Assembly (NCBI GenBank): GCA_964016885.1 | Contig: OZ024742.1 | Span: 144,522,001 to 144,586,000 of the forward strand | Direction of reading: 5' to 3' | Length of the DNA stretch: 64,000 nucleotides | DNA from: Eledone cirrhosa | Lineage: Eukaryota | In this document: positions 1 through 64,000 of the stretch, one piece after another | How positions within the stretch are numbered: position 1 is the first letter of the stretch | How the letters are laid out: every line of letters starts with the position of its first letter | The notes under the pieces: generated by a model | Told to the model about the DNA's origin: nothing | Seen by the model: the letters and a program-made list of their open reading frames with translations, nothing else | The model's database searches: none | Position numbers and translations under genes: made by a program

Positions 1-105
1 AAGCAGGGTAGGTTTAGTTCTCACAAAAGACACACACATTAAAATGTAAAGATAAAATATAATCCTTTGGACCTCATGCGTCAAACATGATGAGTGGGTC
101 AATCA

Positions 106-212
<107 letters not shown>

Positions 213-329
213 ATGAGTGTATACACATTTTTTACGCCTTTACTTTTTCCAGCAAACTGGTTGAGGTGACGGTGGGAAACTGACAATGCTGTTATATTTT
301 CCATAATGGTTAGCTATTGATGAAAGATA

Positions 330-1140
330 AAGTTTGGTACCGCTGCCCTCATTTCAGATTCTTGCCGCGATATGGTCTTATCTGGGATCTTAGAGAGCGA
401 TATGTCAAGATGCTTCTTGAAATTGTGTATATTAACCCTGTGTAGATATATCCGATTTTTAGCAAGATATTAAAGATCCAGAGGCTCCTGAACTTCTTAC
501 TAATCGAGCATCTAGTCTACTTTAACTATGGAGGGTGAGACTTTGGCATTGCACAGTGGTGTCCTCTTCCTTGCTTCTTGTAGCTCTCAATGTGAGAATT
601 AGCTGGTTGCCCTTCGAGGATCGTCAACACACAAACACACACGCACATATATACATATATCATTACGTATCTGTCGCGTTTTCGCACAAAAGAGTAGAGT
701 TTTAATATGCTTGGTCGCACCTACTAGCTTATCTCTTTCATTGAGACAATCTTCTTTATCTAGCATCGTTGGATTGTTTCAGGTTTCGCAATAAATTTGA
801 TACTGTTTGGTTAAGGCTCCAGGTAGCCGGCGACAAATGTCCCCCAATTATTTCAGAATTTTTGCTGCACATTACCGCCATTTTGATGATATGCGCATGA
901 AACGATGCATCATTGCTTAGATCAATTCACAGGTCACACACTAATGTTAACTCAGGTATTGCAATTCCTCCTATTTCAAGTTAACTTTGTGTTGTATCGA
1001 CCTTGTTTTAGCAGATTGAAAGCGGAGGGCCTGTACATTTTTGGCATTAAATTGAATACTGTTGTCTTCAACACGTTTGTATACGGCATTTAAATCTCGC
1101 AATAGGAATCTGAATTAGTTGTGTTATTTTCGCATCGCCA
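330..1140 (-). mobile_element. Decayed CR1/L2-type LINE, RT C-terminal half and 3' region
   Basis: Minus-strand translations give LRDLNAVYKRVEDNSIQFNAK, VCDL*IDLSNDASF, ETIQR and LKLYSFVRKRDRYVMIYV..ILEG, matching CR1-group ORF2 motifs. Many stops and frameshifts; a small microsatellite lies at ~627-660. Confidence 0.7.
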
Positions 1141-1329
1141 GCATAGCTTGTAAGAGTCGCTGCCCGTACAGCCATGGGCATATGTGAAAAAGCCACTGCA
1201 AACAACAGTGGCTTCAAGATTCCACTTACTATTGATGTTTAATTTGAGAATATTCCATTAGCTGCAACAGCCTGGTTTTTGCCTTTTGATAAGTATTGTA
1301 GCCATTCTCTTAAATTTGCAATTATGCTG

Positions 1330-2660
1330 CGATGGCTGAAGGAAAGGATGGATTATTCGCAGAGAATTTTAGGTATGGCGTTGAGAGACTAGAAGAAATC
1401 ATGCATAAACTACTTCTCGAAATATGGCGGGAGAAAAAGTACCTAAGGATTGGAAAGATGCAATAATGATCCTTTTATACCAGACCAAATGCTAGCTCTT
1501 GTCTGTGCCGCAGGGAAAATTCCTGCATCACTTATGCTTTCAAGACTAAATGTTACATCAAACCCGATCTTACCAGAATCACAATGTGCCTTTCACCCCC
1601 CCCTCCTAGTACTAACTATATGATATTGACAGTCCGTCAAATTCAAGAAACGTGTTACGACAACAACAGAACTTGTGTCAGGTATTTTTGGATTTAACAA
1701 AAGCTCTTGATAGTTGCTTTGTGGGAAATTGTTGTCAGGGTAGGGTTCCCGAAACACTTTTCTATTATAACCGAATGCCTTTATATCGACATAGAAGCTG
1801 GGATAAATATTGGTGGTACTATTTCAGAGCCTATCAAAGTTAAAAATTGTGTTAATCAGAGTAATCTCATGCTTGTTATTCTTTTCTCTATCTATTTCTT
1901 TAAGGGGTTGAAATAAAGGCATCATCATCTGGTATCGCTCCTTAGGAAAGCTTTTCAACATCAGGCGAATTACTTTACGCTGATGAGTGTGATCCAGTTT
2001 CCCATTTACTCATAGATATGCAAAACTTCATGAATATACTATCATGTAACGCCTTCATGAATTCACTATCATGTAAAGTCTTTGGATTAACTGTAGTAAT
2101 GTTTTAACCTGCAGCAGGATTTCCTTATATCGTTCCATCCATTCACGTAGAGGAACAAAATCTCCAAGTAGTCCATACGTTTCCATATCTGAGAAGTACA
2201 ACTAACCAGTATTGAACATCAAAAATACAATCGATTCTTAGGGTACGTCTTTGGAGTTGGAAGTTAATTAGAAAATACATGAAAATCGAGACATGGATTG
2301 TCTATCGCAGGCACATTCAACTTCTCGATAGTTTCACCAGCATTGCCAGCGTGATATTCTTGTGGATTCACCGGAGACACAGCAGACACTGAACTATTAC
2401 AAAATGCAGGTTCAGTGAACATTGAAGCTTACACCCACATGCACCGACTCTGATGGGTGGGCCTTGCTTGTTAGATCTGACGACAGCACAAACCAAAACT
2501 GCATTTCAAGGATTGTGTGAAAGACTCCTTAACACAATGCAAAATCGACCCATCTCGCTGGGAGACCATAGCATTATATAGAAACAAGTGGCACATTGGT
2601 GTATCTAACGATGTAAAACATTTTCTAGAATCCGCTTCGTAACGCTCTATCATTAAACGT
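1330..2660 (+). mobile_element. Decayed RTE (BovB-like) LINE reverse transcriptase region
   Basis: Fragments PKDWKDA, ILPESQCAF, DMILTVRQIQE, VFLDLTKA, LWEIVVRVGFP, FPYLRS, WIVYRRHIQLLDSFHQ occur in RTE order, broken by frameshifts. Confidence 0.75.
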
Positions 2661-3127
2661 GCAGATAAGAAAGGTCGGCATGTGGAGAAACTCTGAACCT
2701 CAGTTTATATGTGGCTGAATATGCCTGACAAAACCTGGCAATACAAGCCAACTACGTAAGCATGAAGAAATGCCAAAGGTTGAATACGATCAATTCCTTA
2801 CAGCCAATTTGACATGTGATACATGTAATTTTCGAATAAGTCAGGACATACTACGCATTCAAAATTACATATTCATGATCCGAATCAGACTGTAAAGCCA
2901 AATAATGGAAGGGGTGAATTGTCTCACTCGTCTAACGAGCTCACTGTCATTTTGTATATTCTCCTGGTTTTATAATTTCACAAACTTTTTCCAAAGGAGA
3001 GAGAGCCGGTTTCTAACATAGATGTAAGACTCTCGCATTGGGATTTACACATCATCAACTTGGTACATATCTATGTATGACTGCATGTGTGTGCAGGCAT
3101 GGATGTTATTGTATGTATGCATGTACT

Positions 3128-3326
3128 ATTTGGATGGCCGTTGACTCTGCTGAATTCCTCCGCCCTTTACCGGGTCTTGTATTTCATCCTGCCGGGAGTC
3201 CAAATATCACCCTCCTCACCAAGCAAACTTGGTGGTGGTGGGGTTGCCGGTTTAGTCGCCTACGATCCGACCATGAGCCAGGTTGTACTGGGTTACATGT
3301 TACCAGTAGCACTCAAGAGCGACCTG
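3128..3326 (-). mobile_element. 5' part of an RTE-derived non-autonomous element
   Basis: Reverse complement of the GTCRGGTC...GGCGACTAAACCGGCAACCCC...GTCAACGGCCATCC head seen at 8322, 9427 and 40099. Confidence 0.7.
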
Positions 3327-3334
3327 AAATACCC

Positions 3335-3363
3335 ACATACATATACATACATACATACATATA

Positions 3364-3461
<98 letters not shown>

Positions 3462-3640
3462 AACATCCATAAATTGCATACATATATAAATACACATACA
3501 TACATAAATACACATACATATAAACATACATACATACATTACATACATACATTGATTAATACATTCATACATACATACATACATACATACATACATACAT
3601 ACATACATACATACATACATACATACATACATACATACAT
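3335..3640. repeat. Compound (TA)n/(TACA)n microsatellite
   Basis: Direct reading. Confidence 0.95.
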
Positions 3641-4176
3641 GATGGCTGCCCCCTCGTTATCGAGTATGGCCATCGCATGATATACCATTATTAATAATTA
3701 TTAATTAATTCTATCGTGCAATGCCTGTGCGTGAAAATATTTTTTAAAGTGAGGAAAGACTGTGCACTGAGCCAATCCCACTCTCTGAGCGACAATAGCT
3801 ATAACCGGAAAAGAAGAAAAGATCAACATCATCGGTAACTACTGAGCCGCAGGTTTTATATCGAAGTTATCCCAGTTTCCTGAGTTGCCTTCTCCTAGAA
3901 GAATGCCCTGACAAAGGCTAGGGGTCCTTCACTCCCAGTTGCTTAACCGCGCGGTACATGTGTATATATACATATTTACACACTTTCGGATGGCCGTTGA
4001 TTTTATGAGTTCTTCCGCTCTTTGTCAGGTTTTGTTTTTTGTCCTGCAGGGTGTCCAAAATCACCCTCCTCACCAAGTAAACTTGGTGGGGTTGCCGGTT
4101 TAGTCGCCGACGACCCGACCATGCGACAGGTTGTACTGGGTTACAAGTTACCAGTAGCACTCAAGAGCGACCCGAC
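3640..4176 (-). mobile_element. RTE-derived bipartite non-autonomous element, subfamily B
   Basis: Minus strand has an RTE 5'UTR motif (TGTCAGGGCA..TCTAGGAGAAGG) and an RTE-type 3' end (ATACTCGATAACGAGGGGGCAGCCATC). Flanked on both sides by (TATG)n; near-identical to 9427-10025. Confidence 0.75.
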
Positions 4177-4259
4177 ATACATACATACATACATACATAC
4201 ATACATACATACATACATACATACATACATACATACATACATACATACATACATACATA

Positions 4260-5801
4260 CATGTTTTCTTTGTTGATGACCTGAAGTTGTATGGGCCAAA
4301 TATCAATTACATCAAGAAACAATTGGACCTCATTACACAATTTTCAACCGACATCAAAATGAAATTTGGTGAGTCCAAGTGTGCATATTTGGCAGTAAAA
4401 CGTGGAAGAGCTGTGCCCTCCTCTAGAAATCTAGAGATGAACGGCCTGACAATACAACCTCTGCAGTCAGGTGACAACTACAGATATCTTGGACAGGATG
4501 AGAATGTCAGATATGATGGACCCATAAATAAGGAGAGAACCAGAACTGAATACCTCAGAAGAGTAAAGAAAATATGGTCATCAGAACTGTCAGCATACAA
4601 CAAATACATTGCCCACAATACTTATGCTGTGCCAATTCTAACGCCAACATTTGGCCTACTGAACTGGTCATTGCAAGAACTAAGTGAGATGGATGTTAGA
4701 ACTCGAAAACTTCTCAGTGTTACTGGCAACTTTAACATCAATGGTGATGTGGATAGGCTATACTTCTCACGCAAGGAAGGTGGCCGGGGTCTAAAATCAA
4801 TATTAACAACATATGAGACCCGGATAGTAACACTGAAGCAACACCTTCAACAGAGGAAAAAGGTTGGCAGCCATCTTGCCCAGGTTTATGAGCATGAAAA
4901 AAGAAATATCATTAGAATAGCGACTGATCTGGAGGAGAGATATGGAATAAAGCCTGATATAAATCTCTCACCCAGAGAAATCGGAAGATCCTATTCAATG
5001 TTCAAACAAGATAAGAAAATTGACCAATTTACAGAAAAAGTTGTGCGTGGATACTTGAGGCGTAAAACACAGACCATAGAGGGGATAAACCACTCAAAAT
5101 GCCTGGCATGGAGTTCCGACAAGTTTATGACATCACACCTTGAGGGATATCTCTATGCAATACAGGAACAAGAACTCCCTACCAAATATCTGCTGCACCA
5201 AAGAGGAGGGCCAGCAGCTGACAATAAATGTAGGCTATGTAAAACAAAGATCGAGGATGTAAGCCACATTGTTGCCAGCTGCGAAAGAATGTCATCTTGC
5301 TACTACCTCCCCATGAGACACGATGGGATAGCTAGAACCATCTGGAACGCACTTCGGAAAACAAAATTAACAACAAACGAGGAAGAATATATTGAGACGG
5401 ATGGCACTAAGGAATACTGGTGGAACCTGAAAATAAAAACTGCCACCAAATTAAAGCACAACCGGCCTGATATTGTAGTTTGGGACCACACATTGAAAAC
5501 GTGTTCTGTTGTGGAGATCAGCTGCCCACTTGATGTAAACGTTGTCAGAAAAATACAGGAGAAGGAGGACATCTACGGACCATTGATGAGGAGTTTACAA
5601 ATCCAGTATCCAAGATACACCTTTAGCTTCATACCCATCATTATTGGTGCTACGGGTTATATACCAACCCGCTTGGAACAAAGTATGACTGAACTTGGAT
5701 TTGCGGACAAAAAGCGCAGCTCCCTAATTCATAGTCTGCAGATGGCTGTGATAGCTGGCACCTTCAAAATTTGCAAAACATTCTTGCGATTCAAGGGATG
5801 A
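4260..5801 (+). CDS. Uninterrupted C-terminal ~510 aa of an R4/Dong polyprotein (no start codon; 5'-truncated)
   Basis: FVDDLKLY, YRYLG, RLYFSRKEGGRGL, AIQEQEL, CRLC-x7-HIVASC (CCHC), RHD, NRPDIVVWD..VVEISCP..KEDIY (PD-D/E-K RLE). Track ORF 4287..5801 extends in frame upstream. Confidence 0.85.
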   Translation, partial: HVFFVDDLKLYGPNINYIKKQLDLITQFSTDIKMKFGESKCAYLAVKRGRAVPSSRNLEMNGLTIQPLQSGDNYRYLGQDENVRYDGPINKERTRTEYLRRVKKIWSSELSAYNKYIAHNTYAVPILTPTFGLLNWSLQELSEMDVRTRKLLSVTGNFNINGDVDRLYFSRKEGGRGLKSILTTYETRIVTLKQHLQQRKKVGSHLAQVYEHEKRNIIRIATDLEERYGIKPDINLSPREIGRSYSMFKQDKKIDQFTEKVVRGYLRRKTQTIEGINHSKCLAWSSDKFMTSHLEGYLYAIQEQELPTKYLLHQRGGPAADNKCRLCKTKIEDVSHIVASCERMSSCYYLPMRHDGIARTIWNALRKTKLTTNEEEYIETDGTKEYWWNLKIKTATKLKHNRPDIVVWDHTLKTCSVVEISCPLDVNVVRKIQEKEDIYGPLMRSLQIQYPRYTFSFIPIIIGATGYIPTRLEQSMTELGFADKKRSSLIHSLQMAVIAGTFKICKTFLRFKG

Positions 5802-5881
5802 CAATTTCTTTTCTTTTACAACATTGCCACCAGGAAGGTGGCCGGTCAAAAAAATATACTCGAAATTAAGAGAAAGAGAAA
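4260..5881 (+). mobile_element. 5'-truncated R4/Dong-clade non-LTR retrotransposon (RT + CCHC + restriction-like endonuclease)
   Basis: Begins at HVFFVDDLKLY (RT catalytic motif) directly after (TACA)n. 3'UTR ends AATTAAGAGAAAGAGA, followed by (TACA)n. Confidence 0.9.
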
Positions 5882-6095
5882 ACATACATACATACATACA
5901 TGTTACCATTCGTCTACCACGGCAGTATTTCAGAAATAGGATAGACGAAATATGTAATATTATAGTGGTAAATGCTTGTACATCACGAGTACCACTCTTT
6001 GAGTATCCGCAACTAGAGTCAAGTGACATGCGGAAGCAAAATGCAGGTTTTAAAGAGTTTTCTTCTCACTTAATGACACTCATACATACGACACA

Positions 6096-6160
<65 letters not shown>

Positions 6161-6330
6161 CACACACACACTCACTCATACACGCACACATACACTCACA
6201 CACAAACACACATGCATACAAACAAACACACACGCCACTCACTTAAACACACTAACACACACACACACATATATATAAATACATATATATATATATATAA
6301 TTATATATATATAGTACTGTCATCATTAGA

Positions 6331-6512
6331 ATTGGCAGTATCGGTAGAGAGTCGGACGCCATGCTTTCCAGCATAGATACGTATCTTTACGGTCTGAGTT
6401 CAAATCCCGCCGAGGTTAACTTTGCCTTTCATCCTTACGGGGTCGATAAAATAAAGTACCAGTAATGTACTGGGTAAATGCTGGCCGTGTGCCAAAAGTA
6501 GAAACAATTATT
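6331..6512 (+). mobile_element. tRNA-derived SINE, family 1
   Basis: A-box-like TGGCAGTATCGG, B-box GAGTTCAAATCC, core GCCTTTCATCCTTACGGGGTCGATAAAATAAAGTACCAGT (resembles the Meta/Sauria SINE core), ATT tail; more than 12 copies in the window. Confidence 0.85.
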
Positions 6513-6539
6513 AATACTATAGATATGGCTAACTGCTGT

Positions 6540-6686
6540 CTTTTGAAAACTTTTGAAAGATCCATAGTTGTCGTCAGTGTGCGAAGGAGTGCAAGTCTCT
6601 AGCAGGTTTGAAATGCCATATCCGAGCATCACATCTGAATCTGACAAGCAATTGCAATACTCTTAGCAGAGTTTGCAGCCATCATG
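6540..6686 (+). mobile_element. RTE 3' end with C2H2 zinc finger and (TATG)n tail
   Basis: CRQCAKECKSLAGLKCHIRASH, then ATACTCTTAGCAGAGTTTGCAGCCATCATGTATG. Confidence 0.65.
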
Positions 6687-6749
6687 TATGTATGTATGAA
6701 TGTATGTATGTATGTATGTATGTATGTATGTATGTATGTATGTATGTTA

Positions 6750-7726
6750 TCTCTTTCTCTTAATTTCGAGTATATTTTTTTGACCGGCCACCTTTCTTGG
6801 TGGCAAGGTTGTAAAAGAAAAGAAATTGTCATCCCTTGAATCGCAAGAATGTTTTGCAAATTTTGAAGGTGCCAGCTATCGCAGCCATTTGTAGACTATG
6901 AATTAGGGAGCTGCGCTTTTTGTCCGCAAATCCAAGTTCAGTCATACTTTGGTCCAAGCGGGTTGGTATATAACCCGTAGCTCCAATAATGATGGGTATG
7001 AAGCTAAAGGTGTATCTTGGATACTGGATTTGTAAACTCCTCCTCAATGGTCCGTAGATGTCCTCCTTCTCCTGTATTTTTCTGACAACGTTTACATTAA
7101 GTGGGCAGCTGAACTCCACAACAGAACACGTTTTCAATGTGTGGTCCCAAACAACAATATCAGGCCGGTTGTGCTTTAATTTGGTGGCAGTTTTTATTTT
7201 CAGGTTCCACCAGTATTCCCTAGTGCCATCTGTCTCAATATATTCTTCCTCGTTTGTTAATTTTGTTTTCCGAAGTGCGTTCCAGATGGTTCTAGCTATC
7301 CCATCGTGTCTCATGGGGAGGTAGTAGCGAGATGACATTCTTTCGCAGCTGGCAACAATGTGGCTTACATCCTCGATCTTTGTTTTACATAGCCTACATT
7401 TATTGTCAGCTGCTGGCCCTCCTCTTTTGTGCAGCAGATATTTGGTAGGGAGTTCTTGTTCCTGTATTTCATAGAGATATCCCTCAAGGTGTGATGTCAT
7501 AAACTTGTCGGAACTCCATGCCAGGCTTTTTGAGTGGTTTATCCCCTCTATGGTCTGTGTTTTACGCCTCAAGTATCCATGCACAACTTTTTCTGTAAAT
7601 TGGTCAATTTTTTTTATCTTGTTTGAACATTGAATAGGATCTTCCGATTTCACTGGGTGAGAGATTTATATCAGGCTTTATTCCATATCTCTCCTCCAGA
7701 TCAGTCGCTATTCTAATGATATTTTT
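6750..7726 (-). mobile_element. 5'-truncated R4/Dong copy 2
   Basis: Near-identical reverse complement of ~4904-5880; ORF 6829..7653; 1-nt frameshift in an A-run near 7610; microsatellite on both sides. Confidence 0.9.
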
Positions 7727-7824
7727 ATGTTTGTATGAATGTATGTATGTATGTATGTATGTATGTATGTATGTATGTATGTATGTATGTATGTATGTAT
7801 GCATGCATGCATGCATGTATGTAT

Positions 7825-8302
7825 AGGACTAAAAACAAAACCTGTCAAAGGGCAAAGGAGCTCTTAAGAGTCAATGGCCATCCAAAATCACCGGGAGAGA
7901 TGACCCCTTAGCCTTTGTCAAGGCAGAATTCTAGGAGAAGGAAAACTCTGAAATAACACCTGCAACCCTGATGGTATCCAATGATGTTGACTTGTTCTTC
8001 TTTTTTGGTAAATATCTTCTTGGTTAAGAGAGTGGGACTGGCTTTGTGCAGTGCCTTTGCTCACTATAAAAGCTTCCGGCACAGGCATTGCTTTATAACT
8101 GGAGATCTCTCTGCACTTGTCGTCACATGGTACCATGGGCCCAGCACTGTGTGTCAATAATTGTCACAGGTGTAGTGTTTGTACCAGAGTTTTCAAGTCG
8201 CTGGCTGGACTCAAAAGTCACACTCGTTCAGCGCATCGGTAGGGGTTCTCCTACATGGATATAAAGTAGTGGCCATACTCGAAAACGAGTTGGCAGCCAC
8301 CA
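7825..8302 (+). mobile_element. 5'-truncated RTE-derived non-autonomous element, subfamily A
   Basis: Matches 8452-8927; (TATG)n on both sides. Confidence 0.8.
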
Positions 8303-8321
8303 TGTATATGTATGTATGTAT

Positions 8322-8927
8322 GTCAGGTCACCAGTTGGTGCTACTGGTAACATGTATCCCAGTACAACCTGTCTCATGGTCGGGTCGTTAGCGACTAAAC
8401 TGGCAACCCCACCAAGGTTTCATGGTGAGGAGGGTGACTTTGGACATCCTGCAGGACTAAAAACAAAACCTGTCAAAGAGCAAAGCTCTTAAGAGTCAAT
8501 GGCCATCCAAAATCACCGGGAGAGATGACCCCTTAGCCTTTGTCAAGGCAGAATTCTAGGAGAAGGAAAACTCTGATATAACACCTGCAACTCTGATGGT
8601 ATCCAATGATGTTGACTTGTTCTTCTTTTTAGTAAATATCATCTTGGTTAAGAGAGTGGGACTGGCTTTGTGCAGTGCCTTTGCTCACTAAAAAAGCTTC
8701 ACGGCACAAGCATTGCTTTATATCTGGAGATCTCTCTGCACTTGTCGTCACATGGTACCATGGGCCCAGCACTATGTGTCAATAATTCTCACAAGTGTAG
8801 TGTTTGTACCAGAGTTTTCAAGTCGCTGGCTGGACTAAAATGTCACACTCGTTCAGTGCATCGGTAGAGGTTCTCCTACATGGATATAAAGTAGTGGCCG
8901 TACTCGAAAACGAGTTGGCAGCCACCA
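8322..8927 (+). mobile_element. Full-length RTE-derived bipartite non-autonomous element, subfamily A (~606 bp)
   Basis: RTE 5'UTR motif TCTAGGAGAAGGAAAACTCTG fused to a terminal zinc-finger remnant CSVCTRVFKSLAGLKCHTRSVH* and 3' end TACTCGAAAACGAGTTGGCAGCCACC; near-identical to 40099-40707. Confidence 0.8.
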
Positions 8928-8940
8928 TGTATGTATGTAT

Positions 8941-9385
8941 GCGCTACTGGTAACATGTAACCCAGGGTGATTTTGGATGTCCTGCGGGATGAAAAACAAA
9001 ATCCGCCAAAGGACGGAGGAACTCAGGAGATTCAACGACCATCCAATAAAGTTTTTTCTTTTTTGCAGGAACGAGAGACTCCTAGTCGTCATTAAGAAAT
9101 ATCTCTAGGAGAAGGTCACTCTGATATATAACCTGCGACTTCGTATGCATCCAATGATGTAGACCAGTTCTTCTTTTTGGCTAAATGCATCGATGTTCAG
9201 AGAGTGTGATTGGCTCGGTGCAAAGCCTTTCCTCACTTAATAAAGCTTCAAGCACAGGCATCGCTTGATATGTGACACTTTTTTGCGATGCATGGCATTG
9301 TTGGCCATAGGCAAGTCCCTAGAAGGACTAAAAAGCTTAAGTATCAAGCGAAGGCTTTACTCGAAATCGAGTTTCCACCATCATG
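8941..9385 (+). mobile_element. Internally deleted RTE-derived element, divergent third variant
   Basis: Shares GCTACTGGTAACATGTAACCCAG, TCTAGGAGAAGG and TACTCGAAATCGAG..CACCATCATGTA blocks. Confidence 0.7.
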
Positions 9386-9426
9386 TACGTATGTATGTAC
9401 ATGTATGTATATATGTATGTGTACAT

Positions 9427-10025
9427 GTCGGGTCACTCTTGAGTGCTACTAGTAACATGTAACCCAGTACTACCTGTCGCATGGTCGGGTCGGCGGTGAC
9501 TAAACCGGCAACCCCACAAAGTTTACTTGGTGAGGAGGGTGATTTTGGACACCCAGCAGGATAAAAAACAAAACCTCACAAAGGGCGGAAGAACTCATAA
9601 GGGTCAACGGCCATCCAAAAGTGTGTAAATATGTATATACACATGTACATATGCATGGGTGCATGTGTAGTATATGCACGGTGACATAGAAATAGTCGGG
9701 CTGGACACCCGATCGCGCTGTTAAACCACTGGGAGTGAAGGACCACTAGCCTTTGTCAGGGCATTCTTCTAGGAGAAGGTGCCTCAGGAAACTGGGATAA
9801 CTCCGAAATAAAACCTGCGGCTCAGTAGTTACCGATGATGTTGATCGTTTCTTCTTTTCGGATTATAGCTACTGTTGCTTAGAGAGTGGGATTGGCTCAG
9901 TGCACAGTCTTTCCTCACTTTAAAAATATCTTCACACACAGGCATTGCACGATAGAATTAATTAATTATTAATAATGGTATATCGTGCAATGGCCATATT
10001 CGATAACGAGGGGGCAGCCATCATC
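9427..10025 (+). mobile_element. RTE-derived bipartite non-autonomous element, subfamily B
   Basis: Reverse complement of 3640-4176 with an extra ~55 bp segment; (TATG)n tail. Confidence 0.8.
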
Positions 10026-10058
<33 letters not shown>

Positions 10059-10095
10059 TGTATGTATGTATGTATGTATGTATGTATGTATGTAT

Positions 10096-10382
10096 ATCTC
10101 TTTCTCTTAATTTCGAGTATATTTTTTTGACCGGCCACCTTCCTGGTGGCAAGGTTGTAAAAGAAAAGAAATTGTCATCCCTTGAATCGCAAGAATGTTT
10201 TGCAAATTTTGAAGGTGCCAGCTATCGCAGCCATTTGTAGTCTATGAATTAGGGAGCTGCGCTTTCTGTCCGCAAATTCAAGTTCAGTCATACTTTGGTC
10301 CAAGCGGGTTGGTATATAACCCGTAGCTCCAATAATGATGGGTACGAAGCTAAAGGTGTATCTTGGATACTGGACTTGTAAA
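10096..10382 (-). mobile_element. Short 3' fragment of R4/Dong, copy 3
   Basis: LQVQYPRYTFSFVPIIIGATG...KTFLRFKG* plus 3'UTR; (TATG)n on both sides. Confidence 0.9.
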
Positions 10383-10449
10383 TGTATGTATGTATGTATG
10401 TATGTATGTATGTATGTATGTATGTATGTATGTATGTATGTATACAAAC

Positions 10450-10600
10450 AGTGTTACACACTGTGCCATGCAAAACCTCTCTAAGAACTAGGTTGAGAGT
10501 ACTCGTATCTGTGCGATACTCAGCCACTTGCGCGGTGATTTCACGAGGTGTTTGATTGTTCGAATAACTGTAACACGCGTCGGGGAAACCAGAAGAGGTC
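10450..10600 (+). mobile_element. Decayed SINE, family 2 fragment
   Basis: GAGAACTA..GTATCTGTG..CTCAGCCACTTGC blocks shared with 22430-22660 and 41300-41420. Confidence 0.45.
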
Positions 10601-10645
10601 CAACATATATTATATTGCTAAATATTTGTGTGTGCGTACGTGTGT

Positions 10646-10713
<68 letters not shown>

Positions 10714-11194
10714 TTTACACCTTAATTTTTAACGTCAAATCAATGAACGTACCATTAGCTGAATTGATAATAACGCGAACGTTAAGGGGTTAATCCTTAT
10801 ACTGACCAGCTTTCGCTTTTCTTCTTTCATTTTATTCTTTTGGTATATAGGCGTATACATTTATATTATGAGTTTGACTTCCGACAAGATTGACTTTATC
10901 TTTATTATGCGAACATATAAAGTTACATTTAATATTTAAAATCAACCCCACTCTACTTTCGTTTATAAGTTTGAACATTGCTAAAGTTGAATTTATCTTT
11001 ATTATGTGAACATAAAGTATGTTTCAACCTCTACTTTATGCATTAATCTCTCTATATATTGTATTAAATCTCTGATGGTGTTATTTTCTATTTTCAAATA
11101 TATCGAGAACTCCTCGAAAATATGGCTCTAATCTAGAGAATATTTCAAAATGTCTGAGTGCATGTATGTGTTACATTTATTCCCAAGTATCGAC

Positions 11195-11397
11195 TTCTAA
11201 TTTAGGCGCAATGCCAACAAATTTTAGATTTGAAGGACAAAGCTGATTAAGTCGACCCCAATACTTGAATAGTACATTATTTTATCGGCCTCGGATGGAT
11301 AAAGGATAAAGTTGACCACAACAGGATTTGAACTCAGAATAAAAGAGCCAGAACAACGTCATGTTATCCAACGCTCTACTAATTCTGCTAGTTCACC
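11195..11397 (-). mobile_element. Decayed tRNA-derived SINE, family 1
   Basis: TTTTATCGGCCTCGGATGGATAAAGG..GGATTTGAACTCAG. Confidence 0.7.
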
Positions 11398-12111
11398 ATT
11401 CTCCTTTATTCCTTAATATCGTAGGTCGCAACAATGTAAAACTAGTTAGTTCAGATGATTAGTGTTAATAATACGAATGTCGTAGATACTGTCCTCTTAC
11501 TAACCATACTAATTTCTACGTTTCTATTCCTTTATTATTTAGCTGTACACATTTAAGTTGTGAGTTTTCTCATGTATGTCCTATCTTCTTCCAGAATACT
11601 TAAACATTTCTTCTCACAATTTCTTCTCTTCTCTTTATTTCATTTGTATGTAGGAATCGAACTCTTTCTTTTATATAAAACTCTCACCTGCTTCTGCTCT
11701 ATCACCACTACTCTGTTTTATTAAGCTCGCTCCTGTTGCCCCACTTTCTCTCTCTCTCTCTCTTCTTTTTTTTCTCCCTCTCTCTTTCTCTCTCTCCCCG
11801 TCTCTCTCTCTCCCCTCTCCCCCCTCTCTCTCTAGTATCTACTTCTCCCACTTTTTTACTTCAACTCACCCACCTAGCTTTCAATCTTTCCTTCCATATC
11901 CACCTTCTATGAGTCCCATTCTATCTCTTATACTTTCAGACTTTTTCCTTAACCGCCAATTTGTATGCTTTCTTTCTCTTTAATATAACATTTGCTTTGT
12001 ATTTTTTTAAACATAAGAACAAGGCCAAAAGTTTTGATAGGAAGGAGCAGTATGGAAATTCCAAAATGATTGGAATCATTTTTTCGATTCTGTGAGAGTG
12101 AAATGTATCAA

Positions 12112-12287
12112 TAATGTTTCTACTTTTGGCACAAGGCCAGCAATTATCCCAGTGCATTACTGGTACTTTATTTTATCGACCCCGTAAGGTTGAGAGGCAA
12201 AGTTAACCTCGGCGGGATTTAAACTCAGAGCGTAAAGGGCCATAACTCTATGCTGCAAAGCATGGCGTCCGACCCTCTACCGATACT
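12112..12287 (-). mobile_element. tRNA-derived SINE, family 1
   Basis: Reverse complement of the family consensus. Confidence 0.85.
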
Positions 12288-12767
12288 TTTATCTTTCAAT
12301 TTCTATTTATAGTTACATTTCTTCAGTTTCCACACTTTCACGTCATTTGTTTCCAAAAAGCAAACGAACTCTGTGGGCAGCAGGAAGAAATAAGCAGGAA
12401 CCTTGCATTGCTAGTCTGTTATAGGGTGTTCAAGAGCTGGAATCCATTGATATCTTTTTATTTATGCCCATATTGAGAAACTTGAGTTTCTATCATGACA
12501 GTTTTAAGAATGGTGGTTATAGATATCATGTTATGAAGCTGGGATTCATGACAATTCTTAATGTCCTTTCTGTATTGCTAAACATATTACTGATGGCCAG
12601 TTCCAGTAATTGGATGTGTGGTTTAGTTCTAGGTACTTCAGTTTCCACACGTTACGAGGACATCAGATATAACAAATAAACATTAAATCCTGGAGCGGCA
12701 GCAAACATGCAGACTAGTACTTGATGTTTTTGAAGACTTACGAGATATGATGGCGTCATAGGGCACA

Positions 12768-12968
12768 TACGAGAGTCGGTTGAAATGTTCATAAGCTGAC
12801 CAAGAGACTCTCATGGAATGACCAAATGAGGTTTATTTTTCGAGACATATTCCCTGGAAAGAAACAATGCAGTTATTAATAAGAAGAGTTGAAATTAATG
12901 CATGCAAGATTTCACAGCTCTAGCATCACTCCATAGTCTGCCTATGAACATTTCAGCCGACCCACGTA
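12768..12968. mobile_element. Tc1/mariner-type MITE (~200 bp)
   Basis: TIRs TACGAGAGTCGGTTGAAATGTTCATA / TATGAACATTTCAGCCGACCCACGTA with TA ends; second copy at 17801-18002. Confidence 0.8.
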
Positions 12969-13193
12969 TAGATAGATATATATTTGTTGACGCTGAAGAG
13001 TTTGCCAAAGTTAATAGCGCAACCAAGTCACCTATTCTCCCGTCGCGTGCATATTGAATTGATGTCGCTGACTCCCCACGTGATGTTAAATTAAAGGATG
13101 CACTTAATATCGTGCATATAAATTGTATTCATGTTGTTTTTTATTTATTTATTGGCATCTTACGGGGGTAGACGTATGAAACCTCTGGTAATG

Positions 13194-13236
<43 letters not shown>

Positions 13237-13263
13237 CCATGTCATTTGTATATATATATATAT

Positions 13264-13300
<37 letters not shown>

Positions 13301-13301
<1 letters not shown>

Positions 13302-13583
13302 AAAAAAGATGAAATCGAAAATGCAACTGGAGTCTTATTTAAAAATATATATATATATTTATTTGGTTCCTTTACCGGTTTCGCTGTTCTTCTGCTTTTT
13401 AAAAGTAGAGTTGAGATGGAGGGTCTGTGGTTTTTCTCACATCTGGTTGGTCTCTGAATGTTACTTGAAAATTTAATGAAAACTGGTTCACGCGACAGCC
13501 ATAATTTCATTTATAACCAATCAAATTACGTTTATTAAAAAAAAAGCCTTCGTGAGCCCCTTTTTTTAAATAAAAAGAAATTT

Positions 13584-13667
<84 letters not shown>

Positions 13668-14250
13668 GAACACAAATAAACATACATATCCTTACACCCC
13701 AGCGAAATAACCATATTCACTGAACCAGAACAATTCTCCCATCCAATTTCTCTTGACCATTATCTTTTGCTTGTCATAAAATTCTCTAAAAAGGCTACAG
13801 AATAGATTTCCAAATAAGGGCGCGAAAATTTTATGAAAACTTGTTCACGTGACAGCCATAATTTTACGTTTATTAAAAAGAGCCTTCGTGAGCCCCCTTT
13901 TTTTAAAGTAAAAAGAAATTCAAACGCTCATATATGAAAAAACAACCTGTGCCCCCCCCCCCCCCCCCGCCTTGTTTGAAGAACTTTGTAACGCGAACTG
14001 GCGCGGAATTTATTATAATTATTGACCAACCAATCAAATTACTTCTCTAAAAACCTGACATTTCGAGCCACTTTTTCCATATAAAACAAGTAACATTCAG
14101 AGACCAACCAGATGTGAGAAAAACCACAGACCCTCCATCTCAACTCTACTTGAAAAGCAGAAGAACTGCGAAACCGGTAAAGGAACCAAATAAATATATA
14201 TATTTAAAAAAAAATAAGACTTCAGTTGCATTTTCGATTTCATCTTTTTT
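13301..14250. mobile_element. Penelope-like pseudo-LTR structure with ~165-bp inverted arms
   Basis: 13301-13467 is the reverse complement of 14087-14250. Internal direct repeat ~13475-13585 / ~13830-13925. Atypical hammerhead motif in the arms; (TA)n nearby on both sides. Confidence 0.6.
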
Positions 14251-14315
14251 CTTTATACTTTCACTCGTGTAGGACACCTCGGTTATTTTTCATTTTGTAA
14301 AAAAAAAAACCTCAC

Positions 14316-14362
<47 letters not shown>

Positions 14363-14380
14363 CATATATATATGCATATA

Positions 14381-15184
14381 TCTGTATATATATAAAATTA
14401 AGTATGTGTGTGTGTGTCTGTGTGTCTGTGTATTACCTATAGGGGCCTACATCTTACGATCGATTTTCATCAAACTTTAAAGGCTCATATATTAGTCATC
14501 GGGGAGTGTTTTCTATATATCAGCGTATCGTTTTTATTTATTCCGGGCTCATTCTGCAGATAAAAATCGATAGGGGGTCACCTTTTTTTAGGTATCGAAA
14601 AATAAGATTTTTGGCTCTAGCTCCCACATTTTGCCACCGATTTCGTTCAAATTTTAAACCAAAATAGAATTTATTTTGCATTTGTTGTAGAATATATTTT
14701 GCATTTATTGTTCAGGGACGGCGTGACAGCCGCTTAAATATTCAAAAATACCACTTTTAGACTCAAATTTCCACTTTTTCGACTCTAGCTCCCACATTAA
14801 TCAACCTACTTTGTTCACATTTTACACTACGCTAGATCTGATTATTTCACGTCTTAAAGTCGTTTTACATTTTGGATTTTTTGTTCAAGAACGGTGTGGC
14901 AGCCGCTTAAGTATTCGAAAATACCACCTTTTCGCTCAAATTTCCGCCTTTTCGGCTCTAGCTCCCACATTTTTCAACCGATTTCGTTCAAATTCGAAAC
15001 TCCCTCCCCCAGCATGTCCTTTCGTCAGACACCCGCGTTTTTCAATGATAGAGGTCACCCCCCCCCCGCATAGCCTGTGTGTGGCCATAGATGAGTCATC
15101 GAGGAGCAGTCGCTAAGATCAACACCTTTTCATCAAAGCAGATATTATTTTACCTACCCAGGCAACGCTGGGTACTGCTGCTAG
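14381..15184 (+). mobile_element. Non-autonomous Helitron
   Basis: 5' TC start, 3' hairpin TACCCAG-GCAACG-CTGGGTA (15155-15174) then CTAG|T; three internal ~170-bp repeats (CTCTAGCTCCCACATT). Confidence 0.75.
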
Positions 15185-15202
15185 TATATATATATATATA
15201 CA

Positions 15203-15797
15203 TCTATATATATAAAGTTGTAGTTCCTGTCTGTTTGTTTGTACACGAACTCCTCCTATGGTTTTGGAGACAGACCCCCATAGTCATATATATTCTGAAA
15301 CTACACTGCCCAGGGTACTTGGATACGTATATTTCATTTTAACCAAAGGGTTCCACGGGGGGAACAAACCCCCGCTGAAAATCTTTTCCCTTCGATTTAT
15401 ATGAAATTTAAACCATAGGTAAATGACAAGATATGATGCCTATTCACAAAATTTCAGCAAATTTCAATAATATTAAGACACCCAATGGGGGTTAAACCCC
15501 CTATAGTGAAAATTTTGGAAGTCCATAACTTGAGTATTGGAACCTCTATTATCACGGAGTTTTTCTATTAATTAAACGTAAATCAACAAAAAGAAACATC
15601 TTTCTTTTATAGTAAAATTTGGCTAATTTAGTCATCATTAGAATTATGACAACAAAAATTATTAGTTAATGCCTCTACTTTTTTAACATTTTCCCTTTAC
15701 TTTTTTCCATAAATTATATCATCAATTTAAAATCAATCATCATTTTCTTACAAAAAAAAATGTGTGAAACGAAGCAAGACGCGGGTAATTCGGCTAG
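15203..15797 (+). mobile_element. Second non-autonomous Helitron, in tandem
   Basis: A|TCTATATATATAAAG start; decayed 3' hairpin ..GCGGGTAATTCGG-CTAG|T. Confidence 0.65.
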
Positions 15798-17204
15798 TAT
15801 ACACACATATATATATATATATATATATTTTTTTTTTCTACTAACATTACAAGGGGCCCGACGGGCCGCATATTACAGAGTCAGGTAGGATCGATACTGA
15901 TCGAACCATGAGCTGATCACTGGTGAAACGCTCGTCACCAACCAATAAATGTAATGAAAGAGTAACCAATCGTCCTTGTTATCTTTTCACTATATTACAC
16001 TCTGTCTAGCTCTATACCTCGACACAGAAGTGAACCTAAACATCGAGTGCTCACCCGGGTGAACCTACAGTAACTCCAAGTTACACTCCCTAGATATATA
16101 TATATATATATGTATGTATATAATGTTGGATAATATGGATATAGTTACATTATGCTTGAAGATAAAATTGGGTGGATATAACTAGCAAGCATTACATCGC
16201 AGGTCTGTTCGAAAAACCCTGACCTGGGGCTAAACAAAAACAATATATAAGTCTATGTTAACATATTTAACACATTGGACATTTAAAAAACTATAAAACT
16301 ATAAGAAATAATTATACACCGAAAAAAAACGTAGCAGTCAATAACTAGTATTGCTCTTTTTCTTAGCTGCCAGGCATGAAAGAAAACAACTGAGATGTTT
16401 TGGTCTTATTTTGACACCTCTCTTTATCAAAGCATAGCTTTCATTCTCGGTATTTACTGAAATAATGATGAAAGACCCGTTAGGTAAGTAGACTATGTTG
16501 TACACTTATTGGCATAGGAAATTACAATTGTTTAAAGAATAAATAATTCAGAAAAGCCATTCAATTGAAAAACAATAGCTGCGTTAGGGTTGTTATGTTT
16601 AAAACAGGAACTATTCAAAGACTAACTAGAAATAATTATCTAACGAAGAAAAAACAATATTAGTCAATGCCTAACATTATTTGAGTAATATTGGTTTTGG
16701 TTTTTGTTTCCACACTGCACAATTATTCCCTACTTGGTTGTCGACATTAAATAATTCTATCGACATTAAATATGCTAATACTAACTTATCTATTTACTGC
16801 ATACTTTCAAAATGGCTCTACACTCTTAAAATATTTCTTTAAAAAGAGAGAAAAAAATAGCATATATAAAATTTCCTGTTATTTTTTATGTTTCTTTTTT
16901 TCTTTTTTCTTTTTTTCTTTTGTCCTTTTTTTTTTTTTTCTATCCCGAGGAATCATTTATTAGAGTGTAAATGGAAAATGCAATTTCGGAAACTTTATTT
17001 AAAATAATATCATGTCTATTATAGAGCACCAGGATGAAATTTATTTAATTGAAGAGTGGTTAAATGGGTTTGGTATTATAGGTTTTTCTACTGCCAAATA
17101 CAGCTGTTTCAGCCTTTTAACCGGCAATGATAGGAAAACAAGATAGAGTTACACATAGTATTATATACACATCCATTAGTACACATGTATACGGTCACCT
17201 ACAC

Positions 17205-17627
17205 ATGTATGTATGTATGTATGTATGTATGTATGTATGTATGTATGTATGTATGTATGTATGTATGTATGTATTTATGTTTGTATCTATGTATGTATGT
17301 ATATATATGTATCTATGTATGTATGTATGTATGTATGTATGTATGTATGTGTAAGCACGTATAGATAAATGCATATATATGTATTAATCTATTTATGTAT
17401 CTGCATGTATGTATATATACACATATATATGTATATATGTATCTATCTATGTATATATGTGTGCGTGTATATATGTAAGTATGTGTGCATGTATGTGTGT
17501 ATGTATGTATCTATGTCTGTATGTATGTCTGTATGTATGGGTGTCTGTATGTATATGTGTATTTGCGTAAATATGTACATAAACACAAATAGTCACACTC
17601 ACGTACATAAACACAAATAGACACGCT

Positions 17628-17668
<41 letters not shown>

Positions 17669-17700
17669 GCGGTCGCGCGCGCGCACACACAAACATATAT
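17205..17700. repeat. Degenerate (TATG)n/(CA)n microsatellite block
   Basis: Direct reading. Confidence 0.9.
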
Positions 17701-17800
17701 ATAATTCAAGTCACGACTTTTCACATGATTTTTTTTCAATATCAACATTTTTAATTTCTGATATTTTCTTTATTATTCTGCTCATGCATGACACATAATG

Positions 17801-18002
17801 TACGAAGGTCGACTGAAAAGTTCATAGGCTGACCAAGATACTCTCATGGAATGACCAAATAAGGCTTATCTTTCAGCATAGTCCCTGGAAAGAAACAATG
17901 CAGTTATTAATAAGAAGAGTTGAAATTAATGCATGCAAGATTTCACTGTTCTAGCATAACTCCTTCATAGTCAGCATATGAAATTTTCAGCCCACTCTCA
18001 TA
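17801..18002. mobile_element. Tc1/mariner-type MITE, copy 2
   Basis: Same internal sequence and TIRs as 12768-12968. Confidence 0.8.
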
Positions 18003-18071
18003 TTTATTCATCAAAATATCAGAATTTAAAGTAAATATCAATAGCAACATTTTTGAAAATTCTATCCTTGG

Positions 18072-18210
18072 TCATCCAGTGTCACGCCTCACTATCTCCA
18101 CATATCGCTTCCATTCTCCACGGTCATTCATAATGGTTATGAGCTCTTTCACTCTCTCCATCCCTGTGTCTTCTAGCAGAGTGTCTACGTAGGTGATTTT
18201 TCTCCTTCCT
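18072..18210 (-). mobile_element. 3' end of an RTE-group LINE ORF
   Basis: RGRRKITYVDTLLEDTGMERVKELITIMNDRGEWK matches the typical RTE C-terminus (GRP..TY.D.L..D.G....EL...M.DR.EW). Confidence 0.7.
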
Positions 18211-19440
18211 CTACAAGTCCTTCCCTCAGTAGGTTGCCATAACACTAACATGTTTACCACCTCATCAATGTGTTTGATGCAGTGGCCTGTGAGTCGCACC
18301 CTTTGTCTACAAGTCCTTCCCTCAGTAGGTTGCCATAACACTAACATGTTTACCACCTCATCAATGTGTTTGATGCAGTGGCCTGTGAGTCGCACCCTTT
18401 GTCTACAAGTCCTTCCCTCAGTAGGTTGCCATAACACTAACATGTTTACCACCTCATCAATGTGTTTGATGCAGTGGCCTGTGAGTCGCACCCTTTGTCT
18501 ACAAGTCCTTCCCTCAGTAGGTTGCCATAACACTAACATGTTTACCACCTCATCAATGTGTCTGATGCAGTGGCCTGTGAGTCGCACCCTTTTTCTACAG
18601 GTCCTTCCCTCAGTAGGTTGCCATAACACTAACATGTTTACCACCTCATCAATGTGTCTGATGCAGTGGCCTGTGAGTCGCACCCTTTGTCTACAGGTCC
18701 TTCCCTCAGTAGGTTGCCATAACACTAACATGTTTACCACCTCATCAATGTGTCTGATGCAGTGGCCTGTGAGTCGCACCCTTTTTCTACAGGTCCTTCC
18801 CTCAGTAGGTTGCCATAACACTAACATGTTTACCACCTCATCAATGTGTCTGATGCAGTGGCCTGTGAGTCGCACCCTTTGTCTACAGGTCCTTCCCCTA
18901 GTAGGTTGCCATAACACTAACATGTTTACCACCTCATCAATGTGTCTGATGCAGTGGCCTGTGAGTCGCACCCTTTGTCTACAGGTCCTTCCCCTAGTAG
19001 GTTGCCATAACACTAACATGTTTACCACCTCATCAATGTGTCTGATGCAGTGGCCTGTGAGTCGCACCCTTTGTCTACAGGTCCTTCCCCTAGTAGATTG
19101 CCAGAACACTAACATGTTTACCACCTCATCAATGTGTCTGATGCAGTGGCCTGTGAGTCGCACCCTTTGTCTACAGGTCCTTCCCCTAGTAGGTTGCCAT
19201 AACACTAACATGTTTACCACCTCATCAATGTGTCTGATGCAGTGGCCTGTGAGTCGCACCCTTTGTCTACAGGTCCTTCCCCTAGTAGGTTGCCATAACA
19301 CTAACATGTTTACCACCTCATCAATGTGTCTGATGCAATGGCCTGTGAGTCGCACCCTTTGTCTACTGGTCCTTCCCTCAATAGGTTGCCATAACACTAA
19401 CATGTTTACCACCTCATCAATGTGTCTGATGCAGTGGCCT
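18211..19440. repeat. 96-bp tandem array, ~13 units, derived from an RTE LINE segment
   Basis: Period 96 (CTACAAGTCC at 18211, 18307...); unit encodes RQRVRLTGHCIRHIDEVVNMLVLWQPTEGRTC on the minus strand. Confidence 0.95.
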
Positions 19441-19648
19441 TCGAGTAACATCTTTATTTGTTGAACTTTTAATGAAACTGTTAATGAAAATTCTATCGCT
19501 ATTATATGATAACATTTGTCACCAAAAGTAAAGTGTACTATGCAGAAGCTTCCCTGCTGGTCTAATTAGTGACATAAATGAAATGTATTGCAAGTGATTG
19601 CTTCTGCAACAATTGAATTTCCATGAGGTTTATTTGGGTGCTCACCAC

Positions 19649-19790
<142 letters not shown>

Positions 19791-22429
19791 GTTGTTTGTT
19801 TTGTGTGCAAGTATGTTCTGTGTGTACCTGCCTCTGTGTTCGAGGGTTCCTGTGAATGCATACTTCAATATATGTGTGCGTTCGTGATGTGTGTGTGTGA
19901 TGTGTGTATGTGTTCATATGTGTATGTTTGTGTGTAAGTTGAATTGATTTATTACGGTTTTCGAATGAATTTGCTCTCCCTCCAATAGAACCTGTCTCTA
20001 TACTGTTACTCGCTGTTACTCTAGTAAATTTCACAATAACTCTCTTCGGACAATCACCATTGACTGGATAGTAACTTGGGATTTAGTAATTGCATTTAAT
20101 GTCACTCATTAATTTTTGTTCTACTTCTGCACAAAGAATTCCTGTATTGAGAATGCAGTTATCTCTGAATTTAATTATTTTTGTAAATTATTTATTCCAC
20201 ACAGAGAATATATTGCTTGCTACACATATACACAATGGCAATCACTAAAAAAAAATCCTCTCTTGGTTTAAAAAAAGTTAAATCGATTATCTGAGTATTA
20301 TTCTTAGCTGGAATAAACATACAGCCTGAAAGCCATCACATTTGAAATCCTGACAGAATTATTAGAATGTGGGGTAAAATAGTACCTTGTGATATTTGGT
20401 TGCGTTCCTCTACATTCTTATGCCGCCTTTGTCGTTTATCTGAGTCTGATGCAATCAGCTATAATTGAGAAGGTAGTTCACCACCATGGTTAACATTCAA
20501 TGACTGAAACCACTAAGAGAAAAATATAGTACTCTTAGCCCTGTCGAAAGAAACGAAGAAATAGCTTCTCACTTTACTGCTATAAAATCTTAACTTTAAT
20601 ACCTACGTATAAAATTATGTATGTATGCTGAATACTGACTAGCCTTCTCATTTTCCTGATTAGACATCCTAGTTTTCCCTATTTCATTAAAATTGAGTGT
20701 GAACGCCGAACAAAGGTTGAAAAGTTTCTGATAAACCAAGACTGCAATGTAGGTTCGATTTATGATCTAATTCATATCTCTTACCTACAATTTTTGGTGA
20801 ACTTTATCGAATGGCTACGTCAGATTGATTTGCTCGTGATCCAATGAACCACTAATATAAACGGAATCTTTTTGTTGTTTTTTTTCTTCGATAAAACTGA
20901 ATAGGATAAAAATGACGGTAATACCAGTTTGTTGGATTTTTGAACAATCGATTTTTAGATTTTTAGTTGTTACATCTTATTTTGTAGGAAATTTTAGTAA
21001 CAATCCGAAGAGGTTTAGTTACTCAAGAGTTTTGCCGCTTGAGAGCTCTCAGGTAGTCAATGTCGAAGATATAGAAATCTTTAGAAAGACTAGAAAACCG
21101 CAGCTGACCCAATGAAATGAGATGTAAAACGTTTATTTCAAGTAAAAGACATGGTAAAATAAACAGGATAAGATTTATTATTACGATGTAAAACGTATTG
21201 GTTTTTACAATACTTAATGGTAATAAATAATTTGTTCTGTGTGATATACTTTGATTTATTATGGACTGTTTTAGACATTCGTTAGTTGATATCAACTTCT
21301 CAGTACATAATCAACTAGATTCAGTTGGCCTCATGACTTCCATGCCGTTTAATGTTACACTTGGTTATTAGATAAGAAAATAGTGGAACTCAAACATTAC
21401 AAATTACTCAACTATCTCAGAATTTCTTTTTCATAGATTTTTATTTTTTATTTTATGTGTTTTAGCAGAGAGAAAGATTTTAGACGAAAATAAATACTTT
21501 GTTTATTGTAAAACGTAGTTGAAATATAAACAAAAAGATTAAATAAAGAAATAAATCTGTCAACAAATTCAATCCAATACGATGGTAGACTCACAAATAC
21601 AGATAACATGTTTAGATACTAATGCTATATGAATTTAACTTCGTTTGGTATTTGTAAACCATTTAAATGTACCTACTTGTAAAACCAACTTAATGAACTG
21701 GAAATTTAGGTTGTTGCCTGTTGCATTATGTATGGATATAGGCAGTAAAGAATGCATGCTTTTCATTCCTTTCAGTTCATTCTTTAAAAATGTAGGTGGA
21801 GATAAATAACACCATAATATATTCCGAAGTTTATGTGGTAGTCAGGTGAGGATTGTTAGTGTGAGTGAACATATACTTCAAATGGCACTATATTCCAGGA
21901 TTAATCGAGACATCACTAACACACCATGGTTCATTTGTTATGGATGACAAAACCTCAGATGATGATGATGTGATTGTCTCATGAAATATTCCGAGAAGTT
22001 CATCGAAGCTCAAATATTACGGAACTTAATCACAGTGATTATTCCACAAAAGGTTTGTCATATGCTAGAAAACTTTCGAAGGATCACAGGAGTAGAAAAA
22101 CAATTTGATTACGAGCCAGCTAAAAAGCGTTTAAGGTGTAGATGAACCTGCAAATATCCTTCAAATTATATTTTACTATCTTGAAGAGGGAAGAACACAC
22201 AGGATAATGTAGTCACAGGCATGTAATGCTTGCAAAAATGACGAGATAGTCACAACTTGAACACATTTGACAACAAGTCAGATCAATCAGGGCTGGGATG
22301 GAGTTAGATAATTACAATTCGATTGTATTATACATATTCAATCTAATTTGAACCAATCACTGAAGAGCTGAATGACGTGGTACACCTAATAACACAATAC
22401 GTTTTACAATTTGGCTGAGTTTGTTTGTG

Positions 22430-22660
22430 TTTGTCATTGAGCAAGACACATTATTTCATGTTCCAGTTCATTCAGCTACCAAAAATGAGTTGTTCTTGTA
22501 ATTCAAGGAGGCCCACCTTATCACACACTCTGAAATGCTGAATCCTCCCGAGACGTACGTTAAAGGTGTACGTGTCTGTGAAATGTTCAGCCACTTTCAC
22601 GTCAATTCCACGAGCAACTCTTCCATTGAATGGATCAACTAGAGCACTAGTGTAGAGAGT
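22430..22660 (+). mobile_element. Decayed SINE, family 2
   Basis: TTGAGCAAGACAC..TTCAGCT core and GCTGAATCCTCCCGAGA..CAGCCACTT..GGATCAACT blocks repeated elsewhere in the window. Confidence 0.55.
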
Positions 22661-24416
22661 CTATCAACAACAAAATACATTTATTTGACGATTACTGTTT
22701 AAATAAGAAACAACATATTAAAGAGGTGCAAACACTATTATATAGTTAAGGAATCCGCATCACACATCATCGTTACAAGTAAGAGACAGCTGAGCTTTAG
22801 ATTGCACCAAGCTTTATAACTGTGTAGCCCGCCAGAAGGACCGGTCTTGTTCTTGGATAGTACTCTTAATCCATCAACCTATTTAACATAACTATTTAAT
22901 ATGTACACTAGCAAACATGCCGATGTCTTCGATTTGAGGATCAGGTTTCTTCTTTCGTCTAGTCATGGACGCCCAGTAAAGGATAATGGGTGTTTCCCCA
23001 CCTCCTTAGACTAAAGTATTTAAAACTTGTTCTAGAGACGCTGCATTGACATTCCTATTTCGTTGACAGTTCATTGTTAAATATAATTATTGTTGTAATA
23101 TTGGACAAGTTATATCACAAAGAAAAATAGTAATTTTGCTCAAAACATCAATATAGCAGATGCCAATAGTTCTTTTGCTTTTCTTTGTAATTCAAACAAT
23201 TTTACCAGATACGACTTAGCACATCTAAGGAACTAATTAATTAGGATTTCAAATGTTATCAAAGACATATACAGACATCCAGTGTACAAAACCCCTTTAA
23301 TTGTTTATAGTAAAACATTTTAAAATAAACAGCTATTACCTTTTTCCTTACATCTATATCTTTATATCTATTTGTATATCTATTTTATACATTTCTATCT
23401 AAATATTTATTTTCCTCAACATCATCCGAATGCTCATTTTTTTTCAGCATCTCTCCCACTCACTCTTTCTCGAATTTCACCCTTGCCCCCCCCTCTATCT
23501 CTCTCATTTATTGGTTTGCACGTTTTCTCTTCTACCAGATTCTTACTGTCTTTCTTTTGCATTTTGCCTGTAAAATCAATAAGGCGCGAATGTTAATGTT
23601 TAAACGATTTCTTATTTAAAATTCGCAATAAACCCACTTGTAGACAAACCAACCTGCTTATGCACAACTGAAGTATATCTGATATTTTTAGATTTTCTTT
23701 TTAAAAACCATGAATAGTTTCTTGTTTAAAGAATTGTTAGTGTCTCAATATTAGATTTGAGTCAATTTCTAAAAGCTGTTCTATTCTCATGAGAAAAGTA
23801 ATGACAGACGAATCCATACTGAGAAATTCTAAACTAAACTCTACAAATTAGATGGTTATCGGTTAGTTTGGTAGAAATCATTATTCAATTGGAATTCTCA
23901 ATTAAATAATGTCTGCAACCAAACAGAAGAGACAAATTTGGCTATTATCTGATATTTGACACCAATCATTTTATGTCCGGCAGAGAAACCGTCTTGTCAT
24001 TAGTAGACATGGATACTATGAATATCTAAGTACTTATTAAAGTTAGTGCGCTGCTGTTAGAAGGCCGAGATATATATGCAGAGTCAATTACGGTGGCTAT
24101 GAACACAATTGTGAATATGAAGAAATCAACCAAACGACAATTTTAAAATGGATATTACCAGTAAGCATGCCACAAATACAATTTTATTATGATATGGTAT
24201 CATTAGTAATAGCTATGGATAACAAGGATAACATATTACGCCCTGGGAAATGAATGAGTAGGCTTTCTCTTATCTATAAATGCAGCAGATATGTACGCTT
24301 AGATACTAATCTGAGATGAACATTTCTGTAGGATTACCGTCTATTAAAATTTGAATATCCCTAAACGCAATTAGCAAACACTAGCCCAGTTTCTTTGTGT
24401 ATATATATATATATAT

Positions 24417-24603
24417 AATTGTTTCTACTTTAGGCACAAGGCCAGCAATTAACCAGTGCATTACTGGTACTTTATTTTATCTACCCTGTAAGGATGAAAG
24501 GCAAAGTCAACCTCGGCGGGATTTGAACTCAGATCGTAAAGGGACGTAACTATGCTGGAAAGCATGGCGTCCGACCCTCCACCGATACTGCCAATCCACC
24601 GCC
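24417..24603 (-). mobile_element. tRNA-derived SINE, family 1
   Basis: Reverse complement of the family consensus, full length. Confidence 0.85.
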
Positions 24604-24759
24604 TAAATATATATATATATATATATAATGGCGGTGCCCCAGCATGGCCTCAGTCTGTCGGCTGGAACACGTAATAAAGTAATATTATTTAGAAAATGTA
24701 GAAATCCCAAACAGAAGATAATTCTAACTACATTCGATTCATATAAATAATAATAATAA

Positions 24760-24884
24760 TCTTCTTCTTCTTCTTCTTCTTCTTCTTCTTCTTCTTCTTC
24801 TTCTTCTTCTTCTTCTTCTTCTTCTTCTTCTTCTTCTTCTTCTTCTTCTTCTTCTTCTTCTTCTTCTTCTTCTTCTTCTTCTTC
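24760..24884. repeat. (TTC)n, the (GAA)n tail of the adjacent RTE LINE
   Basis: Perfect trinucleotide run abutting the LINE 3' end. Confidence 0.9.
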
Positions 24885-27290
24885 GTCCACTTCTTCTTGA
24901 GAGGGTCGTGGGGTCAATGGTCGCCAAACACTCCTTCAAGCGGGTACAGTCAGTAGTAACCGTTTCCAATTAATCCGGCTGGATTCCCGAGCGAGACAAA
25001 CCGAGCTCATAGATTTTATCCAATTACCTACCACTGGGTCTTCCCTTGGTCTTCTGACGGTTGGTTTTGCTCGTAAAATCTGTCCTGCGATTCTTTCCTG
25101 AGACATTCTAACCTCATGCCCATAATATCGGAGCTGAGATCTCTCAATTCGGAGAAATAGCGACTCTCCGAGTTACGCACTCTTTCGAGTAACGTTACTC
25201 CAAAGACCCTTCGGGGGTACCCCATTTCAGCCGCTTATTTGCGAGCTTATATTTTCGGTCATTACCAAACATTTCTGATCATAGGTAAGGGTTGGCACGA
25301 ATACAGAATTGAAAATAGCGAGTTTGGATTTTACACCTACTTCCCTCTTTCTGATCACTGAATGCTGAAGCTGGTGAATTACTGCATCAGCTCCTGCAAC
25401 TCCTGCACTTAATTCAGCCTCCTGCCTTCCATCACTTCCATCACACGTGAACACGGCCCCGGCATACTAGAAGTTATTCACCTGCTTCAGTGGAACTCCA
25501 TTCACATGTAGAGTGCACTGTGCAGGTTTCCTTGAGAAGATGAACGTCTCAGTTTTTGCTGCACTGATTTTCATTCCAGCCACGCAGCACTCGGCATCAA
25601 ACCTTTCATGTGCAAGTCTTCTGTCAAGATAAGTAATACCGTGTCGTCTGAGTCCGACACCTGCAATGAATGGTTTCGATTTAGCACCATTTATCTGAAC
25701 ACAAATACTTGGGCATTCGTATAGAGACATCAGGGCATCATAAAGCTGACCACCGGTCCCATATTCCTGCAAAGCCTTCCACAGCATATCCCTTTGACCA
25801 CGGTCATATGCATTCTGGGTCTACAAAGCAAGAACACATCTCTTGGAAGTACTTATACGATTTCTCAAAAACCTACTGCAGTGTAAATATTTGATCAACT
25901 GTGCTGCGTCCGGGGCGAAAACCACACTGTTCATGAGCTAGCTTGGATTCGACAATCTCCAGGCACTTAGCATATAGTTTAACGAGGAGCCTGTAATTGG
26001 AACAATCTCTCGTCACTCCAGATTGTCATTGCTCAGGGGCCTTTCCAGAGATCGAGGCCACCCGGCACTCATGAGTCAGACAGATAATATCTTCTCTATT
26101 TAAGGCTTTTAACATCTCATGCCGAATTTCATCCTCTCCAGCGGACTTGTCACATTTGAGCTCTTTAATTGCTCTTGTTACCTCAGCCTCAAAGATATTA
26201 GTCATCGCTCTCAGATGCACCTCGTGTACATCAGAAGATGCTGTTGTGATTGGGTTGAGGAGATCAGCAAGGTATTCTCTCCACCTCACAAGGATGCAGC
26301 TCTCTGAGGAGAAGGGGTCCCCAAACGCATACAGGAAAGCAGGTGTGGATGAGGACATCTTATTACGAAGTCGGCGGTTGGTCTGCCAAAACACTTTATT
26401 TGATGATCTGAAGTCGGATTCCAGCTTGACCCCAAATTCTCCTGTCATAACTTTGGATTCCTTTACTGGTTCTGCTGTGATTTTTCTTGCCTGCTTGCAT
26501 CGCAAGTGCAAGAAGGAGGATTTATTTCCAAACCAAGCTTTGTAGACCTCCTCATGCCATCTGCCGTCACATTGAGCCTCTTTCTCCCGCAGCATTTAAC
26601 AACTGAAGCAGAAACTGCTGAGCTGAACAATCTCCACCCCGTTTCAACGTCCTCAGTTTACTCAGGTAGTTCTTTGAATTTGGATGCAATAGTGTCTGCA
26701 TACCTATACCTGACTTCCTTATCTACTAACGCTTTTCACTTTATCCTGTAGGTCACCCTACGCTTGCCAGTTGTGTGGGCTTCTTAGGCTTTAGGTTGTC
26801 CTAAGCTGCAGATAACTAAATGGTGAAAAGTTGACAACTCACCCCTTCTCTTAACACGAACATCCAGCACAGAATCGAAGAGATCAGAGACAATAACATA
26901 ATCGTTTATTGATTTCTGTCGCCGATTTCCCTTAACCCATGTATATTTATGAATGTCTCTGTACTGGAAGAAGGTGTTAATAGTAACGAGTCCATTGCTA
27001 AGACAGAAGTCTAATAAGGTCTCTTCGTTCGTATTTAGATCAGACTCCGCTTTCTTTCCAATGACACCTTTCCATGTCAGGTGGTCAGTGCTAACATGTG
27101 CTTTGAAGTTTCCCATTAGGATATATGACAGTCATAACTACATCTAACGCTATAGTGACTTCATGAAGGAAGGATCTGTATTCAGACTCCTTGTTTGGTG
27201 CATAAAGTTGCACCAACCACGAAGACATATCTTTCAGCCATAGCTTCAGGAAGCTCCACTATTAAGAAATGACTGCACAAGTGGGAATGC
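24885..27290 (-). mobile_element. Decayed near-full-ORF RTE-clade LINE (APE endonuclease + RT)
   Basis: MGNFKAHV, LLDFC, NTFFQYRDIHKYTW, DVRVKRRGELSTFHHLV (APE); RWREY, KSAGEDEIRHEMLKAL, GFRPGRSTVDQIFTL, LWKALQEYG, GMKISAAKTE, KLAIFNSVFVPTLTY (RT). Many frameshifts. Confidence 0.88.
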
Positions 27291-27806
27291 GGATACTCAC
27301 AATACTTTAATTTAAGGATGAACGTCAACGTTGACCCGGAACGAATTTAATTTAGAGCGCAGACAGCCTGAACGAACATTCTATGTAACGTTCTAACGAA
27401 TTTACCAACACACATATATATATATGTGTATGTATGTATGTGTGTATTGTGTGTATGTTATATATACACACACACGCACACAGAGTCATACACACACTCC
27501 TCACTGATTAACCTCGATGTCACGTGATTGATTCTTTTGAATTTACCACTGACCAGGAAGGCGGTGAAGTTGTCAATGGCCTGGGATTTAGTCCACGCTA
27601 GCTTTTTTCCATCCACTGAATTATTTTTGTATTCGATCCCTGTGTCTGCGAATCGCCAGGAATCTTACCCGAGAATGACTCCCTGATGAAGAAAGGGTTC
27701 TCCATGGTCTCTATTTGGAAATTATGTATATCCCCTTTCAGAAACTAATTAGTTGTAGTGAAATTTAAGTAAATGAGTTAATTACTATAATTTTCTTATT
27801 TTACGT

Positions 27807-27938
<132 letters not shown>

Positions 27939-29520
27939 GCGTGTATATGTGTGTGTATGTGTAAGTGTTTTTGCTTTGAGGGGCATTGACACAAGTTTCT
28001 TACTACATGGATAGAGAATATAATCAATATATATTCTCTTTTTTTCTTTTAACCGTTGTTATTGTAAATAAAAGGTAAACTTTTATCTCGAAGGGAGGAT
28101 TTAATAGAGACTAGAAGGATTTATCATCTAGCTTTTTAAATATAGCAATTATATTATGGAAGAGCCATTTTAACCATATAAAATAAGATAAGAACTGTTC
28201 ACTTATACCTTCAGGTAACAAAATATCCGTCATACATTTACAGCCTGATCATTGACACAATATATCTACAGGAATTAAAAAAAAAATTTCTGTGTGTTTA
28301 TGAATAAGTAAAATTCCATCTACTCCCACTCACCTTCTATGATGTGATTGCTTCAGTTTCAATAAAGGTATTTGATCAAGTCGTGTTCAAATCGCAAATG
28401 AACTTTAATTTCAGCACATCAACCCTCCTAGCTACACATAAGTTTTCCATATTACTTACCTCCAGATTAAACCCAACCTGTGATCAAAGACTTTCCACCC
28501 ACGATTATCCGTTTTTTTTAAATAGAATCTAGGATTACATTTTCTAATGTAACCTTTTTAGGTATGTATGCTTTGAAAAAGATTCTGCTGGTTTTGGGGA
28601 ATGTACTTATGTACTATGTTTCTACGTTACCGCTATGTCGAATTGCGACATTTTATGACAAAAGGTTAATGGATATGATCGACCAAAACCCCTTGAAGCT
28701 TGCGACCCAGAACGACCACATCTAATTACAATACAATGTAACTATAGTTTTTAATAGTGAGTTTGTGAAAATCCCAGAACGGTCACATTTAATTACTGAA
28801 AGCAGTAAAATAATAATAAAAATCATTAAAAACATAGTAGTATAGATTACTGGCTTCAGTTGACTATTACAGGTTGTTTCATGCCGTTTTTAAGGGCGCA
28901 ATACAATGTAACTCTAATTTTTAATAGTGAGTTTGTGAAAATTTCTTATGTTGTGTATTTTTTCCTCTAACAAAATTATGTGCGCTCTGAATATACAATA
29001 AATACAATTATTAATCGTTATATAATTTTACGCAACTCACCTTTCTGTGCACTCATCAATATATTTTTGTGCGCTGATTGCAAAACGTGTGTTAGCGCGT
29101 ACGTGAGCACAACTTAGAAAGGACAGTAACTCAATCGCTGGAGTGTTGATGACTTCATCATTCAAAACCTGAAGAGTACATTAGCTTATTCATTGGGTTT
29201 TCCTCTCACTCTCTCAAACACTCTTTCTCTTTCACTTTTCTTTCACATAGTCAGTACATGTAAGATAATAGAAAATGTCATGTTGATTAGAAGAAAATTT
29301 AAAAGAAACTACAATGGAATTGTGAGAATATCAAAAGAGTTACCAGAAACGGTTAATTAGTTTAGGTAAAAATCAATAATGGTACACTAACGAAGAGAAC
29401 GTGTAAAACAAGATGTAGGATTCGTCTATCGATTCTCTACAATTACGCATGTATTTATGTATTTATTATATGAATATAATTGTTCACATTATATATACAC
29501 ACACACACACACACACACAT

Positions 29521-29587
<67 letters not shown>

Positions 29588-29927
29588 TATATATATAAAC
29601 ACACACACTCTCTCTCTCACGCTCTCTCACACACACACTCACACACACACACATATATATATATATATAGTAATAATAATAAATTTGAAGACTAAAATCC
29701 AAAGAGGGCTCGATAAGGATAAATATATATCAAATATATAAGAACCGTAGAGCAAATATTTATTAAAATAACAGATTAAAGTTTAAGCAAAGAGTCGCTG
29801 CTTTCACCCTTAACGGGATCTTCTGAAACTAACAAAGTCAATCTGTAAACGCAGAAGTGGATATTTCAAAAAGCGTTGCAACCGGAGCAAGGCAGGAAGA
29901 CGATACTTTGGTTCGTGGAAACGATCC

Positions 29928-30449
29928 CTGGCACATAACATCACAGCTTCAAATTTAGCTAAACTACCTAGCCGTAGGAACACGTGCAACCCTGTAGTTA
30001 GTACTAACTGTAATTGTAGGAATCGGGTTGATTGCCCTCTATCCGGGAAATGCCTCTCTAGTAACATTGTCTACAAATGTAAGGTTGAAACACCCACGTC
30101 CCGTAGGGCCTACATAGGGTTAACCGCCAATAGATTCAAGCAGCGTCTTTACATGCATACCCATTCTTTTCGTTACCCTCTAAGAAGGAATATGACGTCA
30201 CTTTCAGCTTATATCTGGAGTCTAAAAGACAACCACACCCAATGTAAGTTACACTGGGAGATCCTAGCTAGGGCTAGGTCGTATAACGGAAATAAAAGAC
30301 CATGTGACCTCTGCGCCGCTGAGGCCCTGGAAATACTCTACGCCACAGACCACATCTTAAACAAAAAATCTGAGGCAATTTCGGCTTGTAAACATAAATT
30401 GCACAAAACTTTCCTGTATTACAGCCCCACGTTATACCCTAACGGATAG
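29928..30449 (+). CDS. C-terminal GIY-YIG endonuclease fragment of a Naiad-type PLE (open frame, no start)
   Basis: CNCRNRVDCPLSGKCLSSNIVYKCKV..AYIGLTANRFKQRLYMHTHSF..TSLSAYIWSLKD..WEIL..CDLCAAE..LNKKSEAISACKH: CxCx5C linker plus VY/YIG, R, H, E, N motifs. Confidence 0.85.
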   Translation: MAHNITASNLAKLPSRRNTCNPVVSTNCNCRNRVDCPLSGKCLSSNIVYKCKVETPTSRRAYIGLTANRFKQRLYMHTHSFRYPLRRNMTSLSAYIWSLKDNHTQCKLHWEILARARSYNGNKRPCDLCAAEALEILYATDHILNKKSEAISACKHKLHKTFLYYSPTLYPNG

Positions 30450-31363
30450 TACGATCTATACGTGGATATTTTACGTCTTGATGTGGTAGCTAAGTATATG
30501 TTTTGTTTATACCATTACTTATTTGCATAGGTAAGTATATATTACCCATATGTTTTGTGAAGGTACGTATACCTTCTCGTACGTATATTTGATTGTATAT
30601 GTTATGGCGTATAATTTAAAATATTCTGGTACATACGGTTTGGTTATGTGTATACGGGAGTTTTGCGTCTGTGTGTGTATGCAGGTTCGTACGTATGTAG
30701 GGTGTGTGTATATGTGTACTTCATGATTTGGTTGACTTACGTCTCCGAACATTTGTGTATTTACATGTAGGTATGTGTGTGCGCTTGTTATATACGTATT
30801 TATTTATTTATATACGTTTATTTAATTATTTATTTATTTATTTATTTATTTGTATACACGCATACACACACACACATATTTATGTGCGTGGTTTTGTATA
30901 CCCATGGTAAGTGTTTTCGCGTATGCTTGTGTATGTACGTATTTGTATGCGTGTATGTATTTACTTCTGTATTGTATTTATTTACTTTGTTCTTAACTCT
31001 GAAGCGGAGATTCATTCGGTCTCCTAGTTAGAATTTTAGTCTACGACTTCTGCTATACCATTTACGTGGTTTTGCGTGCAATTGTTCTCCACGGTCCACA
31101 TATGACGTATTATCTTCGGTTTTTTTCGTTCATTGCCAGAGAACGTCTCTATGAACCACCTAAGAGAACATTAGTCTACGACCTCTTTTATACCATAAAC
31201 GTGGTTCTGTCTTTGCGCGTAATTGTTTTTCGCCGCTCCTATTAATGACGTATTATATTCGTTTTTTCCCGTTTTTGCCAGGGAACGTTTCCACGAACCA
31301 AAGTATCGTCTTCCTGCCTTGCTCCGGTTGCAACGTTTTTTGAAATATCCACTTCTGCGTTTA

Positions 31364-31437
31364 CAGATTGACTTTGTTAGTTTCAGAAGATCCCGTTAAG
31401 GGTGAAAGCAGCGATTCTTTGCTTAAACTTTAATCTG
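31364..31437 (+). ncRNA. Type I hammerhead-like ribozyme in PLE pseudo-LTR (variant core CAGAAGA)
   Basis: Stem I AGTTT/AAACT plus distal CAGATTGA/TTAATCTG; core 31384-31390; stem II CCC/GGG; GAAA 31404-31407; stem III AGCA/TGCT; NUH = CUU. Mirror copy on the minus strand at ~29772-29845. Confidence 0.55.
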
Positions 31438-31487
31438 TTATTTTAATAAATATATATATAAATATATATATATGTATATATATATAT

Positions 31488-32798
31488 AGTACATTATGAA
31501 GAGACAAGAAACATTTAGATATAATTAGTAATAAGATGTATCATACCTAAACTGCTTCTAGATTCCTCGACTACGTAGTTTCGTGGCATAATCAAAAACA
31601 ATACATAACAGAGATATAGAGCTTTTGTGAGGTCTGCCGACTTATCAAGAGGATACCTCATTTTACTAGCTTCAAAGAACACGTCTATAAGATGTGAGAT
31701 AGAATCCCAAAAGGCGGAGGGGGAGTCAGTCACGTGATACAACGGTCAAGAAACAGAGCTAAGCCCCTTATAACCGTGAAAAAAATACCACGGAGGCGGA
31801 GGGGGTATTTATATCGAGGCCGTAGAAGAGGTGGTTAAGGAGGCAAGAAGTATGAGTAATGGCAGCTTTCCAGCAATCACTACACTTCAAGGATTACTCG
31901 ACCAGGGGGAGTTATAAACAATATATTGAGAAACACACAGATACATGCGGACACACACATATACATGAATATATCCACACCCATCCTTGAGTTAATGGTG
32001 CCAACCTTAACCGATGTTGCTCTATGAATAACTGGGACAAACCAATCCGAATGGATTAGACTGAACCAGTATCAGAGCTAAAAGTACATTATGAAGAGAG
32101 AAGAAACATTTAGATATAATTAGTAATAATATGTATCATACCTAAACTGCTTCTAGATTCCTCGACTACGTAGTTTCGTGGCATAATCAAAAACAATACA
32201 TAACAGAGATATAGAGCTTTTGTGAGGTCTGCCGACTTATCAAGAGGATACCTCATTTTACTAGCTTCAAAGAACACGTCTTGCCTCCTTAACCACCTCT
32301 TCTACGGCCTCGATATAAATACCCCCTCCGCCTCCGTGGTATTTTTTCAGGGTTATAAGGGGCTTAGCTCTGTTTCTTGACCGTTGTATCACGTGACTGA
32401 CTCCCCCTCCGCCTTTTGGGATTCTATCTCACATCTTATAGACGTGTTCTTTGAAGCTAGTAAAATGAGGTATCCTCTTGATAAGTCGGCAGACCTCACA
32501 AAAGCTCTATATCTCTGTGATGTATTGTTTTTGATTATGCCACGAAACTACGTAGTCGAGGAATCTAGAAGCAGTTTAGGTATGATACATATTATTACTA
32601 ATTATATCTAAATGTTTCTTCTCTCTTCATAATGTACTTTTAGCTCTGATACTGGTTCAGTCTAATCCATTCGGATTGGTTTGTCCCAGTTATTCATAGA
32701 GCAACATCGGTTAAGGTTGGCACCATTAACTCAAGGATGGATGTGGATATATTCATGTATATGTGTGTGTCCGCAGGTATCTGTGTGTTTCTCAATAT

Positions 32799-32803
<5 letters not shown>
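31488..32803. mobile_element. 595-bp unit as 1.33 tandem copies plus an inverted, permuted copy; probable non-autonomous PLE/pseudo-LTR
   Basis: 31488-31687 repeats at 32083-32281; 32279-32803 is the reverse complement of the unit; (TA)n on both flanks. Confidence 0.65.
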
Positions 32804-32853
<50 letters not shown>

Positions 32854-32854
32854 G

Positions 32855-32886
<32 letters not shown>

Positions 32887-32965
32887 TAACGAAGGAAATG
32901 TGGTAAGGAACCAGATGGACCATAACGCACCAAAGTACTCAATACTTAGGGTAGTAGAGTGGGTA

Positions 32966-33079
32966 ATAGGAACGAGTAGGACCCCGACGGCTGAGCTCAA
33001 GCCGTTTCGACGGCTAATTCTGGAGTCCAGAATTAGCCGTCGAAATGGCTTGAGCTCAGCCGTCGGGGTCCTACTCGTT

Positions 33080-33084
<5 letters not shown>
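32966..33084. repeat. 59-bp-arm palindrome (1-nt loop) containing a half hammerhead
   Basis: Arms match with one G/T mismatch; contains GAAA-CGGC-TTGAGCTCA-GCCGT-C. Confidence 0.85.
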
Positions 33085-33119
<35 letters not shown>

Positions 33120-33401
33120 TTTGTGAAAGTAGGTTAGCTTAAAGTAAACTGCTTCAAATTAATTTTTTTACGAAGAAAATAATGGGGCATATAACAAATA
33201 AGCGCCTAGCAATGGGAAAGGTAAATAGTATCGCCTGCGAGAAACGGACTTACACCTGTCGTATATCGGACAGCAGTGCTCGCCACGTAGCCGTCATTTT
33301 TAAGCTTTATCTCTCAGCCATGGAATATTAATAAAGAATCATTGGTATTCAAGAAGCGTTCAGCCAAATTGGTGACTGCTTATTGAAGCCAATTCATTCT
33401 T

Positions 33402-33451
<50 letters not shown>

Positions 33452-33565
33452 TAAAAGGAATTACAACTTTGTCTGATTTACTCGTTTTATTTACAATCCT
33501 TTAAAATTTATAATGGTATTAGAATGAAATAGTATGGTAGAATATTAAATGTTAAGTGTTAATTG

Positions 33566-33602
<37 letters not shown>

Positions 33603-33844
33603 CCACTCTCAAGCGTGAAACTAAAAACCATATCATTTGTACTGCCTCTCTGTTTTTTCTTCTCTGTTCATTTATTCAACTATATATACATATATTTAAT
33701 TAGGTTAAATTCACAACATTTCGATCTGCCGAATACGAAAAAATGTACTACTCATCTCTAAAATTTTGTTAGAAAAAGCTTAGACTATACTAGAAAAAGC
33801 GCTAACTACACTAGCGTTCATTATATAAACCTACAAGTTATATC

Positions 33845-34692
33845 TCTGCAGGAAAGCCCCTCTCTTCAACAACAAGGACGCCTGGGTCAAAATATAAAAT
33901 AGCACAGACCTATTCGATGTATTCGTGGTGTCATTCGATATGGCTGATATATGCGATTCGGAAGTTATATATTTTGGACACACTACGGGTCAGATTTCCA
34001 GAAAGCGATCTTCGATAGTGCGACCACCTATTATAACGCCACTCTAGCCAACAGTGATTTCTGGGAAAAATATCTTACTCTCCTAAACAACACCCAACTA
34101 ACGGTAGGAATAAAAATAAAAATAAGTCAATAGTATGGTTCTCCCTTCAATTCGCCCTCAACCTTAAAACGAACGTAAGCAAAGATTCTTAGCGCTTATT
34201 GACAAACAATTCCCCATAAGCCATGAGTATAGACAAATCTTTAACCGACATACAGTGAAAATCGATTACTCCTGTGCGAAAATGAAAGTCCAAATCACCA
34301 ATTAACCCAGAACGCTCCCGTGCCGGCATGCTCTTGTAGAATGCCGCAATCATGGTCTCTGGATCATCAGTGCAATGGTATATACACCGGCGATGGTATA
34401 TAAAGCTGAGGTAACCAACACCCAACTGAATTAGAAGCAGAGTGTCAGAACTTATGTGGATATGTTAGGGGGCCGCTTTAAAAGCCGTTTCCTAAACCAT
34501 GAGTCAACTTTCAGGCATCCGGATAAGCGAATAGCTATGAAGCTGGCAAGTCACGTCTGGTCCCTCAAGGATACAGATGCGGACTTCTCCATTAAATGGA
34601 AAAATGCAGTAAAAATCAAGTCCAAGACGACATGTAAATTGCACACCACAAAAACATGCCTTATTACGATGGCCTATATTTTTAACCACTGA
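33845..34692 (+). mobile_element. Decayed, internally deleted Naiad-type PLE (RT + GIY-YIG)
   Basis: LFNNKDAWVK, DLFDVFVVSFDMADIC, QIFNRHTVKIDYSC, CSCR, VYKAEV, TYVDMLGGRFKSRFLNHESTF, LASHVWSLKD..FSIKWK. Confidence 0.75.
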
Positions 34693-34839
34693 CCCCATGT
34701 GCTGAAATACTTCCTACATAATTTGAAAAATTCCAGATAATACCGGCACAACCACAGCCCACAACCTTGCAATTCGAGCTAATCCCTATCCCTCATTATA
34801 AAACATTCACCTCTATCTTTCTAACAAACTAAATAAGTA

Positions 34840-35600
34840 AAAAGTGCACCCCTGATATAAAACTCTACCCTCCATAACATCTATCTAGCACCCAAGAAAC
34901 CTTTTAGATAATTACCCTGCTATATGTTTCCAGCCTACATAATAGATTCCCCATGATAATTTGATGAAATCTCTCCTTAATCACATTCGAAACTTCATAT
35001 GAGACGATCTTGATATGCTCAAACATCTACCAAATAAGGTAAACGAAAACACTTATTTTGTTTCGTTATGAACCTATAGAGCAACATTCCAAACAATAAC
35101 GGAATAGAGTTTATACAGGTTAGACTTATTCTTTTATGAACTACCAGGCGGGATTGATAGAAAATTCATTATAGATGGTCTTCAGATTATTAAAAACAAC
35201 AACAACAGCAGCAACAACAACAACAACAGAAACAATCATTTTAAGTGTACCGTAAAAAATCATAAACAGCCTTAGGAACAATAGTTGCACCAACATACGC
35301 CAACCTAGTTATGAGATATGAATTAAAAACCTACGAAGACTCCTTAAAGATGTATAGATAAAATTTCAGCTGTTATATAAAAGAAAACTAGAAAAAAATT
35401 CCTGGGTGACTTATTTATTTTGTGGTGAAAAAATCTTGATAAACTAGAGAATTTTCAAAACCTCATCAATAATATATATCCAAACATCCAATTCACTATA
35501 GAATTCAGTCAAGAAAATTTCCCCTTCCTAGATATATTAATAACTAAAAGAAACACAAAACTAAAAACTGATGTTTATTTGACACCTACAAACTTTGACA
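34840..35600 (+). mobile_element. Decayed Penelope-like RT of a different PLE lineage
   Basis: GTIVAPTYANLVM, KKFLGDLFILW (catalytic DD decayed), INNIYPNIQFTIE, FPFLDILITKRNTKLKTDV. Confidence 0.65.
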
Positions 35601-35642
35601 CTACCTCCTTTTTACATAAAAGTATTGTATGAATTTCTTTTT

Positions 35643-35687
<45 letters not shown>

Positions 35688-36536
35688 GATAGATAGAGAG
35701 AGAGAGAGAGATTGAATCGACCTAAGTATTGGACTGGCATTTTGTTTATCTTCTTCGATAGGACGAAAGGCAAAATTGACACCGGCAGGAAAGCCAGTAT
35801 GAATACCGCAAAACATTCTTATCGGCATTTTAAAGATTTTGCAATTCACTGCCTTGCAATCTCTTTTAAGAAGTGAATAACATATGCTTACGTTTTTACA
35901 GGGAGTCTTATGATTAAAAAAAATATTGTAAGAACACTTTCATTAAATTTGTCTTAGATACTTACTCTCAATATAAGCAAAAATATATGTTTCCCAGAAA
36001 AATATCCAGATATAATTGTATGCATAATCTTCTCTTCTTAAGGATATACTTGAATATATAGAGTATATACAAGTGAAAAATAAATATTGTGTTCCTATTT
36101 AATGCATATGGGTTCCTATAAGATATGACTAATCACTTCACATGCACACATCCTTTTAATTAGGTTTGCAACCTTCCACTACATATTCATTTATTTATGT
36201 ATTTAATTTAATTTATTTATATTTTGTTATTTCAAGATGCTTTAATAAAATACTGTTAGAACTTTAATGAGACCTAAATGATTACCATGATAATCTAATT
36301 TGATGTTTACTTAAACATGAAAACCATAAAAATTCGAAATAGTTGGTTGTGGCATACATCTATTGAGTTGACTCCCTCGAAAGGGAGATGTAAATTATAA
36401 ACATACATACAAATAAACAAACATACAGACACGTACATTCATAAATATGTGTGTATATATATATATACATATATATACATATATATACATACATATGTAA
36501 ATACATACATTCACTATGTGTATATATATATATACA

Positions 36537-36587
<51 letters not shown>

Positions 36588-37308
36588 TGCGTGTGTGTGT
36601 GTGTCTATTTGTGTGTGCGTGTACTTTCTTTTAATAAATCGTCTAACTCGGTAAATTTGGGTGTTGGCAGAATATATAAATGAGATAATCATGTTTAAAT
36701 TGGGAGGGTCTAAAGTAGATGCCTAAAGGAAAGCATTTGAAAATTCCTTTGAAGATGGTAATAAGGAATTTTATTTTTGTAATTATTGATTGCATTCAGA
36801 ACATGTCTAATCGTGACCTTCACACCTTACTGAAAACACAAAAGGTTGTATTATATGGACAAAGATAATTTAATTTTTTAGATATTTTAATTTTTTTTCT
36901 AAAGAATTTTTTCCCGCTTTGTATGATGGGTTTTAGAATGAATATTAATTGTATGTTACACTACATCTATTTTTGATATTATTCAAAACCAGAACGTTCT
37001 GTGGCACAGACACTTGAGCATCAAACTAATGTGTTTTATCATTTTTTTCTCTGGGTTCCAAGTTCAAATGCTGCTGTGGTTAATCTTGCCTTTCATATCT
37101 AGTCGTTAAAGAACATGCACACTGGGTGGATGGGTGGGTGGAGAGGAGGGGGACAGGGAAGGAATGGAACATTCCATCATCCCTACAAAGTCTGGCAATA
37201 TTGAAAATCACTATTGACCGAGTTATTAGGATGTTGGGTTTGGCTTGATGTTGATAGCTAGTAGATTGTTTATCAACAATGTCATTAGACAAATCAGTTT
37301 TCATTATA

Positions 37309-37520
37309 GATTCGCAGTATCAGTAGAGCGTCGGACACCATGGTTCGCAGCGTAGAGTTACGGCCCTTTACGTTCTGCGTTCAAATCTCGCCGAGATTAG
37401 CTTTGTCTTTCATCCTTACGGGGTCGATAAAATAAAGCACCGGCAACGCACTGGGGTGGATTTAATCGACTCTCCCCTCCCTTCAAATTGTTGGCCTTGT
37501 GCCTAAATCAGAAATCATTA
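37309..37520 (+). mobile_element. tRNA-derived SINE, family 1 (longer variant)
   Basis: Family consensus with an extra GGGGTGGATTTAATCGACT segment. Confidence 0.8.
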
Positions 37521-38082
37521 ATTAAAACTCTCTATATTGATTAGTTTTCATAAGAGCTGGCATCACTGGTAATAATATACATTTTTTATGAGGTCTAATA
37601 CAATTGAAGTATGTCTGGAGTTGTCAACGCTCTACCGAAAATAGTCCCCATCTCTTCCATGTCTACATTTTATTTTTAACTAACTTTTATTAATTCAAAT
37701 TTTACGGTTGTCTTTCCTGCCTTTCCTGACCAGAATTAACCAGTGAGCTAAATTTTTCTGCTCTGTGTAATTTAATTAATTAAGATTTCTTGACTCAATA
37801 CATCAGCAACAGCTGTACGAACGCTAAAACATTTCCAGTGCTTCTTTTTTTTCTCATAAAATCTTCCCAGCGGTTCTCAGCTTTTTGTATTTCAGTTTTC
37901 ATCCGTGCTGTAACTATTTCACAATCAAAATCGTTATCGCTTGGCTAATTGATAAAAACGGTAGATCACAGGCCCTAATGACTAAGAATGTTTCATTTTG
38001 TGATTGAATATTCTGATTTCCATGAAAATATATATCAATAAATTATTCACGTTGTTTAAATCGAACATTCCTATCCAACGAA

Positions 38083-38268
38083 CGGTGGATTGACAGTATT
38101 GGTAGAGGGTCGGACGCCATGCTTTGCAGCATAGAGTTACGGCCCTTTATGGTATGAGTTCAAATACCACCGAGGTTAACTATGCCTTTCATCCTTACGG
38201 GGTCGATAAAATAAAGTACCAGTAATGCACTGGGTAATTGCTGGCCTTGTGCCTAAAGTAGAAATATT
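38083..38268 (+). mobile_element. tRNA-derived SINE, family 1
   Basis: Family consensus. Confidence 0.85.
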
Positions 38269-38270
38269 AT

Positions 38271-38391
38271 ATATATAGAAAGGACTTCTACAGGACTGGA
38301 ACTGTTTCATTCGTATGAAATCATCAGGAATGTCCTGATTATTTCATACGAAAGAAACATTTCTAGTCCTGTAGAAGTCATTTCTATATAT
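38271..38391. ncRNA. Fold-back palindrome of a hammerhead ribozyme motif
   Basis: Minus strand of the left arm reads TTC-CTGATGA-TTTCATACGAAT-GAAA-CAG-TTCCAGTC-CTGT-A-GAA; the right arm is a mutated mirror copy. Confidence 0.65.
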
Positions 38392-39449
38392 GATATATAT
38401 ATTTATCATATATACATATATGTGTGTGTGTGTCTGTGTGTGTATGCATGTGCTCGTGTGTGCGTGCATCTGCGTGCGTGTGCGTGTGCGTATGCGTTAA
38501 TCTAAAGAAGTATATATTCACAGTTTAGTATATATTCACTTTGAGTCATGCTAAGTGAACAAGTGTCTCCTACATTTTGAATGCCACATTTCACTAAAAT
38601 ATACGTTTTAACATATAATCAAGTGTAGTATGATAAAGGGATAATAGTCCAAGCTGCAACATGGTTCAGCACATTTTCTCCATAACAAGATACCTTCCCT
38701 ATCATTCCACACAATATATCTGGAAAAAAAATTTACTTCTACTTATATTGTTGTTGTTCGCTTTTGAGAGCGTTAATGATTCGGACTGTAGTTGCACAAA
38801 GTAATGCAAATCATTGTTATCGAAGCTGCTGAAAGTATAAAGCTGAGGTCTATCTATTTATATACTGAAAGTTTGTACGTGACTTTGGACAAATTACTAC
38901 ACCATCTCCACATCTATTTAGCTGCATAATATGCATTAAAAGAAGATGATTCAGCGGTGAAGCATTGATGATAGTAGAAATTGATAAGTAATCAGATAAT
39001 CTCTTATGTTGATTCTACATACTTCACATAGCTAAAACTACACCGCAAAGTCAGAGCGCCCTCTTCTGCTATGAATATATTTAATCTCATAACAATTCTC
39101 AGTCCCCTATAAGATTGAAACACTCCCTACTCTAGAGTATTGATAAAATATCTGATAAAGTAAATTTATTAACACACATATCCATATATATTTTAGATCA
39201 GATGAAAGCAATTGCCGTCATTCATAACACTTTCCTTGTCGATCCAGTGTGTGTTATCTGTGACTACATTCTTCAATTCGTCTCTCTTTATTTTCAGGAT
39301 GGCAGGGTACGATTTGAAGGATATTTAATTCTTATGAGCCGCTCACTCGCTGGCTGTCAAAAAAGAAAAAAAAAAAATGATCAAAGGTGCTCCAGCCCAA
39401 AACGTGCCATCTCTTTTAAGACGGTGGGGTAATATTTGAGGAGAATTTG

Positions 39450-39604
39450 AAGTCGCATTGATAGACACATTTTTCAAATGCAAGAGGGCGCTATAGAAGT
39501 GGTGGATAGCTTCCGGTACCTAGGAGATCAGATTAGCATGGGAGGAGGGTGTTCCGAGGCCATAGTATCTAGAATAAGGACGGGTTGGAAGAAGTTTAGG
39601 GAGC
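39450..39604 (+). mobile_element. Internal RTE RT fragment flanked by a 58-bp direct duplication
   Basis: IEVVDSFRYLGDQISMGGGCSEAIVSRIRTGWKKFRE; 39392-39449 equals 39605-39662. Confidence 0.8.
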
Positions 39605-40057
39605 CCAGCCCAAAACGTGCCATCTCTTTTAAGACGGTGGGGTAATATTTGAGGAGAATTTGGTTGATATTTCTAGCAAGATCAACAACCGAAAGGAGGC
39701 TTATGTATAGGAAGCAGTTTCTGTTAATAATTCTCCGATTTAGTCAACTATATAACTGCTTTTGCTCTCCGGAAATTTCCATCATCATCCCGGAACTTTC
39801 TACGAGGATTTCTTATATTGGAATTATTTGCTCATACTGGGCCTCGGGAAATAAATTAGCCTACCGTTCCTGCCAGAAGTCTAGGGATATAATAAATGAT
39901 ATCAGTATTTTTAAATGTATCATAATTTCCTGTCATTTGAAAATAGGTTCATACTTATATTTGTTACCATACAACAGACTTCAAATAACTTTTAGATTCC
40001 ATCAAAACATATGTGTGTAAGTGTATGTATGTATGTGTATGTATGTGTATGTATATG

Positions 40058-40093
<36 letters not shown>

Positions 40094-40098
40094 TGTAT

Positions 40099-40707
40099 GT
40101 CAGGTCACCACTTGGTGCTACTGGTAACATGTATCCCAGTACAACCTGTCTCATGGTCGGGTCGTTGGCGACTAAACTGGCAACCCCACCAAGGTTTCTT
40201 GGTGAGGAGGGTGACTTTGGACATCCTGCAGGACTAAAAACAAAACCTGTCAAAGGGCAAGGGAGCTCTTAAGAGTCAATAGCCATCCAAAATCACCGGG
40301 AGAGATGACCCCTTAGCCTTTGTCAAGGCAGAATTCTAGGAGAAGGAAAACTCTGATATAACACCTGCAACCCTGATGGTATCCAATGATGTTGACTTGT
40401 TCTTCTTTTTGGTAAATATCATCTTGGTTAAGAGAGTGGGACTGGCTTTGTGCAGTGCCTTTGCTCACTATAAAAGCCTCACAGCACAGGCATTGCTTTA
40501 TATCTGGAGATCTCTCTGCACTTGTCATCACATGGTACCATGGGCCCTGCACTATGTGTCAATAATGGTCACAAGTGTAGTGTTTGTACCAGAGTTTTCA
40601 AGTCGCTGGCTGGACTAAAAAGTCACATTCGTTCAGCGCATCGGTAGGGGTTCTCCTACATGGATATAAAGTAGTGGCCGTACTCGAAAACGAGTTGGCA
40701 GTCACCA
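40099..40707 (+). mobile_element. Full-length RTE-derived bipartite non-autonomous element, subfamily A
   Basis: Near-identical to 8322-8927; (TATG)n on both sides. Confidence 0.82.
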
Positions 40708-41433
40708 TGTATGTATGTATGTATACGTGTGTATATATATATATATATATTTTGAGTATATGTTGGTTAGAACACCAATACTTATATATATATATATATA
40801 TATGTTAGTATTGGTGTTCTGAAATAGCGATGCATACATGAATGTATGTATAATATATTTGGCAATATACTGTATGAACACTATGGAGCAGATTCAAATT
40901 GAAAAATTGAAACGGGCCATGAAGCACTCAACTAGGGCTTCCATAGAAAATCAGACATAGTTGCAAACAATTAATTAATAAATCGAACTATAATAAACAT
41001 AATAAAAAGTTCAACTTACAATTTGAATACTGGTTAATCCACTGATAATGAAACGAAGCTATCGAATAGGATCGACACAGCTTCGATCATTTTCTCACTC
41101 ACTCAATAATTCAATTAAGGCAGTAACCGATGTTTCTTCAGTCATTATATTTATCTTAGTCATTCACTCTCATTCTTTAAATGTTTTCTCGTTACTGTGG
41201 TTTTTACCTCTAATAAGCCTTCGGTAAAGAGAAAGAAACCAAGCAGGACATGAAATACGCCCCGGTAATATTTATATGGCTGATTGGAATCACAGTACAA
41301 GAAAATACATGTCACACTTGTCACATTTGTGTCATGCTGAATCCCCTGAGAACTATGTGCTGGCATTTCTGTTGTTCGATCAACTGGATCATTCGTTATC
41401 GGAAGTGACTCCAGTCCAACATTAACAATACAA

Positions 41434-41683
41434 TGGTTTCTGATTTAGGCACAAAGTCAACAATTTTTGGAGAAGGGGGTAAGTCGATTAAATTGATCTT
41501 AGTGTGTTATTAGTACTTTATTTTATCGACCCCGTAAGTCAAAGCTTTATTTTATCGACCCCGTAAGTCAAAGCTAATCTCGGTGGGATTTGAACTCAGA
41601 TTGTAAAGAGACATAACTCTATGCTACAAAGCATGTTGTCCAACGCTTTACCGATACTGCTTTACCGATACTGCTAATCCGCC
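41434..41683 (-). mobile_element. tRNA-derived SINE, family 1, with internal tandem duplications
   Basis: TTTATTTTATCGACCCCGTAAGTCAAAGC x2 and CTTTACCGATACTG x2. Confidence 0.8.
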
Positions 41684-42499
41684 CTTACAACACCAATATA
41701 ACAACACAAAGACAGTTTAATCTTACCACAAAATGAAGGAAAATAACATTCTCCTAATATCACGTGATTTTCCAGGAATAATAAATAATTTCCAGGAATA
41801 ATAAATAATTTAAAATAGACTAGGTTTTAGGAAGAGAAAATTATTTAGCTGTTAGCTTGCTGTAGTTGAAACTAAATATTAATTGCACTAACCTTATCCA
41901 GTTAACATCACCTTCCCCATTTAAGATGGACTAAAACATTTTGGCGCACTGCCCATCCTGCTCAAATATATAAAACTTAGTCATATAATTACAGCTATCT
42001 AGTTTGTTACAATGTCACCAGATTTTAATTATGGAAGAGGTGCAGCAAGGCTATAAAAAATGATAAAACCTAGAAATTTTGGAAAGAATTTAAATTTACA
42101 AACAACAAAAGAATAAAACTGTTGTTATTTAACTTTACGTCAGTCCTGATTGAGAAGACCTGTTATCAAAATTACAGGTATGACCACTTTCAAACATGTG
42201 TTTATGACTACATTATCAAATCAATGTGAAGACGTTGGATTGGTACCGCCCCTAAAATATATGATAATTGCACCAAGTAAAAAAATCCAACATTTTTCAG
42301 ATAACTGATTCCGTTGTTCAGTATTTATTCTGACTTAAAATGGCTCGACTTACCTTTAGTAATATATCTGAAAATGACATGAACAACAGACCTCACTGTT
42401 ATCTTTCTATGATATAATACCATCGTTTCGTTCTCATATGTTTATGCTTTCTTATATGTGCCATTTGTATGTATACATTTCAAGTATTGCAGTGAGGTT

Positions 42500-42790
42500 A
42501 AGAAGTTTACTGTGTGGTTTTATGTTTGATCTCCCTATACTTGGGAAAGTGTCTTCTTTCGTATCCCCTGATCGACTAAAGCTTTGGCAGTAAAATTTTG
42601 GTAGACGGTAACTATATGGAAGCTTGTCAGAGAAATTGCCCTTCCTGTCCTTAAGAAGTAAACTCAATCTATCACCTGTTTTAACAGCATCACCTGATGC
42701 TTGGGTGTCTTTGGCAAACTCGCTTTGTTGCAAGCATTCAGATCAGGTCTCTGGTATGAGAACAATATCTTCCTTTCCTCTCACCAGTCA
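42500..42790 (-). mobile_element. Highly decayed RTE-like RT fragment
   Basis: EDIVLIPET*SECLQQSEFAKDTQASG and DTFPSIG resemble DDIVL..F....FGL and FPYLG motifs. Confidence 0.4.
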
Positions 42791-43171
42791 CGGAGGCACC
42801 GAATAATTTAATGAGAGCTTAACTTCGAAAAAAAACCCAAAAAACTAAAAGAAAGAAACATGCAAGCGGTCTACATTAAGAAAAACATTTGATGATTTTT
42901 GATGTATGACTTCACAGCAGCAGCAACAGCAGTCATAATTTTCTTTCTCTCTTGGTTTAACTACAGAAATTGGATTCCTGGTTGTTTACTCGTCTACGGA
43001 AGCAAAATAACTGACGCTAATGACCAGCCAAGCCATTAACAAACCTAAGTTGATCATCTATAAAGGATTCAACTAATTAAACTTGCAACAATATAATATT
43101 CACATCAATATTGTTGTGAAAGACGAGCTTTCAGACCTTATGAACAGTGACATAAAAGTTACTGATACAGA

Positions 43172-43520
43172 TACCACACCACCGCCACTAATACCACCAA
43201 CACCACCACCACCACTAACACCACCACCACCACTAATACCACCAACACCACCAACATCACTAACACCACCAACACCACCACCACCACTAACACCACCACC
43301 ACCACTAACACCAACACCACCACCACCACTAATACCACCAACACCACCAACATCACTAACACCACCAACACCACCACCACCACTAACACCACCACCACCA
43401 CTAACACCAACACCACCACCACCACTAATACCACCAACACCACCAACATCACTAACACCACCAACACCACCACCACCACTAACACCACCACCACCACTAA
43501 CACCACCAACACCACTAACA
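43172..43520. repeat. Higher-order (CCA/ACA/CTA) trinucleotide minisatellite
   Basis: Translates to repeated PPPPLIPPTPPTSLTPPTPPPPLTPPPPLTPT blocks (~96-bp period). Confidence 0.85.
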
Positions 43521-43734
43521 AACGCCATCACCATCGTTGCAATCACTGCCAACATCACTCAACTCCACTAGTAATAAACAACAATGTTGTCATCCATAAT
43601 ACCATCCACCATTATCCTCATCATCACTACCACCACCATCACTACTACCGACACCATCACTATCACCGCCACTACCATCACGATGACGTTGGGTTCCACC
43701 ATTACTACAACCACTATCATCGTTAACACTTCCT

Positions 43735-43876
43735 CCCCACCACCACTGCCACCATCACCGCCATCACCTTTAACACCTCCCCCACCACCACTACCACCAT
43801 CATCACCATCATCATCATCATCATCATCATCATCACCACCACCACTACCACCACCACCATCACCATCATCATCACC

Positions 43877-43937
<61 letters not shown>

Positions 43938-44076
43938 CCACCATCATCATCACCACCATCACCACCATCATCATCATCATCATCATCATCACCACCACCA
44001 CCACCACCACCACCACCACCACCACCACCACCATCATCACCACCACCGCCATCATCATCACCACCACCACCACCAT

Positions 44077-44147
<71 letters not shown>

Positions 44148-44194
44148 CCACCACCACCACCACCACCACCACCACCATCACCACCACCACCATC

Positions 44195-44240
<46 letters not shown>

Positions 44241-44260
44241 CCATCACCACCACCACCACC

Positions 44261-44294
<34 letters not shown>

Positions 44295-44300
44295 TCATCA
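43735..44300. repeat. Compound (CAC)n/(CAT)n trinucleotide tract
   Basis: Direct reading. Confidence 0.95.
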
Positions 44301-44709
44301 TCGTCGGTGCCACCATTTAAACCAAACTCACAACCATCATTTGTTCCCACGCATTTATATGTACCCTCCACGTCACTCCACCACCACTAACACCACGACT
44401 GCACCGCCACTACCAGCACCAATCAGCTTCACCGTCACGATCACAATCCCGTTAACTATTCTACACTACCCCAATCACTATCGTTCCCATTAACACCATC
44501 CACTATTCCCATTCAACCAACTCCTAAATACCACAACCTCCAACACGACCAGTGTTCTACCACGAACACATCTTCCCCTCCAACTTCATCACCATTTTTA
44601 TCGCTACTATTAATTTTCACTAGCACATGCCATCACCATCACAACCATTACCATTTCCATTAACAGTATGTTCACTTACCATTTCACCACCAACCACACT
44701 ACTACTACT

Positions 44710-44743
<34 letters not shown>

Positions 44744-45284
44744 CCATTATTACCATCCCCACCACCATTACCGCCGTCACCACCACCATCAGCATCGTCA
44801 CTGATATCACCAACACAAACATTACCTCCACCATCACCTCCACCAGTTCTTCCTCCCTCTCTTTAATTCCCAACTCCTAACCAACAATCGCAGCCATATA
44901 CTTTTAAAAATATAATTATTCGTTAACCATCGGAATGATATTTCGGCCGCTCTATTGCTGTTTATAGCTTTAATTAATTCAAATATCAAAACCTTCTACC
45001 ACATCCGTGTATAGACAGAGCTGGAGAGCTGGAGCCTTTTCGAAAAAGTCACCCTCACCACCATCCGACTGCTTCCGTTATGATCCTAACCCAACCACAT
45101 TTAACCTGACATTTTTCTATCTCAATATCAAAGGAATGACCTGTTACGTTATATAATCTTATGACTGCTTTATGAATATGGGTGGGGTAGACAGGCAATA
45201 AGACTGGAGTAAGTAATGGCGATGGTGGTGGTGGTGGTGGTGGTTTCAGTGTCTGAAGGGGATGGTGGTGGCGACTGATATTAT

Positions 45285-45472
45285 TGGTGGATTGGCAGTA
45301 TCGATAGAGGGTCGGACGCCATGCTTTCCAGGATAGTTACGTCCCTTTACGATCTGAGTTCAAATCCCGCCGAGGTTAACTTTGCCTTTCATCCTTACGG
45401 GGTCGATAAAATAAAGTACCAGTAATGCACTGGGTAATTGCTGGCCTTGTGCCTAAATTAGAAACAATTATT
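45285..45472 (+). mobile_element. tRNA-derived SINE, family 1
   Basis: Family consensus, full length. Confidence 0.85.
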
Positions 45473-46870
45473 AATAGTAGTATTGAGGGGGATGATAATA
45501 GTTTCAGGATCTAGTGGTATTCGGCCCTGAACTGGAATGTTAAATTGTACGGGACGGGTTTATGATTAAATTAACCTGTTTCTGAACTAAACCTACTAAA
45601 CCATGTGTCATTTTTCACTCCTATTTCTAGTGACCATTTAATTGTTTGAAAGAAGGGTGCATCAAATAATATGGTGGGTGCTAATTTATATAGCACCAGT
45701 CGACATCCTAATGTAATGGTGACAAAGAAAATTACTTTCATGGAAGTCAAAACAGAAAATTTGAGGACGCAGAACACATCATTACAGTATTCTGAAAAGA
45801 TGGGAACATTTATGGTCTCTAGAAGTAATATTACTATCAAAATTTGTTATCTTTTATGTTTCAGGAAGAAGGAATAGTAACATTAATGATTTTTATTTGT
45901 CAAGGCCTTCAAAGCTGGCAGGGTGGCTGGAAGAAGATTTCTTTGTGCTGGAGGTGGGACTGAATGCTTGTATTAGAGTGGAAGGTTGCTAAAAGCACCT
46001 AAGGGTAAATTAGTCGTGGTAAACCGGGTAATGGATTAGATCTACCAGTCAAATAGGTTACGGCTGGATTTGATCTCAGAACTCAAAGAGCCATGATAAA
46101 TATTTCAAGGCATCCTAGCCGACGCTCCAACGATTCTGTCAGTCCACCGCTCTGGGCTGATATTTAATTATCGACCTCGAAAGGATGAAAGTCAAACTTA
46201 CCTTCGGAGGGATTTGAAATCAGAGTATCATAGTAAATTACGCAAGGTATTTAGTCCGATGCTTAGACGATTCTGCTAACTTAAATATCTGAAATGATAG
46301 ATAGACGAAATGTAAGTCTAAATATTTATCTAATGTAAAACTATAAATAAAGAAAACCAACATAAAACAAAACAGCAAGGTATATATATATATGGGAGGG
46401 AGAAGTTTTTTCCAAGTAGACACCCAACCTTAATTTACAAGGGGAGTGCAGACCTGTCAACTCTCTCCGTCCGACGGGGAGATCTCCCACCCACTTTGGG
46501 TGAGTGAGAGATGTCTTCTCTTGTGAAAATGGGTATAGCTTTCATTACGTAAAATCTCCCCATTTTGCCTCATTTCTCCCCGTTTTGGGGCACTTTTTTT
46601 CATGGTACTCCCCGTTCGGGTTTTTAGAGGTTTGCAGGTCTGGGAGTGAGTCAATCACGAATTATTAAACGAGCCTTTGGGCAAGGAGAAACTTTTAAAT
46701 GATTAAGTAGTTCTCAGATCTTTTGTTTTTATGCTTTCTTGTTTCTTTGAAATGGCAATACTCTGGGGTGGATATATGTATGGGACATGGAGTAGCCAGA
46801 CTGTAAATATAGAAAGACACCTGTTATCATTTCCCATAATGATGTTAGTATTATTAGTAGTAGCAGCTGA

Positions 46871-47279
46871 GGGCGGTGAATTAGAGCGTCGAACATCATG
46901 CTTCGCAGCATAGAGTTACGGCCCTTTACGTTATGAGTTATGATTTCAAATCCCGCAGAGGTTATCTTTGCCGTTCATCCTTATGGGGTCAATAAAACAA
47001 AGTACCAGTAACGCACTGGGGGTCGATTTAATTGACTTTTCCCTCCCCCAAAATTGTTGGCTTTGTGCCTAAATCAGAAACCATTACGGTGGATTGGCAA
47101 TATCGGTAGAGGGTCGGGCGCCATGCATTGAAGCATAGAGTTACCTCCCTTTATGATCTGAATTCAAATCCCGCCGAGGTTAACTTTGCCTTTCATCCTT
47201 ATGGGGTCGATAAAATAAAGTACCAGTAATGCACTGGGATAATTGCTGGCCTGGTGCCAAAAGTAGAAACAATTATTAA
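46871..47279 (+). mobile_element. Two head-to-tail tRNA-derived SINEs, family 1
   Basis: Long variant 46871-47085 followed immediately by short variant 47087-47279. Confidence 0.8.
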
Positions 47280-47464
47280 TTGCCCAGCTTATATCCAATA
47301 TGTTAAATTTATATGCACCAATAATATGCGAGATAAATAACAAATTTACTCTCCTTACTATTTCTATCTGATGTCCTTTTTTAGGCCACCAGCTCTTTAT
47401 TGAGTTATAGAGTGCCATAGTGATATACGGTGTGTCTTGGGTATTTAAACATGGCGGAAGCAAT

Positions 47465-47720
47465 CCCAAATTGAGAGATCACTACGCCGATATTACGGAC
47501 GTGTAGTTAGAATGTCTCAGGAAAAAATCACTGGACAGATTTTGCGGGCAAAAACCAACCGACAGGAGACCCAGGGGTAGACACGGAGCAAGATTATTGG
47601 ATAGCATCTATGATCTCGGCTGGTCTCACTTGGGGATACAGCAGGATCAGTTGGAGATGCTTGTTTCTGACAGGACCCACTGGAAAGAGTGTTTGAGGAC
47701 TCTGGAATAATTGGGCGAAA
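47465..47720 (+). mobile_element. 3' fragment of the RTE LINE family seen at 24885-27290
   Basis: CCGATATTACGGACGTGTAGTTAGAATGTCTCAGGAAA..GACCCAGGGGTAGAC (R.YGHV.RMSQE..RPRGRP). Confidence 0.7.
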
Positions 47721-47778
47721 AAGAAGTTAAAGGAACCAACCCATCTCCTGTTTCGTCCACACAGAGAGAGGGAGAGAG

Positions 47779-47833
<55 letters not shown>

Positions 47834-48252
47834 GAGAGAGAGGGAGAGAGAGAGAGTAGATAATGAGAGAAGATGAATCGATACTAGTATTTCAATGACC
47901 AACCCGGAAGGAATAAAAAGCAAAGTTGAACTCGGTCAGACTTGAACTGAAAGCAAAGTGAGCCGAAATAAACGTTTCAACGCATCTAATATGGCATTCT
48001 AACGACTTTGCCAATCGCCAAGTTTCCTCCTGTCCCTTTAAAACAAGAACCATTCCAAATTCGGCAACATTTTGAAATGTAAATAAATAGTTGTTTCATA
48101 CCAGTCCGGTACTCGGGTCGATTCTTCCTCTATATTTCTTTCTCATTTCCTCTCTATCATTCGCTCTCCCTTTTTAGAAGAATTGGACTGTGTTCCGATA
48201 TGGGGAGGGGATGAGTTCCAGCAGTTTAAAGTCACCAAAACATGCTATGCAG

Positions 48253-48471
48253 CAGGCATGTCAAACTGAGGGTCCCCCGAGAGCCACACGGGTCACATAC
48301 GTGTTGTTTGAGGGCCACACACGACAACTAATTGCGCACATTACAACTAATATTTTTTTGTTTTATATTACAAAGATAAAACATGCTCGCGCTGAAAAAC
48401 CTTTGTGCGGGCCGCAACTGTGCTTGTAAAGAGCCGCATATGGCTCACGGGCCGTATGTTTGACATGCCTG
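48253..48471. mobile_element. hAT-superfamily MITE (219 bp)
   Basis: TIRs CAGGCATGTCAAAC / GTTTGACATGCCTG and a perfect 8-bp TSD CTATGCAG (48245-48252, 48472-48479). Confidence 0.92.
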
Positions 48472-48824
48472 CTATGCAGCATATCGGTGCCCCCCAACCC
48501 CGCCACGACTCTATCAGGAGTTATGGGCTAATACATATATATAATAGATGTTATAGAAAATTGATTTTATAATATATTTTTTATTTGTTCTCCAGAGCAA
48601 CAAACATTCGATTATTCATATTTTATTACTTATCGATAAACGATAATCCTCCACTTAAAGAAAAAAATAATCCCGTTTTATATAAGATGGTGCAAACTGT
48701 TCGAAATATATCGAAATTATATAATGATAATAATAGATTATTTTTTACTAGACTAAATATTATAGGAAATGTGGAACTTCTAACATTTGTACTTTCACCA
48801 AGTCAATTAAAGTGAAATAATTTT

Positions 48825-49051
48825 CAGCCAGCAGGAGACCCAGCGGTAAAACCCGAGCAAGATGGTTGGATAACATCCTTAAGCCGGACTGGTTTCGCTT
48901 GGGGATCCAAACGGATCAATTGGAGACGGTTGCCTGTGACAGGAGCAGCTGAAAGGAGTACTTGACGACTCAGACCTCACTATCTACCCAGGAAGAAGAA
49001 GAAGAAGAAGAAGAAGAAGAAGAAGAAGAAGAAGAAGAAGAAGAAGAAGAA
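48825..49051 (+). mobile_element. RTE LINE 3' fragment with (GAA)n tail
   Basis: GGAGACCCAGCGGTAAAACCCGAGCAAGATGGTTGGATAACATC..., then (GAA)n at 48992-49051. Confidence 0.75.
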
Positions 49052-49210
49052 TCTTCTGTACATCTTTGGTTCATAAGAAACTTGCAATCCATTCTTTAGT
49101 GCTTGATCATCGTACATTTCAACATTGATTCACCGATAATCGGGAAAATTGTTCCTCTACTTTCCAGTACCACCAGCAACTAATTTATTGCAAGCGATAC
49201 TAACAAGAGT

Positions 49211-49272
49211 TCCCGATTCAGTGGAACCTCGGTTCACGAACGCCTCTCATCATGGACAAATCGGTTCACGAA
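49211..49272 (+). mobile_element. Solo pogo/Tigger-like terminal sequence
   Basis: CAGTGGAACCTCGGTTCACGAAC with an internal repeat TCGGTTCACGAA; no partner end seen. Confidence 0.45.
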
Positions 49273-49281
49273 TATGTCGGG

Positions 49282-49326
<45 letters not shown>

Positions 49327-49363
49327 CACACACATAAACGGACACGCACGCACGCACACACAC

Positions 49364-49416
<53 letters not shown>

Positions 49417-50127
49417 CATGACAGGGAAGCCATGTCGTACCAGTAATAAACCCAATTCTTATATATGGATGGGTGTATTTAACCGTGCGTGGATGCGTGA
49501 AACACGGGGAACAGCAACACCATGGATAGTGAGTGTATATATACATATAGGTATATAATTTTATTACTTCATCAGGAGGGAGAATAGCACTTTTAGGAAA
49601 GTAAATTGAAACCTTAGACCTGATCTGGAATCTTGCTACGGGGTGAAGAACGCTAACGTATCCAAGAACGAAGTGGAAGCGTTAAACTGCACGACGGATT
49701 AAGTTTACTACTCAATACTCAAGATGGTCACGGCGTGATTTGAACTCAGAGCACAAAGAACCGGGATAAATATTACAAAGTAATTTTGTACGACCTTTCT
49801 AACGAGTCTTGCAAATTGCAGCCCGGAGGAAACATAGACCATGTACCAGATCTCCCTAAAAGAAATTAATAGTGAAAGAGTAATTTTATCAATTTAAGAA
49901 TACATAAACATTGTTACACCCACTTTCGTGTATTTCTTAATAGTACTGTCTTCAACGAATTATAATGATTCGTCGTAATTTTGCGACCAGATCAGCGACA
50001 CGATTACCCAGCATAGTAAAAGCTATGGAGGAGTATATTGTTTAAATAATAGCATAATTTATAGTCGAATTAACGTCATATGTTGGCCATAATGAGAAGA
50101 CGAAAACAATAATATCAGCCCTAATTA

Positions 50128-50221
50128 TAATTGTTTCTACTTTTGGCACAAGGCCAGCAATTACCCAGTACATTACTGATACTTTATTTTATCGACCCTG
50201 TAAGGATGAAAGGCAAAGTTA
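50128..50221 (-). mobile_element. 3' half of SINE family 1
   Basis: Reverse complement of core and tail. Confidence 0.75.
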
Positions 50222-51718
50222 GGCTCATAATAGTAAACCATGTTGAGAATTGGAACATGTAACGATGACTTGCTCACAAATTAATGAGAGAATTATGAAA
50301 TAGGGTGAAACAAGAGATGTATAATTTCAAATTAAAGGCTTAATTTCAATAATTTGAATTGTTTTATTTGTAAGCCATGTTAATTATACTTGATCACTGT
50401 ATACATTGCATAGTTAGTAACGTAACACCCGAAGGAGTCGTAGAGGCACCACGTTGACATATTTCATTTCTGGGGTATTTAAAAACCTATACTACTATCC
50501 TACTACTCAGTATTCTCGATATGTTCACATATATCAATCTTGACGACTTAATTTCAGAATTGTATGCGACTTAATACATATTTCCACGATAAAAGTACAA
50601 TAAAATAAAAATTCAAAATATGGAACTATATCTAAATTGTTGGATAACATCTATGACCTCGGGTAAAACTGGAATTTTAAAGGTTTTTGCAATTAGTCAG
50701 TTTTAGCGTGGTGATATTGTTAATATCCAGCAACGACTACAAACAGGTTGACTTTATTTGAGAGTCTGAGTGGGCGTATTTACTTATTTGTGTATATACT
50801 TCTTTATGTGTGGTTAAACTTCTGAAAGTTTACCGTATGTCTTTTTCTATTTTCCCTCTTTCTTGTACATCGTTTTATGGTTTAGTATATTCGTCTGTAC
50901 AGCTCATTGAGTTTGTGTTATCATTTCCTTTCTCTTGTACTTTCTCCTCATATTTTTATACATGTCATTCTATTTACCTGTTGTGATATTTGAATATGTA
51001 TTGTTATTCTCTTTTGGAAACGCCTCGCCTAATCTCAGAATGTATCAGATCTCATACTGAGTCGGTTACGTAGATTTTGCTATCTCTGTGTTTCGGAGCA
51101 ACCAACCATCTCTCTCTCTCTCTACTTATCCCCTAATCTATTTGTTATTCTTTCCAAGCTTTCATTCTATTTTCACTTCTCGGTTTTCGCTCGGAATAAG
51201 CACTTGAAAAGCCGTTATTGAATAGGATTTCAAGAAACCGTTATTTGTTTTTATTCTCCATCTATTTAATCAACCAGGTTTACTTCCATTTACAATCCGT
51301 CGTCATTTGTCAAACACGTATTTCAGTACTTTCCATTTACACCTAGCTGTCATTTGTCTCACTGGTGATATATTTTATCACCAAACATAGGTGCTGGCTT
51401 GGCAGACTAGTTAAGAAGTTCGCTTCGCAACCATGTATATTTCTATATCTATCTAATATATATTTTCAAATGTTTGTGTCCCCTCCTTCTCTCTGGTTTT
51501 TATGTAGTAATCATCTGTTCCTCCACCACTACCTTACTTGAGACTACATTTTTACTTCACTTCTCGTTCCTCATTCCCTTTCATCTATCATTTACGCTTT
51601 CTCTCTCTCCGTCTCTCTCTATCACTATATATTTCTCTTTTTTATCGCTCTTCTTTCTCGTTATTATGACTTTCCTAACAAATCCTCTCGTGTTGTTCCT
51701 TTGCTATTGTTGATGTTG

Positions 51719-51762
<44 letters not shown>

Positions 51763-52264
51763 GGAAAAGAGTGAGATATCATAGAAAGATTAAAGGAGGA
51801 AGAAAGACATAGAAATTGACGTCGAAATTTCTATGCACGTTGTAATGAGCAATAGAATACGAGAGAAAAACACGAAGAGAAAGAAGAATAAAGAGAGACA
51901 AATAAAGAGAGATACATGTCAAGAGATAGAGGGAAAGAGAGAGAGAGTAAAATTAGAAGAGTGGTTTATCTAAAATTTGAACCAGAATTACATTAACTAA
52001 ACATATTGCTTGGCCGACTGTTTACGTTAAAACAGACAGTCGCTGTACTACACTACAGAGGTGATTTGTACTAAGAGAAGCACGATGGGGTTCAAAATAT
52101 TAGTTTTATATATTTACAGCCAATCTAAATACTATATCGACACACGTTAATAATATATTTTCCTCTAATTTCCTAGCGACTTATATTTCAAACTGTTCGT
52201 AATGACTAGTTTTCTATCCATCTAGAGAAGCACTCGTTTCTTCCATTTCAATTCCAATATAATC

Positions 52265-52545
52265 CAGGACCCCCTCCCTCGCTGACCTTCACCAGTTTCT
52301 GTTTGGTTTTGGTCAAGGGAGTAGCCATACTTACCACGTTTGGCCAATTGCGGGTTGGTGAGGCTATGTGATCCATAGTTGAGTTGAATAGCTGTTGACG
52401 GTGACTCAGAGTAGTTAATCCGCCCTTTCAACGGCTCTTACTTTTTGTGCTTCTGGGGTTCTACCTACCCTAATCACCAGACCAGAGTTTAGTTAGTGAG
52501 CCGATTTAGTCGCTGAACACTCGACTATCCAGTAGTCGACTATAA
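52265..52545 (-). mobile_element. Divergent RTE-type 5'UTR remnant
   Basis: Minus strand GTCGAGTGTTCAGCGACTAAATCGGC..AAAGGGCGGATTAACT..GTCAACAGCTATTC resembles the head of the 8322/9427 elements. Confidence 0.4.
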
Positions 52546-54090
52546 TTCCTACTTTAGTGAAATTAAATAGAGATCCTATTCTATTCGTCAAATATTATTT
52601 AATGTGAATATTATTTAATGTGAGTAGGTGTTTCTACTGCATGTTTGTTTATGGCTTAAAGTGATGAGCCGAACACTCATCCTGGGTTAGGAGCCGTTCG
52701 AGGAAACCAGCTGGATCTGCTTCAAATAATGTCAGATTTTCCTGTGATGTCATCAGTTTGGATCAGGTGTCAGAAGACGTGGCACCCACCGAGCAGTAAC
52801 CTTCGCCATGCTATGTTCATTGTGCAGAATACTCTCACTCTCTCACGGGATATACTAATAGCAAAGCATTGGCTATTTGATTTATAATCAATTGCCTGTC
52901 ATCCATCGCCATAGTTACGGAATATGTTAGAAAGCTATTCTCTTTCGGCTTCTTGCTTTCCTGACCACTACAATTTGCAAAAATTCGAAAGCAACATCAA
53001 TTGTCATATCTCTCCTTGAATTATAGTCTCTCTGTCTTATTCTTCTCCCTTCTCAGTAACCATTTGTAGTTTAGTGGCTTTAGTGCCTTGCTTGGGATGA
53101 GCAAAAAACATGAAACAAAAGCAAAAACTGTATTACTGCGAAAATTGAAGATTTAATTGACATTGAATATTTGGAATAGGGTAGCAATGTTGTAAAAGCA
53201 ATACGATGGAAGTATGTTTTTTTTTCCACAGAAATAATCAATTCTGCCTCCCATGCTACAACATACAGTCGATAATTACTTTACTGTAGAACTCTTTTTC
53301 TCGTCCCTAATCTAAGTTTTCAAACCTGTTAACCACACTAATCTTATTTATTTCTATGGAACTTCCAAATGGAGAAGATTCCCACAAACAATATTCTTGT
53401 TCAATATAACATTAAAACAGGCAAAAAGAAAGAAACAAAACACAAAACGATGAAGGTGGTGTTATTTTTTAACAATAATTATTGCCATAAGTTGACTCCT
53501 AATAGATAACTCAGTTACCAAGTTTATTTCAAGTTGAAAAAGGAAACGATTTCAAGTTTTACACAAACTATTATTCTTGTAATTCAATACACGAGAGAAT
53601 AAGAATTGATAGCTTCCAGAAAAAGGAAGACAATAAAAGTAAATACTAATATTTTGACCTTAGTTCTATATTATTCACATATGTATTTATATAGGATCTC
53701 AACTGTCATTTCAAATCTTTGCACAGAATTATAGAGCTTAAAATGCACTGTATTTCTCCTCTAGAGTGTTACCTCTAGGCTAATTAACTTAATCATACAC
53801 TTCATATGCTATGTTCTTTGGTTATAATATATTGTCTCAAACGATATTTTGCATGTAATATAACATTTTATATGCAACAAATCTTGAGGATTTATGGTTT
53901 GTGCATGACAATGTAAGTAAAGCTTTATTGTTACATTGAAGCAAACATTCTTCTACTAATATCTGCAAAGCATCTCTCGGTATGGTCCAAAAGTCACTAG
54001 GCCATTTTAAAATATAATGACTTTTTTACAATTAAAAAGGGTTATTTTATTTTGAAATTGTGTCGGGACTTTTTGGCCACACTGTATATG

Positions 54091-54152
<62 letters not shown>

Positions 54153-54202
54153 ATATATATATATGGGGGGGGGGGGGGGGTTTAAAATACCCATCCTCAA
54201 TG

Positions 54203-54249
<47 letters not shown>

Positions 54250-54279
54250 GGGGAGGGGTGTATATATTAGAAAATTAAT

Positions 54280-54635
54280 ATAAGTAACGTTACTCGATAG
54301 AATGCGGAGCTCGGAGATCAGAGAGTTGCTCCAAGTAGAGTCGCTACTTCTTCGAATTGAGAATTACAGCTCCGATATTACGAGCATGGGGTTAGAATGT
54401 TTCAGGAAAGAATCGCTGGTCAGATTTTACGGGAAAAACCAGCCAGAAGGAGACCCAGGGTTAGACCCCCGAGCAAGATGATTGGATAACATCCATCAGC
54501 TCGGTTGGTCTCGCTTGAGGATCCAGCCGGATCAATTGGAGAGGGTAGCTTCTGATAGAACTTGCTGAAAAGAGTGGTTAAGGTTCTGGCCACATGGCTC
54601 CCTCATGAATAAGTGGGTGAAGAGGAAGGAGAAGT
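54280..54635 (+). mobile_element. RTE LINE 3' fragment
   Basis: Matches the reverse complement of ~24890-25200. Confidence 0.75.
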
Positions 54636-54704
54636 ATATAAGCATTCCAGTAGTTTAAATTATAATTTTAGCTGTGTAAACAAACAATATATAAGTATTA
54701 TTAA

Positions 54705-54875
54705 GATTGCAGTATCTGTAAAGGGTCGGACGCCATGTTTCGCAGCATAGAGTTACGGTTCTTTACGGTCTGAGTTCAAATTTCACCAAAGCTAACTTTG
54801 CCTTTCATCCTTACGGGGTCGATAAAATAAAGTTCCAGTAATGCACTGGGTAATTGCTGGCCTTGGGCGAAAAGT
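54705..54875 (+). mobile_element. tRNA-derived SINE, family 1
   Basis: Family consensus. Confidence 0.8.
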
Positions 54876-55771
54876 TATCTTCTCCGTAAACAACATTATA
54901 TTAGAATTGTCTAAACATATTTCATAACTCATTGGCCATCTCCCAGAAGATACGTACTCTCATTTACTGTCTGCAAAGAGAACTAGAGTAAATAGATATT
55001 TCTATAAAACATAAGCCAGGTCTCAACTGAAAACAACTATCTAATTTTGATATCTAATTTGATTACGTTTTCATTATGAGGCCTATAACTTAAACTGTAC
55101 GAATACCTGTATAAAATTTATATCAAGTCTTATATGTGGAACTCTTGATACATATTCATGAGATTAATCTTGTCGATAATGAATGCACCTTATGCAAATT
55201 AGACAAGCCATTTCAGCTTAGACGTCATTTCCCTCTGAGCACCAGTCTCTCACCAGCCATCGACAAATAATTGACCATATCCCCTCTTCTGGAAGTCAGA
55301 TAGACAGACAAACAGACAGACAGATATATGATAGATAGATAGACAGATAAATGGTTAGATAAGAAAACGGAAAGATAGACAGACAGATATTTATATAATT
55401 AAGGATGATTTTCCGAAGGGGATCGAAAATGAAATAAATACAACATACACAGACACACACACATATATATAAATATATATATATAAAGTTATATCAGTAT
55501 ACATACAGAGTTAACAACCGAGACTAAAGCAATGTGTATATAGATATACACATATTTAATATGTGGGCATTTAAAAATGCCAGAAAATATGAATGTCACT
55601 GTAAATAGAAAAAAAATGATAAACACCATTAATCGAGTTTTGGACCTAACTGGGCCCCTCATCAGAAGATATGTATATCACACAAACAACCACAAGGAAA
55701 CAAAACATGCATTTGATGGGCTTTTATACCCATTTGCTCATATTACTGAAATGAATGTACTAATTTGCATA

Positions 55772-56217
55772 TACCGTATATGCCAGCGTCATTTGAAGCC
55801 TAAAAACATGTCTCAAAAACCAGGGGTCAACTTGTCCACCGAATATAAAATGTGAACCTTTACTAATGAGGCGTAAACAGTGAAATTGCCTTCTTAACAC
55901 TCGTTGTACACTTACCATAACTCTAGCAGACCACCACATTTATTTCCTACTGAATTTCATATTTGTTAAATCTATTTAACGTATCAATGACTATTTAGTG
56001 GTTATTTCAACTATTTAGTGTCTATTTCCATGTTTTGTGCAAATAAAGAATGGCAAGCGCATCTAGGGATGGGGAGATGGTACTGCCTTATCTTTTTTTT
56101 TTTGGGGGGGGGGGGCTCGTCTTATCCGGTGAATATAGGTCTAAACCCGAATTACACCTCAGAACTTTAGGGGTCGACCTATGCACCGGATCGACTTGTA
56201 TGCCGGCATATACGGTA
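55772..56217. mobile_element. Tc1/mariner/pogo-type MITE (~445 bp)
   Basis: TIRs TACCGTATATGCC / GGCATATACGGTA with subterminal GGGGTCRAC repeats. Confidence 0.65.
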
Positions 56218-56234
56218 ATTATCGCTCGCGTTGG

Positions 56235-56278
<44 letters not shown>

Positions 56279-58860
56279 GGACATCGACAATGGAAAAACA
56301 ACGGAAGGATGGGCAGTCCCATCGCCTCAGTCAACCTCTGGAAATCACAGTTTCGGTGTTTTATGGTTGATACCGTTCATTTCAGTACACACTGGGACAT
56401 AACAAATCAAATAAAGACAAGTTATGTCTTTAGGCAAATTACACAAATAAAAATAAAAATATATCCCAAGTGTGCCAACTTACAAAGAAGGAAGAGAACA
56501 GTGCACGAAGGCTTAGCCAAAGGAGAACAAATATAGAAACGAGAAAAATAATAAAACAGAATAGAAAATTATTGATTGTAGTCCAACATGCAGACAAGGA
56601 AGAATGACACCGAGGCGTAGAAAAGGTAAGAAGGGAGAATAGAGGAAGATAGATCCGGCGGTGTTATGTCTATTATATGATAGTTTCAAAAGAAAAGCCT
56701 GCGTGAACATAAATTCAAAATAGAGGGCGCATATGACAAAAATAAATATATAAATAAATATAATGAAATAAACAATAGAAAGCCAGGCAGTCCTATCTCT
56801 GTCAATCTCTGGAAATCACTATGCCTTCGGTTAATTAAGGTTGATACCATTCATTCCAGTGTACATTGGAAAGAACGGTATCAGGTAGAGACAAGTTATG
56901 CCCTTAGGCGAATTACCCATAACTTGTTTTGTTATGTATATACCTAAAGAATATACTAGCATTTCACTTTCTGAATATAGCAAATGGGGGAAAATCTCCA
57001 ATCAACAGAAACTATCCTAACGTCTCCAAGACCGAAACTCCCTATAGTGTTGCTCTGTTATGAATGCATGCAAGGGGGATAACTCCAATAGCCTTGACTA
57101 ACATGCTTTTTATGACAAGGCCATGAAGTGGATGCTGTCTATTAGCAATCTTTATGAAAGAAATATATATATATTCCGTTCGTATTAGATTTCCCCAGCG
57201 AGACATTCACTTTGCAAGAGGACATGACTTAAATGGGCAGAAAAAGATATAGGGAAAACGGAAAGGAATAATACGCTAATTATCCATGTCAATGAAGTGT
57301 AATGCGAAAATGTCTGAGGAGAGCGCTCTGCATAAAGTATATATATACATGCAGTAACACTAACATAGCGGAATTCGTAATAGAAATGTATATAAAAGCG
57401 TACATGTTATGTTTTTGCATAATAAGCATATATATTTCGCTATTTTAAGCTCTGATCATATCGCAGCTATCTTAGGAGCAAAACGCCAGACACTAGTGAT
57501 TCAAATATTTGTTATCCATCATCAGTGATGTTTACTCACTTGGTTCTGTCAAAAGAATAAAGTATTGCTTATATACCTTTGGCGTATACAACATCTGTTG
57601 GAGAAGTTCATTTGTGTATAATGCGGAAAATGTTGTCACCTTCTAGTATTCGAAGTTCGCATCTTTCGATTTCTTAATTTACTCTTATGGGCTTCAGTTG
57701 GTTATACGAGGTGTCTTCGGTCATTTTATACGTTGAGGAGCCTACCATTTTCCAGGTTCTTCAACAGTAGATTTCTTTAAGAAAGAAGGCCATTCAACCT
57801 CAGCACTCAACTGGTATTTTATCGATGCCTAAAAGATGAATGGTAAAGATGACTTCGGTGATATTTGATCTCCAAATAACAGAAAACCAGAAGGGTTACT
57901 GCAAAGCATTCTATCCGGCGCTCTAGCGACTATCTTTTACACGTATATATTTTTTTTTATGCATGCATATATACACACAAATATTTCAAAGCAGATACAG
58001 TGGAGAGTGTATACTGAGCGCATTCGACGTTTATATCTCAAAGATTTCATTTGAAACCGAAAATGAAGAGTGATCAAGTCAATTAAGTTATACTATGCAT
58101 ATATTATATCTAAGCTACACACGATAGATCATTGTTAAATATAGTGGTTTTCGTTTTACGATCGACACTTTTATGTAAGATAAATATTTAATAATTTTCG
58201 TTGTCATGTCTCCAGGAGAAAGCCTATAACACACACATCACTTACTTGGAAGAAGTGTGATCTGATTCTTTGCCGATGACTACATTACCTAGAAAGAGAA
58301 GTAATGACTGTTATAAAAATTATTACTGTGTTAGAAAAGGCTTCTAAGTAAGATTGAACATGACTTTAAAAGCTTCCCATGATAATCGAAAATTGTCTGA
58401 AAACGATTTGTGAAAGTGGATGAAATTTAGTAAAAGGTTGACAATTCTGCTTGGAACTTTGCCGTTTCCTCCTCTGCAGCTGCGTAAGAGCAATTTGTCC
58501 AAATTTTGTCTGCGCTTAAAAGCTAAGAATGAAATTTTACTTGTCATTTATTTTACTTGGTAGCGTTAAACTCTCGTTGAACAACAATTTTCACAGACAG
58601 CATATCTCATTCTCATATAGAGCCAAGAAATCGTTACATCTGCATATGATCAGACAGACAGACAGGCAAGCAGACAGGCAGGATGTTCACTGTTGGAAAA
58701 CCAGAAAGACTGCTAATCAAAGAATTGGTCAGTAGATTTTAAGGTGCAGTGTGAATGCATTTATAATGAACATGCTCATTATAAATATATTTGTGTGTAT
58801 GTATGTGAATGTGTGTGTATGTGTGCATGTATACATATTTACACTTGTATTCATGTTACT

Positions 58861-59165
<305 letters not shown>

Positions 59166-59603
59166 ACTATATATCATTTATGTGAGGGTGTTTACTAATG
59201 AGAAGAACTGGTGGTTGGGGTTGGTAAACGAGGATGCAACAAATTAATTGAAGCACTCAACGTTATGCAAATCATCCATCGTAGATGTGGTAGCCAGTGG
59301 TTGGTGCAGGAACGGAGTAAAGTATTCATTAAAACATCAACAGAAAGCCAGACTGGAAAATTTAATTTAGAATTTCGATTCCGCGAAAGCACTATGCATA
59401 TTTCCATTGCCCAGCCCTATCATACAATTATAATGCAAGACTAGGCGATTTCATCAGGTGTTATTTGTAGAATTATGTAACAGGATTACGTTGAACCCAA
59501 ACATAGAGTAGAATATAGGGAATAGAACAAAAAAGTTGAAGATATAAATAGAAAATTCGATTCGGAGACAGCCTGCTAATTTAGTTTTGTATCGATAGCA
59601 GAC

Positions 59604-59731
59604 GTTTAATATAGAAATGACTTCTACAGAACTAGAACTGTTTAATTCATAAGAAATCATCAGGGCCTTCCTGATGATTTTTTTTTTAATGAACCAGTTC
59701 TAGTCCTGTAGAAGCCATTTCTATATTAAAC
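59604..59731. ncRNA. Second fold-back palindrome of the same hammerhead family as 38271-38391 (decayed)
   Basis: CTTC-CTGATGA...GAAC-CAG-TTCTAGTC-CTGT-A-GAAG on the plus strand, with a mirror arm at 59604-59664. Confidence 0.6.
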
Positions 59732-59825
59732 ATGATGTTTATACTCTACTAATGTATCGAGTACTTTACTAACTCTGGTTACCCCCGGTTGAACTCTGAA
59801 CTCACACACAGATAAACACACACAT

Positions 59826-59879
<54 letters not shown>

Positions 59880-60541
59880 ATGAACAAGTCAGATATGCAG
59901 GCATACTACAAGATCAGGTGTCGCTACGAGACATCAATGGATTAACGTGCATTGGAGGAGAAGGTTCCGAAACTTTCTATTTCCAAGACAGAAAGACAGA
60001 CAGAAAGGGAGCTTTCAATTTCAAAAAAGTGCTATCATCCAAGAAGAAAAAGAAGAAGAAGAAGAAGAAGAAGAAGAGAGTATGCAAAAATAGAATTAAG
60101 TAATGGTACTAAAAACCATGCCATTATTCTGATTGGTATTATTCATTTTCACCATGCAACTGAAAGGTATAATGAAAATATTTCAAGTCTATATTTAACC
60201 TACTTTATAAATACATTAAATTTGAATCCAATTTTATCATATTTTACTCGTTCTCTCTTATATACACATATATTCTCCAGGTCAAACTCCCGCTGTCACT
60301 GCCCCCGTCTCTTCCGATCCTTCCATAGATTACTATTGTGCGGAAATATGGAATATGGGCCCACACGCTAGCCACTCCGCGCACCCCAGCAGATTGAATA
60401 GAAAAGGCGTTTTCCCGGAGGCTGGTGAAGGAGACGCGCTGAAAGAGCCATTCCAGCTAATGCGTTATTTGATTATATGGAATTATTTGAAAAAATTAAA
60501 ACTTTTGTCGCTTTCCTCTAAAAAAACCCCCCTGAAAATAT

Positions 60542-60744
60542 AATGGTTTCTACTATAAGCACAATGCCAGAAATTTTGGGGAAGGAGAAAGTCGATTAAA
60601 TCGACCCCAGTGCCTTACTGGTGCTTTATTTTATCGACCCCATAAAATAAAAGGCAAAGCTAGCCTCAGTGGGATTTGAACTCAGAACATAAAGGGCCAA
60701 AACCCAATGCAAAACATGCATGACGCTCTACCGACACTGTCAAT
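60542..60744 (-). mobile_element. tRNA-derived SINE, family 1 (long variant)
   Basis: Reverse complement of the family consensus. Confidence 0.8.
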
Positions 60745-61144
60745 GAGACAACATGCCACTCTCCAAGTGAACTAGATCTACGCTCAACTTTGATTTCTTT
60801 GAACTGGGCACAAAAACATGTTTATCAGAGATAGAACATGGAATATCATCACGTTCATGTTTTTTTCCCCCGAGACACTAGAAGCGTGGTTAACAACCAC
60901 GCTTCACAACTAACCGTTTTTATGTTTGTTAGCGAAATCGCGTGGTTATGAAGCGTACTTTACGAATTATTAACATATAAGCGTCGATCGTAAAACGGAA
61001 TTCCCTACAAGTAACAATAGAATGATTTATCTCTTTTCCCTTTGTTAGCGTGAATGAACGAATGAACGGACACATAAACACTCATTACATTCATTTTATA
61101 TTGTTACCACTATTAATTTGACTATTAACAACCAAGTGTTATTT

Positions 61145-61228
<84 letters not shown>

Positions 61229-61530
61229 AGAGTATTGAAGTTTGCTTGAATCATTGTGGAATAATAAGATATATTTTCTTTAGGTCGTTTTGGAAGCCTC
61301 AACAATGCAGATGGGTAATTCTCCGGGTAACAAGATCCGGTGGTGGAGAGAGAGTTGTAAGTGAATGTAGAATGAGATGTATAGTGTGTGGAAGAACGTA
61401 GGAAAGAGCGTAAAAAATAAAAATAATAACACGAGATAGAGTTACCCTGGGAGAGATTTAATTGTCCCTATATATTTCGGATTCACATCCATCAATGGGC
61501 TTTTTTTCGGGGGGGGGGGGGGGGGGGGTA

Positions 61531-61635
61531 TCTGTCGGATAGGTGCGAAACGTGTCCTCCGCTGTTCGTTGTTTTGAATATCAGATATTCAAAACAACGA
61601 ACAGCGGAGGACACGTTTCGCACCTATCCGACAGA
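61531..61635. repeat. Perfect palindrome, 52-bp arms, 1-nt loop
   Basis: TCTGTCGGATAGGTGCGAAACGTGTC...GAATATC-A-GATATTC...CCGACAGA. Confidence 0.9.
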
Positions 61636-61711
61636 AAAACTCAGATTACATTTATTGTATTCAGCCATGTAGAGCGAAAATTTTCTTTTTTACACCAACA
61701 CACACACACAT

Positions 61712-61751
<40 letters not shown>

Positions 61752-61787
61752 TGTTCTCGGTAGGGTGAACTAACTGTAGTGTTACTA

Positions 61788-61836
<49 letters not shown>

Positions 61837-61844
<8 letters not shown>

Positions 61845-62247
61845 ATACTTTGGGAGGGTCATGTTGCCAATAAGAAACACACACACCAGCTGCTTTCACT
61901 TCAATTTATTATAATAAATTTATAAATTTAGGAATTTATAAATTTCCGGTTGGTTGGTTGGTTGGTTCCACAACCAGATGTTCTGTCCTACGCCAAGATG
62001 GCGTAGGACAGAACAAAGGAGTGGCACAAGAACAAAGAAAAGAATCCCCTGTCACTGAAGAGGTCACAGAATGTGTGACAAAAGAACTTTGACAATATAT
62101 AAACAACCATCTGGTTGTGGAACCAACCAACCAACCGGAAATTTATAAATTCCTAAATTTATAAATTTACTATAATAAATTGAAGTGAAAGCAACTGGTG
62201 CGTGTGTTTCTTATTGGCAACATGACCCTCCCAAAGTATAACAATAT
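61837..62247. mobile_element. PLE-like pseudo-LTR with ~140-bp inverted arms and a decayed hammerhead
   Basis: 61837-61980 is inverted to 62108-62247. Internal 17-bp hairpin 61979-62015. TGTCA-CTGAAGA-G-GTCACA/TGTGAC-AAAAGAACTT-TGACA at 62050-62094. Abuts (TA)n. Confidence 0.6.
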
Positions 62248-62339
62248 CGGTTTCAACACACGTTTTCAGATAAAGAATCTTGCTAAACAAATTTAGAAAC
62301 GAAATATATATATATATATATAAACAAACGTATTTATTT

Positions 62340-62425
62340 CACGAGGCTCGATAAGGATAAATATATATCAAATATATAAGAACCCTAGAGCAAATCCCGA
62401 GCAACGCCGGGCCATTCTGCTATAA
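62340..62425 (+). mobile_element. Helitron 3' end fragment
   Basis: CCCGAGCAACGCCGGG hairpin then ..TGCTAT; the upstream ~50 bp also occurs at 29704-29757. Confidence 0.5.
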
Positions 62426-62449
62426 ATATATATATTCAATTGAAGAAAG

Positions 62450-63438
62450 CTGGTTGATTGAAAATCACTCCACGGTTTGTGTTCATCCGAAGTTTTATTA
62501 TAAATAGGGATGTATACCAGCTGGACCCTGGTATCGGTGGAACATCCACATCGGCGTTCTATAGAGGGCTAGTGGAAGGAAAGAGCGACGATGTTCTCGG
62601 AGAGACCCTGGGCGTCGAAGACGATCAGCTGTTCGCTCTCGTCAAGAGAACTTTCAGACCGGAGACTATGGACACTTCCAGAAATCCCTGGCCTGGCAGT
62701 GCTACCGGGGAGCGTTGCCGGTTCGGGATAAGCTCTACAGGCACGGAGGTGCTGTAAGCCGAGATGCGCGCAGGGCGACGAAACCGTCCTGCACGCACTC
62801 GTTCAGTGCCCGAGGATTGCTTACTTGTGGAGCTATGTCGAACAGCTGCTGTCGCGTGTAGGACGGATCCGGTTATCGACTGTGTCTATTGTGCAGACAG
62901 TCCCGCCATCCTCCTTTAAAGAGGGGGAAAGGCAGGCAGTTTTCATCTGCCTGGTGGCCATGGCGAAAGAGATTGTGTGGTGGACAAGGTTGAAAGGGTT
63001 GAAGACGGACACTTTCCTCTTCGGCCAATCCCTGATTAACTTTTTAAAGTTTCACTTGAAGAGGAAAATCAGGGTGGAGAGACAAGTGCTGTCTTCAAAT
63101 AAGTTTGTTGAAAGGTGGGTGAAAGTGGTGAGTCTGGTCCGAGTGAACGGGCCCGCTCTGAGTATACGCCTGTAGACTAAGGAGTGGGAAAAGTGAGAGA
63201 GGGCGCTTGCCCTGGTGGTCAGGGTGGCCGTGGTCTTTTGTGTGATTTTCACCACGAGTGACCCTCGGAGGTTTCCCCCTTTTGGGGGAATTTTTGTTGT
63301 TTGAATTTTTTTGGATTTCTAGCCCGATTTTGTTATAACCTGTTTTTCACGACCAAAACCCACTTTGTATCGTTCTGTACTGTTCTGTGCCGTCTCTAAT
63401 GTTTTTCTTCATGTCAGCCCTTGTGGCCAATAAAGAAA
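62450..63438 (+). mobile_element. 5'-truncated L1/Tx1-clade LINE 3' end
   Basis: PRCAQGDETVLHALVQCP (zinc-knuckle region), LWSYVEQLL..AKEIVWWTR..KFVERW, T-rich 3'UTR ending CCAATAAAGAAA; frameshifted. Confidence 0.75.
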
Positions 63439-63440
63439 GC

Positions 63441-63612
63441 ATTAGAGGGTCGGACGCCATGCATTCCAGCATAGTTATGTCCCTTTACGATCTGAGTTCA
63501 AATCCCGCCGTGGTTGACTTTGCCTTTCATCCTTACGGGGTCGATAAAATAAAGTACCAGTAATGTACTTGATAATTGCTGGCCTTGTGCTAAAAGTAGA
63601 AACAATTATTAT
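63441..63612 (+). mobile_element. tRNA-derived SINE, family 1, with (ATT)n tail
   Basis: Family consensus lacking the first ~15 nt. Confidence 0.85.
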
Positions 63613-63851
63613 TATTATTATTATTATTGTTGTTGTTGTTATTATTATTATGTGCTGAATCTCTCGAGACGTGTGGAACTACTACGGAGTAAGTCAGTTG
63701 AATTTTATGAACTTATCGAAACTTTTATATAGTAACTATTACATTGTTGTGTAGTTAAAGAACCTCTCTTTCAAAGGAGGTGGTTTTTTTAAGGGCTGAA
63801 TTTGTATTTATTTACAATCGTACACCCTCAATTTTTTGTTAAAAAAAAAAC

Positions 63852-64000
63852 ATGGCGGACAAAAAAAATTGTCCACTGAGAGGAACAGCGGGTTGTTCGG
63901 AGGGTAGAACAGCCAATTTCGTCCAATCACAAGGCAAAGGCAAGAACAACAGAAACAGCAGCAGCCACTGTAGCAGTGGCGGTGACAACAACAGCAGCAG
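63852..64000 (+). CDS. Possible first coding exon of a host gene (runs off the window)
   Basis: AAACATGGCGG context; open frame MADKKNCPLRGTAGCSEGRTANFVQSQGKGKNNRNSSSHCSSGGDNNSS to the window edge; raised GC; no recognisable TE motif. Confidence 0.35.
   Translation, partial: MADKKNCPLRGTAGCSEGRTANFVQSQGKGKNNRNSSSHCSSGGDNNSS

What the first reader, a model, noticed from the sequence alone, without database searches (positions are those of the whole stretch)
3128..10445. Two unrelated retroelement lineages share one microsatellite niche in opposite polarity
Seen: RTE-derived elements (3128, 3640, 6540, 7825, 8322, 8941, 9427; also 40099) carry (TATG)n on their sense strand, at the tail and usually at the head. 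Dong copies always carry the complement (TACA)n. At 6686-6750 and 10025-10096 an RTE tail is the array into which a Dong 3' end points (tail-to-tail); at 4176-4260 they are head-to-head. Inference: RTE tails seed (TATG)n arrays, which recruit further RTE derivatives by tail-target annealing and Dong by endonuclease targeting. This feed-forward loop would build multi-kb nested clusters and expand the microsatellite.
Basis: partly seen in the sequence, partly recalled or inferred. Interest (0 to 1): 0.72.

Follow-up and report, generated by a model that had tools for sequence, protein, structure and literature searches.

The report
Two retrotransposon clades sharing ACAT repeats
A 7-kb pile-up of two unrelated kinds of jumping gene sits in one four-letter DNA repeat, each kind always facing its own way, probably because each pairs the repeat at the end of its RNA with one strand of the target; the habit holds genome-wide and is a variant of known behaviour.

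Summary
Window 2964-10445 is a nest of three 5'-truncated copies of a Dong-like LINE (RT, CCHC, restriction-like endonuclease) and seven pieces of an RTE LINE and its 602/608-bp internal-deletion derivatives, joined by (ACAT)n/(ATGT)n arrays.

Polarity is strict genome-wide. The Dong tail is followed by (ACAT)3 1485 times and by (ATGT)3 once. The 608-bp element's tail is followed by (ATGT)3 8596 times and by (ACAT)3 twice. A second Dong-like family shares Dong's polarity.

- Both kinds cluster strongly, and always in opposite orientation.
Dong-bearing arrays end in an RTE tail no more often (14 of 58) than arrays in general (12 of 54; p=0.83).
- Young RTE derivatives have arrays on both flanks, half of them (AT)n, so they enter existing arrays rather than seed them.
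- 31 of 54 sampled arrays touch neither family.

The likeliest mechanism (inferred) is that each RNA's repeat tail pairs with the nicked target strand, so opposite tails give opposite orientation.

RTE microsatellite tails and Dong microsatellite targeting are published. The tetranucleotide target and the strand partition appear new in print. This scan had already noted them elsewhere in this genome.

The parts
2964..3124 (-). Relic of the 3' end of a second Dong-like family (Dong-B), 83% identical to the last 155 nt of a genomic copy
   Evidence: family defined
3129..3327 (-). RTE-derivative head fragment (positions 2-193 of the 602-bp element, 83%)
3335..3640 (+). Compound (ACAT)n/(AT)n array between two RTE-derived copies
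3639..4176 (-). 602-bp non-autonomous RTE derivative, near full length, 92% identical to the copy at 9427
4175..4262 (+). (ACAT)22, head-to-head junction between the RTE-derivative head and the 5'-truncated Dong
   Evidence: row 55
4263..5901 (+). Dong-A copy, Dong positions 2607-4224 plus (ACAT)5 tail. Open frame of 512 aa with CCHC and RLE motifs
6558..6685 (+). Last 130 bp of the autonomous RTE LINE (C-terminal C2H2 finger and short 3' UTR)
6684..6747 (+). (ATGT)16, tail-to-tail array between the RTE tail and a Dong 3' end
   Evidence: row 57
6750..7724 (-). Dong-A copy, 975 bp, 97.4% identical to the copy at 4263
7726..7824 (+). (TATG)25 array between the Dong 5' truncation point and the truncated 608-bp element
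   Evidence: row 58
7825..8301 (+). 608-bp RTE derivative, 5'-truncated at position 132
8322..8926 (+). Full 608-bp RTE derivative (5' UTR plus 3' end of an RTE), flanked by (TATG)4 and (ATGT)4
8964..9380 (+). Older, diverged RTE derivative (70-79% identical), followed by an imperfect (ATGT)n array at 9383-9428
9427..10028 (+). Full 602-bp RTE derivative
10029..10095 (+). (TATG)17, tail-to-tail array
   Evidence: row 59
10097..10382 (-). Dong-A 3' fragment, 286 bp
10382..10443 (+). (ATGT)15 array at the Dong 5' truncation point, followed by unique DNA
   Evidence: row 60
40022..40724 (+). Separate full 608-bp RTE derivative (40099-40706) with arrays at head and tail
   Evidence: row 62

Best explanation
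The stretch is a nest of retrotransposon copies in one (ACAT)n/(ATGT)n microsatellite neighbourhood, and the opposite orientation of the two kinds likely follows from the repeat each RNA carries at its 3' end.

Shown:
- Two Dong-like LINE families of the R2 superfamily, with a restriction-like endonuclease, always lie with (ACAT)n on their sense strand.
- An RTE LINE with an APE endonuclease, and its 602/608-bp internal-deletion derivatives, always lie with (ATGT)n or (AT)n on theirs.
- Both kinds usually have array on both sides, so they entered existing arrays.

Inferred:
- Each element is nicked into the array and primes reverse transcription by pairing its RNA tail with the nicked strand. 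(ACAU)n would pair with the (ATGT)n strand for Dong, and (AUGU)n with the (ACAT)n strand for RTE. They would therefore use opposite strands and end up in opposite orientation.
- An insertion splits the array into two arrays and does not destroy it, so a hit locus would remain a target, and a better one. This would explain the multi-kb same-polarity clusters.

Dong takes RTE-bounded arrays only in proportion to their share of all arrays.
For: Family identities:
- Dong-A has an ORF of about 1150 aa with RVT_1, a zf-RVT CCHC motif and RPD...E...K RLE motifs. Its best solved relatives are R2 proteins, E 1e-28.
- The RTE LINE is 3.95 kb, with Exo_endo_phos, RT, two C2H2 fingers and a 47-nt 3' UTR.
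- Its head and tail are shared with the 602/608-bp elements.

Polarity:
- Pattern counts are 1485 to 1 and 8596 to 2.
- 29 of 29 Dong-A 3' ends and 29 of 29 Dong-B 3' ends conform.
- 25 of 25 RTE-family hits and 5 of 5 Dong hits conform in unbiased arrays.

Insertion into existing arrays:
- 19 of 29 resolved Dong 5' junctions have a clean array, and 5 more have a degenerate one.
- The 608-bp element has 3' flanks of 14 ATGT-type, 14 AT-type and 1 other, and 5' flanks of 16, 5 and 8. None of 29 reads ACAT.
- One full-length RTE (L061) shows a roughly 27-bp target-site duplication that starts inside an (AT)n array.

Clustering:
- Observed against expected close neighbours for 608-type tails: 14 against 0.34.
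- Dong tails with a 608-type tail nearby: 7 of 18 against 0.12 expected.
- Loci L318, L319 and L322 repeat the window's architecture.

Proportional use: 14 of 58 against 12 of 54, p=0.83.
Against: - No call shows the RNA 3' ends or the nick sites, so the annealing step is inference.
- Half of the young 608-bp copies lie in (AT)n arrays, where an (AUGU)n tail would pair imperfectly.
- RTE LINE copies often lie at non-array sites with tails of 4-12 nt. 16 of 29 were classed as 'other', and one (L040) reads (ATAC)n after the tail.
- Exceptions to the element-to-element rule exist:
  - The Dong-B relic at 2964-3124 abuts an RTE fragment in the same orientation.
  - In L086 a 608-bp head is fused in sense to Dong with no array between them.
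  - In L120 an inverted Dong fragment follows a Dong tail.
- Some clusters are copies of each other. L320 and L321 are 99% identical.
- The baseline holds only 54 arrays, 28 of them from one 5.5-Mb chromosome end.
Confidence: 0.7

Rival explanations
1. Strong feed-forward loop. RTE tails create most (TATG)n arrays, and these arrays preferentially recruit Dong, so RTE activity drives Dong's niche and expands the microsatellite.
For: - 20 of 54 arrays have an RTE-family end at a flank.
- All three Dong copies in the window sit in arrays that touch an RTE-family piece.
- RTE-flanked arrays have a median length of 72 bp against 41 bp for unflanked ones.
- RTE elements are published as microsatellite progenitors (PMC2887409, abstract read).
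Against: - There is no enrichment: 14 of 58 against 12 of 54 (p=0.83), and 7 of 19 against 14 of 54 (p=0.39).
- Young 608-bp copies have arrays on both flanks.
- Copies at unique sites carry tails of only 4-12 nt.
- 31 of 54 arrays touch neither family.
- The length difference may only mean that longer arrays are hit more often.
Confidence: 0.2
2. The strand choice is set by sequence-specific cleavage by each endonuclease. The repeat tails are only a by-product, copied from the flanking array by read-through transcription, and annealing plays no role.
For: - The review PMC3812793 (passages read) states that sequence-specific cleavage is believed to play the major role in microsatellite targeting.
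- The 3' junction register is nearly fixed...GAGAAA|ACAT in most of 29 Dong-A ends and ...AGAAGAA|CATA in Dong-B.
Against: - A fixed register is equally expected from a templated tail.
- The RTE family accepts both (ATGT)n and (AT)n, which fits loose pairing or a TA-rich nick preference better than strict recognition.
- Nothing here separates the two models.
Confidence: 0.3
3. The multi-copy clusters arise mainly by unequal crossing-over or segmental duplication between arrays, not by repeated insertion.
For: - L320 and L321, 1 Mb apart, are 99% identical across elements and flanks.
- Same-strand tandem runs of the 608-bp element occur at about 0.7-kb spacing.
Against: - In the window the neighbours are different families or differ in truncation point (positions 132 and 1; 602-bp, 608-bp and an older family) and in divergence (70-98%).
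- L318 and L319 have different Dong truncation points, 2243 and 3939.
Confidence: 0.15

Closest known systems
Dong elements (Bombyx mori Dong, DongAg, snail DongBg), TAA-microsatellite-specific LINEs (PMC3812793, passages read)
   Same: - Single-ORF LINE with RT followed by CCHC and a restriction-like endonuclease.
- Sits inside a microsatellite in one fixed orientation.
- Octopus repeat annotations list recently active 'Dong-R4' families: 1129 insertions covering 4.73 Mb, or about 4.2 kb each (PMC13282606, Table 1 read). That matches the 4.2-kb element here.
   Different: - The target is the tetranucleotide (ACAT)n, not (TAA)n.
- Two families only 49% identical in the C-terminal third share this target.
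- Placement in the R4 clade was not tested here.
RTE LINEs as microsatellite progenitors (Tay et al. 2010, PMC2887409, abstract read) and octopus RTE-2_OV (PMC9115989, passages read)
   Same: - Single ORF with APE endonuclease and RT.
- Extremely short 3' UTR ending in simple-repeat units.
- Many 3' partial copies next to microsatellites.
- RTE-2_OV also has a C2H2 finger, an ORF of about 3.3 kb and a microsatellite starting right after the ORF.
   Different: - The young derivatives here have arrays at both ends, so they land in existing arrays.
- They are internal-deletion derivatives (5' UTR plus 3' end), not only 3' fragments.
- They share arrays with an RLE LINE in strict opposite polarity.
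Waldo elements (R1 clade), ACAY-microsatellite-specific APE LINEs (PMC3812793, passages read)
   Same: They target essentially the same repeat motif in a sequence-specific way.
   Different: - They belong to a different clade (R1, APE type) and were described in insects.
- The passages I read do not describe a second clade using the complementary strand.
Stringent-type LINE/SINE pairs with repeat tails such as eel UnaL2/UnaSINE1 (recalled, no paper opened)
   Same: - A non-autonomous partner shares the LINE's 3' end.
- Terminal repeat units take part in priming.
   Different: - The partners here also share the LINE's 5' UTR.
- They are strongly array-bound.

Membership tests
Dong / R4 clade (RLE LINEs) | Single ORF with RT followed by a CCHC motif and a PD-(D/E)xK restriction-like endonuclease, and no APE domain | tested here: met
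   - RVT_1 hit at E 7.6e-25 and zf-RVT at E 2e-5, below Pfam's cut-off.
- CRLCKTKIEDVSHIVASC, HNRPDIVVWD and VVEISCPLD...K are read directly.
- Best PDB relatives are R2 proteins, E 1e-28.
Dong / R4 clade (RLE LINEs) | Orientation-specific insertion into a microsatellite | tested here: met
   - Counts of 1485 to 1.
- 29 of 29 3' ends conform.
- 24 of 29 resolved 5' junctions have a clean or degenerate array.
Dong / R4 clade (RLE LINEs) | Target is (TAA)n, as in the described Dong elements | tested here: not met
   The target is (ACAT)n in both Dong-like families.
Dong / R4 clade (RLE LINEs) | RT phylogeny places it with R4/Dong rather than R2, NeSL, HERO or CRE | not tested
   - No reference clade sequences were at hand.
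- Named relatives are only 'hypothetical protein', with Argonauta hians the best at 65%.
- The label rests on architecture and on the octopus repeat annotations (PMC13282606).
RTE clade | One ORF with an N-terminal APE endonuclease and RT, element about 3-4 kb | tested here: met
   L061:2583-6533 is 3.95 kb and carries Exo_endo_phos (E 9e-9) and RVT_1. The copy examined has frameshifts.
RTE clade | Very short 3' UTR ending in simple-repeat units | tested here: met
   There are 47 nt between the stop codon and the repeat tail in L061. Tails are (ATGT)n or (AT)n.
RTE clade | RT/APE phylogeny places it within RTE | not tested
   - Indirect only: 8 named APE-domain relatives are called 'craniofacial development protein 2(-like)'.
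- That this name marks Bov-B/RTE-derived genes is my recollection.
- The architecture matches RTE-2_OV, which its authors placed in RTE (PMC9115989).
SINE (for the 602/608-bp elements) | Head derived from tRNA, 5S or 7SL with an internal pol III promoter | tested here: not met
   - No tRNA, 5S or 7SL match at E<=1 in 2900-10500.
- The head is the RTE LINE's own 5' UTR, 72-85% identical.
- They are internal-deletion derivatives of the LINE.

The most novel reading that the evidence does not exclude
(ACAT)n arrays in this cephalopod-type genome are a strand-partitioned, self-renewing safe harbour. RLE LINEs (two Dong-like families) own one strand, and an APE LINE (RTE) with its parasites owns the other. 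The repeat tail of the RNA alone dictates both target and orientation. On this reading the Dong lineage moved from (TAA)n to a tetranucleotide simply by changing its tail.
Probability: 0.3. Interest if true: 0.6.

Novelty: new variant of a known kind. Interest (0 to 1): 0.4.

Why it matters
- It gives a clean natural comparison of how an APE-type and an RLE-type LINE choose a target strand in the same simple repeat. This bears on the open question of how much target choice is made by the endonuclease and how much by RNA-target pairing.
- It extends the known targets of Dong-like elements to a tetranucleotide.
- About a third of (ACAT)n arrays touch an RTE-family end, which matters for repeat annotation and microsatellite marker design in cephalopods.
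- It does not show a new mechanism. The specific RTE-to-Dong recruitment loop failed its test.

Tried and rejected
- Empty-site or polymorphism test. Only one public run held the flank. The second (9700-10800) gave only short contigs that break at the arrays, so it says nothing about presence or absence of the Dong fragment.
- A 5' self-cleaving ribozyme at the RTE head, which could explain the precise heads and co-transcription of tandem copies. The Rfam scan at E<=1 found no ribozyme. It found only sub-threshold miRNA-family hits that lie on the arrays themselves. These are composition artefacts.
- The C-terminal 512 aa of Dong alone gave no meaningful PDB hit. The full ORF did.
- The built-in control of the (ACAT)8 pattern search is meaningless, because the reversed pattern is the same repeat.
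- The idea that the 602/608-bp elements are mobilised by Dong is rejected. Their head and tail are those of the RTE, and their polarity is the opposite one.
- Literature. Searches for cephalopod + microsatellite + LINE + ACAT returned 0 papers. A search for non-LTR + microsatellite + Dong + tetranucleotide returned 12 papers, and none of the 10 listed titles concerns a tetranucleotide-targeting Dong. Subscription journals and Repbase reports are not covered.
Full report
**What is there.** The window lies at C3:144,522,001-144,586,000 of a 3.0-Gb genome. The best named protein relative comes from the octopod Argonauta hians.

Three 5'-truncated copies of one LINE lie at 4263-5901(+), 7724-6750(-) and 10382-10097(-). 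Pieces of a second family lie at these places:
- 3327-3129(-)
- 4176-3639(-)
- 6558-6685(+)
- 7825-8301(+)
- 8322-8926(+)
- about 8964-9380(+)
- 9427-10028(+)
- 40099-40706(+)

All are joined by (ACAT)n/(ATGT)n arrays. The tail-to-tail junctions at 6684-6747 and 10029-10095, and the head-to-head junction at 4175-4262, are as described.

**The Dong-like element.**
- Near-identical copies (98-100%) are spread over the genome.
- Two full-length copies (L156, L157) define a 4.2-kb unit. It starts right after an (ACAT)n array and ends ...AAGAGAAAGAGAAA(ACAT)n.
- The ORF of about 1150 aa has RVT_1, a CCHC zinc motif and RPD...E...K endonuclease motifs.
- Its best solved relatives are R2 retrotransposon proteins, E 1e-28.
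- This is the architecture of the R2/R4/Dong group. I could not test the R4-clade phylogeny.
- Octopus annotations list recently active 'Dong-R4' families averaging about 4.2 kb per insertion (PMC13282606, Table 1).
- A second family, here called Dong-B, is 49% identical in the C-terminal third. It ends ...AAACCAGAAGAA(CATA)n in 29 of 29 copies.
- A relic of Dong-B lies at window 2964-3124(-).

**The RTE family.**
- Window 6558-6685 is the last 130 bp of a 3.95-kb LINE (L061:2583-6533). That LINE has an APE endonuclease, RT, two C-terminal C2H2 fingers and a 47-nt 3' UTR.
- Eight named relatives of its APE domain are called craniofacial development protein 2(-like).
- The architecture matches the published octopus RTE-2_OV: EN, RT, a C2H2 finger, and a microsatellite right after the ORF (PMC9115989, passages read).
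- The 602-bp and 608-bp elements share the LINE's 5' UTR head (72-85% identical) and an RTE-type 3' end with a zinc-finger coding relic.
- They are therefore internal-deletion derivatives, not SINEs. Rfam finds no tRNA, 5S or 7SL head.
- The 608-bp family is young (97-98% identical) and abundant, with more than 5000 first-look candidates.

**Polarity genome-wide.**
- The Dong-A tail is followed by (ACAT)3 at 1485 places and by (ATGT)3 at 1.
- The 608-type tail is followed by (ATGT)3 at 8596 places and by (ACAT)3 at 2.
- I sampled 54 arrays without regard to elements. 26 came from 89 random 10-kb stretches, and 28 came from a census of the first 5.5 Mb of C1.
- In that sample all 25 RTE-family flank hits are antisense and all 5 Dong hits are sense to the (ACAT) reading.
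- This scan had already noted the same pattern on other pieces of this genome (e1-9581594, e1-9521993, e1-9524059).

**Do they enter arrays or make them?**
- Dong-A has an array at the 3' end in 29 of 29 copies. It has one at the 5' junction in 19 of 29 resolved copies, plus 5 with degenerate arrays. This is true insertion into arrays.
- The 608-bp element has 3' flanks of 14 ATGT-type, 14 AT-type and 1 other. Its 5' flanks are 16 ATGT-type, 5 AT-type and 8 other, most of the 8 being imperfect mixtures. None of 29 reads ACAT.
- The young RTE derivatives therefore land in existing TA-rich arrays, and half of these are plain (AT)n, which Dong does not use.
- RTE LINE copies are less array-bound: 8 ATGT-type, 4 AT-type, 1 ACAT-type and 16 other. 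Copies at unique sites carry tails of only 4-12 nt.
- One full-length LINE has a roughly 27-bp target-site duplication that begins inside an (AT)n array.
- Seeding of long arrays by RTE tails is thus not shown here, although it is a published idea for RTE elements (PMC2887409, abstract).

| Arrays examined | End in RTE-family sequence |
|---|---|
| Downstream of Dong-A ends (RTE tail) | 7 of 29 |
| Downstream of Dong-B ends (RTE tail) | 7 of 29 |
| Arrays in general (RTE tail) | 12 of 54 |
| Dong 5' side (RTE head or body) | 7 of 19 |
| Arrays in general (RTE head or body) | 14 of 54 |

- Fisher p is 0.83 for the 3' comparison. One tail in each of the three 3' sets was scored by eye because BLAST missed an older variant. 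With BLAST-only counts p=1.0.
- For the 5' comparison p=0.39.
- Dong therefore uses RTE-bounded arrays in proportion to their abundance.
- Against random genome positions the two kinds do co-occur strongly. 7 of 18 Dong tails on C1 (0-45 Mb) have a 608-type tail within 1.5 kb, against 0.12 expected, and all 7 are opposite in strand. Two of the seven are copies of one segmental duplication.
- The RTE derivatives also cluster with themselves. 14 of 99 successive gaps are at most 1.5 kb, against 0.34 expected, and all are on the same strand.
- A self-reinforcing pile-up at arrays is supported. A privileged RTE-to-Dong link is not.

**Mechanism.**
- The simplest reading is that each RNA ends in its own repeat and pairs with the nicked target strand to prime reverse transcription, so opposite tails give opposite orientation.
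- An insertion leaves array on both sides, so the locus stays a target.
- These steps are inferred. No call shows RNA ends or nick sites, and strand-specific cleavage by the endonucleases explains the polarity equally well.
- Unequal crossing-over contributes to some clusters (L320/L321). It does not explain the window, where neighbours differ in family, truncation point and age.

**Relation to print.**
- Dong elements targeting (TAA)n, Waldo targeting (ACAY)n, and retrotransposons as both makers and breakers of microsatellites are reviewed in PMC3812793 (passages read).
- My searches found no description of a tetranucleotide-targeting Dong, nor of the strand partition with RTE. Subscription journals and Repbase reports were not searchable.

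**Verdict.** This is a confirmed, genome-wide, tidy pattern and a new variant of known behaviour.

Noticed in passing
window 2964-3124 (-) next to 3129-3327 (-): A relic of the second Dong-like family abuts an RTE-derivative head fragment in the same orientation with no clean array between them. This is an exception to the opposite-orientation rule. Dong-B may have inserted into the ACAT-like internal patch of the RTE derivative.
   Followed up: partly
window 6320-6480 and 41516-41575: A stretch with a tRNA B-box-like motif (GAGTTCAAATCCCGCC) is followed by ...CGGGGTCGATAAAATAAAG. The reverse complement of that end is tandemly duplicated at 41516-41575 (29-bp unit, 2.1 copies). It looks like a separate tRNA-related SINE family.
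   Followed up: no
window 18210-19440: A 96-bp unit is repeated 12.8 times at 98% match. This is a young minisatellite or satellite of unknown origin.
   Followed up: no
window 43173-44276: A very long (ACC)n-type array of about 367 units at 76% match, followed by related ACC/ATC-rich repeats up to about 44845.
   Followed up: no
L320 and L321 (C1 near 34.39 Mb and 35.42 Mb): Two loci 1 Mb apart are 99% identical over more than 3.4 kb, including Dong fragments, 608-bp elements and flanks. A segmental duplication has copied a whole nest.
   Followed up: partly
L086 and L120: Two odd junctions. In L086, positions 1-76 of the 608-bp element are fused in sense directly to Dong position 2038 with no array. 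In L120, an inverted internal Dong fragment follows a Dong tail array. These may be template switches or rearrangements.
   Followed up: no
L318, L319 (C1 near 18.99 and 19.02 Mb): In two independent loci exactly five ACAT units separate the Dong tail from the 608-bp element's tail. Other tail-to-tail arrays range from 14 to 125 bp.
   Followed up: partly

Follow-up and report, generated by a model that had tools for sequence, protein, structure and literature searches.

A young R4/Dong-type retrotransposon family of Eledone cirrhosa found in (ACAT)n microsatellites

Introduction

In a 64,000-nucleotide stretch of the Eledone cirrhosa genome (contig OZ024742.1, positions 144,522,001 to 144,586,000; referred to as the window), three pieces of a non-LTR retrotransposon are each bordered on both sides by the same tetranucleotide repeat. 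This raises the question of whether the element selects the repeat, and by what means, or whether the repeats accompany its insertions for another reason. The first-pass annotation had read the three pieces as R4/Dong-type elements specific for (TACA)n, which is the repeat written (ACAT)n here.

Dong elements (Bombyx mori Dong, Darwinula stevensoni Dong1/2) have a single ORF with a reverse transcriptase (RT) and a restriction-like nuclease, lack N-terminal zinc fingers and insert into microsatellites (PMC7998251), as does the family described below (family A). Neither the class of element nor insertion into microsatellites is new in itself; what differs is the repeat, which is reported to be (TAA)n for Dong relatives. 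Among octopuses, Octopus vulgaris has 51 Dong-R4 families amounting to 92.7 Mb (supplement of PMC13282606), five of which have been active recently and account for 1,129 insertions of about 4.2 kb on average (Table 1 of the same paper), and PMC9115989 mentions a Dong element of O. bimaculoides whose ORF is complete. Family A is likely to be among these octopus Dong-R4 families or close to them. Among the published papers searched, none was found to give a target for octopus Dong-R4 elements; the word ‘target’ occurs 0 times in PMC13282606.

Results

Copy 1 (4263–5881, plus strand) is 5′-truncated at the YADD-type motif of the RT. Its ORF remnant (4260–5801, plus strand) runs for 513 codons without a stop, ends with TGA at 5799–5801, and encodes the end of the RT, the thumb, a CCHC knuckle and a PD-E-K restriction-like nuclease. 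Copy 2 (6750–7724, minus strand) is 5′-truncated and carries one frameshift; it has a 1-nt insertion and a 3-nt deletion, and the spacer at its 5′ junction is degenerate. Copy 3 (10097–10382, minus strand) is also 5′-truncated. The earlier description of near-identical copies with a common 3′ end and different 5′ truncation points was borne out, since the copies were 96–98% alike (pairwise 97.4, 96.2 and 97.6%) and the boundaries agreed within a few nucleotides. Copy 1 was 98.6% identical to an intact family A copy (L119).

TRF placed ACAT arrays, in the sense of the element strand, at both junctions of all three copies, as had been claimed. Copy 1 lies between (ACAT)22 (4175–4262, plus strand) at its 5′ end and (ACAT)5 (5882–5901, plus strand) at its 3′ end. 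For copy 2 the 5′ array spans 7726–7824 (minus strand) and the 3′ array 6684–6747 (minus strand); read on the plus strand, the latter is the (GTAT)n tail of an RTE fragment. For copy 3 the 5′ array spans 10382–10443 and the 3′ array 10029–10095 (both minus strand), and on the plus strand the 3′ array follows the 3′ end of an element that we call S. The six flanks beyond the arrays were unrelated, in agreement with three independent insertions. The nearest copies elsewhere were 98.9% (copy 1) and 98.4% (copy 2) identical, as against 97.4% between copies 1 and 2; together with the unrelated flanks, this excludes a segmental duplication for the window copies.

The microhomology noted earlier at the 5′ junctions held in part. 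In copy 1 the CAT at 4260–4262 does belong to both array and element, but the base after it is G where other copies have C, and the family motif is HLFFVDD rather than HVFFVDD. In copy 3 the proposed TACA did not stand, the overlap being one T. Across the family, 8 of 28 flush junctions overlapped the repeat by at least 2 nt (P = 0.12), a weak trend, and 18 of 46 junctions had extra bases.

The arrays of the window are shared with other elements. A 131-bp 3′ end of an RTE-like LINE (6555–6686, plus strand), with a C-terminal zinc-finger-like motif, stands in opposite polarity to copy 2. The non-coding retroposon S is represented by an S1 copy of 538 bp (3639–4176, minus strand, as judged from its truncation polarity), an S1 copy with a 66-bp insertion (9427–10028), an S2 copy of 608 bp (8323–8930), a 5′-truncated S2 copy adjoining the 5′ array of copy 2 (7825–8306) and a diverged, truncated S-type copy (8941–9382), the last four on the plus strand. 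RTE elements generate microsatellites, their 3′ UTRs being made up of simple repeats (Tay et al. 2010, PMC2887409); the RTE-like LINE of the window and S both end in a (GTAT)n tail. S is likely a non-autonomous derivative of the RTE LINE. A partnership of S with family A on the same strand was rejected because its 3′ end matches an RTE, it has no similarity to A and no tRNA, and it is truncated at the other end. An RTE ORF at another locus (L102) was rejected as the partner of S, since that ORF belongs to a separate element.

Genome-wide, family A is a 4.0–4.2-kb single-ORF non-LTR retrotransposon, whose exact 3′ ends number 3,924 in a genome of 3.0 Gb. An intact ORF (1,168–1,169 aa) was found in 8 of 39 full-length copies, seven of the eight being 99.4–99.8% alike, which upholds the suggestion, drawn from the open frame of copy 1, of recent activity and an intact element in the genome. 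Family A is a young, high-copy R4/Dong-type element.

This assignment, first made from the window, fits the domain layout, the motifs and the homologues. The single ORF (1,169 aa in L119) contains a non-LTR RT (RVT_1, E = 1.8e-24 on the ORF of L049). The CCHC residues C980/C983/H992/C997, R-H 1009, PD 1059, E1075 and K1091 are conserved across 70 homologues; the catalytic P1059-D1060 and K1091 do not vary among them, nor do the CCHC cysteines, and position 1075 is D or E in all. Seven of the eight intact copies have the full motif set. A diverged Myb/SANT-like N-terminal domain is a mark of the R4/Dong clade. In the predicted structure (pLDDT 87.8), the N-terminal domain of family A has three confident helices at 22–74 with two conserved Trp. 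Its third match in Atlas was Rap1-Myb (0.86), a lead only; a fold search with the N-terminal 71 aa (VIA-align) gave a best Z of 6.2, no Myb row and no clear match. None of the eight intact ORFs matched the C2H2 zinc-finger pattern within residues 1–480.

The best matches of family A in the PDB, by sequence (E = 1e-28) and by fold (Foldseek, E = 5e-34), were the target-primed reverse transcription complexes of R2 (R2Tg, R2Pm, R2Bm), at 17–20% identity. R2 has N-terminal zinc fingers and a 28S rDNA target (PMC7998251), and these R2-clade features are absent in family A. RT proteins of Bombyx and Pediculus, the latter among the species in the R4/Dong alignment of PMC7998251, aligned over their full length with family A at 29–31%; the entry P0173 is possibly the named Dong element. 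An HDV-like ribozyme has been described in B. mori Dong (PMC3774820), whereas our own descriptor, an unvalidated one run without a positive control, found no 5′ HDV-like ribozyme in family A; Rfam returned no ribozyme match, just spurious miRNA-type matches on repeats.

For the 5′ junctions, the first 71 of the 3,924 listed 3′ ends were used; 11 were unresolved at the locus edge, leaving 60 copies. A junction was scored by an array within 40 nt upstream, and random 40-mers of the window gave the background. An array of ACAT polarity was present in 54 of the 60 copies of this unselected sample (50 of 56 truncated ones), as against 0.5–0.9% of the random 40-mers, and at 37 of 39 full-length copies. 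Most copies therefore do have the repeat at the 5′ junction, and the (TACA)n specificity proposed for the family gains from it. Among the same 60 junctions we found one ATGT array, of opposite polarity, and no TAA, CA or TA array; (TAA)n, the target of narrow-sense Dong, occurred at neither junction of any copy (0/60). The six junctions below the threshold comprised two borderline cases, two that were not true ends, the opposite-polarity case (L100) and one in unique sequence (L165).

At the 3′ junction the phase is near-fixed: one of two in-phase 8-mers was found in 50 of 71 copies, and CATAC lay within 8 nt 3′ of the element end for 1,596 of 1,943 forward-strand ends. The 5′ arrays were not significantly longer than the 3′ arrays (medians 58.5 and 46.5 nt, P = 0.18), and insertion near one array end was accordingly rejected. 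The purities of the two arrays were uncorrelated (rho 0.15, P = 0.45, n = 26). Duplication-like matches across the insertion were seen in 5 of 60 copies, as against 0.8 in shuffled pairs. In a search for empty sites, none of 83 copies interrupted a recognisable repeat, so that the pre-existence of the arrays is something that we infer. In one independent public sequencing run, two internal positions showed ACAT loose ends; the contigs yielded no information on empty sites.

A second family, B (2,317 3′ ends), has about 48% amino-acid identity to A and UTRs unrelated to those of A. Among 30 family B junctions examined, 11 of the 13 resolved had ACAT polarity and none the opposite one. The target thus follows protein phylogeny. 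In a quick tree of 55 rows that contained neither an outgroup nor any verified reference element, one subclade (SH-aLRT 100, 27 rows) brought together families A and B, two metagenome elements associated with (CTTA)n and a protein from Argonauta; (TAA)n-flanked relatives and the Bombyx and Pediculus proteins grouped only as a sister set in this unrooted tree. The repeat types of the related elements are ACAT, ACTT and AAT.

Discussion

The observation made in the first-pass annotation is confirmed and its interpretation supported. Copies of family A lie in (ACAT)n in one orientation, probably because their own protein recognises and nicks the repeat and primes reverse transcription there. With R2-type target-primed reverse transcription as the model, the 1,169-aa protein would bind its own RNA and select the repeat through its PD-E-K nuclease and its N-terminal three-helix domain, and the (ATGT)n strand would be nicked. 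In-phase priming would follow at the 3′ end of the RNA (…GAGA[A/U]A, probably running into ACAU units). Synthesis would often halt early, and the cDNA would be joined to the upstream ACAT strand through an overlap of 0–5 nt or a few extra bases; a target-site duplication, if any, would be mostly concealed within the repeat. The junction arrays could themselves serve as new targets for families A and B, which would then pile up head to tail. Part of the targets is likely supplied by the RTE LINE and the likely non-autonomous S, whose tails consist of this repeat on the opposite strand.

Could the specificity come from the RNA? A loosely specific nuclease might nick AT-rich DNA at many sites, with only those where an (ACAU)n tail pairs with the (ATGT)n strand being primed. 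Such pairing predicts the fixed polarity and the fixed 3′ phase equally well, and a self-templating tail would make the switch among ACAT, ACTT and AAT in relatives easy. Against it, the co-resident RTE LINE, with its (GTAT)n tail, rarely has the array at its 5′ junction (4 of 17; Fisher P = 5e-7 versus family A), although these copies are older (93–95% alike) and three of the 17 ‘junctions’ lie at or near the reference end (4 of 14 without them). Moreover, three copies (L163, L184, L186) have a long 5′ array and almost no 3′ array, and A and B share their target in spite of their divergent proteins and unrelated UTRs. We consider this explanation unlikely.

Still less probable is that the 5′ arrays were made at insertion into a short ACAT motif, through slippage or template jumps onto ACAU-ending RNAs. 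In one tandem (L136), two ACAT units that the ORF lacks stand between a 39-nt ORF fragment and the start of the next copy, and the identified A and B neighbours are all head to tail, as this would predict. The sequence ATATAAA precedes the start in 11 of 17 short-UTR full-length copies as against 0 of 21 long-UTR ones, which indicates that repeat-like bases can travel with the RNA. Many 5′ arrays of elements diverged by only 1–4%, however, are long or degenerate, with purity as low as 0.73. A 31-nt duplication-like match at L103, in a degenerate array, copies the interruptions of an older array. Arrays shared with opposite-strand S/RTE tails cannot stem from one reverse-transcription event: in 16 of 83 cases the 3′ array runs into an S end and is the 3′ tail of that element, which template jumping could not have co-inserted. 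Chance insertion with subsequent selection, or the local duplication of a single block of element and array, is most improbable, even in a genome as rich in microsatellites as TRF finds this one and with an unusual linker shared by some tandem copies (L148), because TA, CA and TG arrays are as common as ACAT in the window or commoner, yet are found at 0 of 60 junctions, polarity is 54 to 1, and truncation points and flanks differ between copies.

Targeting by the protein of family A has a possible wider setting. We raise, with somewhat less than even confidence, the idea of an unreported R4/Dong branch that has exchanged (TAA)n for tetranucleotide targets, namely (ACAT)n in the two octopod families and (ACTT)n in two marine metagenome relatives, and that is still mobile here, exploiting opposite-strand RTE/S arrays. 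Family A is not an RTE; here an unrelated clade seems to insert into the RTE/S tails on the opposite strand, an arrangement that the abstract of PMC2887409 does not describe.

If this is true, the intact 1,169-aa proteins would form a natural series, with targets one base apart, for mapping how a restriction-like nuclease retrotransposon reads its target and comes to change it. Close relatives that differ in target, with (ACAT)n, (ACTT)n or (TAA)n, together with intact, very young copies, would allow domain swaps and tail swaps to be tested directly. The way in which site-specific retrotransposons change target is relevant to R2-type gene-insertion tools. Both junctions lie in simple repeat, and read-based insertion callers are therefore predicted to miss these insertions; this may bear on the absence of detected Dong activity in PMC9115989. 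For cephalopod genomics, the finding would provide a rule that locates thousands of Dong-R4 copies, and would explain the mixed clusters of A, B, S and RTE elements.

Copies of family A in the window and in the genome

The window holds three 5'-truncated copies of family A, an R4/Dong-type non-LTR retrotransposon: copy 1 (4263–5881, + strand), copy 2 (6750–7724, − strand) and copy 3 (10097–10382, − strand). As the first-pass annotation had described, they are nearly identical (96.2–97.6%), with a common 3' end and three truncation points, and carry (ACAT)n, i.e. (TACA)n, arrays on the element's strand at both junctions (six of six). Past the arrays their flanks show no relationship, and both copy 1 and copy 2 are nearer to copies elsewhere in the genome than to one another, which bears out independent insertion rather than segmental duplication. 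The proposed microhomology to the repeat at the 5' junctions fared less well: the CAT overlap of copy 1 is present but a mismatch comes next, the supposed TACA of copy 3 is one T only, and microhomology was weak across the sampled junctions.

An exact 25-nt pattern of the 3' end matched 3,924 family A ends in the 3.0-Gb genome, and the reversed pattern, used as control, matched none. The 5'-end search gave 623 candidates, 40 of which were scored. Among 39 full-length loci, selected as those matching one 5' end best and hence no random sample, eight kept an ORF of 1,168–1,169 aa, in keeping with the recent activity and intact elements anticipated earlier; seven of the eight passed all motif checks. 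There is a short form (about 4.0 kb, 435-nt 5' UTR, 17 copies) and a long form (about 4.2 kb, 5' UTR of about 633 nt, 21 copies), with one further copy unscored. Seven short-UTR full-length copies were 99.4–99.8% identical over 3.5 kb. Judged by sequence, family A is real, young and of R4/Dong type, with intact copies. An abundant SINE-like repeat of about 190 bp (window 6331–6519 and at least 13 other places there) breaks the ORF at nearby positions in two loci, L049 and L107.

The domain search returned an RVT_1 match and a weak zf-RVT match, and R2 proteins were the best PDB matches by sequence and by predicted fold (model pLDDT 87.8). Across 70 aligned sequences, the aspartates of the RT, GGRG, the CCHC cysteines, R-H, P-D and the lysine of the nuclease were invariant or nearly so. 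The N-terminus of the intact ORFs had no C2H2 finger; the predicted structure has a three-helix domain there, whose possible Myb-like nature is only a lead. Of the homologues with a name, a protein of Argonauta hians is the nearest (52%), which makes an octopod host likely. The domain layout matches the clade description in PMC7998251, and the R4/Dong assignment made at first fits.

The repeat at the junctions

Junctions were scored in the first 71 matches listed for the 3' end, picked regardless of flanks; 60 could be resolved, the other 11 extending past the DNA retrieved. At a fixed threshold (repeat 6-mers covering at least 40% of the upstream 40 nt), ACAT polarity was found at 54 of the 60 5' junctions (50 of the 56 truncated copies), ATGT polarity at one (L100, the sole sampled copy with such an array there), and TAA, TTA, CA, TG or TA arrays at none. 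Background passed at 0.5–0.9% for ACAT and 3% for TA. The view that the repeat is no mere tail thus holds for most copies. Two of the six negative junctions were borderline, one was of opposite polarity, one was unique sequence, and two did not mark real ends, being due to a SINE inserted internally and to a local duplication.

The same threshold was passed by 42 of 60 3' junctions, where arrays are often short. CATAC lay within 8 nt of 1,596 of 1,943 3' ends genome-wide, counted on the forward strand only, since double listing inflated the reverse count. Duplication-like matches across the insertion occurred in 5 of 60 copies versus 0.8 by shuffling, the best being 31 nt. Neither a correlation in purity nor an asymmetry in length was detected between 5' and 3' arrays, which, like the weak microhomology and the lack of any empty site among 83 copies, speaks against targeting. 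Some truncation points recur: window position 5630 in four copies and, among the 5' junctions of L081–L189, reference position 3358 in three and 3446, 3957 and 3246–3248 in two each; spacers that differ at some of them suggest pause or microhomology hot spots.

In an RTE-like LINE of the same genome ending in (GTAT)n, the control, the repeat lay upstream in 4 of 17 resolved copies (20 taken), or 4 of 14 without three copies reaching the reference end, these copies being older than the family A copies compared with them.

Probable pre-existing arrays and the proposed route of insertion

Window positions ~3100–10450 form a chain of retroposons linked by ACAT-type arrays. Family B, a second R4/Dong-type family (protein about 48% identical to that of family A; 2,317 exact 3' ends), had ACAT at 11 of 13 resolved 5' junctions, 17 of the 30 examined being unresolved. 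Element S is non-coding, 540–610 bp long, with 3,084 candidates in the genome. Identified neighbours of 83 family A copies (44 upstream, 31 downstream) all had one orientation; A and B neighbours are truncated at their 5' ends, whereas in S the truncation lies at the other end. The RTE with its 3' end at 6555–6686 has a terminal motif and the (GTAT)n tail in common with S. From these features we infer that S and RTE are read from the strand opposite to family A. The RTE tail houses copy 2 and the S tail copy 3.

Further S copies lie between arrays at 3129–3330 and 40077–40721, the latter 96% identical to 8302–8941. Elsewhere in the window, 18210–19440 holds 12.8 copies of a 96-bp unit (98% identity) and is open in frame on the minus strand (497 aa); the unit is presumably akin to the C-terminal part of the protein of an RTE-type LINE. 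A 211-aa frame with a YIGLT motif (29814–30449, +) may resemble that end of a Penelope-like element which carries the GIY-YIG endonuclease, and 43173–44302 is a strongly GC-skewed degenerate array of (ACC)n/(CAT)n, 1.1 kb long.

The nicking and priming steps assumed for family A come from R2 biology. Probably, the family A protein recognises (ACAT)n; it would nick the ATGT strand and prime in phase with the repeat, synthesis would often end early, and the truncated copy would join the upstream repeat. Two 8-mers, in phase, account for 50 of 71 3' junctions, as such priming would give. That pairing of the tail sets the target instead appears unlikely. Still less likely is it that the arrays arise during insertion: template jumping could not bring in S and RTE neighbours of the opposite strand along with the element, which is the strongest indirect sign that the arrays came first. 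Selection or duplication as the source of the association is scarcely credible. Whichever the route, family A copies very probably enter pre-existing arrays in fixed polarity.

Relatives and target

Flanking repeats were inspected in 32 of 80 metagenome loci. (CTTA)n was seen in two contigs, at both ends of L220 (43% identity) and at the 3' end of L222 (36%); many distant relatives (27–32%) had (TAA)n and several had no repeat. In a maximum-likelihood tree built by a quick method from 55 rows, with no outgroup and with SH-aLRT as its sole support measure, families A and B, L220, L222 and the Argonauta protein, sister to A, fell in one 27-row clade (SH-aLRT 100), in which no row was TAA-labelled, though most rows there have unknown flanks. 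In the TAA-type part, the metagenome relatives L268 and L284 carried (ACA)n or (AC)n close to their 3' ends, possibly further target changes. L220 (1–125) and the intact family A copy L119 (400–460) both run from repeat through AAA to a common CGGACGTG...AATT within 50 nt, possibly a conserved 5' signal.

Microsatellite-specific families exist in other RLE clades (PMC4640811). Dong-R4 elements are recorded in cephalopods, with no target given in the parts available of PMC13282606, PMC9115989 and PMC8967140. No (ACAT)n or other tetranucleotide target for R4/Dong was found in the literature searched, though Repbase, Dfam, patents, subscription papers or some supplements may list one. In most insects, molluscs and cnidarians the Dong target is (TAA)n, according to PMC7998251; that of family A, probably (ACAT)n, differs from the published Dong target.
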